The position numbers and the translations under genes were made by a program. From positions 66,402,001 through 66,466,000 of the forward strand of contig OX638156.1 in assembly GCA_951804945.1 (NCBI GenBank): DNA of 64,000 nt, in the 5' to 3' direction. Source of the DNA: Podarcis cretensis. Lineage: Eukaryota. The notes under the pieces are model-generated. The model made no database searches. It saw only the letters and a program-made list of their open reading frames with translations, and was not told the DNA's origin. Below, piece by piece: positions 1 to 64,000 of this stretch (position 1 is the stretch's first letter; the number at the start of each line of letters is the position of its first letter).

Positions 1-695
1 CCTGTCAAATGATCAGGTTTCTACTTGTCCAGTATCTTAGAAAAACTTTCTTTCCTGCTGTTTCCTGGCACTTACAATTTTACCTCCTTGTTTCATATTT
101 TAAAATAATCTTATTTAATATAGCGTCCTTGTGCCTGAGACTTTTCGGAACAACCCCCAAACAGGAGTGCAAAGGTCCCTGCATCAAGGATGCTGCAGTT
201 TAAATATCAGCAGCGACAGGAGGGACATGGGGCAGTGGGGCTTCACAGTTGACTGTGAACAAATGCAACATGATTAGTTATTATATGCACCAATGGTTCT
301 CAAAGTAGGCTGCAATGCCCCCCGGGGGGGGATTACCTGGGGAGCGCTAATAATACTTAATAATAATAATAATTTTTATTTATACCCCTTCCTCCCCAGC
401 CAAGGCCAGGCTCAGGTCGGCTAAAAAGCAATAATAAAAACAAGTTGAATGAGGGAAAGGGGCAGCCAAGGGGGCTCTGGGATGTAAATGTCTATCAGAC
501 TTTGAAAAGCTGGTATCACTGGATCAAGTTTACTGGTTCCGGTGAATTAATTAAACGAAATAGTTTCAACTGGATTTTGAAGAGAAGTGCAATGAATTGT
601 TACCGCTTTGAATTTAACTGTGGTGTTATCTTCTGTAGCTGATTGTGCAAACTATTTTGAATAATGCTTTTTTATGGAATAGGGTAGAGGGTGCT

Positions 696-1078
696 GGGAT
701 GCGGGTGGCGCCGTGGTCTAAACCATTGAGCCTTCTTGGGCTTGCCGATCAGAAGGTCAGTGGTTCGAATCCCCATGGTGGTGTGAGCTCCCGTTGCTCA
801 GCCCCAGCTCCTGCCAACCTAGCAGTTCAAAAGCATGTCAGTGCAAGTAGATAAATAGGTACCGCTCCAGCGGGAAGGTAAACGGCGTTTCCGTGCGCTC
901 TGGTTTCCTTCACGGTGTTCTGTTGCACCAGAAGCAGTTTAGTCATGCTGGCCACATGACCCGGAAAGCTGTCTGTGGACAAACACTGGCTCCCTCAGCC
1001 TGAAAGCGAGATGAGTGTCGCAACCCCATAGTGGCCTTTGACTGGACTTAACCATCCAGGGGTCCTTTACCTTTACCT
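696..1078 (+). mobile_element. Sauria (POM/Squam1-type) SINE, older variant
   Basis: tRNA-like head gggatgcgggtggcg...ggttcgaatccc, conserved body, (TTTACC)n tail. Confidence 0.9.
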
Positions 1079-2843
1079 ATGGAACAAAGTAGGCAGTGGC
1101 CTCAATAGGTTTTGGAATCACTAATATACATCATCTATGTGCATTGTTTTTAGTAGAGTAACATAAGCACAAGAAGCGGGGGGGGGGGGGGTTCCCTGCC
1201 CCATGGCAATTACAGTCTCATATGACAGCAGCACAGAAACACAGGAGAAGGAATGTTAGCAAATGCGTTTTGCACTCCATTGGGTTTTGCTTCAGGTTGG
1301 GGATAAACCCCTTGATCCTGTCAAGGATTAAGGGCTTTACCCAGAGATGGGGACCCTGCCAGCACGGCCGAGGGTCAGGAGTACTGGGAGTTGTAATGCA
1401 ACAACCCGGTTCCCTATCCCTGCTTGGGTGGAAACAGTGGATGTTTGAAGGAAGAATTGTGGTTGCCGTGTTGGTGTTCTAGGAGGGTGCTGGAGGAACA
1501 AGGACTTGGGTTACTTTGGGGCTACATAGACATTAGAACATCATCCTCCCCTTGCTGCATTTCAAGTTGCATCCTACATTGCTGTACAGACTATAGCGGG
1601 AGCAACCCAATGACCTTCACCTGCTTTGTTTCCCTGCACCAAATTTCTTAAGTCACCAAAGCTATCGACTGAGCATGTGCAATGGCCTCCTGAAACTGTA
1701 CACACCTCAGCATCAGTGCAGCTTCTGTTTTTGGATAGGGGAAAGCTGGCTTGTGGGATAGCGCATCCAGCAGGAGCATTCATCCAGGAGCCACAGGATG
1801 CTTCTGGGTTGTAGCTGGAGTCATACATACTCGACTTCAAACGCCAGCAGCAGAAGCATGGCAGAGCAGGAGTAAGTGGTAATGTGTATACACAGCATTC
1901 AGAGCGGAGGAGGCTCTGGAGAGGGGTGGACATTGAGAGCGTCCTGCATCAGGCTGTGGCTCCGCCTAGTCCAGTATTGTTGCCTGCCCACTGATCCTTT
2001 CCAGGATTCGAACTCGGGGCCTTCCGCATAAGAGCATCTAAAGAGCCTGCTGCACCAAGGCAATTGAATAGCCCATCTGGTCTAGCATCCTGTCCTCACA
2101 GTGGCCAACCAGATGCCCCAATCAGGAATCCTACAAGCAGGACCTGAGCAACTCTCCCACCTTGTGCTCTGCCAGTAACTGGTATTCAGAAGCATTGCCA
2201 CCTCTGACAGTGGAGGCAGGTTCTGGTGTGATGAGAGAGGGAGAAAAACTTCCCCCTGCCCACTTAAGAAATGCACGCAGGGAACGTGTCCTTGCTGGCT
2301 GTGTCCTTCTGCAACCTAGAAACAATTTTTGCATCAGGTGAGATCCTTTGTGCATCCCGCCCAGGGCCGGCAGACAGCGCTCCAAGCTCTCAGGCAGAGC
2401 AAGGGTCTGTTTGCATCATCTCCCACCTTTCAAGAGAGTTGCCCGTAGTTGTTGCTTTAAGTGATGCAGCAGCATTTGGGGGGCCTTGAGATAATTGGAT
2501 ATCCGGAGTTCTCGCCGCCAGCAACCACCCGACGCAACAGCCCGCACGGCTCTTCTGGCAAGGGGGGGTGGGATGTACGTCGGTGCTGATGTGTTGGCAA
2601 AATCCAGACCAATTAGCTTTTCCCCAGAGCGAGTCTGGGAGGCCGTCCAGTCCCTGTTAATCGGGGAAAATGCATTAAGAGAGGGATAAAAGGCGAAACA
2701 GCCTCGTTCTGAGCTTCGAGAGTAGAACAGCCACTTAGCCTCGGAAATCTCTGCATTAACGGGATCGCTGCTCGGGAATGTGCCACTGGCTGACCTAATG
2801 GAGTCTGGCTACCAGGGGTCTCTGCACACGAAGCCCCCCGCTC

Positions 2844-2860
2844 CTCTCCCCGGTGCTGAA
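2844..2860 (-). promoter_or_regulatory. RE1/NRSE (REST) motif
   Basis: Minus strand TTCAGCACCGGGGAGAG fits the 17-bp consensus NTYAGMRCCNNRGMSAG without mismatch. Confidence 0.55.
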
Positions 2861-4184
2861 AACCCTCCCGCTCACATGGATACCACTTAGTGTTTTGTTC
2901 AGGAGGGGAAATCATGAATTGCTCAACTAGAAAAGTATCTTAAGAGGTGTACACTAAACAGCATAAAACAATGATCACTTATGCACAGCTAAGATCAGCA
3001 AATATTTAAAAAGCAAATATGCATGTTATTTGCCTAGCAGAAAAAAATTTCTCTCTCTCTCTCTCTCTCTCTCTGCTTCTTAAAACAATTGTCTTAATTG
3101 CATTCAATATCGTTCCTTTCCTTCCTGATTTTTCTGCTGACCTTTGAGCTGTTTGTGGTTCTAGTTCTGCCCAGGCTCTCAAGTAGAATCCCGGGGGCCC
3201 TCTGTACATGGTCTGGCACCTTTTGCAACCTGCAGATTTATTTATTTATTGGTGCACTTTTAGTGGGGATGGCAGGCATTTCATCTCAGGGCAATTCGAG
3301 CCCCACATGGTGTGAAAAGATTCCTGCGTTGCAGGGGGTTGAGCTAGATGACCGTTGTGGTCCCCTCTATGATTGAACCTGCGACATTCTGCATGCAAAG
3401 CAAGGGCTCTACCTTCTGCGCTATGGCGCTCCCCTTAAGAACACAGAGTGTTGCTTTATGATGAGAAATGCAACAAGGAAGGACATTGCTTTAAAAAAAA
3501 TAAATCAAAAGGGAGGACAAAAATGGGTGATGCTCTCATTCCCGCAGAATCCACCACCGTTTCCATTCCCATGCCACAGCTCATTAAAGCCAGAGAAATG
3601 GAAGCCTCTGGGGTTTTCTGTTTGAGGGAGGGGGCATTTTTGATGAATTGGAGGCCGGGTTTCAGCAGAACACTGCTCTACCACCCTAGAGAGCCTCTAC
3701 CAGTCGGTGTAGATGGACCAATAGCCTGGCTTCACGTGAGACATCTTCCTACTTCACTTATATCAGTGACCTATTACCTGCATCATGTGCAGAAGGTTCA
3801 TTCCTGGCATCTCCAGGTAGTACTTCTAACCCTATAGATGAGTTAATGCAATGAATATATGGAGGCAGTTTTTGTAGGGGGTGTATGTTACAGGGCTAGG
3901 ATTTTTTTAGTGGGGGGTGGAAAATCTTCTCATGGGAGAGCTTGTCCATTGCTCCTCCAAAATAGCCCCTTATTTCTTCCCAGGGGAACATGCCAAGCTT
4001 TTATATGATAAAGGAACAGGCTTGCCATTGGGTTTATAAACCATCTTCTTGACCTCTGGTGACACCCCTATCTTCTATGACCCCTTGGTCACACCGCAGT
4101 GTGACATTCAAAATCGGTTTCTAAGACAGGATGTAAATACCGCCCATCGTTATCAACGGTCACTTGATGACACATAGCTTAACA

Positions 4185-4506
4185 CAGGGGTCAGCAACCT
4201 TTTTCAGCCGTGGGCCAGTTCACCGTCCTTCAGACCATGTGGTGGGCCAGACTATATTTTGGAAAAAAATAATGAACAAATTCCTATGCCCCACAAATAA
4301 CCCAGATGTGCATTTTAAATAAAAGCACACATTCTACTCATGTAAAAACACCAGGCAGGCCCCACAAATAACCCAGAGATGCATTTTAAATAAAAGGACA
4401 CATTCTACTCATGTAAAAACACGCTGATTTCCAGACTGTCCGTGGGCCAGATTGAGAAGGTGATTGGGCTGCATCCAGCCCATGGGCCTTAGGTTGCCTA
4501 CTTCTG
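4185..4506 (+). mobile_element. hAT MITE
   Basis: CAGGGGTCAGCAACCT terminus, 8-bp TSD GCTTAACA, internal duplicated unit of about 70 bp. Confidence 0.88.
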
Positions 4507-5339
4507 GCTTAACATTTCGAACTAGGCTGTAAATTATTTGGGGGAGGGGATGAGATAGGGTGTGCCTTAATCCCAAGATCTGTACCCGAGGGACAATCTC
4601 TCTCTGCCGAAAAGGAAAGGATTGCGGTGCATTTTCTGGGCAAACGGAATACTTTCCAGAAGTCCTGGTTGCCAGCAGGCTTCCGCAGTGACTCCAGGTG
4701 GGGTCTGGCCAAGGCGGAAGAGAGAGGGTCCTATTCCTTTAATCTGGACAGTATGCTTCCATTGATGCAGCCTAGAATTGCACACGCTTCAACCACACTG
4801 TTGACCCATGTTAGCCTTGTGGTCTACCAAGACCCCTGAATCCTTTTCATGTGTCAAGCCAGGCATCCCCCATCCTATATTTGTGCACCTGAAGATCCCT
4901 GTCTCAAGTGGAGGACCTTGCATTTGTCCCTGCTGAAACCATTTTGTGCAATTTCTGCTTAGGGAATTTGCCGCTCCCCTGCAACAAGAAGGTTGAGTTT
5001 GACTAGAGCCAAAGTTTGCCGCTGCTTCTTTTAGCCAAGGTGACTTTCGCTCCATACTGTGGTTTGCCAAGGAAAAGGGATCCATCCCATCCTTGGCAAA
5101 GCTGCTCCTGACTTCTGGCTCTACCAGGAGCAGGGAGAGAGACTTCTGGCCCATCCCGAGCCATCCATCAACCCATCTCTCTGCCTCCATCGCCGCCGTG
5201 ACAGCATCCAAGGCCTGGAAGGCACCTTCTCTCTGCACCTGACAGGTTTGCACCGAGAAGAAGTGAGTGATGGACGCCAGTCCTCATCAATCGGCTGCTT
5301 TCCCCAAATGCTTTTAGAACGAGAGGATCCTGAATAATT

Positions 5340-5588
5340 TAGCTCCCGTTTGGTAAAGGGGAGGTGGGGCGGGGTGGGAGAGAGATCCTTAATAGGCCTT
5401 AATGGATCTGCTGCTAAACATCTTTGACTCTGGAGGGACCTGCCTCAGTCCAGGATAGCGCTTGACGGCTGGCGTCGACACTCCCCTAATGAAAGCCACG
5501 CCTGTGCGCTCGTTAAGAGCCCTCCGTGCAAAACCTAACGAGCTAGAACTTTTATTTAATGAGCAGGATTCCGAGAAACCGGGTGAGT
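5340..5588 (+). promoter_or_regulatory. Candidate promoter and non-coding first exon for the MLSM isoform
   Basis: GC box GGGGCGGGG at 5366-5374, CpG-enriched non-repeat sequence, strong donor CGG|gtgagt after 5582. Exon A has an acceptor, so it needs an upstream exon. Confidence 0.45.
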
Positions 5589-6789
5589 TTGGGCGGATAC
5601 CGGAGCGATCGGGACCAGAGCGAGGGCAAGGTTTGTTGGAGATTTCACTGTTTTGCAGGAGAGAGGCTAGGAATCCTGAGGTCTTGATGGCGAGGAAGCC
5701 TTTGTTGGTGGGGAAAAGGGTGGCTGCCTCTTCCTTTAGGGTTTTGACCACCCAGCATCTATTCAGAGATGGTTCCCCCCAGGTGATTCTCCATCTTTCT
5801 CCGCTTGACATCAGGGCATCTTCTCCAGGAGGTTTTGCGGTTATTTAAATTTCGGGGATAGGGATGCAAAACTTGGGTGGTGTGTTTGTTTTTGTTTTTT
5901 GATAAGTATGAGATGTTTGGAATTTGAGGAAAGATGAGAGATTTCAGCGATGGTTGGATTTTTATTTTATTTTTTGCATTGTATGGTGAGACAGGTTCTA
6001 GCAAGGGCAGAGAGCTATGGTGAACTCCAACCGACCTCCATTGTAGATGGAATGGTTCCGTTCGCTTTTCCCAGCCTGAAGGTTAAAACACGGAAATAAA
6101 CTCCTGAGTTCAATGGGATTTGCTTGTTAGCAAGCGTGCGCAGGATTGAACCCTTACAGAATCAGGCGGCTATTGTTGTTTCAGGGCAGCGGTGAGTTTT
6201 GATTTTAGAAAAGGAAGAAAGCAACCAGAAGATACTGGTTTCAAATCCCAGAAATGGCTGAGGCTGTAGGAATTCACTCCTAATGCCTTCCTGTATTTAA
6301 TTTCTTTTAAGTATTCTATGTGGTCCAGGGATGTCTCTGCGTGAAAATGGTATGTTATTTTCAGATCTGAGATTGATTTCCCTTGAATTTTCTGTTTGTG
6401 CATTATGTGGCTGTGCGTCATTTTCCTTCCCTTTCTGCATATTATTTTAATTTAATTAATAAACCCTGCTATGCCGCACACTTACCATTCCTGAAGGATT
6501 GCCCAGAATGCCCATAAACCTTTGACCGCATATGCAAGGTTGGTTGCATACCTAGGAGTTGATGTGCTTGAGAGTTTCAAGAAGAATGAGCATAAGGGAA
6601 TGGCCAGAGTATTAGGCTGGAGAAAGCAGGGTCCTTGAACCCTGCCTGGAGTTGAATCTTATTGGGTGGCCCCTGGAAGCTTAGGGTCTCAACTTAATTT
6701 AGCTTTGAGGGTTGCTATGAGGATAATTTTACCACTTTCAGCTTCTTGAAGGAAGGGCTTCCATTGCACTCCCAAATCTCCTTTACAGA

Positions 6790-7370
6790 CTCTTAGAATT
6801 GTAGAGTTGAAAGTGACCTCAGATCTATTCCAATCCCCCCTGCAATGCAAGAATCACAGCTAAAGATTCATCCAGCTTCTGTTTAGAAACTTCCATGGAA
6901 GGAGAATCCACCACTTTCTGCGGGAGTCCATTCCACTGTCAAACGGCTCTTTCCTTTTTTTAAATTTTATTTTTAATACTTTAATTTTGCTTTAAACAAA
7001 TTCAAATAAATATAGACACCAAAATTACAAAAGAAAATTCCTTAATAATAATAATAATAATAATGAAAAAAGCTAAAAAAAAACTACAAACCTCTTTCCA
7101 TCACAGAATTCTTCCTAAAGATTAGTCAGAATCTCCTTTCTTGTAAATTGAATCCATTGGTTCGGATCCTAAGAAACAGGATTTTCCCATCTTTGTAACA
7201 ACCCTTTAGATATTTGACGATGGGTCTTGTATCACCTCCCAGTCTTCTCCAGGCAAAACATACCCAACTCCGTCAACCGTTCCTCAAAAGGCTTGGTTTC
7301 CAGAACATGGTCACCCTTCTCAGCACACCTTCCACATCTGTGATGCCCCAAAATGGACACAGATAGTCTA
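6790..7370 (-). mobile_element. CR1 3' fragment
   Basis: Reverse CR1 3' end (tagaattgtagagttg...ccactgtcaaacggctct). Similar pieces at 4730-4950(-), 32520-32815(+), 44567-45085(-), 62915-63075(-). Confidence 0.75.
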
Positions 7371-7734
7371 GATTAGTCAGTCTAAACATGCACCAACTAG
7401 CACATCTTGCTGCATGCCCACTACACAGGCTATATACCAGGGGTGGGTAACATTTTTCCTGCTAATGACCACATTCTCTTGGGAATATTCTATAGCAGGC
7501 CATATATAAGCAGTAGGTGGGGCCAGCTTTCTTCCCATTCTTCTGTTCCCCTTTCTTTCTCTTTCTGATACTCACCCCCCCCCCCTCTCCAGAAGTCTAG
7601 AGCTGATTGCTTGCAAAGCGCTTTTGAGATTAGGGTAAGGGCTGCATGCAACTCTAAGGCTGCAGAATACCAACCCTTGTCCAATATGCACTCTGATCCT
7701 CCCAGACACTTGTGTGTAAATAACCAAGGGGGCA

Positions 7735-8010
7735 GGCAGAGACCCCACTTGAAATACTGTGTCCAGTTCTGGGCACCACATCTAAGGAGGATATTGGCAG
7801 GCTGGAATGTGTGCAGCCTGGAATGTTTCGCCCTAAGGAGAGGAAACGGGGGGGGGGGGGGTGATAGGAGAGCCGCCTTAAAATATCTAAAGAGCTGTCA
7901 CATAGAAGATGGAGAAAGCTTGTTTTCTTGTGGGTAGAACCCAAACCAACGGATTCAAATGACAAGAAAGGCGATTCCAACTAGACCTTAGGAAGAACTT
8001 TCTGCACGGA
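7735..8010 (+). mobile_element. CR1 ORF2 C-terminal remnant
   Basis: RPHLKYCVQFWAPH...KYLKSCH motif. Confidence 0.8.
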
Positions 8011-8434
8011 AAAGTCCATTCTTTTATCTGTCTGGAATCCTCCCACATTAAGCTTCAATGATCAAGAGGATTTTAGCTAATCAATTTATCAGCTAATTGT
8101 TGCAGTCTAGAGCTGCTTTCCCAGCTGGGGGCTGATTTATTTATTCCATTTATATTCCCACCTTTTCCCCTCCAAGGAGCTCAAGGTGGCATACATGGTT
8201 CTCCCCCTGCTCACAACAACCCTGTGAGGTAGGTTAGACTGAGGGGCAGTGATTGGCCCAAGGTCTCCCGGTGAGATTCATATCCAAGCAAGTCTTGGTC
8301 TGTAACTCTTAAGTGCTATAACACATTGACTCTCTGATTTGCCCTGATGGAGCCACTGCCACTACCCGCTGCACTTATCCAGGAGCAAGCCGTTTTGCAC
8401 CTAGTGAAATTTACTTCCCTGTAAACATGCCCCC

Positions 8435-8791
8435 GGGACGCGGGTGGCGCTGTGGATTAAACCACAGAGCCTAGGACTTGCTGATCAGAAGGTCGGCGGT
8501 TCAAATCCCCTGATGGGATGAGCTCCCATTGCTCGGTCCCTGCTTCTGCCAACCTAGCAGTTCGAAAGCACATCAAAGTGCAAGTAGATAAATAGGTACC
8601 ACTCTGGCGGGAAGGTAAACAGCATTTCCGTGTGCTGCTCTGGTTCACCAGAATTGGCATAGTCATGCTGGCCACATGACCCGGAAGCTGTACACCGGCT
8701 CCCTCAGCCAGTAAAGCAATATGAGCACCGCAACCCCAGAGTCGGTCACGACTGGACCTAATGGTCATGGGTCTCTTTACCTTTACCTTTT
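8435..8791 (+). mobile_element. Sauria SINE, full length
   Basis: Same consensus; 13-bp TSD TAAACATGCCCCC at 8422-8434 and 8792-8804. Confidence 0.93.
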
Positions 8792-9618
8792 TAAACATGC
8801 CCCCAGCTTTCATTTCAGTGCCTCAGCTACCATAGCTTTGAGGGATGCTGGATTAGAACATCGGCAAAGAACATCTGTGGTTGATAGACACCAGCTCCCT
8901 TCATCCCTGACAATTGGCCATCATGCTGGCCGATGGCAGCTGGAGCCCAACAACCGCTGGAGGGCCACGGATAGAAGAATAGAATTGTAGAGTTGGAAGG
9001 GACCCCCAAAGGTCATCCAACCCAACCCCCTGAAATGCAGGAAAATGACCCCCACCCCACCCCTGTCTTAGAAGCTGTTTGGATCAGCAAGCCAGACCGT
9101 GAGCCACAAACAGGTTCAACATATCTGTATCCTGGGCCACTGAGGTGGGGGCATACCGCTTGCAATATCTCCAGCCCTCCCCAGATTGCATTACAGAGGA
9201 ACTGGATTGAGCAACCTCTCACTATCCACTCCCCTTGGGACCAAAGAATCAGACTATAGAAAGAAGGCGGGTTCCCTTGCTGATATCAACGATCCCTTTA
9301 AAAGCTGCAGTCTCAGCTACTCTAACAGCCTCGAGTGCTGCCTTTATCGTCCTAAACTCGAGGATTTCAGTGCAATTGATTGGAAATGAAATTTCGCGGG
9401 GATCCTTCATTCCTCTTGAAGCCTAATGGGTATTGATCAAGCCCAGAGCATCCCCTTTTGATGGGGGCCAGGGATGCCCATTGGCGGGTCTTCCCAAGGT
9501 TCAGTGTGACAAAATTTGCACAGCGGTCTCTGATGCAGCGAAGGGGCTTTGTTATCCCTGAACAAAGGAATGGGGAAGGAAATGGACAGAAAGGGACATT
9601 TCCTTCCAGTCATTCGAC

Positions 9619-9621
<3 letters not shown>

Positions 9622-9684
<63 letters not shown>

Positions 9685-9692
9685 TACATACA
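9622..9692. repeat. (TC)n(CA)n compound microsatellite
   Basis: Seen directly. Confidence 0.97.
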
Positions 9693-9967
9693 GTGTCCCC
9701 ATGCAATGGACTTAACCTCCTACAGTTAAAAATCACCTTAATAATAATTGGAATCAAAATATTATTCAGACTAATAATAATGTGAATGACCGTGGATCTA
9801 AGATGATGATTAAATGAATTTCAGTAACAGAAAATAAAGGGCTGAAAGAACAAAGAAAACGAGGAGGAAAAAAGTGTAGAAAATAAAATAAGAAAGAAAG
9901 GTATGGTATAATACGACAAATATAATCAGTTACATTTCCATACATTAATATATAGATATATAACTAA

Positions 9968-10053
9968 TTGTTGTTGTTGTTTAGTCGTTTAGTCGTGTCC
10001 AACTCTTTGTGACCCCATGGACCAGAGCACACCAGGCACTCCTGTCATCCACT
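9968..10053 (-). mobile_element. BovB/RTE LINE 3' terminal fragment
   Basis: (TTG)n-tttagtcgtttagtcgtgtcc-actctttgtgaccccatggac is the reverse complement of the BovB 3' end. Confidence 0.75.
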
Positions 10054-12706
10054 AATATTATAATAATAACAACTAATATTATAATATAATATTTTATATA
10101 ATAATAACTAATATTGTCCAGATGCACTGTCTAATTGACAGTGGACCTAAGTTGCAGGAACCAAGGATGTTGTCTTATACTGAGTCAGATCATTTGGTCC
10201 ATTTAGTTCAGTACAGTGACCAGCCCCAACTCTCTCTTTTCTGCCCAGTTCTCTTTTAAAGCCATCCAAGTCAATGGCCACCCCTGCCTCCTTTGGGAAT
10301 GAGTTCTGTAATTTAACTCTGTGCTGAGTATCTGTCCCGAATCTCCTGACATTCAGCTACATTGGCTGTCCACAGATTCCTGTGTTATGAGAGAGGAAGA
10401 AAATCTTTCCTCTGTCCACTTTCTCTATGCCATGCATTATTTCATAAACTCCTACCATGCTGTCTCTTATTCGTGTTTTCTCCAGAGTTCAGAATGCTGC
10501 ATCCTTTCATCACAGGGGAGTCATTCCATCCCCTCCTTGATCATTTTGGCTGGCCTTTTCTGAACAGAGCCCCTTCCTCTGTCTCATCTGTCCTCCCTCC
10601 ATCCTTAAAAAGCTGCCTCATGCTGAGCCAGACCAATACTCCACCTCGCTTGTTATTGTCTACACCAGTGTTTCCCAAATTCGGGTCTCCATCTGTTTTT
10701 GAACTACAATTCCCATCATCCCTGACTACCCATCCTGCTGGCTAGGGATGATGGGATTTGTAGTCCAAAAACAGCTGGAGACCCGAATTTGGGAAACACT
10801 AGACCCGTGACTGGCTGCAAAGGCTCTCTAGAGTTTTAGGCAAGGTCATCTTTCCTACCTGGAGATGCCATTGGAGATTGAACCTAGAACTTTGTGCGTG
10901 CAAAGCAGTTGCTCTACCAGAGAGCTAGATTTCAGGGAGCAATTTAGTTGAACCGTGCTCCTATCGGCTTCTAAAAGCAGTAGCTATGGTGGTAAAGAGC
11001 TCAAGTCCACTATAATCTGAGCACCACAAGTTCACGACAGAGGTTACCGCACAAACCACCACATGTGTGGTCACGCTCTTTCCCCATCTCCTTGCTTGGA
11101 GAAATGCAAAATGCACCCAGAGCTCCAGAAATGTTTCTGGTGCCCTCTCCCACCATTGGTGGTCTGGGGCAGCCAGCAAGACACCTTAGGCAGATGCAGT
11201 GAAGAGAAAAACCCTGTGCCCTGATGTCTGTTGAGGGCAGATGTTTCCTGGATCAGCCCCAGCTGAAGGTCTGAGCCGCCTGGCAGGATCCACTGCAGCT
11301 GAAAAGCTTGGCTTGGGTAGAGGAATGCAGCACCAAGGTTGGTGCAGAGAGGTTATGAGATCTTCTTTCTTGAAAATGTAGCCTTCTCAGTTGAGCGAGA
11401 AGACATTCATTTACAGCAGGGTTGAGGAACCAGTAGCCCTCCAGGTCTTGCTGGGGCTGGGAAGTGGAGCCCATTAGCAGCTGGAAGACCACAGGATCCC
11501 CATCCCTGACCTATGAAACCTGCAGGAAGCAAGCACCTGCAGGGCAGGCAGGATGAAGCAGCTGAGATCCCATGCATGCGTCTTCTAAGAAGCAAAGAAG
11601 GTCCCCTCTGTTTCATCTGAAACACTTGGTGCTTGGAAGTAGGCTGTCTCTGGCTGTGAAGGTTGACCATGGTCCCTCAAGCACTGGGTGACGCTTGGCT
11701 ATTTAAGATGCTCTGATAAGTTTTAAGCTGGAGTCTGTACTCGGGCTCTGTCATGACGATAAGAAGAATGCTGCTGAGTCAAGCAAGTGGCCCATCTAAC
11801 AGCATTCAGAATGCCGTCGCACCATAGATTTCTATAACGACATTATGATAGTGGTGCTTTTATTTTCAGTTTTTCTCCTAAGAAATTTCTCTAGCATGGA
11901 ATTTGCCCTTTTCCCACTGGGTCAACATCTTCATTGAGCTATCTGCTACGACCCCAAGGTCTCATTCCTGATCCATCACTGCCCTTTCAGCCCCCTGACC
12001 ATGTTTGTGAAATTAAGACCTTTTTTTTGCCCTAACATGCCCTCCCTGGTTGGATGGAGATCTGTTGTATATTAATAAGGTTTGGAGGTTTTCAAGTCTG
12101 CGTTTTAATCATTCATACACAGTAACTGTCTAAATCATTCATATTTTGTGTTGATGCCATCTACCCATTTCATCCTGAGATCTGTTCTTCTTTTTTCCAT
12201 TCCGTAGTAGATAGTGCCAAGCTATTTAGAATCTTTTTGAGGCTCTTTGTGTTTTGTTTTTCCTGTGCTTCCTTCTCCCTTCTCCCCCTTTTTATTTTTC
12301 CCTCCTGCTCTGTCTCCTTGACTTTTGGCTACAACCCTTTCTCACCCATCCCCCAAAATGGGTCTGTACTTGCTAAGAACGCAGTGGCGGTTCCTGTGCG
12401 ACTCTGATGTGGTGCTGGATGAAGGCAGCAGGCTCAGTGTGACCTTTACAAACCCTCTTCTGGTTTCATGGAAGGGTGCATTGTCGGTGTGTTGAACCTG
12501 TTGAGGATGCAGCTGGAAATCTTTGGGTCTGAACAACCTCTGTTGGTCAAAGAGTATGCAAGCTTGCCTTGATTTCAGTAGCTTGATTTCCCAGTGTATC
12601 TCCAACAAGCATGGTTGGTGGTGAGAAATGATGGGTGTTGCAGTCCAGCAACTTTTCAGCCATGGGAAATGCATTGGCTCGTACACATTACCCTGGAGCA
12701 TGGGAG

Positions 12707-13137
12707 CAGTGCTGGATTTATGTATAAGCTAAACAAGCTATAGCTTAGGGTCCCACTCTCTTGGGGGGCCCCAAAAAAATTAAAGGGAAATAACTAGATG
12801 TACATTTCCAAAATATAAGATAAAAAACAAATAAAATAAAACCTACATACAGCAACAGTGTTTTGTGTTGTGTAGGCTCCTATGATGTAAGTAATGGGCC
12901 CTGCCTGCTAGCCTGCTCCCTAAAATATCACTGGTTTTCTCATTTCTATATATAGGGTCCCTACATTCTGCATGTGCAAATGGCTTTAGATACCTATTAG
13001 ATCCATCAATTACCATATGGCATATATTCAACACAAAAAACAGCGACAATTTGTTGTTGACAAAGGACAGCTGGACATATAAAGGGCCCCATTCCCTTCA
13101 GTAGCTTAGGGCCTCATCAAACCTAAATCCGGCCCTG
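12707..13137. mobile_element. Non-autonomous hAT-like element
   Basis: TIRs CAGTGCTGGATTTA / TAAATCCGGCCCTG; 8-bp TSD CATGGGAG. Confidence 0.85.
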
Positions 13138-14092
13138 CATGGGAGGCAGGTCCAAATTTTGAAAATCAAGGCCCAGCAATCGTAGTTGCCAACACTTTAA
13201 CCTCCCTGGCTCTTCTGCCTTTAACAGCTGCTGTTTCTGCAGGCAGTAGCAGGTGACCATATTTGACCTCCCTGTAATTCTTAAAGTGAAAAGCAGGCCA
13301 GGGTTTCGTGATAGTTTTTCTGGTCAAATTGGCAATGCTGATGACTATTCCTCCATTGCCAATCAAGAGTCAGAACACTTTGGCTAAGATGTGCAGAAAA
13401 GGCAGTTCCCAACATTCTTTGTCATGCTCCAGAGTGACCAACGGACAGATCTTGGGGACAATGTACTGCATAGGAAGCTGCCTTAAACAGAGTGAAACCA
13501 ATTGGTCCATCTAGCTCAGTGTTGTATACACTGACTCACAGCGGCTCTCCAGGATTTAAGTCGGGGCAGGGGAGAGAGAAATCACCCTTTGTTCTGCCTT
13601 TGCACCCAGCATCTGAGTCTTTGGGTTGTCCATTGCTGGAGATGTACTGTCAAATGATAGCTTAGGCCAACCTCCAGATGTTGGACTGCAACTCCCATCA
13701 CTCCTTGCAGCAAGCATCACCAGGGATAACAGGAACTGTTCTCCTACAACATCTGGAGTGCCACAGATGTTTCCTACCACACCTACAGCAAACTTCCAGC
13801 AGCCCTGGTGCACTTAACTCCATTCCTATTTGTACAGGGCCCAGAGTTGGTTCCTTTTCCTTCCCACCCGATAATGAACCCAGTTTGGTTCTGAAGCATG
13901 CATACTCTGTGGCCAACAGAGCAGGCTGGCTTAGTCAAAGCAATGTGAATTGGAGGCCAGCTAGGGGAGACTATTGCAGTGTTGGTGGCACGTTGATTTG
14001 GGCCCCTTTGGCTAGGAAGCGAGTTTGGTTCACCTGAGCACGATTCCTTTTAACGCCTGGGAAATTCACAGATCCCCCCGTCAGGCAGCATC

Positions 14093-14310
14093 ATGCTGTC
14101 CATGACGTACAGCGGGAGCCTCCGGAGCGTGGCCAGTAGGTGCCATTCAGAGTGGGGGCTGCACCAGATCCAGCAGACGGACACGGTGGAACTGCAGAGG
14201 CTCAGGGATGTCCGGGTGGCAGCCCAGGCCAGAATCAGGGAGGAGTTCCTGCGGATGCACGGGCTATCCCTGGACGAGTGTACAGCGCAAACGACCGGCA
14301 TGAAGTATAG
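14093..14310 (+). CDS. KCNAB2: KCNAB2 alternative N-terminal coding exon A (MLSMTYSGSLRSVASRCHSEW...TTGMKY/R)
   Basis: 218 nt from ATG to AG|gtaagc donor (phase 2), in frame with exon 34432. Candidate acceptor cacag| at 14071 gives a 21-nt leader. Resembles the MLSMTYSESLRSV... N-terminus of the long human KCNAB2 isoform as recalled. Confidence 0.93.
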
Positions 14311-14565
14311 GTAAGCAAAAGCAACTTTCTAGAGGGGAGGGAGCCAGCATGCCAAGGGTGGGGAACTTTTTCTTGCAGGCCTAGAGCCTCACTCACAACT
14401 GCATAAGCTTCTAGGGGCCACGTGCAATGAAATAGTAGTAATAATAATGATATTTCTGTCCATCCTTTCTCCCAAGCTGTGATTCAAGGCAGTTTCCAAC
14501 ATTTAAAAGCAAGGTAGTTAAAAACAACAATTAAAATACATAATTTAGAACCAGCAGCCAAAGTA

Positions 14566-14808
14566 AAATGGTACCTTGGTACTCGAACAGCTTGGCTCCC
14601 GAACAAATCGACTCCCAAACGCCGCAAACCTGGAAGTAAGTGTTCCGGCTTGTGAACATTTTTCGGAAGCCGAACGTCCGATGTGGCTTCTGCCATGAGT
14701 CCAGGAAGCTCCTGCAGCCAATCGGAAGCCACGCCTTAGTTTTCGAACGGTTTTGGGAGTCGAACGGACTCCTGGAACAGATTAAGTTCGAGAACCAAGG
14801 TACCACTG
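14566..14808. mobile_element. Tigger/pogo-like MITE inside an L2-like 3' fragment (about 14440-15140, minus)
   Basis: TIRs ...TGGTACCTTGGTACTCGAAC / GTTCGAGAACCAAGGTACCACTG|TA. Confidence 0.8.
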
Positions 14809-15935
14809 TATAGCTTGTCCTGACGGCAGCCTAGTGATCAGCCATGCCTGCTCCTAAGTTTCCAAAAGCCTGTCTGAACAGGAAGGTCTTAGCCGACCAA
14901 TGGAAGGATAATGGAGAGGGAGCCAGTCGCACCTCTCTTGGAAGGGAATTCCACAAACTGAGTGTTCAGCCACAGAAAAGGCACTTTCCCTCTCTTGTGT
15001 CACTACCAGCCATGTCTCTGAAGTCAATGGGACCGAGAGAAGGTGCTCCCCATAGGATCTCAGCACATAAGAAGGCTTGTGTAGAGAGCTATAATCTTCC
15101 TGGTAGCCTGGTCCCAAGCCATATATGTAACCATAAGTGAGTGGGAAAGAGCAGGGAAAGAGAACACTGGAGGGCTGGGCATGAAGGAGAGGAAGAGTGC
15201 AGGGGGGGGGAGCTAAGGGATTATTTGACCTGGGCAGGAAAAGAGTGCTGGCGGAGGAAGAGGGCAGGGGGAACACCCCCTCCAGGTATCATACCAGGTA
15301 GGGTATCATCGCAGCCCCCCCCCAATGCGCACCACACGCTACCAGGATGCACACTGCACACCCCTCTGCACCGTGCGCCATGCACCACGCCCCCCGAGGG
15401 CAGCATGTCACACCCCTGGGGCACACGCCATGCCCCCGGGATGCGCGCCAGCCACATTCCCGCCTGTTCTCTGCCCCCGGTGTCAGTGCATGGAGCTCCG
15501 CCACTGGAGGAGAGTAAAAAACCTCCTGAAGTGTCAGAAGTAGCTACTATTCCACATTTTTCTCCCTTCTATCAGGCCACTTTTTTGAGGGGGGGGGTGA
15601 GGCTCTTTCAGCACCCCATGTTTTATAAACCACCTGCATATAATTTTATGGAATAAAGAATAAATGGAATGGAATGCCTCCTTACACCACAGGGCCCTAA
15701 CCTTGGTCTTAAGATGCGTGTCTGATCTCCTGTGTTCTCCTTTTTTAACGCCCGTTTAAAGGCGTTAGGGCAATCCCAAAGGAATCTGGAGATGGCATTT
15801 AGTCCGGTCTCCGATCCACTGAGCTGATAGGCTAAGTTACTGAAACGGAACACTAGCAGTGGCTTGGTCAACGGCAGGAAATCTCCGCCTGCCTTTTCTG
15901 GGCTCACGGTAGTCAAAAGGACCTGCCATCAAAAT

Positions 15936-15951
15936 GCCGCTAGATGGCGCT
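15936..15951 (+). promoter_or_regulatory. CTCF-like motif
   Basis: GCCGCTAGATGGCGCT closely matches the CTCF core CC(A/G)(C/G)YAG(A/G)(T/G)GGC(A/G)C and lies in non-repeat DNA. Confidence 0.55.
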
Positions 15952-16246
15952 CTCCTCCTTACACATCAGTGTGTCTGTGTATTTGCGTGTGGTAGGATTG
16001 ACATTTCTAGCAGCCAAGGCTCCTTTTAGGTCACCGCTTCCCAGGCTGTGGAGTCCACCCTGCAAGTGAGGCACACAGCCTGTGCAAGAGGTTCAGGGGC
16101 TTTATAAGTAAACCCCAAATGCCCTGCAGTCTGATGGCTGGTGTGCTTGCATTCCCACAAAACTAAAAAACGGTGAATAACTTCATCGGTACTATAAATA
16201 TTTCAACAAATTCCACATGAATAGGGGCATTTTTTGCTTGCAAACC

Positions 16247-16394
16247 NNNNNNNNNNNNNNNNNNNNNNNNNNNNNNNNNNNNNNNNNNNNNNNNNNNNNN
16301 NNNNNNNNNNNNNNNNNNNNNNNNNNNNNNNNNNNNNNNNNNNNNNNNNNNNNNNNNNNNNNNNNNNNNNNNNNNNNNNNNNNNNNNNNNNNNN
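16247..16394. other. Assembly gap (148 N)
   Basis: Run of N. Confidence 1.
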
Positions 16395-16684
16395 CCTGCC
16401 CATCTGGCTGGGTTTCCCCAGCCACTCTGGACAGCTTCCAGCAAAATAAATAGTTAAACCTACAGCTGAAATGCACAAAACCAGCAACTGCCAAAAACCT
16501 TAAGCTCCGGATTTCACGTGATAATAATTTGGTAGGTCACCAAGAAAATCTGGACTTGTCGTACTCAAAAGGCTTGGGGACCACTGCTTTTGGTGGTGTC
16601 TTATGCACATGGGAGATGGTTATGCTTCAGGGCTTAAAGAACAACTCGGTGACTACATGAGCAAGGCCCAATCCTGCGGCTGTA

Positions 16685-17492
16685 CAGTGGTACCTTGGGT
16701 TAAGTACCGTATTTTTCGCCCCATAGGACGCACTGCCCCAAAGGACGCACCTAGATTTGGGGGGGGGAATAAAGGGGAAAAAATTATTTCCCCCCCAGGC
16801 GCACGACTGGCGCGGGGGAAGCCTGAGCTTCCCCCGACCCCAGCCCCCAGAACAGGCTGCTGCCTGCAAGCCTTGAGAGCCCGGGGGGACCTCCCGCCGG
16901 GCGTGCGAGGCTTGCGGACATCTGCCCGAAGCACGGGGCGTGCTCCGCAGCGCGCCCCGTGCTTCAAGCTGCAGGGTGCCGCCCGCAAGCCTTGCGCACC
17001 CGGGGGAGTTCCCCTGGGCGCGCGAGCCTTGTGGACACCTGCGCGAAGCACGGGGCGTCCTCTGGAGGCGCCCCGTGCTCCATGCTGCAGGCTGAAGGGT
17101 CCCGCCGGGCGCGCAAGGCTTGCGGATAGTTTCCTGAAGCCTGGAGAGCGAGAGGGGACGGTGCGCACCAACGCCTCTCACTCTCCAGGCTTCAGCGAAA
17201 GCCTGCATTCGCCCCATAGGATGCACACACATTTCCCCTTCATTTTTGGAGGGGGAAAAGTGCATCCTATGGGGCGAAAAATACGGTACTTAATTCGTTC
17301 CGGAGGTCCTTTCTTAATCTGAAACTGTTCTTAACCTGAAGCACCACTTTAGCTAATGGGGCCTCCCGCTGCCACCGCACCACCAGAGCACGAATTCTGT
17401 TCTCATCCTGAAGCAAAGTTCTTAACCCGAGGTACAATTTCTGGGTTAGTGGAGTCTGTAACCTGAAGCATAAGTAACCCGAGGTACCACGG
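16685..17492. mobile_element. Tigger/pogo-like MITE (host of a nested insertion)
   Basis: TA|CAGTGGTACCTTGGGTTA ... TAACCCGAGGTACCACGG|TA. Confidence 0.85.
16707..17286. mobile_element. GC-rich Tc1/mariner MITE nested in the previous element
   Basis: TA|CCGTATTTTTCGCCCCATAGGACGCAC ... GTGCATCCTATGGGGCGAAAAATACGG|TA; internal GC-rich repeats. Confidence 0.9.
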
Positions 17493-18293
17493 TATATATA
17501 CATGTATACACACACACACATGCTTAAGAACATGAGAAGATCTCTGCAGCTTGATCAAAGTAAAGGCTCATTTCCTCCAGTACCCTGTTCCCATAGTGGT
17601 GAAATAGATGCCACAGGTTGCATTCATATTGTAATTTTCCACATTGCATTTAATCTGTCAAACAACATAAAAGCCGTTTCTGAAAATGGAATATAGTGCA
17701 TAATCAGCACTCATTTCAGGGAGTCCAGAAAAAAACAACCCATTTTTCTTAACCCAGAAAATCATGGCAATAAAGTGATGAAATTCGGGTTTCTATGCTG
17801 GCATACAGTTCTTTTCTGCTGTTTCCGTGGTGGAATCATGGAGGGAACACAGAGGGATGCATGTAAGGAAAGGGGAGCAAATAGCAACATTGTCCAAAGA
17901 TGTTTGTTGTCATACCACAGACACTGGTGTGAATGAAATTTAGCAAGACTTCTCGGTATATTGGTCAGAAAGCTACAATTCCATAGCAGGTACTGCAGAG
18001 TGAAAGGAATGTTAGAAAATGAGACGGAAGTGCTAGCATTATAATGAGGAAGGCTAATGCAATAATCCCCACATCTTAAAGCACCCCCAAAGGAAAACAA
18101 GCAAGCAGGAATGCAACAGTCCCCACTTGTGTTTACCAGGAACTAGTAATGCAGAAGCATCCTTCCTCTGATCCTCCAGGCAATACGCATCCATAGTGCC
18201 AAGTAGCCACTGATAGCCTTGTCCTACAGAAGTCTGCCTAATCTCCTTTCAAACCCATCAAATTGGGCAAACATTGCCACTACCACACCTTAT

Positions 18294-18652
18294 GGTAAGG
18301 TAAAGGTAAAGGGACCCCTGACCATTAGGTCCAGTCGTGACCGACTCTGGGGTTGCAGCGCTCATCTCACTTTATTGGCCGAGGGAGCCGGCGTACAGCT
18401 TCTGGGTCATGTGGCCAGCATGACTAAGCTGCTTCTGGCGAACCAGAGCAGCACACGGAAACGCCGTTTACCTTCCCGCCGGAGCGGTACCTATTTATCT
18501 ACTTGCACTTTGACGTGCTTTCGAACTGCTAGGTTGGCAGGAGCTGGGACTGAGCAATGGGAGCTCACCCCGTCGCGGGGATTTGAACCGCCGACCTTTT
18601 GATCGGCAAGTCCTAGGCTCTGTGGTTTAACCCACAGCGCCACCCGTGTCCC
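18294..18652 (-). mobile_element. Sauria SINE, full length
   Basis: Reverse complement of the same consensus, with ggtaaaggtaaaggg tail. Confidence 0.93.
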
Positions 18653-20641
18653 TACTTCTCCCTTAAGAGAGCTCAATTTGGAGCATCACAGAGACAGGAA
18701 AAGACATCACACCCACTGTGGAAGCCTTTTAGGAAACCAAAGTGTCCATAAACATCAAGAGATTTGGTGAAAATAGTTTGCTGGGTCTCTTCTCCTGAAC
18801 AGAAACAGAGACACTCCTCCTTGTGGCTTAGTGATTGGGGCAGGAAGGCTAGAAAAGCAAATCCCCGCTCTGAGGCTGCCAACCTGTGTGCGCAGACCCA
18901 GTGCAGCTTACATGTGGATTGGGTTGCACTGCGCATGGAGTGTTTTCACAGCTTTTGATCAGTGATGATTTGCACCTGGCAAAGCTGAATCTGAATCTCT
19001 TTACACCTGCAGCTTCTGTTTCCTAGCTGCAGCGCAGTCTTCCAAATTCCTTCCTTCACAGAGCGTTGTCTTTATTTTCCGCTTTCATTTTCCGCTGTCA
19101 CTACAAAACGTCACACAAAAATGCAACTTCATGTAGAGGCTTCGGAGCAGTTTGCCTGATCTCAGTAAACTCTGTATTATCCTGCATCGGTGCAGTACTG
19201 TTGCACAGATGCAAGTAAATCTGAAAGTGTGCCCTATTTCACAATTGCCTTGTGCACCCACACTGGCACTTTCAGAAAGTTACGGAATACTTAATGATAA
19301 TAAAGTTAATTCTAGTCTGGCTTTTCCTTGAGTTAGGAGCTGAGTCTCAAGAGCAGGTACTGCAGTTACCTCCAAAGTCCTGTGCCTTGGCCAAATGTCT
19401 CCCATTAAGCTTATTGTAGGCATTACAATACCATCCTTAAATAGAAGGGTCCACACGCCTGCCGGCTTGGTTATTAAAGATCCAAGATAAAGGAGGGCTG
19501 CTTCTTGGTAACAAAGCTTTCCCCTTTTGCTCATCTAGATTAGAGATCTTGTTAACCAAGGCCCTTTGTTACTGTATTACTGGCATGGCAGGTAAAAGGA
19601 ATCAGCCAGAACCTGAGTAGAGTCAGAATTTTTGGTTCTCCCTCTCCGAAGGCTCACCTGCCCTGGTTGAACACTGCGAGAATAGGATGCCAGACTAGAT
19701 GGGTCTTTGGCCTGACCCAGCAAGCTCTTCTGATTTTTTTAGGTAATACTTATGAATACCAGTTGCTGGAAGCCACAGGAAAGCAGAGTGCTTGTGGACT
19801 TCCCCATTGGGGCATCTGGTTGGCCACTGTGACAACAGGATGCTGGACTAGATGTATCCTTGGCCTGATCCAGCCTCTTCTGTCCTGTCATTTTCATTCT
19901 CCCTAGGTGGATGGTGCAATAATAATTCATGAAGATTTGCAAGTGCACTGTTGAACTCTGGCTCCTGTGGCTCATCCTGGTTCTAATCCCACCTCCGAAA
20001 TGGCAGTCCTTGTTTTTGAAAGGGCATTGCTTTCCTCCTCTGCCCACCCCTCCAGCCACACACTTCCTGAGAGCAGGATCTTTAACGAAGGCAGGGGCCC
20101 CAAATGCCAAGCGCTTGCTGTGATGCTAAGTTATTCAAAGCCCTGCTGCCTTTTCCACCCTTGGGTGCCTGCGTCCGGGAAGGATTGTTCAGCAAGCCGC
20201 CATCCTGCAGGCAAGGGCTGGCAATTTCCCTCCGCCCCAGGCCTTGTATGAGAGAAACCTGAGAGCCAAGATGCCCCGTCGAGTTGGCAGATCGACTTGG
20301 AGGGCGGGAGCAGCTGGCATCCCATGAATATTACATGCCCTTCCCTGCCCTGGCGCAGAGGGACCATGAATATTTCAAGTGCCTCTGTTTATTAGTTTTG
20401 ACGGATCGAAGAATGTTTGGGAGAGTGTCTGGTTACGCTCGCCTAATAAGGGTTGATATATTATTAATTTCTCCTGGGGCCTGCAAAGTCAGGCGGGGAG
20501 CTGGAAGTTCGTCAGGACCACCAAAACCTTTTAAAAAAAGTTGATAAACTAAAAACCAGATTAAAACACATATCAACAGCCTACTTGTCTGGGGAGATGC
20601 TGAATTGTACAGGCAACACTATGCAATTGTAGGCTCCTAGG

Positions 20642-20968
20642 TAAAAGGTAAAGGGACCCCTGACCATTAGGTCCAGTTGTGGCCGACTCTGGGGTTGCAG
20701 CGCTCATCTCGCTTTACTGGCAGAGGGAGCCGGCGTACAGCTTCCGGGTCATGTGGCCAGCACGACTAAGCCGCTTCTGGTGAACCAGAGCAGCGCACGG
20801 AAACACCGTTTACCTTCCCACCGGAGCGGTACCTATTTATCTACTTGCACTTTGACGTGCTTTCAAACTGCTAGGTTGGCAGGAGCAGGGACCAAGCAAA
20901 GGGAGCTCACCCCGTCGCGGGGATTCGAACCGCCAACCTTCTGATCGGCAAGCCTTAGGCTCTGTGGT
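20642..20968 (-). mobile_element. Sauria SINE, 5'-truncated
   Basis: TSD TAGGCTCCTAGG at 20630-20641 and 20969-20980. Confidence 0.92.
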
Positions 20969-22752
20969 TAGGCTCCTAGGAGATGCTCCCAAAGACATCA
21001 AGCTATCTTCCACTGTGTCTGGCCACTGGTCCATCTAGCCCAGTGTTGTCGACATAGACTAGCAGTGGCTTTCCTGGGTTCCAGGCAGGGAATGTTCCCA
21101 CTGAGTCATGGCACTTCCTGGAGCAAGGGCACACCTCAACCCCCAAAGAAAGCAGGACTTAATTTGTGCAGAGCCTTCGAAGTGCATGCTGGGTTTTGGA
21201 AAACGGTAAAGCAAGAGATGCAATTCTGATCAAAGATTAGAAATCCTTGCCGGAGAGCTTAATTTAAACCCCACAAATGAAAACAAAATCCAAATGAGGG
21301 AAATGGATGGGGTTAAGGGAAGCAATTTCCCACTGATGAATTTCAATGGCTGAATCAGCCACCGTCAACCCTGGGTGTGTTACAGGCATGGTGTCGGATG
21401 AGCTCAAATGCTTGCGTTTCTGCTCCCACGGAAAAGAACTAGTTGCATAAAAGAGTTATGTTTCTTCCTGAGACTATAGAAAGGAATGAGGTACCATATT
21501 TTCTGTGCATAAGACGTCCCCTATTTTTTTAACCCAAAATTAAGAAATTAAGTTATTTAGCTTTGGGGGTGGGTGGGAGATGTCACTTCCACCAATCGCT
21601 TGCTCGCCACTGCGCATTGCTTGAGAGGCAGCCACTCAGAACACCTCTTTGCTGTCCTACCTCAGCCCTTAGATGGGAAGAGGCCTGTTCTAGTCCATAT
21701 AGTGATTGCAACCAGATGGGGAATTCAGCACCACAAACAGCTCCACATGGCACTACAGCTAGAGAGACCTTTGAATGTTGATACACCACCAGACAAACTT
21801 TTCGTTTAGGAGATTTTAACAGGGCCACAGCTTACTCTGGTTGGCCAGCTTCATCTCTGCTGCAAGAAACCCAGTTGTTAAAAGTTTTGCCAACCATTGG
21901 CTCCCAACAGAATCGGGGAGACCATGGCTCTGTTGTGATGTCCAGGCTAGAGCCTTAAAACTCTTAAGGATGGCAACACAATTCCCCCAGGGTGGAAAGG
22001 TGGTGACAAGGTGAGCTCCCTGTGCACTGCACATTCTGGGGAAATGAGGTCATCGAGGGTTGGAAATGGCTCCGTCATCTCAGTGTCAGAGGCAGGAGGG
22101 TGTGATTGGCAGAGAGTGGACTGAAGTTAGTGGGGCAGTGCTCAGTTCACCCTAATGGTGCCAGTCTCTACTGTGCTCAAGTATGACCTTGTCTAGACCC
22201 GCGTCTTACAATGTTGGGGCCCCTCGGCCACCTTAGCCAATGGTCAGGAATGAGGCACACTGTCGTTCAGCAGCCTCTAGAGGGAGCTAGATTGATCACC
22301 TCTGTTCTAGATGCTACATTTGCCTGGGGGATCCCCATGGCAAATATTACACAGAAACACACTCATTGGTTGGACTACTTGAAGTAAGGTGCTGGGCAAA
22401 TCCTGCCTTCTTGCTTCTTTCTGTATCTACATATAATCAAAAGCTAAAGGTTTTGCTTTTTTGTTTTCTTCTTCCTCGACTTTTGATCAACCTAGGGCCT
22501 TCCAGAGATTGCTGAACTACAGCGTCCATTGGTCACCAGCCAGGGCTCCTCCCTCCTCCTTTTGAACAACCCCCACTTCCACGCAAACCAGTTTGAAGCC
22601 ACCACCCACTCCTCTTATTCACACCCTTTCATGCCCCTGCCTTCATCTTCAACTCTTTGCTGATGTCATGCAAATCCAGGATTGTTAATGAAGCACTACA
22701 GTTCCTCCAATGTGGGTTGTATGATGGTAGACCGACACACACACATATGGGG

Positions 22753-22801
<49 letters not shown>

Positions 22802-22806
22802 TAGAT
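22753..22806. repeat. (GATA)n microsatellite
   Basis: Seen directly. Confidence 0.98.
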
Positions 22807-23249
22807 TGATCTGGTTCCTGTCTTTCCTTTGCTCCAGACCAGCTAGTCTTTGAATCCATGGAATATTTTCCCCTGCCACTGCTTGCCCCAGAGATCCAAA
22901 GAGCAGCTGTTCCTTTTCACAACTGCCTCACCTATGAGCCTGCAGGATCACCATCCCTTCTTCTTTCAGGAGCATGGAGGTCTTTGTGGATTGGGTTTTT
23001 TTGTGTGTGTTTTTAAGAGTTTCCCCAAATTGAATTGAGTGCTGCAATCAGGAGCTGAAGTAAATCTGGATTACGTTGGCTATATGGATTAAGGAGCTTG
23101 CAAGCAGAAGGGAGGAAACGCCAGGCGTTTGGTGATCACTGAATCTTATATAAAATGGTTAATGAATCTGTGCTGGAAGAAGGTGGTGTGGGCTTAGGAG
23201 AGATCAGAGATGCTGAGATGGCCTCTCTGACCCTAGAATCACCTGGCTA

Positions 23250-23800
23250 GTTTGGCGTGCCAGACTAGGACTTGGGAGACCAGGGTTCAAATCCCCACTC
23301 AGCCACAGATGTCTCACCAGATGACTTTGGGCCAATCACAGCCTCTCAACTTAACCTACCTCACAGGGTCATTGTGATGATTAAATGACAATGGGGAGAA
23401 CCACATACCATATTTTTTGCTCCATAAGACACACTTTTTTCTTCCTAAAAAGTAAGGGGAAATGTCTGTGCATCTTATGAAGTGAATGCTGCACGGAGGA
23501 GGGATGTGTAAGCGGCTCCTGTCTGCTTTGCTGCTTTAAAGCAAGCCACAGAGGGGGGGACGGATGGGAACCATGGCTCCCCTTCCTTCCCTCCTCCGTG
23601 GCTCGCTTTAAAGCAGCAAAGTGGACAGGAACCGCCCGCTTTGCTGCTTTAAATAGTTTAGTACAACATTTGATTCAGAATATTTTTTTGTGTGTTTTCC
23701 TCCTCTAAAAACTAGGTGCGTCTTATGGAGCGAAAAATACGGTATATGCCACCTTGAGCTCCTTCGAGGGAAAGGTGGGGTGTGAATGCAATGAATGAAA
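23250..23800 (+). mobile_element. Older Squam3/CORE-like SINE interrupted by a Tc1/mariner MITE
   Basis: ggactagga...gggttcaaatccccactcagcc...acctacctcacaggg...gccaccttgagctcc. Related copies at about 8140-8330(-), 33520-33975(-), 37110-37305(+), 41970-42160(+), 53600-53728(+). Confidence 0.75.
23408..23742. mobile_element. Tc1/mariner-type MITE
   Basis: TIRs CCATATTTTTTGCTCCATAAGAC / GTCTTATGGAGCGAAAAATACGG with TA duplication. Confidence 0.85.
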
Positions 23801-24375
23801 TGAAAAACATGCAGCATTGACTAACTTTTTCAGGACCGAAAAGCCTGGGTGAAACCTTGGGGGTGTTGGTGTTGGTGTTGGTGTTGGGGAGAATTCCATA
23901 AAGACAAGGAGAAAAACAGAAGGGGCAGGTTCTTCAAATGCCTCCTTCCCTCGCCCCCCCCTCCTGCCCCGTCATTCCTTCTCAGAGAAGAGCCAAGGCA
24001 CCAGAATAAACTCTCTGTGTCAGCTCATGCCCCGGAGGCAGAACGGGGCAGGAGCAACTTGCCGTGTGCTAATTCATCCTTGTGTGGGCGTTGCGCATGG
24101 CAGGCGCAGAGCGCTGCTTAACAGCGCAGAGAAATGTCCCTCTGCAGCAGAGATCCCAATGCACAGAGGCTCGTTTTGCTAAGCAAGGCGATCTTTACCC
24201 CTTGCTTCTCCCTTGATGCCTTTGCCTTCGACAATGCCCCCCCCCCACCGCGGCTCTGTGCCTTCTCCAGAATGCTAGATGGGTTCCTCCTGCTGCGCCC
24301 AGCAGCGACAAAGCACGTCCATGTTTGGGCATCCCACAATAATAACGGGCTCCCTCTCGAAGAGGAGCCAAAGGC

Positions 24376-24674
24376 CAGGGGTCAGCAAACTTTTTCAGCA
24401 GGGGGCCAGTCCACTGTCCCTCAGAGCTTGTGGGGGGCTGGACTATATATTTTTTTGGGTGGGGGATGAACGAATTCCTATGCCCCACAAATAACCCAGA
24501 GATGCATTTTAAATAAAAGCACACATTCTACTCATGTAAAAACACCAGGCAGGCCCCACACATAAACCAGAGATGCATTTTAAATAAAAGGACACATTAT
24601 ACTCATGTAAAAACACGCTAATTCCCAGACTGCCCGCGGGCCGGATTGAGAAGGCCTTAGTTTGCCTACCTATG
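24376..24674 (+). mobile_element. hAT MITE, same family as 4185
   Basis: Shared cccacaaataacccagagatgcattttaaataaaag core and termini. Confidence 0.85.
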
Positions 24675-26579
24675 GTGCAGACCTTTCTGTGACAAAAAGA
24701 GGGGGGAGGCAGTGCCTTGTTTTTTGGGGGTGCCATTAGGGCAGAGGCATAGTTTCAGCACCATGTTGGCAACTCCCTGGTCCAGCCCAAGCCTTGCATG
24801 GGAGAGGTACCAGGATTTGTCTCTTGCTAGTCAGGCTGGTGGCTCACTGGAGACTAAGGAAGGCTGTTTCCAGAGTTGACAGTCCTTGGTAGGTGGAACA
24901 TTCCTCTTGAGTTGACACCAAACAGATTTCATTTATTGATGCCGTGGGACTCCAGGTTATGCCACAGGCATAAGAACATTGGAAGGATCAGGCCTATGGC
25001 ACATCTAGTCTAGCATCCTGCTTTCACAGTGACCAACCAGATGCCCCAATGGGAAACCTGCAAGGAGGACACAAGCACAAAAGCACTCTCTCCTCTCATG
25101 GCTTCCAGCAACTGGCATTCAGAAACATTACTGCCTCCAGCCATGGAGGCAGAGCACAGCCATCATTGCTAGTAGCCATTGATATCATTATCCTCCTCTA
25201 TAAATTTGTCCAATCCCCTTTAAAGGCATCTAAGTCGGTAGCCGCATTGCCTCCTGCAGGAGCCAGTTCCATAGTTGATAACTATGAAACGGATTGTGTC
25301 CAGTGTTGCTCCTATGCAGAGTAGAACCATTGAGATTAACGGTTGTGATCCACATTGGCCCATTAATTTCATTGGGTCTACTCTGAGTAACGCTTCTTTG
25401 AGTACAAATCCATGAGCTGTATTCAACTAACCTTTGCTCAGAGTAGACCCATTGAAATGAATGGACCCGAGCTAATCATGCCCATTAATTTTAATGTGTC
25501 TAAACTGAGTAAAAGTTAGTGGACTTCGACCCAACATCACCACTTTGGATATTTCTTGTAAAAGATTTCCCTGCGTGCAGAATGCCCCAGATTCTACTCC
25601 CAGGATCTTCAGGTAGGGCCGGGGAAAATGGGTTTGAAAACCTGGAGAAGGTTTGTCAGTGCAGACCAGGGACAAGAAACATGCGGCCTTCCAGGTGTTG
25701 CTGGACCACAGCCCATCACCACCCCTTGCCATTGGCTGGGGCTGATGGGAAATGAAGTCCCAGCTGCACCTGAAGGTCTGCAGGTTCCCCTGACCTGGTA
25801 AAGACCATCCTCTGCTAGGTGGGTCAGTGGAACCTTTCCCACTCACAAGTGATCTCCAGCTTTTAGATTAGTTGTGCCTGAGTTTTGTGTCCTTTTCCTC
25901 CCTCTGAATCCTTTTTTTCTTTTTGTGCTGAATCTTTTAAATTATAAGCCTTAGGGCACAGGCTGTCTTCCTCTTCAGAGCCATTTGAGTGCCTTTTTCT
26001 TACTGAACCGTGGGATTAAAAAAAAATGTGCTTTAAATAAATGTGTAGAAGCCAGCAGACTGCTGCTGAGCAGGGCAGAGTCAGCAAATAAAAGCCCCCC
26101 ACCCCACCGTCCTTCACCCAATCCAAAAGGAGTGTGCCTAAGAGGCAACCAGATCATCCTGCCCTGTTGTAGCTGGGGGAGTGGGGAGGGGCAGGGCAAG
26201 CAGGCCATTTTTCAAGAAACAAATACTTTAAGGTGTGGGCAGAAAGCAGCCTGTGATAGGGGAAGGGATGCAGCTCCTGAAAGCATCTGCTCTGCGTGCA
26301 GAAGATTCAGTCCCAGCCATCTCCAACCTGAGCTGGGTCTGTCCGTTGTTTGGAACCCTGGAGAGCTGCTGCCAGCCCGTGCAGACACAGCTGAGCTGCG
26401 TGCACCAGTTGGTTTGACTCAGAACAAGGCAGCTCCTCTGTCCTGCTTCGAAGCCCTAACAGATGGTTCGCACTGGATTCTCCCTGGGGCTGGTGGAATA
26501 TTCGAACTCTCTTCCTTTCCCCTTTCTTGGGATCCTGCAGGAAGGAGACTGCTTGGGAAAGGATGGGATCTCCCTTGGC

Positions 26580-26970
26580 TTTGTGGCTAAATTTAGTTTC
26601 CCGTCATCATCCCTCTGCAAGCCTGGGGGGGGGGAGAGCGGGGGGGGAGGCAAGGGAGCAGATGGGAGGGTTGGCTGCGGGTCTGGGGTGTCTGGGAGGG
26701 TGGGGGAGGCTTTCACCATCAGACGGCAGCAGCCGGAGCTGTGAGGAAGCCGTAGCAGCAGCAGCAGCAGCCACCATGCCTGGCCAAGACACTGGAACAC
26801 TGACTCCAGATTAAAAGACTTCTTTGTCCCTTTGTTGTCCACCAATTGCCAAACTCGGCTCTCTTGATGCGCTTCGCCGGCTGCTCAGCAGACTCCAGAG
26901 TCTCAGCCGGAGCGGAGGAACCACAGCAGTCTTTGGGGCTCCCAAAATCCAGCACCGCACCTGGTGAGTG
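26580..26970 (+). promoter_or_regulatory. Candidate promoter and 5' leader for the MQVS isoform
   Basis: MEF2 consensus CTAAATTTAG at 26587-26596, half-CRE CGTCA at 26602, G-runs 26625-26710, (GCA)n, donor CTG|gtgagt after 26963. About 0.6-1 kb upstream of the ATG at 27592. Confidence 0.45.
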
Positions 26971-27591
26971 AATGAACTGGCTCAGGGATCTGAGCGAAGG
27001 CAGGCAAGACTCCTCCCTATCATCCTCCTCACCATCAGTTCAGTGTCCTTCCCCCTGCTACCTCCCTCCATTCTGAATCAGGATGATTCTCATGAGAGAT
27101 TTGCTCCTCCTGGATTCATCTGAGTCTCAGTGACGCAGCTCCTTAGTCCCCCCTGAGAGTCACCGAGGGGGAATCACCCTCCAAGGAGATGACGGCTGCG
27201 GCTCCCAAATTAAACTGAAATCCAGCGCCGGGGATCCCTCACCCACGGAAGCACCCTAGGGAGATGTCCAAAGTCGCCACACTGCCAGACTGAGGAACTG
27301 GGTCAGAAGGAGAAGGGGGATGGCTGCTATTTGGAAGGGCAGTCAGCCTGGACCCCTTGTTTTTTGCCACTCCTGGATGGGGTAACGGGCCCGTTGGGGT
27401 TATTTTTCTGGGTTTTTTTTGTTCCGGGAGAGCATCCTTGCAGCTGCGTCAGGAGAATCCAGGTCTTGGGGAGAAGGTTTCTTTGGGAGACTTTTCTCCT
27501 CCTTTGACATATCCCGGAGAACAGGTGACACAGCGTCAGAGGAGACCAGGGCAACCTCTAGGTCGGGGCGGCGACACCAGAAGCAGGCAGG

Positions 27592-27797
27592 ATGCAAGTG
27601 TCCTTCGTCTGCTCGGACCACAACATCAAGAACCGGAGCGCGGAGGACCGGCTCAACCGGCAGAATGCCAACAGCCCCAGCACGCGGGGTCGGTTCCGGG
27701 CAGTGGCGATGGTGGCCCGGAGCTTGGGGCACCTCTCCGCGCAGAACGCCCCGTCCTCCAGCGACTCCAGTGTGAAGCAGACTGGCATGAAATACAG
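27592..27797 (+). CDS. KCNAB2: KCNAB2 alternative N-terminal coding exon B (MQVSFVCSDHNIKNRSAEDRLNRQ...KQTGMKY/R), Kvb1.1-like
   Basis: 206 nt from ATG (context aggATGc) to CAG|gtatgg, phase 2, in frame with exon 34432. CpG-rich; strong similarity to the Kvb1.1 N-terminus. Confidence 0.9.
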
Positions 27798-28942
27798 GTA
27801 TGGGGAGGGTGGGAGAAGCACCGTACATCCGGGAAGAGTTTGGGGACCGGTCGCTGTGCAGGGAGCAGGACCCAAATTCTGAAGTCTCCCAGAGCCAAAC
27901 TCTTGGGTCATTGCTCCATCCAACTCTGAATTGCTTGTACTGACCAACAATGCTCTCCAAGGGTTTTTCCAGCAAGGAATCTTTCCCAGCTTTACCTGGG
28001 GAGGCCATTGGGTTGTGCCTGCACAGCAAATGCTCTACCTCTGAGCTGCAGCCATTTCCCTACAAATAGTAGGGTCCAATCCTCATGGTTCTGAATGAAG
28101 TGCTGAATTAAATATCCAGCACAATATTGCCTGCACTGACTCGCAGCAGCTCTCCGGGGTTTCAAGCAGGGAGACTCTCCCAGCCTTACCTGGATATGCC
28201 ACTGGGGATTGAACCTGAGACCTTCGGTCTGCAAGACAGATGCTCTACCACTCAGCTACAATAGCAGTTCCCCAAAGCGCACACTTTGAAAAGCAGGCTT
28301 ACAACTGGCCAGCCATTGTCTGGATATGACAAAAGAAGCAGGTTGGATCCTTTCTTCCCTATACATGTGCTGGTTTCCCCCTGAAAATTGCATATATTTT
28401 TTCAGGTGCCGGCTTCAGCGGCAAAGAGCAGCTTTTGGTGGGGATGTTCTGGGGGGAAAGGGTTAAAACGAAGCCTATTAGCCATTGGAACATTGGAAGC
28501 TGCCTTCTGCCGAGTGAGACCATGGGTCCATCTAGCTCAGTGCTGTCTGCACAGGCTGGCAGCACCTTTCCAGGGTTTCAGGATCTCAGTCCTAACTGGA
28601 GATGCCAGGGATTGAATCTGCATGCTCTGCCACTGAGCTTACCCGCCTTCTGCAAATCTACCGAGGCCAGTGCTGTCCACATTGACTAGCAGGGTTTCAG
28701 AGAAGTGTCTTTCCCAGCCCTGCTTGGAGATGCCATTGGGGATTTAACCTGGGGCCTTCTGCATGCAGAGCAGGTGCTCTGCTACTAGGATACAGCTCAG
28801 CATGTTGGTAATGACTGGTGAAAACACAAGCCTGAGCAGGGTCCAGCTCTTATGAGTTTCCAGCGGTGGGGGTTGTAGGAGAACCCTACAAATCTCTTTG
28901 TCCCACCTCAAGAAAGGAGAAGCTGGGGAGAAGCACAAAGCA

Positions 28943-28994
28943 GGATGGATGGATGGATGGATGGATGGATGGATGGATGGATGGATGGATGGAT
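28943..28994. repeat. (GGAT)n microsatellite
   Basis: Seen directly; followed by a 19-bp unit repeated about 3 times (29018-29071). Confidence 0.98.
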
Positions 28995-29475
28995 AAATGG
29001 ATAGGATAGATCCATTCTGCAGAATTTAACTTTGGTTGCAGAATTTAATTTTGGTTGCAGAATTTAACTTTAATTTATTTGTGGGCTCCTTCCCCACCCA
29101 TCCCTTTCCTTGCCTTCTGTTGCCTCTGGATAGGCAGTGATCTGGACAGAAGTATAGTTGAAGCAGCCTGGAACTGCATTAGGGTTTTTGTTTGTTTGTT
29201 TTTGCTGCTACTGAATCACATTTAATGAGTAGAGAGCAGGTGATAGGCTGCCCACTCTGCTCCTTACCTAATCTGCTCCAATCAGCTGAGAGTGGAAATG
29301 TTCTTGCATCTTTCTCTTTGAGTTCATGCAGAAGTCAGGGAGAGAGCGTGAGGCAGGCAAGGATTTCTACAACAGCAAAAGAGAACGTTGAAGAAATACT
29401 ATGGGTACAAAAAAAAATCACAGGCGAAAACTTCACTTGAAAGGGAAATATTTAAACTGCTGAACCTCAGCCCCT

Positions 29476-29824
29476 GGGATGCAGGTGGCGCTGTGGGTTA
29501 AACCACAGAGCCTAGGGCTTGCCGATCAGAAGGTCAGTGGTTCGAATCCCCGTGACGGGGTGAGCTCCTGTTGCTCGGTCCCTGCTCCTGCCAACCTAGC
29601 AGTTCGAAAGCACGTCAAAGTGCAAGTAGCTAAATAGGTACCGCTCCAGCGGGAAGGTAAACGGCGTTTCCATGCGCTGCTTTGGTTCGCCAGAGGCGGC
29701 TTAGTCATGCTGGCCACATGACTGTACGCCGGCTCCCTCGGCCAATAAAGCGAGATGAGCGCCGCAACCCCAGAGTCGGTCACGACTGGACCTAATGGTC
29801 AGGGGTCCCTTTACCTTTACCTTT
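29476..29824 (+). mobile_element. Sauria SINE
   Basis: Same consensus, head to (TTTACC)n tail. Confidence 0.93.
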
Positions 29825-31055
29825 AAACAAAAGACACGTGCATGAAATCTGCTGCCCTCCTTTGCTTAACCTCTGTTGCTTTAATTTTCACCACCTTCAC
29901 TACCCTGGCTCTGATACCCAAACTAAGCAGGTTTGGAGGGGGCAGGGGAAATTTCACGCAGTTGGGGAGGTAAGGTTTTGCTCCAGCTACCCCCTGCCCC
30001 CCACCCCAGCAACATGCGCCATTTAGCAATTCGTGTAAAAACCCACAAACCCACCGGCTCTTTGCAAGCAAACCAGCAAGTTTGTGTTTAACGTTTGGTC
30101 CTTTGCACACGCAGAATTCCGTAGCAGCAGCAGCCAGAATGGTTTTTACATAGTTCTGTAAGAAAAAGGATCCTCCTTTGTGAATGGGGGTAGCCAGTGC
30201 AACGTCAGGAAACAGTTTTTGCATTAGCCTTATAAGGGCAGGTCCACACCATGCATTTCAAACACACTCAATGCACATTGAAAGCACATAACTTCCCCCA
30301 AGCAATTCTGGGAGCTATAGTTTATTAAGGGCGCTGGGAACTGTAGCTCTGGGAGGAGGCGACTACAGTCCCCAGGATTCCTTGGGGGAAGCTATGCATT
30401 TTAAATGTGCATTGGATGTCCTCTAAATGTATGCTGCAGAGCTGTCCTTACAAGCCAGAAATCCTTCTCTCTGTAAGTTTCAGCTGCTCAGCCTGTCTGA
30501 TGACAGTAAAAGAGGCTCCATTGCACTATTTGCCATTGTTTTAGATGTGCCGCAGCCTTGACCAAAGAGTCTTTTTCATAGCCAAAGACCCTGACATTCC
30601 CTCTTACGGACTTTCCATTCCCATCATGTTTTCCCATGCCAATATTAACTGCCATCACACTATGGGTGGCTAATATTTCTCAGTGATTAACCCTGGGCAT
30701 GGCACTCTTGAAATCAGTACCTGTGAGGGTGGGGTGCATGATTGCTTTGGAATGCTTTTTGGTGCTTTAAATGGTTTTGGATGCTCTAAATGGCTTTAGA
30801 ATATTTTAGGTGGTTTTTAAATGTTTTAAATGCAGCACACGTCTGTTTTAAATTGCATCGTTCCAACGCCGGCCGCGTTAATAAAATAAAATGGCCTTCG
30901 TAAGGAGATAGTTCTGTGGTCCATTTAGCAACATTGCTGTGGGCTTCAAGGCGCTCTGTCTCCTTGAATCACCCGTTTCCTTGAGCGGTTCACTGGCTGT
31001 TGTTAATCCGCCTGTTAATTGATAGATATCTTTTGAAGGGGTGGGAGCTCTGGAA

Positions 31056-31256
31056 GGGAGGGCTGTAGCTTAGTGCTAGAGAGCCTGCCTTGCATGCAGA
31101 AGGTCTCAGGTTCAATCCCCATTATCTCCAAGTTGGGCTGGGAGAGTATCCCTGTCTGAGCCCCTGGAGAGCCGCTGCCAGCCAGTGTAAACAATATGCT
31201 GATTTAGATTGACCAAGGCTCTGACTCAGTATATAAGGCAACTTACTAGGTTCCTA
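31056..31256 (+). mobile_element. Old tRNA-Ala(TGC)-derived SINE
   Basis: gggctgtagcttagtgctagag...ttgcatgcagaaggtctcaggttcaatcccc head. Other copies at 42186-42348(+), 35995-36172(-), 10800-10930(-), and several in 27925-28790(-). Confidence 0.7.
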
Positions 31257-33690
31257 AAGGCAGGGAGGAAGGAAGGAAGGGTGGAGAGTCTTTGCAGGCC
31301 TTCAAGATACAACGTCTTCAGCCGCAAGACCTCCCGCTCAAGCCTTCAGCCACTGATCTCGGGGAACCCTACCTAGATATCATAACCTTCAGGGTGTGTT
31401 TTTTTACCCATGGCCGCCTGCTCCTAGTGACTTGCCCACTGTAATTGACACCACGAGGACTTTCTCATAGGACATATTTGCACCCTGCATTTAAAGGACT
31501 ATGATAGTACCTTTTTATTTTATTTTTACAAGGCTTATGCACAAAGCTTGATTGCAAAACAACCCCGAAAGCGGCTTTACAAAGAGAACAATGCAATGAA
31601 ATTATCAGTAGAAACAACTCTTTACAATATTCAAAAAATAAAATCGGCAATATACTAAAATCGGATTGAAACATACATCAAGGTTCCACCGGTTTGTCTA
31701 AAGAAAAATGTTGTCTAAAGAAAAATGCTTGTGGGATGTGTCTAAAACAGTTCAGGGAAGGCACTTTCCTGGTGTCAATAGGCAGGGAGTTCCAAGATAT
31801 GTGTGCTGCCACAGTAAAAGGTTGATTCCTTACAAATGCGGAAAGGATATCAGGTGGTACCTGTGATGTTGCCAACTCTGCATGCATGGGGCAAGGCGAT
31901 TTCATAGATAAACTTGATGCGCTTCAGCCTGTTTCCTTCTTGGAGCATGGATGAGGGACATTAAAAGCCTGTGTGTTTCTTTTTCCCAAGGGGGAGGGAA
32001 AGGGGGGGGTGGGGAACCTTTTTGAGGGGCAGAGGGTCTGCTTGGGGTCGCTGCAGCTTGTTGGGGAGGTAGCTGAGGAATGGGGAATGGGGTGAAGTGT
32101 CTGGTGAAGTGTCTAGTGGTGGTATATGGGTGAAGTGTCTGGTGGTGGTATATTGTCATCCTCGCTCGTTTATTTGCAGTCAACTGAACATTTAAACAAT
32201 TAATAACAATTTTCTGCCAATAGACGCATAGGCCTCTGAGAACACATTTGTGGAATGGGACTTTTGTTTAAAAAGGTGAAATGACTTAAAAGTTAAATGT
32301 AATAAAATAGACGTTCGGTGCCACTGTGGGTGGGAAGACAGGTTGCAAAAACAAATGCAAAATTCAGCTGCGTATGAATCACGGTTTATAAGCGATATAT
32401 GCTGCAATTTTTTTAAAAAGCACAATTTTTAAAAATCAACAATCAATAATATATTTTTTTTAAATGCACATTAATGCAAATGAAAAACACAGTATGAAAA
32501 TGCGTCATGGTATATGTATACGCTGTGTAAGATGGAGCTCGTTCTTGCTGCTCCAGAGGGCAGGACCCAAAGAATTGGATTCAAATGACAGGAAAGGAGA
32601 TTCCGACTAAACATTAGGAAGAACTTTCAGGTGGTAAGAAAGGTTTGGCAGTAGAACAGAAGAAGGCAGCAGACTTTCCTTCACTGGAAGTCTCAAACAG
32701 AGGCTGGGTGGCCATCTGTCAGGGATCCTTTCACTGTGATTCCTGCATTGCAGGGGGTTAGACTAGATGACACTTGGGTGCCCATTCCAACTCTGCAATT
32801 CCATTATGCGATTCTATACCAGCTGATATACTACTTAGCATCGTTATTCTGTGTTTTTCAGTTGCGCTAATGTGCGTTTCTACTAATTGTTTCAATCTGT
32901 TGATCTGCAAATAAGATGATGATGATGGAGATGAGGTCATAAGGGGGGAACACCCGGTGTGCACAGGGGAAGGGGACTAGAGCTCTGAGCAAAATTTTGA
33001 GGGTGTGGGAAATGGCCTGGCCATGTCGCCTTACAAATAAGAAATTTCTGGATCATCCAGGAACCAAACTTCCTCTTCCTCGCCCCCCCCCCCCACACAC
33101 ACCCTGCCCCAGGCTGATGGCTGGCCCTTTCATGTGGAAGGTCAGAAAATGCTGAGAGGTGTTGGAGCCGCCACAAAATATTTAGTCTGCGGCTTGCAAA
33201 AAGTGACAGACAGCTCAAAGCAATGCATCACACGAAAACATGCACAGAATCTCCCCAAGGGCCCGTCCTGGGTGTTCCTCTGCCAATCAAGCTCTGATGG
33301 CAGCATTTGAACCTGAGAGAACCCCGTGAAAATCGTTTGTGTAGGATTATTCATATATGTAGCCTTGTAGGATTTATTCCCTAAACGCCAAATATTATGC
33401 ATATTATCTTGGCAATCTTCACAGCAACCCTGTATGCTATGTTGGAGTTACCATCACCATATTACCTTGCTGGGTGTGTGTGGAATGCACTGAATGTTAT
33501 TACAGTATTACCCATTACTGCATTTGTATCCCACCATTTTCTCCAAGAAGCTCGAGGTGGCATGTGTGGCTCTTCCACTCCTCGTTTAATCCCCATAACA
33601 ACCCTGTGAGGTAGGACAAGTCCAGGGAGCTTCATGGCCAAGTGTGGATTTGAACCCTGGTCTCCCAGGTCCCAGGTCAACCCTCTAACC

Positions 33691-33949
33691 CATGGGGAGG
33701 TAAACTAAGGCCTGGGGGCCGGATCTGGCCCAATCACCTTCTAAATCTGGCCCACAGACGGTCTGGGAATCCGCATGTTTTTACATGAGTAGAATGTGTC
33801 ATTTTATTTAAAATGCATCTCTGGGTTATTTGTGGGCAATAGGAATTCATTCATTCCCCCCCCCCAAAAAAAAATAATACGGTCTGGTACCCCAGAAGGT
33901 CTGAGGGACAGTGGACCTGCCCCCTGCTGAAAAAGGTTGCTGACCCCTG
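33691..33949 (-). mobile_element. hAT MITE, same family, inserted in a SINE
   Basis: 8-bp TSD CTCTAACC at 33683-33690 and 33950-33957. Confidence 0.88.
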
Positions 33950-34431
33950 CTCTAACCACTACACCACACTGGCTTCCCCAGTTGATGCCTCAAGGTGAAC
34001 TTGATGTGATGTCAGGAGATCTCTGATTCCCCTGGGAAAGAGTCCAGTTTGGCAAACCCTGCCGTTGCCTTTTCTCAATAATTATTTTGCAAACCAAGAA
34101 CAGACCAGGGAAGATCCAAGCCCAGGACTCCTGATGTCAGTTCTCTAGTTCCACCAGGGATAGGGTCTAACCCAGCTGGAGAAGGAGGTTTCCCTGTGTC
34201 TGATTCTGCATGATTATGAAAGCACCAAATGGTATATCCCCCCCCCCCCGCCTCCTCCTCTCTCCTTCCCTTCCCTTCCCTCGTGTATCTTTTGAGGGAA
34301 ACACAAAATGCTGATCGGAACTGAAACGACATCTGCTCTCTGTAAGCATCGGTGCGAAGATGCCAATGGCCAGTGTCTATTTCCGACATTTCCATCTGCC
34401 TATTAAAAGGTGGTGTTGTTGTTTTTTCCAG

Positions 34432-34475
34432 AAACCTTGGGAAGTCAGGACTCCGAGTTTCCTGCCTCGGGTTAG
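34432..34475 (+). CDS. KCNAB2: KCNAB2 first common exon (R/NLGKSGLRVSCLGL/G)
   Basis: ttttttccag| acceptor, 44 nt, |gtaagt donor; Kv-beta core start. Confidence 0.97.
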
Positions 34476-35179
34476 GTAAGTGGAATTCTTGGGGTTTTCC
34501 TTTTAATTCAGCTTGCGGGGGGGGGGGGGAGATTCAGTTTGGTGCATACGCTACAAATTCGCTCTGTGGAAGATGCCGTGCAATGCAGCTGTCCAGAGAG
34601 GAATTGATTGGCAGAAGGCATCCACATCTGTTTGCATTGCTTTCCCACTTTCAACAGCCATGGCTTCCCCCACAAGAATCCTAGGAGCTGTAGTTTGCTT
34701 GGGGTGCTGAGAGTTGTTTGCAGACCCCTGTCTCCCCGCCCCCCCCCCCCCGGGCTGAATCATTCTTTCCTGATGGATTTCATTCCTGACTTGGGATGGT
34801 GATGGCCTCCACAGCTGCTCTTGCATAGTCTGTTGTGTTAAGCTGGCCCTGCTCCTGGGAAGCAGTTGTTAAGGTTAAGGGCTAAGGCTTGTTCCATCAT
34901 GACAATTGTTCTGAGCTTCCATTGCTGCAGGAAGTGGAATTAAAACTGTCCCGGAGTTTTAACTCCACGAAGGGTCTTCTTGCAACTCCTCCATACCTAT
35001 TCCCTGTCTTGTGTGCAGCTCAGCAATTCCTTTCCTGTTTCATTCAAGCTCATTCTGCGGTGATCCTCTTGGTATTAAAAATAAACAGGTTGGAAATCAG
35101 ACCAGCCAATCGAGGCAGCCGGTCAGTCAGTCAGTCAGTCAGTCAGGGAGCACCTAGAAAAGGATGTTGCGATTACTAA

Positions 35180-35590
35180 GACCCAGCATGGGTTTCTCAA
35201 AAATAAGTCTCATTTCTTTTTTTGATGGAGTTACAAGCTTGGTGGATCAGGGGAATGCTATGGACGTAGTGTATCTTGGTTTCAGTAAGGCTTTTGACAA
35301 AGTCCCCCATGATATTATTGCGGGGAAGCTGGTAAAATGTGGGCTGGGTGAGGTCATTGTTTGGTGGATTTGTAGGTAGTTAGCTGACCAAATCCAGAGT
35401 GCTCAGTAATGATTCCTCATCATCCTGGAGGAATGTGACAAGTGGAGTGATGCAGTGTTCTGGCCTGGGCTTGGATAAAGGAACTGAGGGGATGTTCTTT
35501 AAATTTGCAGGTGATATCAAGCTGGGAGGGGCAGTTAATGTTGCAGAACAGAACTGGTATTCTGGACATTTAACAGCATGGAGAACCTAA
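35180..35590 (+). mobile_element. CR1 LINE reverse transcriptase remnant
   Basis: LISFFDGVTSLVDQGNAMDVVYLGFSKAFDKVPHD...VTSGV...KFAGDIKLGG, broken by stops and deletions. Confidence 0.88.
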
Positions 35591-36368
35591 TCTGGGAGCC
35601 CCTTTTGCTTTTCCGGTTTGCCAGGAACAGTAAATCTGCACCTTGCACACACGGCAGACTTTTGACTTTTGCCCCACAAAGAGGCAGATCAGTCATTTCC
35701 CAAGTGGCATGCTTGGTGCATACAAATAAACTTTTTAAATCCCCAAATCCAAAGGCTCCTGTGAGCCCAGAGCATTCCTCCTTCAAGGATGGTGGATGGT
35801 GGCATGGTTGCTTCAGGGTTGCATAGTACCCAGTATGCCAATGGATGGCCAGTTTCTGGAAAGCCACACAGCAGCAGAGATAAGTTCTTGCCTTCTTCCT
35901 CTGCTTGCGAACTTCCCAGAGGTATCTGCTTGCCACTAGGGAAGACAGAACAGTGGACAAGATGCACATATCTTGAAACACATCCAGTACAGACAGCTGC
36001 CTTATACTCAGTCAAGCAATTGATGCATCTAGCTCAGTACTACCTGCACTGACTGGCAGCAACTCTCCAGGGTTTCGGACAGAGATCATTCCCAGTCCTA
36101 CATGGAAATGCCATAGGAGGATTGAACCCAGAGCCTTCTGCATGCCAAGCAGGTGCCCTGCCACTGAGCTGTGACTCAGTAAATGGACTTTTTCCCCAGG
36201 AGTTCAGTTCCATCCTGCCTTTGTCCTTCCTCCATTCAGAGGGTTGGACTAGATGACCCTCAGGATCCCTCCCAACTCTGCATTTCTGTGATTCTCCCCA
36301 AATCCTTCTTTTCGTTTTTGAAAATCCTTTTGTCTGCCTCTCTCTCTTGCTCTCACTCTCTTTTGTAG

Positions 36369-36406
36369 GAACATGGGTGACATTTGGAGGACAGATTACG
36401 GATGAG
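36369..36406 (+). CDS. KCNAB2: KCNAB2 exon (GTWVTFGGQITDE)
   Basis: ttttgtag| acceptor, 38 nt, |gtaaga donor. Confidence 0.97.
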
Positions 36407-37554
36407 GTAAGAATATGTCCCCTCCCTCATGTTTATTTAGTTTATTTATTTGATGGTCTGTTTATTTATTTGATGGTCTTTGATGGTCTGGGAGCTACCG
36501 ACACCTCCTCCTCCCCCACCCCAAATCTATTCTCCTGAACTGAAGATGTGAACTGGGGTGGGAGGATCCCCTAAATTGGGGGAGGGAACTGGTGCCCCCC
36601 TCCAGAAGTTGTTGGACTCCAGCTCTCATTAACCCCAGGCAACAAGGATGATGGGACCTGGAGTCTAGCAACATCTGGAGGGTCTCAACTGAAGCCTTGA
36701 CAGCAACTTTGTTGTTTCCCCCCCCCCTTAGAGCCAGCCTAAATTTGCATCTATATGCATAAATTAGCATATCTGAACTGTATGCAAATATGTGTCATTG
36801 GCCTGTGCCCTGAGTCCATTAAGAGCCTGCCGACATCCCTCTAACGTCAGCCTTTCTCAACCTGTGGGTCCAAGATGTTGTTGGACTATAACTCCCATCA
36901 CCCCTAGCTAGCAAGCCGGAGCTCAGGGATGATGGGAGTTGTAGTCCAACAACATCTGGGGACCCACAGGTTGAGAACTGCTGCTCTTAGTGAAAACCTG
37001 GCCGTTCAGCAAAAGTAGCTTTACTTTTAGTTGTACCCTGAATTTCACACCTCCTCAATGTCCCGGTGCAGTCCGCAGCTCAAAAACAATACATCAGAAC
37101 AGCGAGGCAGTGCTGGGTAGCGGTTAGAGTGCTGGACTAGGATCTGGGAAACTGGGACTCGAATCCATACTCAGCCGTGAAGTCCACTGGGGAACTTGGG
37201 GCCAGTCCCCATCTCTCAGCCCACCCTACCTCACAGGGTTGTTGTGAGGCTATAAGGTGGCAACGTACGCCGCCTTGAGGGAGGAAGATAAGTGTGGCAA
37301 TAAATATGCACGCTTCGAGAGAGGGAATGCATTTCAAACTCTGCCTGCTGTGAGGAAATGCATTTTAAAATAACCATGTAAATGCAAGCTTTGATGTGGG
37401 TTTAAAAATCAGAATTGCAGATGAAGGCGGAAAGCGGATGGAATAGATTCACTGGTGAGAATGCGCAAAAGTGGCCGTGTTCTAGAAATAAACGGATGAG
37501 CGGCTGGGTGTGGGTGGGTGGAGGGGAGGCAAGAAAATCCCATCAGTCCTCACA

Positions 37555-37587
<33 letters not shown>

Positions 37588-37618
37588 CCTCAGGACCTCA
37601 TCTCTGCCTCTCTTTCAG

Positions 37619-37698
37619 ATGGCGGAGCAGTTGATGACCTTGGCCTATGACAACGGCATCAATCTCTTTGACACGGCGGAAGTCTATGCTGCAGGGAA
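37619..37698 (+). CDS. KCNAB2: KCNAB2 exon ([27 protein letters not shown]), AKR catalytic Asp and Tyr
   Basis: tctttcag| acceptor, 80 nt, |gtaggt donor. Beta2-diagnostic residues (beta1 reads VAERLMTIAYESGVNLF). Confidence 0.98.
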
Positions 37699-37830
37699 GT
37701 AGGTGCACCCACCCATTTCTAACACCTCCATCATGCTTTTCTGAGCACTTTCCCATATATTCTGTCTGTCATCCAACCCATGACCCTGCTAGGTAGGCTA
37801 GTCATCCACAACAGGTGGGAAGGGGACTGA

Positions 37831-38238
37831 GTACATTGGCTCCCAGTACGTTTCCAAGCACAATTCAAAGTGTTGGTGCTGACCTTTAAAGCCCTAAACG
37901 GCCTCGGTCCAGTATACCTGAAGGAGCGTCCCCACCCCCATCGTTCTACCCAGACACTGAGGTCCAGCACCGAGGGCCTTCTGGCTATTCCCTCACTGCA
38001 AGAAGCCAAGTTACAGGGAACCAAGCAGAGGGCCTTCTTGTTAGTGGCGCCCTACCTGTGGAACGCCCTCCCACCAGATGTCAAAGAGAACAACTACCAG
38101 ACTTTTAGAAGACATCTGAAGGCAGCCCTGTTTAGGGAAGCTTTTAGTGTCTGATATATTGCAGTATTTTAATATTTTTTTGGAAGCCACCCAGAGTGGC
38201 TGGGGAAGCCCAGCTAGATGGGTGGGGTATAAATAATA

Positions 38239-38276
<38 letters not shown>
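37831..38276 (+). mobile_element. L2-clade LINE 3' fragment with (TAT)n tail
   Basis: Encodes HWLPVRFQAQFKVLVLTFKALNGLGPVYLKER...LRSS...APYLWNALP, typical of the L2 ORF2 C-terminus. Confidence 0.85.
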
Positions 38277-38850
38277 GAATAAGAGACAGCAGCCTATCTG
38301 AGGCCACCTGGTGAGTCCGCAGCCATTCCATCTTCAACCCCCAACCCCACACCAGAAAGCCATTGCAAGCATCCCCACTTCCACCTGTGACTCCTCAAAA
38401 GCAAGCAGTCCTTGCTGCTACTGTTTCTCAGCTTCCGGTGTGGTTGGATCAGTCAGTTTTGCAGAACACCAAGGAAGGCTGCCTATTTTTTCCCCCACCC
38501 ATGAGTCCGTTTTACAGAGCTTCCTCCTTCTAATCACATGGCCAACTTAGAACAGGGATTCATGCAGAGACATTGTGGGGCAGCTCCTCTGAAAGCAGGT
38601 AACTTTATATGTTGGCACTCCAAAAATAAAACTTTGAAGGTCTAAGAGTAAAATGCATCCCCAATTTCAGTTCAGAAAGTCCAATAACTGAGGGAATACT
38701 AGCTTAAGCCTTGATTATTATTTTCTCCCCCTATGAGGGGTTGTGTCCTGGCACCAAAATACATTTTGGCTGCACTCACTGTAGCAAGCTTGACTTCATT
38801 TCTGTATGAGTCTAATGGTCACATTTTCTTTCTCTTTCTGTGTCTTGTAG

Positions 38851-38895
38851 GGCTGAAGTCGTGTTAGGGAATATCATTAAGAAAAAAGGATGGAG
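38851..38895 (+). CDS. KCNAB2: KCNAB2 exon (AEVVLGNIIKKKGW/R)
   Basis: tcttgtag| acceptor, 45 nt, |gtaact donor. Confidence 0.97.
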
Positions 38896-39289
38896 GTAAC
38901 TGTTCTTCTTCAGACCACATCTCAACCCCATTTCATCTTGTGGTTATTCCTGTTGTCTCTGTATGCTTTAACATGCTTTAACCCGCCACTGTGTTCAAGA
39001 ACCCATGTGGACTAGAAACTTTAAACAAAATTCATGTCATAATCAAAATGAGACATGTTTATTTCATGAAAGCTATTTGCTGCTTGACAGTAAAACGAAA
39101 GCAGGGAGCAGTATGTCACCACACTGTATTTCACAGTGCCATCTATCAACAGCCCCATGAACTGCAGAATGTGACAACAGCCTTAGGTTTTTATTTATAT
39201 AGCAAGATACATAGGCCAAATCCCAGATCCTTACATTTTTGACCACCGAAACAATCACAACAGATACGTTTATACATTGTCTGCAGGAT

Positions 39290-39311
39290 GGTGTGTGTGT
39301 GTGTGTGTGTG

Positions 39312-39350
<39 letters not shown>

Positions 39351-39351
39351 T
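39290..39351. repeat. (GT)n(TTTA)n microsatellite
   Basis: Seen directly. Confidence 0.95.
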
Positions 39352-39597
39352 TGCATTTCTAACCCACCCTTCCTCTCAAAGGAGTCCAGGGTAGTGCTAC
39401 TACACCTTTTCTCATCACAGTCTTGCTCAGGATACTTGACAGATAATTTGCCAAATGCGTCAGAAGACTGTCTTAATCCTTCTCAGATTTTACTTTGGGT
39501 GGAGGGGAACTTCAGGATGGTGGTGAATGCATTAAGGAGACTTACCTTTATCCATCACACATCCATTCTCTCCCCCCTTCCTCCACTCTCCTTGCAG

Positions 39598-39642
39598 ACG
39601 TTCCAGCCTGGTGATAACAACCAAAATCTTCTGGGGAGGAAA
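39598..39642 (+). CDS. KCNAB2: KCNAB2 exon (RSSLVITTKIFWGG/K), AKR catalytic Lys
   Basis: ccttgcag| acceptor, 45 nt, |gtacgt donor. Confidence 0.97.
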
Positions 39643-40041
39643 GTACGTAAGCGTTTCAACCACCCTGCTTGTGTGCCATTTGAGTGAGGAAATTCAGGAA
39701 TATCTGGCGGGCAGTGGAGGGCCAGGGGACTTTGACTGGTTTCAGAAAGGGGGACTGATCCTTAGAATTAGGGATTCACTTTTCAAGCATCATCCACCCA
39801 CAGTTTCCTTTTGAGGAAAGGGAGTGTGCCTCTGAGCATGGAGAGAGTGCCATTCCCCCTTCCATCCTCCCTAACTGGTATACGATTTTTTGGGATGAAA
39901 GATCAGCATTTCTGGATAGCCTCAGAGGGCAGTTAGTTTCAGCTCCTCTCTTTCTAAATAGTCATCTTTGCATAGCACAAGTTAACGATTTCGGCTACAT
40001 CAGTCTTCTAACTTCAGTCTTTCCTCCTTCTCCTACCCCAG

Positions 40042-40085
40042 AGCCGAGACGGAGAGAGGACTCTCAAGAAAGCACATTATAGAAG
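40042..40085 (+). CDS. KCNAB2: KCNAB2 exon (AETERGLSRKHIIE/G)
   Basis: accccag| acceptor, 44 nt, |gtaaga donor. Confidence 0.97.
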
Positions 40086-40179
40086 GTAAGATGAAGCCAA
40101 ACTGCTGGGCACTTAACAATTAACCCAGTGGGTGTTCCCTGGAAGAGACCTCTTTCCCAAATCTAGCGCTCTCCAGATA

Positions 40180-40945
40180 TTTGATTAATTTATTTATAAA
40201 CATATTTATATGCTGATGTTCATAAAATAAAATAAAAAGCGTATCAGAGGAATTTACAGCACTTATATTTAAAATCATATAATAGAAACATCTAAAAAGC
40301 TAAAATCAGCTGTTACAGAACAGAAAGATGTACCGTATATACTCGAGTATAAGCCGACTTTTTCAGCACATTTTTTTTTATGCTGAAAAAGCCCCCCTTG
40401 GCTTATACTCGAGTGAGGGTCATTTTGGGCTGCTCCTTCTTCCTCCGCCGCTGCTGCCACCACCAGGTTTGTGGTGTGGTAAACCGGCTTATACTCGAGT
40501 CAATAAGTTTTCCCAATAAGTTTCAATAAGTTTTCCCAATTTTTTGTGGTAAAATTAGGCGCCTCGGCTTATATTCTGGTCGGCTTATACTCGAGTATAT
40601 ACAGTATTCTTAATTGCCTGCATATTTGCCTGATGCAATAGAAGAGTTTTCATCAGGCATTTCATAGGTTAAAACAGAAGGTGCTTGCTGAATCTCCAGT
40701 GGCAGGGAGTTCCACATGACTGATGACACTGAAGGATGTGTTTCTTGTTGTTGTTGAGTAAGCCCTGCCAATCCGGTTGACCAACAAAGCTCCTGCAGAT
40801 GATCTCAGTGATGGAGCGGGGATACAAAGGTTCAGGCGGTCCTTGAGGTCCCCTGGGTGGAAGTTCTTCAGGGCTTTGTAGATGAATATAAGGACCTTGA
40901 ATCTCGCTCTGTAGGAGACGGGCAGCCTTACAAGCAACCCAGGGG
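40180..40945 (-). mobile_element. L2-clade LINE 3' fragment (interrupted by MITE 40333-40604)
   Basis: Minus-strand LPVSYRARFKVLIFIYKALK...LKDRL...SLRSS. Confidence 0.75.
40333..40604. mobile_element. Tc1/mariner MITE
   Basis: TA|CCGTATATACTCGAGTATAAGCCGA ... TCGGCTTATACTCGAGTATATACAG|TA; internal CTTATACTCGAG repeats. Confidence 0.88.
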
Positions 40946-41194
40946 ACACCACTGCCTGTCACCTTCCCAACAGAACTGTAGTCCATCCTCCTGTATTGCA
41001 GGGATCACCTTTTAGTGATCAGCCTCCTTATCAGTCTCCGTATTGCTCTTGTAGAACTCAGCAAGCAGGGAGAAGGATGGGTCCACAAACAGGATTAGTT
41101 GGCTCTGCCTCTACTTGGCTCTGGCGCCACCTGCTGTTGGGCTCCCTGGACTTCCACCCTACCAGTCCCAATGGGTGATGGCTACCACTATGAA

Positions 41195-41539
41195 GACGCA
41201 GGTGGCACTGTGGGTTAAACCACAGAGCCTACGACTTGCCGATCAGGAGGTCGGCGGTTCGAATCCCCGCGACAGGGTGAGCTCCCATTGCTCAGTCCCT
41301 GCTCCTGCCAACCTAACAGTTCGAAAGCATGTCAAAGTGCAAGTAGATAAATAGGTAAAGGAAGGTAAACGGTGTTTCCGTGCGCTGCTCTGGTTCGCCA
41401 GAAGTGGCTTAGTCATGCTGGACACATGACCCGGAAGCTGTACGCCGGCTCCCTCGGCCAATAAAGAGAGATGAGCGCTGCAACCCCAGAGTCGGCCACG
41501 ACTGGACCTAATGGTCTGGGGTCCCTTTACCTTTACCTT
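41195..41539 (+). mobile_element. Sauria SINE
   Basis: TSD TACCACTATGAA at 41183-41194 and 41540-41551. Confidence 0.93.
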
Positions 41540-43642
41540 TACCACTATGAAAATGTTAGTTTATAGGGCGAGATGCCCTTCTGGTGCTGGGACACTGCAG
41601 CTTCCATCAGCCCCAGCCAGCATGACCATGTGACATGGAGGCTGATGGGAGTTGTAGTCCAAAACACCTGGAGGGCCCCAGGTTGGGAAAGACTCCCCTG
41701 TGGTGTGTTTTGGTATTTCCACTTGGTGTTTGAGTTGCCCTTGTAGAGGTCAGCTAAGGATAGTGGAGAATTTCAGTTCAGTTCTATTCATGCTCTCCAA
41801 AACAATGCAAAAACTGAAACACACCTGACTTTTGAAAATCACACTGCTCCAAATGTTGTTCCTCTAGCCGGGTCATATCAACAGAAATGTATATCCCGGG
41901 GTAAATGCATATATTGGAGAAAATGCAAAAATGCACCCTACTAGGGAAAATCGCTTTGTAAAATGTGCCAGTGCGGTGTAACCGTTAGCGTGTCGGACTA
42001 GGACCTGGGAGAGACCAGGGTTCAAATCCCCACTCAGCCATGAAGTGCACTCAGCCTGACCTACCTCACAGGGTTGTTGTGGGGGCTAAATGAGGAGGGG
42101 AAGAACCAAGAATGCCACCTTGAGCTCCTTGGAGAAATATAAATGCATTAAATAAATAAATGTGCAAAATCTCATACAAAAATGTGGGGCTAGGGCTGCA
42201 GCTCAATAGTAGAGCAGACTCTTTGCATTCAGAAGGTCTGGGCTAAGACTTCCTGCCTGAAACCCTGGAGAGCTGCTGCCAGTCAGTGCAGACAATACTG
42301 GGCTAGGCTCAGCATACTGGCAGCATAAGGCAGCTGCTTGTGTCCCTAGCTGTTATAAAGCAACAAGAGTTCGTTTACACACCCCACCTGCCCAATTGGA
42401 TATGCCATATCCCCCCCCTTGTTATTTTTAAGCAGAGACTGGCTGACCCCAGTGCCTTTTTTTTTTTTAATCGATACCCTCAATTACAAAACAAAGCACG
42501 CAGAGGCACCAGCAGTAGATATTTTGCACTGGAAGGCTTAAGCTTTGTGGAATCCAGATGCAATTAAAAATATTAAAATATTGTATAATGGGTGACGTTA
42601 ATTCTTGCCCTAATTCTTTAATGAACGTTGGCCATTTGAAACAGGGTTGTCTGTCATTGATTGCTGGCTACGAATAGAGTTTACAGGGAAACATATGAGG
42701 GGCCAGAAAGTAGGGAGCTGGGGTTGTATCCCCCAGTTTGTATGGGGTGGCGGCGACCACCCTTGTTCTGCAAATGTGTGGGGACTGTGGTGCTTTCAAT
42801 GGGGCCAACTCCAGAGGGTGGTGCATTCACCAAATCGCTGTCAATTTCTCTCTTTGTATGTATGCCCCATGTCTCCAGGGTGAGATATGGAGCATCGAGG
42901 TGCCTGCAAGCGAACCCTTGAAGGCAGAGAGAAAGAGGAAAGAGGTGGCAGAGACTCGAGGGACATTTGCGTCATGCATTTAAAGCATTGCAATATCACA
43001 TGGCTTCCCTCAAAGAATTCTGGGAGCTGCAGTTTGTGAACGGTACTGCTGAGAGTTGTTAGGAGACCACCCCATAATTCCCTTCCCTGAGTTCCCAGAG
43101 TTCCCTGGGAAAGAGGGATTGATTGTGAAACCACTCTGGGAATCATATCTTTGTGAGGGGAATAGGGGCCACCTCGCAACTCTTGAGCACCCTTAACAAA
43201 CTACAGCTCCCAGAATTCTTTAGGGGGAGCCATGGCTGTTGAAAGTGGTATTATAGAGCTTCAAAAGTGTTGCCTTGCACAGCTCCAAGAACCCTTTCAA
43301 AGGCACCTACCAGAGAGGTTATAGAACAGGGGTGATTCCAGAGCCACCTTCCATATAAAGCGCTATGATACCACTTTTAATCCCTTTTCAGAAGGAACTG
43401 CAGTTCTGTGAGGGGAATACTGGTGGGGGTGGGGTCCTCCTTAACAAACTACAGCCCCCAGAATCCTTTGGGGGATGTTGTGGCTGTTTAAAGCATTACC
43501 ATAGTGCATTAAATGTATGTGCAAATGCAGCCTTGATGGTCTGCTGGCTGGCTCCACAGGCCACCTAATGAAGAAGATGATCTTGCAGTGCCCAGTGTAG
43601 GCCTTTTTCTCTGACACGTTTGTTTTCTGCCTCCCCCTGCAG

Positions 43643-43729
43643 GCCTGAAGGCTTCGCTAGAACGGCTGCAGCTGGAATACGTGGACGTGGTGTTTGCTAA
43701 TCGGCCAGACCCCAACACGCCCATGGAAG
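43643..43729 (+). CDS. KCNAB2: KCNAB2 exon ([29 protein letters not shown])
   Basis: ccctgcag| acceptor, 87 nt, |gtaggt donor; contains the Kv-beta Asn of FANRP. Confidence 0.98.
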
Positions 43730-44615
43730 GTAGGTGTGGCTGCCGCGTTTTGCTTTCTCTCTCAGAGCACCAGTCTCTTCAAGGTGGAACCCTGCAGTCC
43801 TTGACCACGGCAAGGGAAGAGATCCATGTTTGCCAAACGTCAGCTAGAAGAGGCACTGTCCTCCCTATTTTCCCTTCCACACATTGATTTCTCGTACCTG
43901 AAAGGATCTACAGGTCCATTCCCATGTGTCTACAGGAGTCCCTCTTCCCTCAGAATGGAAGGAGGCATGGCCAGAGCAATGACTGATGCAGAGATGCAAC
44001 AGGCAGCTTCCTCTGAGGGCAGGTAAGTCCTGCTGCATCTCTGACTTGAGAGTGATTGGATGATCCAGTTGCAGCTGATGGAGAGAGGAGGCTGCCCCAA
44101 GCAGAGAATAGTTGAAACAGTACCAAGCCAGAGCAATGAATCCTGCAGGGGCACACCGGGCAGCCTCCCCTGAGGGCAGGTAAATCAGCTTCTTCTTACC
44201 TAAGGAGAAATTGATGCTTTCACACCTGATTCAAGGATGAGGGCGATTACCTGCCTCCAGAAGAGACTGAAAGGCAGCAAGGCCAGAACTGAAAATCATG
44301 CAGAGATGCAGCAGGCTGCCTCCTCTGTCAGCGGGCGAGGACACTAGGCTCACAGAAACTTCAGTTAATTTATTCCTGCCAGGATAAAATCACTGAAGGT
44401 TTTTAAAATGAGCTGTAACACCTCTGCAGATTCGGAAGGATTCCCACCCACGCCAAAGAACCACAGATTTCACCCATTCAGGAGACCTTGAAAAAATATC
44501 CCATTATCTCGGTTTCTGCTTAGTTATCTGTGACAAGGGCCCCTGTGCATTTACACAGTCATTTGGAGAATCATGGAATTGTAGAGTTTAAAGGAATCCC
44601 AGGGGTCATCTAGGT

Positions 44616-44751
44616 CAGTGTTTCCCAACCTTGGGCCTCCAGCTGTTTTTGAATTACAATTCCCATTATCCCTGACCACTGGTCTTGCTAGCTAGGGATG
44701 ATGGGAGTTGTAGTCCGAAAACAGCTGGAGGCCCAAGGTTGGGGAACACTG
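44616..44751. mobile_element. Short palindromic hAT MITE
   Basis: 8-bp TSD ATCTAGGT; near-perfect fold-back. Relatives at 10666-10800, 36848-36983, about 48115-48205 and 58136-58273. Confidence 0.85.
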
Positions 44752-45421
44752 ATCTAGGTCCACCCCTTCCAATGCATGAACCACAGTGAAAGAATCCCTG
44801 ACAGGTGGCCATCCAACCTCTGCTGAAAAACCTCCAACAAAAGGGAGCCCACCGCTTCCCAAGGTAGCCCCTTCCACTGCTGAACAGCACTTAACCGTCA
44901 GAAATTTCTTCCTAATGTTTTGCTGTAATGTTGACATTTGAATGAATTGGCTTAGGTCCCAGCCTCTGGAGTAGCAGGCAACAAGTTTGCTCCATCTTCC
45001 ATGTGACAACCCTTCAGATACTTCAAGGTGGATATCACATCACCTCTCAGTCGCCCCTTCTCCAGGCGAAACATATCCAACTTGTAAATGCACTCGTAAA
45101 ACCCAGTGAATTTCCCACTCTGCCTTGGAAAGCCTCAGTTCCTTGCCAATCTGGTTGCCTTGTTAAGGATCTCAACTCTGTTACCCGTTTTCTGCCTTCT
45201 GTGTGTGTGTGTATATGTGTTTGTGTATGTATTTGATTTTGAACTCGTGCATTTCCATGTTTCCGTGTGAGATACTGTCTTCTATTTCCATAACAATACA
45301 GTGCATCGTAGAGAAGCAGGGAAACCTTTCTTGAGCCAAGTGCCACATTAGCTCAGCTAAGAGCTGCCAGGGGCCACATTCCAATAGTATGTGGTTCTGG
45401 CCCTGCATAAAATTACCTGCT

Positions 45422-45446
45422 TCTCTCTCTCTCTCTCTCTCTCTCC

Positions 45447-45480
<34 letters not shown>
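45422..45480. repeat. (TC)n(CA)n(GA)n compound microsatellite
   Basis: Seen directly. Confidence 0.95.
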
Positions 45481-46429
45481 ATTCCACATACACAAAGCTG
45501 TTTCTTGTTGAATCAGCGGCAAGTAAATCACACACCACTGAACAGCAAGCCATGCCCTATGGCTGCTTAAAGCCTCAAAATGCCATTGCGTCCCCCCAAA
45601 AAATGCATGCAGTTGCAAATTGCATGGACTATGCATTTGCAAGGAACACAAGTCCCCTAAGGGATTTCCCCCTCTTCTTTTATCTTCTCGCAGCAGGAGC
45701 TGCAATTGCGCATTTGACACAGTCCTTTTCACATTGGGAAATGCCCCAACAAACAGCTGGTAGATGAAATTTGGAGCATATCTAGACAGCAGGCCAGGGT
45801 GAGCAGGGACTGTTCCCTTTAAAAAGAAACATTTATCCATGATATGATACTTATTCAACAGAGCCATACAACAACCCTGGCAGGGAGATCAACCTCAGAG
45901 GTATTGATTGGTCCCAGGCTATCCCAGGAAACTTCCTGTGTGAGCCAAAATTCAAGCTTCAGGTTTTAAGAGTTGTGGGTTTCAAGAGGGGTGGAATAAA
46001 AACAAGGTCTTGGGGAGTAGAGATTGACAGTGAGGAAAACTGAAACAGCTCTTGAGTGGCATTTTCAATCCAGAGTGATCCTCAGTGCTTTTTGCTTTGC
46101 TTTGCTTTTTTTGGTAGTACGGGCCGGTACACAGTATCGCCCAGCTTTGGGAAGGAGGCAGGAGGGTTGCAGGATTCTGTCAGATCCTCACACCTCCTTC
46201 CCAAAGCCTGGGGAACTTCTGCCTGGCTTAGGGAGGGAGGCACAATGCTCTGGAAGGGTCCAAGAGCCCTCCCTTGTTTGATGACTGCCGGCACCTTTCT
46301 GTCTAGAAAAAAAAACCACTGGCTACTACTTAATATCACAATTTGCTCTCCCTCAGGGCTTCTAATTTTCTGTGGAAGAGTGTTGGTTCCAGGGGTGGGC
46401 AGTTTCACCTTCAAAATGATTGGAAGTTC

Positions 46430-46650
46430 ATGGAGGAGAGGCTATCAGTGGCTATTAGCCACAATGGCTATGCTCTGCCTCCAGAGTTGGAGGCAGCAAT
46501 GCTTCTGAGTGCCAATTGCTGGAAACGGCAGGAGGGGAGAGGGCTCTTGTGCTTGGATCCTGCTTGGGACATCTGATTGGCCACTGTGAGAGCAGGATGC
46601 TAGATTGGATAGGCCACTGGCCTGATCTAGCAAGCTCTTCTTACTTTCTT
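46430..46650. repeat. Dispersed CR1-like terminal repeat (aagagcctgctggatcaggcc...catctagtccagcatcctg family)
   Basis: Recurrent at about 2040-2220, 17530-17615, 19670-19885, 24970-25270, 50020-50165 and 56170-56300, in both orientations. Confidence 0.6.
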
Positions 46651-47399
46651 CGGATGATGACCCCCATACCTCTGACACATCCGGCAGTTTTTTTTATTTT
46701 CCGAGCTTAAAAAGGAGGTGCGGGTTTATCAGTCTTGCACTCGACCTAAAAAGGGTTTGCTCCAAGAGTAGGGAAGAGTAAGTGCTTCTGCATGAGTCAC
46801 TGTCCTCATTCCCCCTTTTCCCACATTATGGCATGAAAACTCAGCCCATATGCTCCATCAGTAGTTTATTGCAGCAGTGAGACTGAGCTGTGGCCATCAA
46901 GGGCATGTTGGACTCCAGCTCCCATCATGCCTGACCATTAAGCATGCTGGCTTCAGGGGCCAATAGGAATTCAACAATGCCTGGAGGGAGGGGAGCCCAG
47001 GTTCCCTGTCCCTGGTTTCCAACAAGACTCACACAGTATGGAGTGAATTGGATGACAAAATACGTTTGATTGGTGCTTTCACTGTCACACTTAATGCTTA
47101 CAACAACCCGCAAGGTAAGTCGGTGTAATGGTTTCCCATTTTGCAGATGTGGGGACTGAGGCTGCAAGAAAGTGTGTGTGTTGTTTTGTGTGTGTGCGAG
47201 CGTGCCGAATGCCCCTGAGTGACTATGGCAAAAATAAGGAGCTTCCTGACTCCTGGCTGCACAAACCACCACACCAGCTCCCTTTGGTGGGAAGTAACCA
47301 CCAAATCCCTGTCTTGGGCGCGAAAGACAAGGATGGTTGTCACCCCAAGTCCTTCCTGACCACGACAATAGGATCCACAGCAGTTGCTGAATCACCTGA

Positions 47400-47736
47400 G
47401 TCAGGTTCACCCCGTGCATTTTAAAGCACTGTGATGCTGCTTTAAAGGAGTCGTAGCTTCCCCCAAAGAATCCTGGGAACTGTAGTTTGTTAAGGGTGCT
47501 GAGAGTCATCAGGAGACCTCTGTTCCCCTCCCAGAGCTACGATTCCCAGAGTGGTTCCACATCAATCCCTCTTTACAGAGAACTGTGGGAATTGTAGTTC
47601 TGGAAGGGAGGACTAGGGGTCTCCTAACAGCTCCCAGCACCCTTAACAAACTACAGTTCCCGGGAGTCTTTGGGGAAAACCATGGCTGTTTGAAGGGGTA
47701 GCGCAGTGCTTTACATGTGTGATGTGAATGTGACCT
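47400..47736. repeat. Long imperfect palindromic repeat (MITE-like)
   Basis: Arms gggaactgtagtttgttaagggtgctg / cagcacccttaacaaactacagttccc. Relatives at about 30240-30445, 42960-43270 and 43340-43530. Confidence 0.75.
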
Positions 47737-48540
47737 TGGTGCCTGGTTAGAGAATTTAAAACAGGGGTAGCTAACCCTTTTTTGACCCAATGGCCATATT
47801 CACCTCCCATAGAGGTGGGGGGGCATTGTCTACATGCTAGCAGTGGGTTGCCTAGGACTGGGTGTCACTAACCCACCCAGCCCAGGCACACAAACAGGGG
47901 GCACAACAGCTGCTGCTGCCCTCAGCTGATCCATGCAGATGAGCTGAAGAGGAGACTGTGTCGCCCCTCTCTCCGTTCATGAAACGATTGATCCAATGGA
48001 TCCAATGACCGGGGGTGGTCTCATCAGGCTCCTGGGCTCTGCCCAACCCCAGCACTGCATCTGCCTTTGTTTTTCTTCATTTTGTAGAATCAGAGAGTTG
48101 TAGAGTTCGAAGGGGTTTTTTGGACTACAATCTCCATCATCCCTGATCACTGCTAGCTAAGCATGATGGGAGTTGTAGTCCAAAAAATAGATGGAGACCC
48201 AAGATGAACCAAACCTCTTGCGATGCAGGAATCACAGCTATTGATGCAATCACTGCCAAAATCAGTGGGGTGGCAGGGGATGGGGTGAGGGGATGCCCCC
48301 AGACTGGAGGTTAACCACTCCTGGTTTAAAGTTCCCTTTGGGTGAGGATCTGTCATCCTGAGACTGGGAAGGGCAGTCTTGACTTTTGCAAAGGAAAAGG
48401 GGAGCTTGGAGGGTGGTGGTGGAAGGGGCAACGAGTCTCATCCTTTGCCCAGATTCCCCTTATGTTGTACACCATGCCTTGCGATACGCCAGCGGCAGCT
48501 GTAAACTCTGGTCTCTCTTAAATCTTTCTTTTATCACCAG

Positions 48541-48585
48541 GGAACCCATTTAGCTCTTCCAAGTCGCGAACATTCATCATAGAAG
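48541..48585 (+). CDS. KCNAB2: KCNAB2 45-nt cassette exon (G/NPFSSSKSRTFIIE)
   Basis: Polypyrimidine tract plus caccag| acceptor, |gtacat donor, symmetric phase 1-1, no stop. Matches the GDPFSSSKSRTFIIE insert recalled from the long human isoform. Not in the ORF track. Confidence 0.9.
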
Positions 48586-51500
48586 GTACATGGTACCCCC
48601 CCACCTCATCTTGATTATCTGCATCCAAGTGGCATTTTATGGGATGGAATAATCCATGCAGTTTTGCTTTTTTTCCCTCATTTTTTTCTATTTTATTCTC
48701 ATTGGCAAAATTTCTCCCATTACTCGGATGGCAAAATTCTCCATAAAATGCCCAACGGAAGCAAAGAAAGAAAGAGGGGGGGGAAATACCACCCAAAAAC
48801 AAAAAACAAAACAACCCTTTGTCCCTTTAGTAACATCTTGCAAGTAAAATTCAAAATCCAAAATCTCTTCCGCCACCCCACCACCCCACCGTCCTCCCTG
48901 GTTCATTCCATTCCACGTTTTCCTCTGCTGTCTCTGAAATGCATGCCTTGTGTCTGTTTCCTGCACCCCTTCGAAATTTGACAACTCTTCCTGAAGTTCT
49001 CAGTGGGGTGGGCCTTGCACCCTGCTGCACCCCCTTTCGTGAGATGCTCGTCATTTTCAAAAAGAAACCTACGAGATGCAGCCAGGTATCCCAAGACCCC
49101 GGTAAATGTGCCTGCTGTTTTGCCGCAATAATCTCCCACCCTGAGTTCACTGCCTCTGAGGATGCATGAGGCAAAGGAACAGATTGGCAGAAACCGAACC
49201 CCTTTGCAAAAACTGCGAAGGGACGTCAACTGACACCAAGTAGCGAATGTACACTCCTTTGGTGTCACCCCATTGGTTGTGAAGCAGTTTGTAGCTAAGA
49301 AACAGATAAACTTGGAACTACTAAAATAAGAAGTGTTGGTGAGACTCATTTGATGACCACAAGAAACTAAATCTTTAGGGTCTTTACCCAGTCTGGTGGA
49401 ATGCTTTGTGCCAATAGAAATTTAGCAGGCACTTTCCCTTTCAATCTACGGAAGAGAAGTGCCTACGGAAAACTTTTCTATTCCATCAGGCCTATGCAGG
49501 CAATTAAGAATATAGGTTTCAGTAACATATTTTAACCTTTATATAATGGTTTTTGTATGATTTTAAGTATAATTGTTGTAAACTGCTCCGATGTGACAAG
49601 TGGTATATGAATATTTTGATTAAATCAATGAAGGATGTTGGTGGTAGTGATAAAAGTAACATGTGCCCTTTGTAAAACAAATTTTGTGGCCACAAGTATT
49701 GAAAACAAAAAGCTTGATGAACAGACATGCAATCTTTTGTACGTAATGTACACGAAAAGCATCTTGACCACCAACTGGTCTTCTGCGGTGGTCTAGTATC
49801 TCAATATCTAAATAGCCAACAGAGTAGCTTGGGAGACCAGAGGAATTACTTTGAACATCTGTGTATGTAAAACAGTGGTTGTGATACCAGATCACTGCAG
49901 AAAACTAAGGATTGCATCCAACTCAGTTACACTCAGAGTAGACCCATTGAAACTGACAGACTGAAGTTAGCTTTACCCTGTAATCTGAGTAGGGCTGACC
50001 TTGAAGGAGAAGGCTATGTCAATAACTGGAGGCAGCGATGCTTCTGAATACCAGTTGCTGGAAACAGAAGGAGGGGAGAGGGCTCCTGTACTAAGGTCCT
50101 ACTAGCGTGCATCCCATAGACATCTCCTTGGCCACTGCGAGAGCAGGTTGCTGCACTAGATAAAACCTTGATTTTCTTCCAACCCTGAGAACTGGGAGCA
50201 GCTTTAGAGACATCTCAAAAGGGGCCTCCTTTTAGTTTGGTGCATGGGATGTGATTGGTTCGTTTTTGCTCTCAAATTTCTACTCTGCTTTTTGGCATGC
50301 AACTGTTTTGCGGTTGTTGGTTGCTGTTGGTTTATTATTCTCATTATTATTATTTTGCTTTGGCTGGAAGGATTTTTGAGGACTCTTGCCATGCATGCTT
50401 CAGAACCCCCCGTGGCGGCGGGACAGCTGAAAGAATGTCCAAAACCCAAAAGTCCCAAGGTCCCCGAAACACCCCATGGCTCTGCAAAGGCAAATTAATT
50501 TCAGCATGAAGTTTCACAGCTACTTGCTCAGACGCTTTCAAGCATATCTTTCTGACCTGAAGGGCTGGAAACTTGACCTGTTGGTGTTGTTGTTTAATTA
50601 AGGGTGCTAAATTCTATGTCCAGTCCCAGCTTCTGTATTTGAGGAGGGCAACCCTTCCTTCAGTCTAGCTTTTAAACAGAAACACCCTTGTCCTATGCCG
50701 CCTTCTCCTCTGTCCCACAATAGCTCCTAGTTTTATGAATGAACCAGCTCCTAGTTTTATGAATGACCTCTTCGGTACCTAGGCATCCAGAAGAAGCAAT
50801 GCTTTCCTGCCAGATGAGTGGACAGGCCTTGTGGAAATATTCAAAGGAAGAGAGAAGATCTAAGGGAATGGATTTTTCTTTGTTGTGAAGGGAGAGGGGT
50901 GGGGCAGTTAGCTTGGGGCCACAGAGAGAAGTGTGGGTGCTCCCCATTGGCTTATAAAATCCCGATCACATAAAATAATAATCTTAGAGGCCACCTTGAT
51001 GCACAGCCTGGGAAGTTCCTATTCAATTAAGCAGAAGGCAAACCTCCAATGGTGCTTCAGGAAACTTGTCTGTCTTTTGGTTCACATACTGTTCCAGTAA
51101 GAGTGAACTGGACTGAACTTCTCCCCGCGTCCTTAACCAGAGCCCTGCTGGATGAAATAGTTGTCTCCATCTAACACACGCGCCAGCCAGAAGCTTCCAA
51201 AAGGTGTCTCCTTCCTTGTTCCTGGCTGTTCTTAGCAACACAGTGCTGGGCTACATGGACCTTGGCAAATCTAATGACACAAGAGCTCAAAGGCAGGAGC
51301 CTCCCTGTTCAGAGTCAGCAGTCCCAGCCCTTTCACAAGGCAGAATGAGGCAGCTGCCTTAGGCGGCAAATTGTGAGAGACAGAAAGTGACTAGGGCCCT
51401 GCAGCTCCTAAACTAGCCTGCTGCCCTAGGCCGTGGAGGAGGACTCTGTCCCACCACCAGTTCTGAAGTAAAATCCAGCTACCAGTCTAGTCAGGTTTTG

Positions 51501-52161
51501 CACCTAGAATGGGGAACGCACCATCTTGACCTTCGCCTCAGTCAGCAAAATGGCTTGGGTGGCTTCTGAGAGTCAGGAGGACCTGGTCCTGGTTGGGGAG
51601 GATGGTCAGAAATGTCCCTGCTGATCACTCTGTGCTTAGCGACTTCTCTAGGCCACTGTGGGTCCTTTGAAACAGCCCTTTGGGTTGACCGTTCGATGCC
51701 CGCTCTGGAAGGCTCTTTTCCATAAGCTGCCCTTCTGTGCTGTCCCTTCATATCCCACCCCACCCCACCCATCTGGTCACCGACAGCTTCATCCTCCCAC
51801 CTTTTGTCTGTTTCCATTTCATTTCGCGAACTCGTTGCCTTTCCGCCGGTTTTTGGATGGGATCTCCCGGCGCACCATCAGTGTGAGGCATTTCCCTGGA
51901 GATACGGTCTGGTTTTCCATAGGGAGTTGCTGTTCTCAGCTCCTCCCTCCCTCTCCCCATCCTCCCCATTTTTGAGGCCAATAATTAACGCTGCTTGCAA
52001 GATGTCTGAGTAGTCAAAGCCTCCCCACCTTGGTCCTTCCTTTTCTTTTCTCCTTTTTTTTTGGTGTCGTGGCCTTAATTCGACAGGGCAGGCCGGCTCA
52101 TCGCCTTGGGTTTAACGCCTCTCTCGTTCCTTCTCTCTTTCTTCCTTTCTCGTTTTTCCAG

Positions 52162-52247
52162 AGACGGTGCGAGCCATGACCCACGTCATCAACCAAGGGA
52201 TGGCCATGTACTGGGGGACGTCGCGGTGGAGCTCCATGGAGATTATG
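52162..52247 (+). CDS. KCNAB2: KCNAB2 exon ([29 protein letters not shown])
   Basis: tttttccag| acceptor, 86 nt, |gtattg donor. Confidence 0.98.
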
Positions 52248-52970
52248 GTATTGTGGATGAAGAAAGGGGGGGTTTAAAAGGGCGGCAAAAAGAGAGAGAG
52301 AGAGAAGGGGAAGCTGAGAGAAAGAGTGGGCGGCTGATAGAAAAGATGCCAGGCAGATGTGTAAAACTGGGACCCACCCGCTTTCAACCTTTGCCTAAAA
52401 TGACCCTAGGAGGATAGATGGATGAATTGCCAGGAATGGAGATAAAAGCTGCAGGCTCAGCTCTGGGAAACAAGGTGGAAGAGACATTCCTTGAACCAGA
52501 GACGCAGTCTGAGAAGCAGAATGGAATGGCTGAGTTGCCCAATGGGTGTGCAAAGGCTGGAAGGAACAGAGCTCCCAAATACTGGAGCTTTGATGTGGGG
52601 GGAAGAGAGAAAAAGGAGTGGAGGTGCAGCTAAGACCTTCACCCCAAAAGTATGTAGGGTGGCATGACTGGGCAATGGGATTGCAACAGGGGAGAGGCCC
52701 TATTCTGATGGGGAGGGGGTCAAACACCCCAAAAGGGCTAGGGGCCAAGATGGGTAGGAGATCTCTGTACTTACTCAGTGGTGAGGGGGAAAGTGCTCTG
52801 TGCATCCTCAGGGGTCCTGTGGCCTTTTTCTTTCGCATGTGCTGGGACCTGAACCCTAGCTTTCCTCAATCTCTGGAGTGGCATTCTTTGATTTCCCTGC
52901 CAAGCCGTGGACCTGGGGAGGAGGTCCAGGTGTCCAGTATTCTACACACCATGGCGCAAAGGAGCAGGCA

Positions 52971-53226
52971 GAGCCAGTGTGGTGTAGTGGTTAAGAGCGG
53001 TGGACTCGTAATCTGGTGCACCGGGTACGCTTCCCCGCTCCTCCACATGCAGCTGCTGGGTGACCTTGGGCCAGTCACACTTCTCTGAAGTCTCTCAGCC
53101 CCACTCACCTCACAGAGTGTTTGTTGTGGGGGAGGAAGGGAAAGGAGAATGTGAGCCGCTTTGAGACTCCTTCAGGTAGTGATAAAGCAGGATATCAAAT
53201 CCAAACTCTTCTTCTTCTCTTCTTCT
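52971..53226 (+). mobile_element. Young Squam3-like tRNA-derived SINE with (CTT)n tail
   Basis: Head gagccagtgtggtgtagtggttaagagc; near-identical to the copy at 59797. Confidence 0.85.
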
Positions 53227-53284
53227 GCCTCGCCCCGTTCCTGACTGCTTTGGGGTGTTGTTGCTTCCCCGCTCCCCTCTATAG

Positions 53285-53405
53285 GAAGCGTATTCAGTGG
53301 CTCGCCAGTTCAACCTCATCCCGCCCATCTGTGAGCAAGCAGAGTACCACATGTTCCAGAGAGAGAAAGTGGAAGTGCAGCTTCCAGAGCTATTCCACAA
53401 GATCG
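53285..53405 (+). CDS. KCNAB2: KCNAB2 exon ([40 protein letters not shown])
   Basis: ctctatag| acceptor, 121 nt, |gtaagc donor. Confidence 0.98.
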
Positions 53406-54912
53406 GTAAGCGTGTGCGGAAGCTGCCTCTTGGATGCCAGCAAGGCTGAATAAACACGGCAGAGGTGATGCTGCCCTGCTGAGAGAAAGGGGTGCCATGC
53501 TCTTAGCTTGGGTGAGGCTGCTTGCTTTAGTACAGCTGACAAGAGGCAGAAGGGGTCAGCAAGTACAGATTCCCAGGGCCCAGCGGTCCAGAATGGGGGC
53601 TCAGAGTCTCTCAGCCTAACCTACCTCGCAAGGTTGTTGTTGTGGGATTAATTGAGGAGAAGGGGGGAAACACGTAAGCCACCTTGAGCTCCATGGAGGA
53701 CAAAGTTTGGGATGCAATAAATAAATAACAGAACTTGAGCAAGGGGTGAGGATGGAACAGTTTAGCATCCTTCCCCGCCCCAGTACCGGTAGCCCAGGGC
53801 CTGATTCAGCACACACTCCACGGGGGCTTTAACGTTTATCCAAAACATCCAGGCCATGTGACTGGAGTTCTCCTGCACATCTCCCATCCGGTTTGGTCCT
53901 TAAATCCCACCCTGCCCAAGGCTCAGGGAAGCAACAGGATGGAAAGCCCAGCATCCTGGCTGCTCCCCCGTGATCTGCTTCCCACAGGACCCCAAAAAGC
54001 AGTTATTTGGGGAAACTGTTTTGCTTAACCTTTTTTGCCCTGCTGGCTCAAAACTGCAGCTTGGGATTAAGAGGCTTTCAGCATATTAATTATCATTAAT
54101 AAAAATGTCAGAGAGGGGTCAGGAGCAGCGGCCTTTCCTCTGAATCTTTAATCCTGTCCCAATGAGCCAGCTTTGACCTCGCCATCCTAGCCTCTCTGAA
54201 CTGGCTCTGCAGGGGCTGGAGGTCCCTGGGCTGCCCTTTTACTGATGGTAAAAAAAGGGCTGATCAGTGCCTGGCTGTACAGACCCCCTTGTATTCCCAT
54301 CAGTGGGAGAAAGGCGAGATAGGAATGTAATAAAATAAAATGCGTTTTAAAGAAACACACAAAGGGGGGAAAGATGGAATTAAGTCACACAGTCACGCAC
54401 ACACGCACACCACTGGTTCTAGGGGATTAGTCAGATTCAAGGATGATGGTGATGATTATGCCACCCGTCTGACTGGGTTGTCCTGGCTATTAAAGGGAGT
54501 TTATATTCTACCTCCTTAAATGGTTTAGGACTGCAATACTTCAAGGGCTGACTCTCCCCATATGAACCAACCCAGACCCTGAGATCATCCTCTGAGGCCC
54601 CTGTTTGTGTGCTGCCTCACAGTAACAGGCCTTTTTTGCAGTGGCTCCACGTTTGTGGACTGATCTCTCCAGGGAGGTTTGTCTGGCACCTTCATTATAT
54701 ATCTTTAGGCACCAGGCTAAATCTTTCTTCTATAGCCAGACCTTTGGTCTTTAATTAACTGTGGCCTTTTAGAAATGAATGGGATGTTTTTAATAGATTG
54801 CTTTTTTCCATTTCATTTCACTTTTAATTTGTATACCGCCTTTCTATATTACTATACTCAAGGTGGTTTACAAGCTGAAGAAACAAAATAGACAGCAAAG
54901 GTCACACACATA

Positions 54913-55315
54913 CCGTATTTTTCGCCCCATAGGGCGCACCTAGTTTTTTTGGGGGGGGGGATAAAGCCCAAGCTTCCCCCGACCCCAACCCCCAGAACAG
55001 GCTGCTATCCGCAAGCCTAGGGAGCCGTGCGGGAACTCCCGCAGGCTTCCCAGGCTTGCGGATATCTGCCCGAAGCCCGGGGTGCGCTGCTTCAGCACAC
55101 CCCGGGCTTTGGGCAGCAGGCTGCTATCTGCAAGCCTAGGGAGCCGTGCGGGATAGCTTCCTGAAGCCTGGAGAGTGAGAGGGGACGGTGCGCACCGACT
55201 CCTCTCTCTCTTTCCAGGCTTCAGCGAAAGCCTGCATTCGCCCCATAGGATGCACACACATTTCCCCTTCATTTTTGGAGGGGAAAAAGTGCGTCCTATG
55301 GGGCGGAAAATACAG
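54913..55315. mobile_element. Second copy of the GC-rich Tc1/mariner MITE
   Basis: Same TIRs and subterminal sequence as 16707-17286, TA flanks, shorter internal array. Confidence 0.9.
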
Positions 55316-55818
55316 TAATAACCATCTCATCCAATACAAAGCAACCACGATAATGTTAAAATAAACAACTGATATCAAATAAAGCAATATTCAACAATCC
55401 ATTAAACTATAATAGTAAACAGTAAAGCTAAATATCAGCAAATAATAATTACCAATCACAATTACTAATAATAATTACCAATTACAATAATTGCTAAAAA
55501 CTATAATCAATAAAAGTTTACGGCAAGTCACAATGCATAAAATACCACCAAAAAAAACAAGTAAAAGGAGAAGGAAGGACACACAACTCATAACTTATAA
55601 ATAAATAAATACCTTCTTTTACTTCTTGGTTTCAGTGTAACTGGGGAGGGGGGTTGTCTATCTGGTTGGTTGCAAGTCACTTTGGGCTGCCCTGGGACTA
55701 ATGAATTCCGTGAATAACAATAAGATCACCTCTCCGTCTTCCCTTCTCCAGGCTAAACATTGCTGTTACGCATTTGCTCTCCACCCTCCAACTTGCCTTT
55801 TCCTCTTTCTCCCCTTAG

Positions 55819-55913
55819 GTGTGGGCGCCATGACGTGGTCCCCTTTAGCATGTGGAATTGTTTCGGGGAAATACGACGGGGGGATCCCTCCCTACTCACG
55901 AGCATCGCTAAAA
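55819..55913 (+). CDS. KCNAB2: KCNAB2 exon ([32 protein letters not shown])
   Basis: cccttag| acceptor, 95 nt, |gtgagc donor; WSPLA NADPH-binding motif. Confidence 0.98.
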
Positions 55914-56459
55914 GTGAGCAGTGGCATTTGAACGCTGTGACCGGCAGAAGGGAAATACTTTCGCACGTGCCCCTGTCTCTGAGTGGCAAGAGACTTCGGG
56001 GAGCCCCAGGACTTACCAGGGGTTCCATTCCCTTGGAATGAAGGTCAATGGGGCCTGGGGTGTTTCTAGGATATATGGCTTTATCGTTAAATATAATAAA
56101 TGCATTGAAATGTCCTGAGCAGAGGATGGAGGGGCTCGGAGCATCAATAGCCCAACAGATCCGGCTTCCCCGGAGGAGGGCAGTTGTGCTTAAATCTTGC
56201 TTACGGGTTTCCCACAGGCATCTGGTTGGCCACTGTGGGAACAGGATAGTGGACTAGATGGGCCATTGGCCGGATCCATCAGGCTCTACTTGTGTTCTTA
56301 AATGGCAGTTCATAACTGGCTGGCCGAAGCCATTGCCTTAACAAATGAACTGATCTGGCTGGTTTAGCAGCTTAGTCCCACTAGATTCTATACCTCACAT
56401 ACCTTTTGTTTCTCTTTGCTTCTGCCTGCCACTGGTCTCTTTCCTCTCCCCAACCGCAG

Positions 56460-56580
56460 GGCTACCAGTGGCTGAAAGACAAGATCTTGAGTGAGGAAGG
56501 GAGACGGCAGCAAGCCAAGCTGAAGGAACTGCAGGCCATCGCTGAGCGGCTGGGCTGCACTCTGCCCCAACTTGCCATTG
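56460..56580 (+). CDS. KCNAB2: KCNAB2 exon ([40 protein letters not shown])
   Basis: accgcag| acceptor, 121 nt, |gtaagt donor. Confidence 0.98.
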
Positions 56581-56683
56581 GTAAGTGGAAAACGCTTGCC
56601 TCCATCCCGACCCTTTTCTGGAGGCAGTGACTGCCTCTGCAGAATGGGAGAGCAGCCTGGCTGGGTAGCGGATCCATCTAGAC

Positions 56684-57047
56684 CAGGGGTCGGCAAGGCT
56701 TACCGGGCATGGGCCGAATCTCTCCCATGGAGATCCTTCGTGGGCTGGACCGTCGCAGTGCGACACCAAAAATCTCATCTGCGCCTGTCCGCGGCTCCAG
56801 AAATTGCTTCTGCACATGCCCAGACACTGGAAATCGCGCCTGCGCAGAAGTGATTTTCAGTGTCTGGGCATGCGCAGAAGCGATTTCCGGAGTCGTGGAA
56901 GAGAGTCCCCACGCCGTGCTGCGGCAGTTTAGTGAAACGCACGGGGACTCGCCCAGTGGGCGGCTTGGTTCAGGGGCGGCTCGGGGGCCAGTTAAACGGC
57001 CTCTGTGGGCCGCTTCTGGCCCATGGGCCACAGGTTGGGGACCCCTG
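56684..57047. mobile_element. hAT MITE with internal hairpin
   Basis: CAGGGGTC ... GACCCCTG; 8-bp TSD ATCTAGAC; palindrome at about 56801-56887. Confidence 0.88.
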
Positions 57048-57481
57048 ATCTAGACCCAGCCTTCTGTTTCCAACAGGGGACAGACAGAAACTCACGTGCA
57101 AGGCATGAGGGCAATGAGTCCCCTCCATTGTTTTCTCTACACAGAGACAGAGAGAAACTGGTACTCAGAATCTCCGTTTAGCTTTCACAGCTTCTGCAGA
57201 TTTATATTATTCTTTTTTCCAAAGATTTCTTAAGCTAGTAGCCTTCACCTTAACTGTAGGCAGCAAATTTCACATGGTAGATGCATCTTGTGAAGAAATA
57301 TATGTGCCCTCATCTGTCCAGAGCTTGAGAGCAAAAGTGACTTTTTGACACTGTTCAGAGTTTCTTGAACTAAGCACTTGACTCTCCCCCAAAGAGACTC
57401 TGGCCCCACACAATCCCCCAGGTGGCCTCGGCAGTGTCTCCATTACATTCCCCTAATGCTCTTCTTCTCCCCCACCTCCAG

Positions 57482-57570
57482 CATGGTGTTTGCGGAACGA
57501 AGGGGTCAGCTCTGTCTTGCTGGGGGCTTCCAATGCAGACCAGTTAATGGAGAATATTGGAGCAATACAG
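57482..57570 (+). CDS. KCNAB2: KCNAB2 exon ([30 protein letters not shown])
   Basis: cctccag| acceptor, 89 nt, |gtgagc donor. Confidence 0.98.
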
Positions 57571-58784
57571 GTGAGCACCCCACCCATCACCCACCTTCAG
57601 GCCCTGGCAAACTGATCTTTGGTTTTTTTTCTTGCATGGAATGCTCTGGACATAGAACCATAGAACTGGAGGGCTGGAAGGGGCCTCTAGTCTAAGCCAC
57701 TGCAATACTGGAATTGCACCTGAGGGATCCCTGGCAGATGACCATCCAGCCTTAGGCTATTGAAAACTATTTGATTACTGATTGTTGGCATGGGAGAGAA
57801 GGGATTGAGAAGGAAGGGACGATATTTGGGGGTTCATATCTTGGCTTCACACGCTCTGCTTTTAATTTTGCAAAAAATTAAAATGATATTTACATTGAAA
57901 GGAGACTGTGAATTGAGCAGATGCTTCTGCAGCTCAGCTTTCTTAGACCATGCCAGACTGGCTGCCTTGAATGGGGTCTCTCTTGAGACCCCTCAAGGAC
58001 AGAATCACTCTATCACCCTCAGGGGGAGGCTACTGTAGCAAAAGATTGTTGTTTTTTTAGGGATGCTTCTTAACTCACCCCTGACATGCAACACCTAGAG
58101 GTTCACCCACCAAAGGGAACGCAACCCTTGCTTTGCAGTGGTTCTCAACCTGCGGGTCCCCAGATGATGTTGAACTACAACTCCCATCACCCCTAGCTAG
58201 CAAGGCCAGAGCTCAGGGATGATGGGAGTTGTAGCCCAACAACATCTGGAGACCCACAGGTTGAGAACTGCTGCTTTAGGGTATTGCACCATTCAGTATG
58301 TCAGATCATGCATTTGTCTTCTTAGCCAAACCTACTTCTCAGCGTTGTTGTGATGATACAATATGGGTGTGGGATGATCGGCACATAGCACCACAAGTTC
58401 TCTGGAGGCAACACAGATCACTCCATCGACTCTGGTGTGAGGTATGCCAGCTCCATCAGGCAGCTCCTGCTCCTTAACTGTGCCAGCTGGTCATTTTAGG
58501 AACTGTTAAGAAATTGGTTCCTGAGTTTTGCTTTTTCCTCTTCCCTCCCAGTCCCATTTCCCTTGTGTGTTGTGTATTGTTATTGTCGTTATTATATATT
58601 GTAAGCCTGCAGGTAAGGACTGCCTCATTTTGATTGTATGTAAGCGGCCCCAGGAGCCTTTTTGGCTGAAGAGCTGGGTACAAATGCTCCAAAGAAAGAA
58701 AGAAAATAAGCACAGGCTTGATAGCACCATAACCAAAATCTAACTTATGACCTCTCCCTCTTACTTGTCGTTTCCACCCGGCAG

Positions 58785-58874
58785 GTTCTTCCAAAACTCT
58801 CCTCTTCTCTTATCCATGAGATCGACAGCATCTTGGGCAATAAACCCTACAGCAAAAAGGACTACCGGTCCTAA
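58785..58874 (+). CDS. KCNAB2: KCNAB2 last coding exon ([29 protein letters not shown])
   Basis: cggcag| acceptor, 90 nt to TAA; beta2-type C-terminus. Confidence 0.98.
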
Positions 58875-61800
58875 TCGGGAATCCTGTTCCCGCCTGGGAC
58901 TTTCTACTCCTTGAATTCCTCTGCCTCTCCCGTTCGCTTGCTTAAAGCTATATTGAAGCCAAGTCAAGAAATAACGGTTCGCAACCCAAGACAACAGCGC
59001 AGCGTCTGAACCGAAGGCGTCCTAGAGAAAACCGTATTCAAACGTCGCCAGACTGCATAGGCTTCTTAAACTTTAATTTTCATTTTGAATGCAAGAAAAC
59101 GCTGCAGGTTTGGGAAAGGGGCGAGTGAGGTTGGTTTCACATCCATGCTTCCTTTTTCGAAGGAGAAAACAACTTTTTGAGTTTTCTTCTCTCCCTCCTC
59201 CTCTCTCTCTCTACCTTGCAGTCGTTTTTTCTCTCTCTCTTTCTCCCAACCACCGTATCACAGAGAGAATATCACAGCGCTCAGCTCAGCTCGGTTTGAG
59301 CTGGGACCTTCTTCTTCTTCTTCTTTTAAATGGGCAGAGTTAAGGTTATGCTTCGATCCACCATCCCAACTCTCTGTAAGCCCAGCTAGAGGAGCTTTGA
59401 GGAATGTGCCTTGGCCAGCCTCCTGGAAGTGTCAGAAGGTGCTTTTGGGGAGCCACTACAGGCACCCTCCCCGTTGCCAACCATTCCCTCTTTCCCAGAT
59501 TTGACTTTTGGGGAAATGTGATTGATTCAGAGCGAATTGGCTGAGCGGAAAGTGCCCAGTTCTGCAAGGTCCCACAGGCCACGTTTTGCAAAATGTGGTT
59601 CATTCTTTCTATCACTTGGCCTCAGAGCTGGGGGGGGGGGAGGCAGGGGGGCAGAGAGGAGAGATCAGGGGAATGGGACATTCACAGGCTGAAACTGACC
59701 CATCTCTTCCCCAGGTGGGGTCAAGAAGAAAGGCTTGGTCATGGAGAAATGGAAGGCCTAGACTAGAAACCCAGAACGTCCTGGTTGGAAAGATGTGAGA
59801 GCCGGTGTGGTGTAGTGGTTAAGAGCGGTAGTCTTGCAATCTGGGGAACCGGGTTCGCATCTCTGCTCCTCCACATGCAGCTGCTGGGTGACCTTGGGCC
59901 AGTCACACTTCTTTGAAGTCTCTCAGCCCCACTCACCTCACAGAGTGTTTGTTGTGGGGGAGGAAGGGAAAGGAGAATGTTAGCCGCTTTGAGACTCCTG
60001 AAGGGGAGTGAAAGGCGGGATATCAAATCCAAACTCCTCTTCTTCTTCTTCTTCGTCCTATATCTCACTCAGGCCCTCTTCTGACCCCAGTAGGTCCACT
60101 TAGTACCTGCTCAACCTCCCATGTCCTCCCTCAGATACTCCCCACCCTCACAAAAAAATGTCCCTCACTTTCTACAGCTTGAGGTGCTGCCTTGATGTCC
60201 TTCACAGCCTTGTTGCTCTGGGCAGGCAGAGAGGGGTTCCCAGAGGAATTGAGAGCCTGCACTTTCCCCCCATTCCAGGTTGATATGCACTTGCCCCCCA
60301 CCCACCTACTTCATAGGATAAGCTTAGGCTCCCATCCATCGATTCCCACAGCAGAATAGTCCCTTCCAAGTGGGGAGCCAGGAGGGCGGATGTGACAGCG
60401 TGAGGTTCCCCCCCCCCCACAAAGGGGCCACCACGCCCCTGACCACGCCATCACTGTGGCCACGCCATCCCTCTCAGAGGAGAGTTTTTCCTGTCCCATT
60501 GCGGCCAATGCAAAGATTGTGCCTTAGTTGGCTATGAGATGAGCTTGCCTTCTGGGATGGCCGCACACAAAATCAGCTCCTGAACTCCAAACTGTTGCAT
60601 CTGATGCTGTATGTTCATTTTCTCTATCTCCCTTCCCCCCTTTTTTGGTGGATTTGTACCAACCCCAAATGTAATAAGTTGAAGGCTACAGGGGTACCTT
60701 TACCTTTACTTGTTTATCAATTGATACTGCAGCCCTATAGCAGGTGTAACAGGGCGGCGAATGGAGCAGAGCCAATGCCTTCCAGGTCTTTTTGGACTGC
60801 GGTTCCCATCAGCCCCTGCCCAGACAGCTGTTAGAAGTTGTGAAATATTTGGCGGGCCCCAGTGACTTGAGGAAGGATGCAGTTGGGCATCCTTCATTTA
60901 ATCCCCTTCCCCCCCCCCCCCAAAGTGTATATACTTGATTGTAAAAAAAGAAAGAAGACGACCTCTAAGTGGTTTGCAAAAAAGAAGAAAACCATAATAT
61001 TATCAGCAAGCACAATTACAGTCAGCTATTTAAAACGTTCAAATAATAATAATTAAAATCAACGATAAGCTGGGAACCAGATTATAAACAAACATCAGTA
61101 AATCTGGGCAAGCTTGTCTAAAACAACAGTGTTTTTAGCAGGATCCGAAAAAGAGTTCAGTGAAAGTGCCTGACAGATGTCAATAGGCAGGGAGTTCCAC
61201 AGTGTAGGTGCTGCCACACTAAAATATACCAATTTCTTACCATTGTGGAACAGGCATTATGTGGTGCCCCGGACTGTTCCAAATATCAAAGCAGTCAAAT
61301 GGGCATATATGGCATCGGGCAATTTTGCAGAAAAACTGGTTTGGCATCCTGAACATTTCCAGCATTTCAGCGGGCTTCTTCCATGGCTTATGACTTCGAA
61401 GCAAAGATTTGTTTATTTTAAAAATAATGCCTAGAAATTAATGTGAGGTGGCTGGAGAATTTCTAGAGCCTTCCTTTACAAAACTGCAGCCAAGGGTTTC
61501 TTCCACCCCACCCCCAAGAAATGAAGGCACCATTGTTCCTCCAGTTTTGCCTGTGGTCAAACAGGTTTGGTAGGCTTTTGCCATGTTAGCAACCTGCCGG
61601 ACCTCTTTGGCCAGACGTAACAGTAGGACGAAAGAAGTGCATGTGTGTTGAAAAGGAAGAAAAGTGGGTGGTCTGTGCACCTGAGAGTACACAGAGACAC
61701 CATAGGAAATGGTACATCTCTCCAGCTGCTTTTAGCTTTTTAAAAACTATTTCCTGCATACAGACTCTTCCTGTTTTGGGGAGAGGGAGCAATGAAACTT

Positions 61801-62810
61801 ATTCTCAGCTGGGAATGTAGCAAACAACAGTGGGGAAATAAAACCGGAAACCCAAATAACAGAATCATAGAACTGTAGAGTTGGGAGGGACCTAAAGGGC
61901 CATTTAGTCCAACGCCCTGAAAAGGAGCAAAAATGGATGGATGCCCAGAGTTTTGCCGGGAAAGCAGCCAGTTCATTGAACAACAGCTTTGCAATAAGGC
62001 TTTTTGACAATATGCATGCCAGACTGTCCTGGTGACAAAAGCAGCTATGCATTTATGACTCTTCCTGGCAAAAAGAATGAAATTGCATTCATGCCCTGAT
62101 TTGCTTTGTTGTTGTTTTTGTTTGCTTTTATGTGGACACACGACTTCACAATTCGGTTTCCTCTGGCTGTCGGGCAACAGCCACGAATGCAACTGCATCC
62201 ACCTCGCTATTGCTGCATTTGCAATCAACTTCAGAAGCACAATGAATGTGGGTTCCCACAGTTTGGGGCCTCTTCCCCACCCCCAATGGAGAAACTTCCT
62301 GGATTGCTCCCAGAGCAAGCCCTACGCAGAGCAGATCCATTGGGATTAATGGCGATGACCAACTCAGGTCCATTAATTTCAATGGGCCAACTCTGAATGA
62401 GGCTTGGGCTGCTTTCCCGACATCTCCCTAACTGCGAATCTCCTTAGGGTACTCAGGGAGCTCACTTTGGTGCGGCTAATGCAGCGGTTTGACTTCGCTT
62501 CATCCGCGGAGACGCACACCATTGGCTCTCGAGACAGACAAACACCAACAATTAGAGCTTGCCACGCAACGTACGAGCCACTTCCAGATACGGGGCAGGA
62601 TATAGCGCAAGTTTAATTTCTGTGTTGCTGTATTTGCTCCCGGGAAAGAAAAAAAATCCGTTTGCACATAACATGAAAACGAGCACTAACACTTGCACCA
62701 TTCCTCACTACGTATTTCCAGAAGTGGTTTTTGTACTGTGTGCGAGCTCAAAGGTAATTCACAGTTCGGGAAAGGTCAGTGAAACGGAATAAAGTTGCTG
62801 TGTACAAATG
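58875..62810 (+). other. KCNAB2: Probable KCNAB2 3' UTR ending near AATAAA at 62788-62793
   Basis: Follows the stop codon. Repeat-free U-rich block with TGTA motifs precedes the AATAAA. A second AATAAA is at 61836. The end point is inferred. Confidence 0.5.
59797..60054 (+). mobile_element. Young Squam3-like SINE in the probable 3' UTR
   Basis: Near-identical to 52971-53226; (CTT)n tail. Confidence 0.85.
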
Positions 62811-64000
62811 CAGCTTTAGTTGGATACAACCCCCTGAGCTAGATGGGAATGTCTTCAAGCAGTTTCAGAGATTAATGCAAAAAGGTAGGCAGCCTGCTCC
62901 AGGATTCCCAGGGTCATAGAATTGGAAAGGGACCCCCAAGGTTCATCTAGACCATCTTCCTGCAATGCAGGAATCACAGCTGAAACCTCCATCAAAGGAG
63001 AGTCCACCACCTTCCGAGGGAGTCGGTTCCACAGCCGAATGGCCCTCACTGTCAGAAAGTTCTTCCTAATGTTGTACTACCCTTTTTTCTGTCCTTTCCC
63101 CTGATTTATCAAGCCCTCCCCTGCTGCCTCCTATATCGTGCAGGGACCTGCTCATGGCTGCTTTTTGCAATGGCACACCAGGGGTGAGCTTGCAAAAGGG
63201 TTCTTATCTCACACACACCCCTCCTTGTATTTTTTTTAACTCATGGAGGACAACTGCAGTGCAGCGTTCAGCTGCCTGCACAAGAGGGATCCAGAACTGA
63301 GCAGCCTGACACTCAGGAACTGGGGGCTCCTGGTTCAGAAGTGCTGTGACGTTCCAGACCAGTTCTAAGTACGAAAGCGGGTTCCTTTTTTTTCTTTCCT
63401 TTTTTTTTTTTTTTTTTTTGGCTAGTCGGTGGGTAGTGTAAATATGATGCGTTTTAAGACTGAGCCGCGAAAGGCTTGTGTTATTTTTTTACTAACGTCT
63501 GTCCCTGTGGATGAGAAGTATTTTTGTATGTCTGTCCGCCCCCCGCCCCCCTCGCTTACCAAATCGTTTCCAGTGGGAAGCCTTTGTCAAACGCATTTCC
63601 TATCCTCTCTTGTTATAAACCTTTGCTCTCCCCTACTCCCGCAAAGCAACATTTGGTTCTTTATCTGGACTTGATGTCGTCTGTACGGATGGAGAGGAAG
63701 TCGAGTTCAGTTTACATTATGATCCAGAATTACCCAATCTGCATTGAAATGCAACAGTTCAGCCCTCTGCTGCAAACGTAACAGAAGGATGTGGTCAAAC
63801 TGGAGCCAGGAAGAAAGAACGGGACTGCCAGTGGGAGAATCACTTTTTTAAATGAAGTCCCTGCAATGAGAAAAGTGGCTCATGTGACAAGTTCTCTACA
63901 TGCAGGGAGGATTCAGAATTATGATTTCTGCCCTCTCCGGTCTGAGGGAGCGCTTTCCATCCTGCAGCCTTGTGTGGACAGGATGGGTTTCAGCCATATT

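Follow-up and report, generated by a model that had tools for sequence, protein, structure and literature searches.

The window, meaning the whole stretch of 64,000 nucleotides of Podarcis cretensis DNA that was analysed, carries on its forward strand the core coding exons of a Kvβ potassium channel subunit gene, preceded by two alternative first coding exons. The first exon at 27592-27797, which we call the ball exon, encodes an N-terminus of the Kvβ1.1 type. The isoform starting from it comprises 14 exons, all with AG/GT borders, and amounts to 1191 nt, that is, 396 codons plus a stop codon at 58872-58874 (the figure is the sum of the exon lengths, the exons having been searched one at a time and not as a joined model). 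The features of the gene within the window, with the evidence for each in brackets, were as follows.

14093 to 14310, + strand: second alternative first coding exon, MLSMTYSGSLRSV...EEFLRMHGLSLDECTAQTTGMKY plus 2 nt, donor gtaagc (conservation)
27592 to 27797, + strand: alternative first exon, 68-aa Kvβ1.1-type N-terminus with MQVSFVC, C7, H10 and R32/F35/R36/R43 (ORF, donor, homology)
34432 to 34475, + strand: first of the shared core exons, (R)NLGKSGLRVSCLGL, providing the acceptor of both kinds of alternative first exon (splice borders)
36369 to 36406, + strand: core exon TWVTFGGQITDE with the β2 signature ITDE (splice borders, signature)
37619 to 37698, + strand: core exon of 26 residues (MAEQLM...) with β2 signature (splice borders, signature)
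38851 to 38895, + strand: core exon AEVVLGNIIKKKGW (splice borders)
39598 to 39642, + strand: core exon RSSLVITTKIFWGG (splice borders)
40042 to 40085, + strand: core exon AETERGLSRKHIIE (splice borders)
43643 to 43729, + strand: core exon of 28 residues (splice borders)
48541 to 48585, + strand: optional 45-nt cassette GNPFSSSKSRTFIIE, outside the 396-codon count (AG/GT borders)
52162 to 52247, + strand: core exon of 28 residues (splice borders)
53285 to 53405, + strand: core exon of 40 residues with the equivalent of Kvβ1.1 E265 (41/41 to 1QRQ)
55819 to 55913, + strand: core exon of 31 residues (splice borders)
56460 to 56580, + strand: core exon of 40 residues (splice borders)
57482 to 57570, + strand: core exon of 29 residues with the equivalent of Kvβ1.1 E349 (splice borders, alignment)
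58785 to 58874, + strand: last coding exon, 29 residues plus stop (splice borders)

The optional cassette sits between ...NTPME and ETVRAM, and the same 15-mer was present in models from Callorhinchus (P0055) and Pogoniulus (P0053). Just 5' of the MAEQLM... exon, at 37560-37600 (+), lies a microsatellite of (AC)n type that reads THTHTHTH in translation.

Identity of the gene

We compared the 13 core exons with known and predicted Kvβ proteins, counting whole codons summed across the exons (319). The results showed that the core was identical at 317/319 positions to the gecko "voltage-gated potassium channel subunit beta-2 isoform X1" (P0128, XP_056720882.1, 396 aa), at 306/319 to a halibut β2 model, at 301/319 to a stingray β2 model and at 256/319 to mammalian Kvβ1.1 (P0076). 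The stretch 53285-53407 (exon 53285-53405 plus 2 nt) was identical to rat Kvβ2 in PDB entry 1QRQ at 41/41 residues, and two single core exons matched the TIGR01293 Kv_beta model with E values of 4e-22 and 7.5e-16. A diagnostic core stretch of 19 residues was of β2 type in the window, versus ISDEVAERLMTIAYESGVN in Kvβ1.1. Among the proteins beginning with MQVS[F/L]VC that retained this stretch, the β2 signature ITDE.AE...T.AY.NG.N was found in all but 5/75, and those 5 carried ISDE; the MQVSIAC protein had the β1 core signature. Because of the near-complete match to the gecko beta-2 protein, the lower match to Kvβ1.1 and the diagnostic stretch, the core was assigned to Kvβ2. At the level of sequence, these comparisons confirmed the gene as a KCNAB2 orthologue, in agreement with the β2-type core proposed in the preliminary description.

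The same proteins bear "beta-1" in many of their automatic names, which would favour assigning the gene to KCNAB1 or KCNAB3 rather than KCNAB2, and both KCNAB1 and KCNAB3 are known to carry MQVS balls. However, the core was 99.4% identical to beta-2 models and only about 80% to Kvβ1.1, one exon matched rat Kvβ2 without a mismatch, the β2 signature was present, and the ball peptides grouped apart from the KCNAB1 balls. Such a misassignment is hardly credible, and the "beta-1" names represent similarity naming driven by the N-terminus. UniProt and NCBI gave this automatic name to many ball-bearing KCNAB2 models (P0100, P0103, P0115, P0123, P0134 and many teleost models). These names seem to follow the N-terminus, so that searches for the gene name would miss the KCNAB2 ball isoform.

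The ball exon and the other first exons

The ball exon begins with an ATG at 27592, with an in-frame stop 30 nt 5' of it and an A at -3, and the letters of the window give 68 open codons (MQVSFVCSDHNIKNRSAEDRLNRQNANSPSTRGRFRAVAMVARSLGHLSAQNAPSSSDSSVKQTGMKY) plus 2 nt (AG). Its peptide is laid out as MQVSFVCSDHNIKNRSAEDRLNRQ...RGRFRAVAMVARSLG...KQTGMKY, followed by AG and the donor gtatgg at 27798, so that the 3' border reads AG/gtatgg (27797/8). At the acceptor ...ttttttccag/AAACCTTGGG at 34432, AG plus A completes an Arg codon and the frame reads on as NLGKSGLRVSCLGL. The 27797-34432 junction is in frame, as …GMKY-R-NLGKSG…. Both the open 68-codon exon with its phase-2 donor and the in-frame join yielding 396 residues, as previously proposed, could be read directly from the window. 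The exon coincided with a local CpG enrichment that was modest (GC 0.59, o/e 0.6 vs a window median of 0.28).

A PDB search with the ball peptide returned no match. Pfam and NCBIfam searches with both first exons (27592-27797 and 14093-14310) also returned no match, placing these N-termini in no modelled family. A search of sequencing runs identified four runs from one organism, of 1.3-1.6 Gb each, that contained all sampled words of 27450-27800; the size of these runs hints at RNA or capture data.

The second first exon, at 14093-14310, shares its phase, its acceptor and the ...TGMKYR end with the ball exon and contains EEFLRMHGLSL. It was 78% identical to the N-terminus of a Mus pahari "beta-2 isoform X3" (P0257) and had conserved counterparts in Lerista (where it shares a contig with the ball/β2 model of that species), Ophiophagus and Anolis (spliced to NLGKSG). 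We take its end (...EEFLRMHGLSL.E.T...TGMKYR) to resemble Kvβ1.2 (KCNAB1 exon 1.2), as a lead only. The canonical N-terminus MYPESTTGSPARLSLRQTG... (elephant model P0229) had no match in the 64-kb window, where the best tblastn result (E 0.06) was a chance one, and a motif search of the 64-kb window for MYPESTT... gave chance matches only. The canonical Kvβ2 first exons are probably upstream of position 1. These sequences suggest that KCNAB2, as KCNAB1 does, has several first exons to choose from, an arrangement that would have been inherited from before the duplication.

An N run occupies 16247-16394 of the window. A CpG-rich block at 16.5-17.5 kb was considered as a promoter and rejected, as it reads like repeated, transposon-like sequence and has a peptide motif that recurs near 54.9 kb. 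The GC- and CpG-rich block (16600-17330, both strands) adjoins the N run and has long ORFs on both strands with internally repeated peptide motifs; with its motif YRIFRPIGRT recurring near 54850-55100, the block looks like an interspersed repeat or transposon. In addition, one short interspersed element was present in three copies, at 18323-18457, 20665-20799 and 41379-41513 (-), and similar translated strings from it were chance tblastn matches.

Distribution and constraint of the ball exon

When the 68-aa peptide served as the query of a word search, 52 short proteins were retrieved; birds, one turtle, one sturgeon and many teleosts were represented, together with a GC-rich group. The GC-rich ORFs, which came from Logan/ENA contigs and carried the ball peptide, look mammalian. 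A phmmer search against 1.84 billion cluster representatives yielded 56 matches; the best beta-2 model had an E value of 1.7e-26, and Kvβ1.1 had one of 1.3e-9. These matches included full-length bird models with the ball N-terminus on a β2 core, and KCNAB1 balls at about 51% identity. When residues 1-71 of the bird model P0054 were used as the query, 121 full-length proteins with PF00248 were obtained. They came from a chimaera (Callorhinchus), a stingray (Hemitrygon), bichir, gar, paddlefish, many teleosts, a caecilian, turtles, tuatara, squamates, birds and mammals, and one teleost cluster among them had 335 members. The mammals were wombat, Mus pahari, Cricetulus, Bison, Equus, Fukomys, Pteropus, Tupaia and grey whale. 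A cluster look-up added further carriers whose N-termini were checked, namely Tiliqua, Protobothrops, elephants and Otolemur. The squamates with the ball exon on a β2 core were Euleptes, Gekko, Lerista, Tiliqua, Protobothrops and Podarcis, which covered every squamate model seen.

Across these collections, the peptide MQVSFVC…FRAVAMVARSLG…GMKYR stood on a β2 core in more than 100 gene models, and ...MKYR was joined straight to NLGKSG in 110, all of them automatic predictions that may propagate one another by homology. As judged from these predicted proteins, the ball exon is ancient and belongs generally to vertebrate KCNAB2, also in mammals. The preliminary description had implied that this locus is unusual; its exon on a β2 core recurs from chimaera to mammals, and that part of the description was not upheld. 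Its guess that automated annotations list the isoform proved right, one example being the 396-aa Euleptes protein XP_056720882.1. The sequence of the ball exon is accordingly not new, since public predictions include this 396-aa gecko isoform.

We then placed the peptide among 128 distinct ball peptides in a quick maximum-likelihood tree. KCNAB2-linked and KCNAB1-linked balls were split by one branch with an SH-aLRT support of 100; the tree labels were set by a motif inside the peptide, and the independent support for the split is the link to the core type. Within this tree, the window ball peptide was sister to that of Podarcis muralis (97% identity), as befits DNA from a lacertid-like lizard. 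An alignment of 26 sequences, from ray to mammal and with four KCNAB1 balls, showed that M1, Q2, V3, S4, C7, FR.VA..ARS.G and GM..R were invariant in all rows. Conservation was confined to the exon at both edges. In upstream-extending ORFs, mean identity was 6.5% over the 15 residues before Met1 vs 57% over the first 20 ball residues, and in genomic read-through ORFs it fell from 50% over the last 20 exon residues to 14% over the first 15 past the donor.

These data provide strong protein-level evidence pointing to purifying selection on the ball exon. By sequence comparison, the corresponding KCNAB2 exons of all sampled jawed vertebrates are orthologues of the ball exon, and KCNAB1 exon 1.1 is its paralogue. 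Firmer than the functional reading is the evolutionary one, in which the alternative N-terminal exons predate the KCNAB1/KCNAB2 split and were kept in both genes for more than 400 million years. Of the earlier interpretation, the KCNAB2 orthologue and the intact Kvβ1.1-type exon in the right phase were retained, and the peculiarity of the locus was dropped; the exon is, in addition, under long-term constraint.

The exon could also be intact in this species simply by descent while being untranscribed or unspliced, in which case only ball-less Kvβ2 would be made. The modest degree of CpG enrichment is compatible with this. However, the frame, the ATG and the donor are intact, the peptide is 2 changes away from that of Podarcis, and the exon was retained in every squamate model seen. 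Since an exon of this kind would not keep its frame open in every lineage, the explanation is disfavoured, and we consider it very unlikely. We infer instead that the ball exon would be transcribed in this lizard and would have an electrophysiological effect.

Predicted function and comparison with known Kvβ subunits

We compared the ball exon with the mammalian Kvβ1.1 N-terminus (P0076) by BLASTP. The results showed 35/73 identities with an E value of 9e-21, far beyond chance. The Kvβ1.1 start quoted in the preliminary description agreed with P0076, and the alignment with Kvβ1.1 bore out the retention of the hydrophobic tip, Cys7 and the basic ARSLG segment. The free hydrophobic tip, MQVSFVC, is encoded by codons 1-7, starting at the initiator Met. 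In Kvβ1.1, hemin acts via the 7CxxH10 motif, whose C7 is the cysteine that responds to redox state (PMC7239824). Both C7 and H10 were present in the window ball, and C7 was invariant in the 26 aligned sequences.

The ball of Kvβ1.1 reaches to about residue 34; its chain residues R37 and R48 dock on core residues E265 and E349 once NADPH is oxidised, and its Ca/calmodulin site consists of R37, R41, R48, F40 and F53 (PMC4614385). In the window, R32, F35, R36 and R43 align to Kvβ1.1 R37, F40, R41 and R48, and the equivalents of core E265 and E349 are kept. The position of Kvβ1.1 F53 is Leu48 in the window and Leu in all β2 balls, leaving the calmodulin site incomplete. Because of this F53 to Leu change, Ca/CaM control may be absent and is in any case doubtful, and F53 to Leu together with I5 to F and A6 to V means that kinetics and Ca/CaM control may differ from those of Kvβ1.1. 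The kept tip, C7/H10, arginines and core glutamates make pore block, redox and heme sensitivity and NADP+ coupling plausible. Overall, N-type, redox-sensitive inactivation by a ball-bearing Kvβ2 is plausible from its residues.

According to the proposed mechanism, the Kvβ2 aldo-keto-reductase (AKR) core would dock on the T1 domain of Kv1 channels, and after opening the free tip MQVSFVC... would enter the inner pore and cause fast N-type inactivation. Cys7 and His10 would make this pore block sensitive to oxidation and heme, and the core glutamates could hold the chain residues R32/R43 once the bound NADPH has been oxidised. The N-terminus of the product would be set by the first exon and its promoter, with a choice among the ball exon, the Kvβ1.2-like exon at 14093-14310 and the canonical MYPESTT... 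exon outside the window. On the whole, we think it probable that 27592-27797, a genuine and ancient alternative first exon of KCNAB2 that encodes an N-terminus built like the Kvβ1.1 ball and chain, gives rise to a ball-type Kvβ2 of 396 aa acting in this way.

The exon might also be real and conserved but serve mainly in something other than pore block. The FRAVAMVARSLG segment and the tip would then regulate the AKR core, bind calmodulin or a partner, or steer trafficking, with weak or no N-type inactivation. In line with this, the chain segment of Kvβ1.1 binds Ca/CaM and the core (PMC4614385). The strictest invariant block of the ball exon is the chain FR.VA..ARS.G and not only the tip, and conversion to A-type currents by Kvβ2 was not found in the searched literature. 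Kvβ3.1 and Kvβ1 variants act on some Kv1 partners only. However, residues 1-13 match the tested Kvβ1.1 ball at 8/13 positions and the other five are conservative. Over about 450 My, M1-S4 and C7 have not changed and H10 hardly has. Moreover, conservation begins exactly at Met1, and a pore blocker needs a free N-terminal tip. We therefore regard a main role other than pore block as improbable.

In the brain, no Kv1 auxiliary subunit is more abundant than Kvβ2, which is treated as the non-inactivating one. Reportedly, a "Kvβ4" has been cloned from Xenopus. The reviews and papers that touch on the point describe Kvβ2 as being without an inactivation peptide. No description and no electrophysiology of a ball-bearing Kvβ2 were found in the searched literature, nor was any functional study linked to the predicted beta-2 ball models. 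Novel but unspecified Kcnab2 junctions were reported in mouse trigeminal neurons (2026 paper, PMC13589356).

We put the chances at about even that the ball-bearing Kvβ2 is functional and cell-type-specific in all jawed vertebrates, including mammals, and turns Kv1 delayed rectifiers into redox- and heme-sensitive A-type channels. If this is true, the textbook statement that Kvβ2 does not inactivate would hold for the canonical isoforms only, and KCNAB2 would keep the whole ancestral set of N-termini (1.1-like, 1.2-like and ball-less), a set older than the KCNAB1/KCNAB2 duplication. The ball-bearing Kvβ2 would add an uncharacterised member to the Kvβ ball family, on a paralogue regarded as ball-less. 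If KCNAB2 does encode ball and Kvβ1.2-like isoforms, then the KCNAB2 promoter in use in a given cell may influence some A-type Kv1 currents, as well as knockout phenotypes and excitability traits linked to KCNAB2.

Among known systems, the window ball is like that of Kvβ1.1 (KCNAB1 exon 1.1) in having MQVS at Met1, C7, H10, K13/R15, EDRL, R..FR.VA..ARSLG and the KQTGMKYR end, and the two share the splice phase and the acceptor exon (NLGKSG...). It differs from Kvβ1.1 in lying on the KCNAB2 paralogue, in the I5 to F, A6 to V and F53 to L changes, in a linker 5 residues shorter, and in a Ser-rich SAQNAPSSSDSS where Kvβ1.1 has HHISLKEST; the Kvβ1.1 balls also form a separate group in the tree. 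The second first exon of the window likewise differs from Kvβ1.2 (KCNAB1 exon 1.2) in that it lies in KCNAB2.

The predicted beta-2 isoform X models (XP_056720882.1 from Euleptes, A0A670IMA0 from Podarcis, XP_065277263.1 from Emys, XP_035007649.1 from Hippoglossus and XP_021055678.1 from Mus pahari) have the same exon on the same core. The Podarcis ball differs from the window ball at 2/69 positions, and the Euleptes gecko model has the 396-aa length of the window isoform and 317/319 of its core. Unlike the window, these models are automatic predictions from other species, and many of them are mis-named "beta-1". From NLGKSG on, the AKR core of the canonical Kvβ2.1/2.2 isoforms (367/353 aa, MYPESTTGSPARLSLRQTG...) is identical to that of the window isoform; their N-terminus is without a ball and gives no fast inactivation, whereas the window isoform carries a ball.
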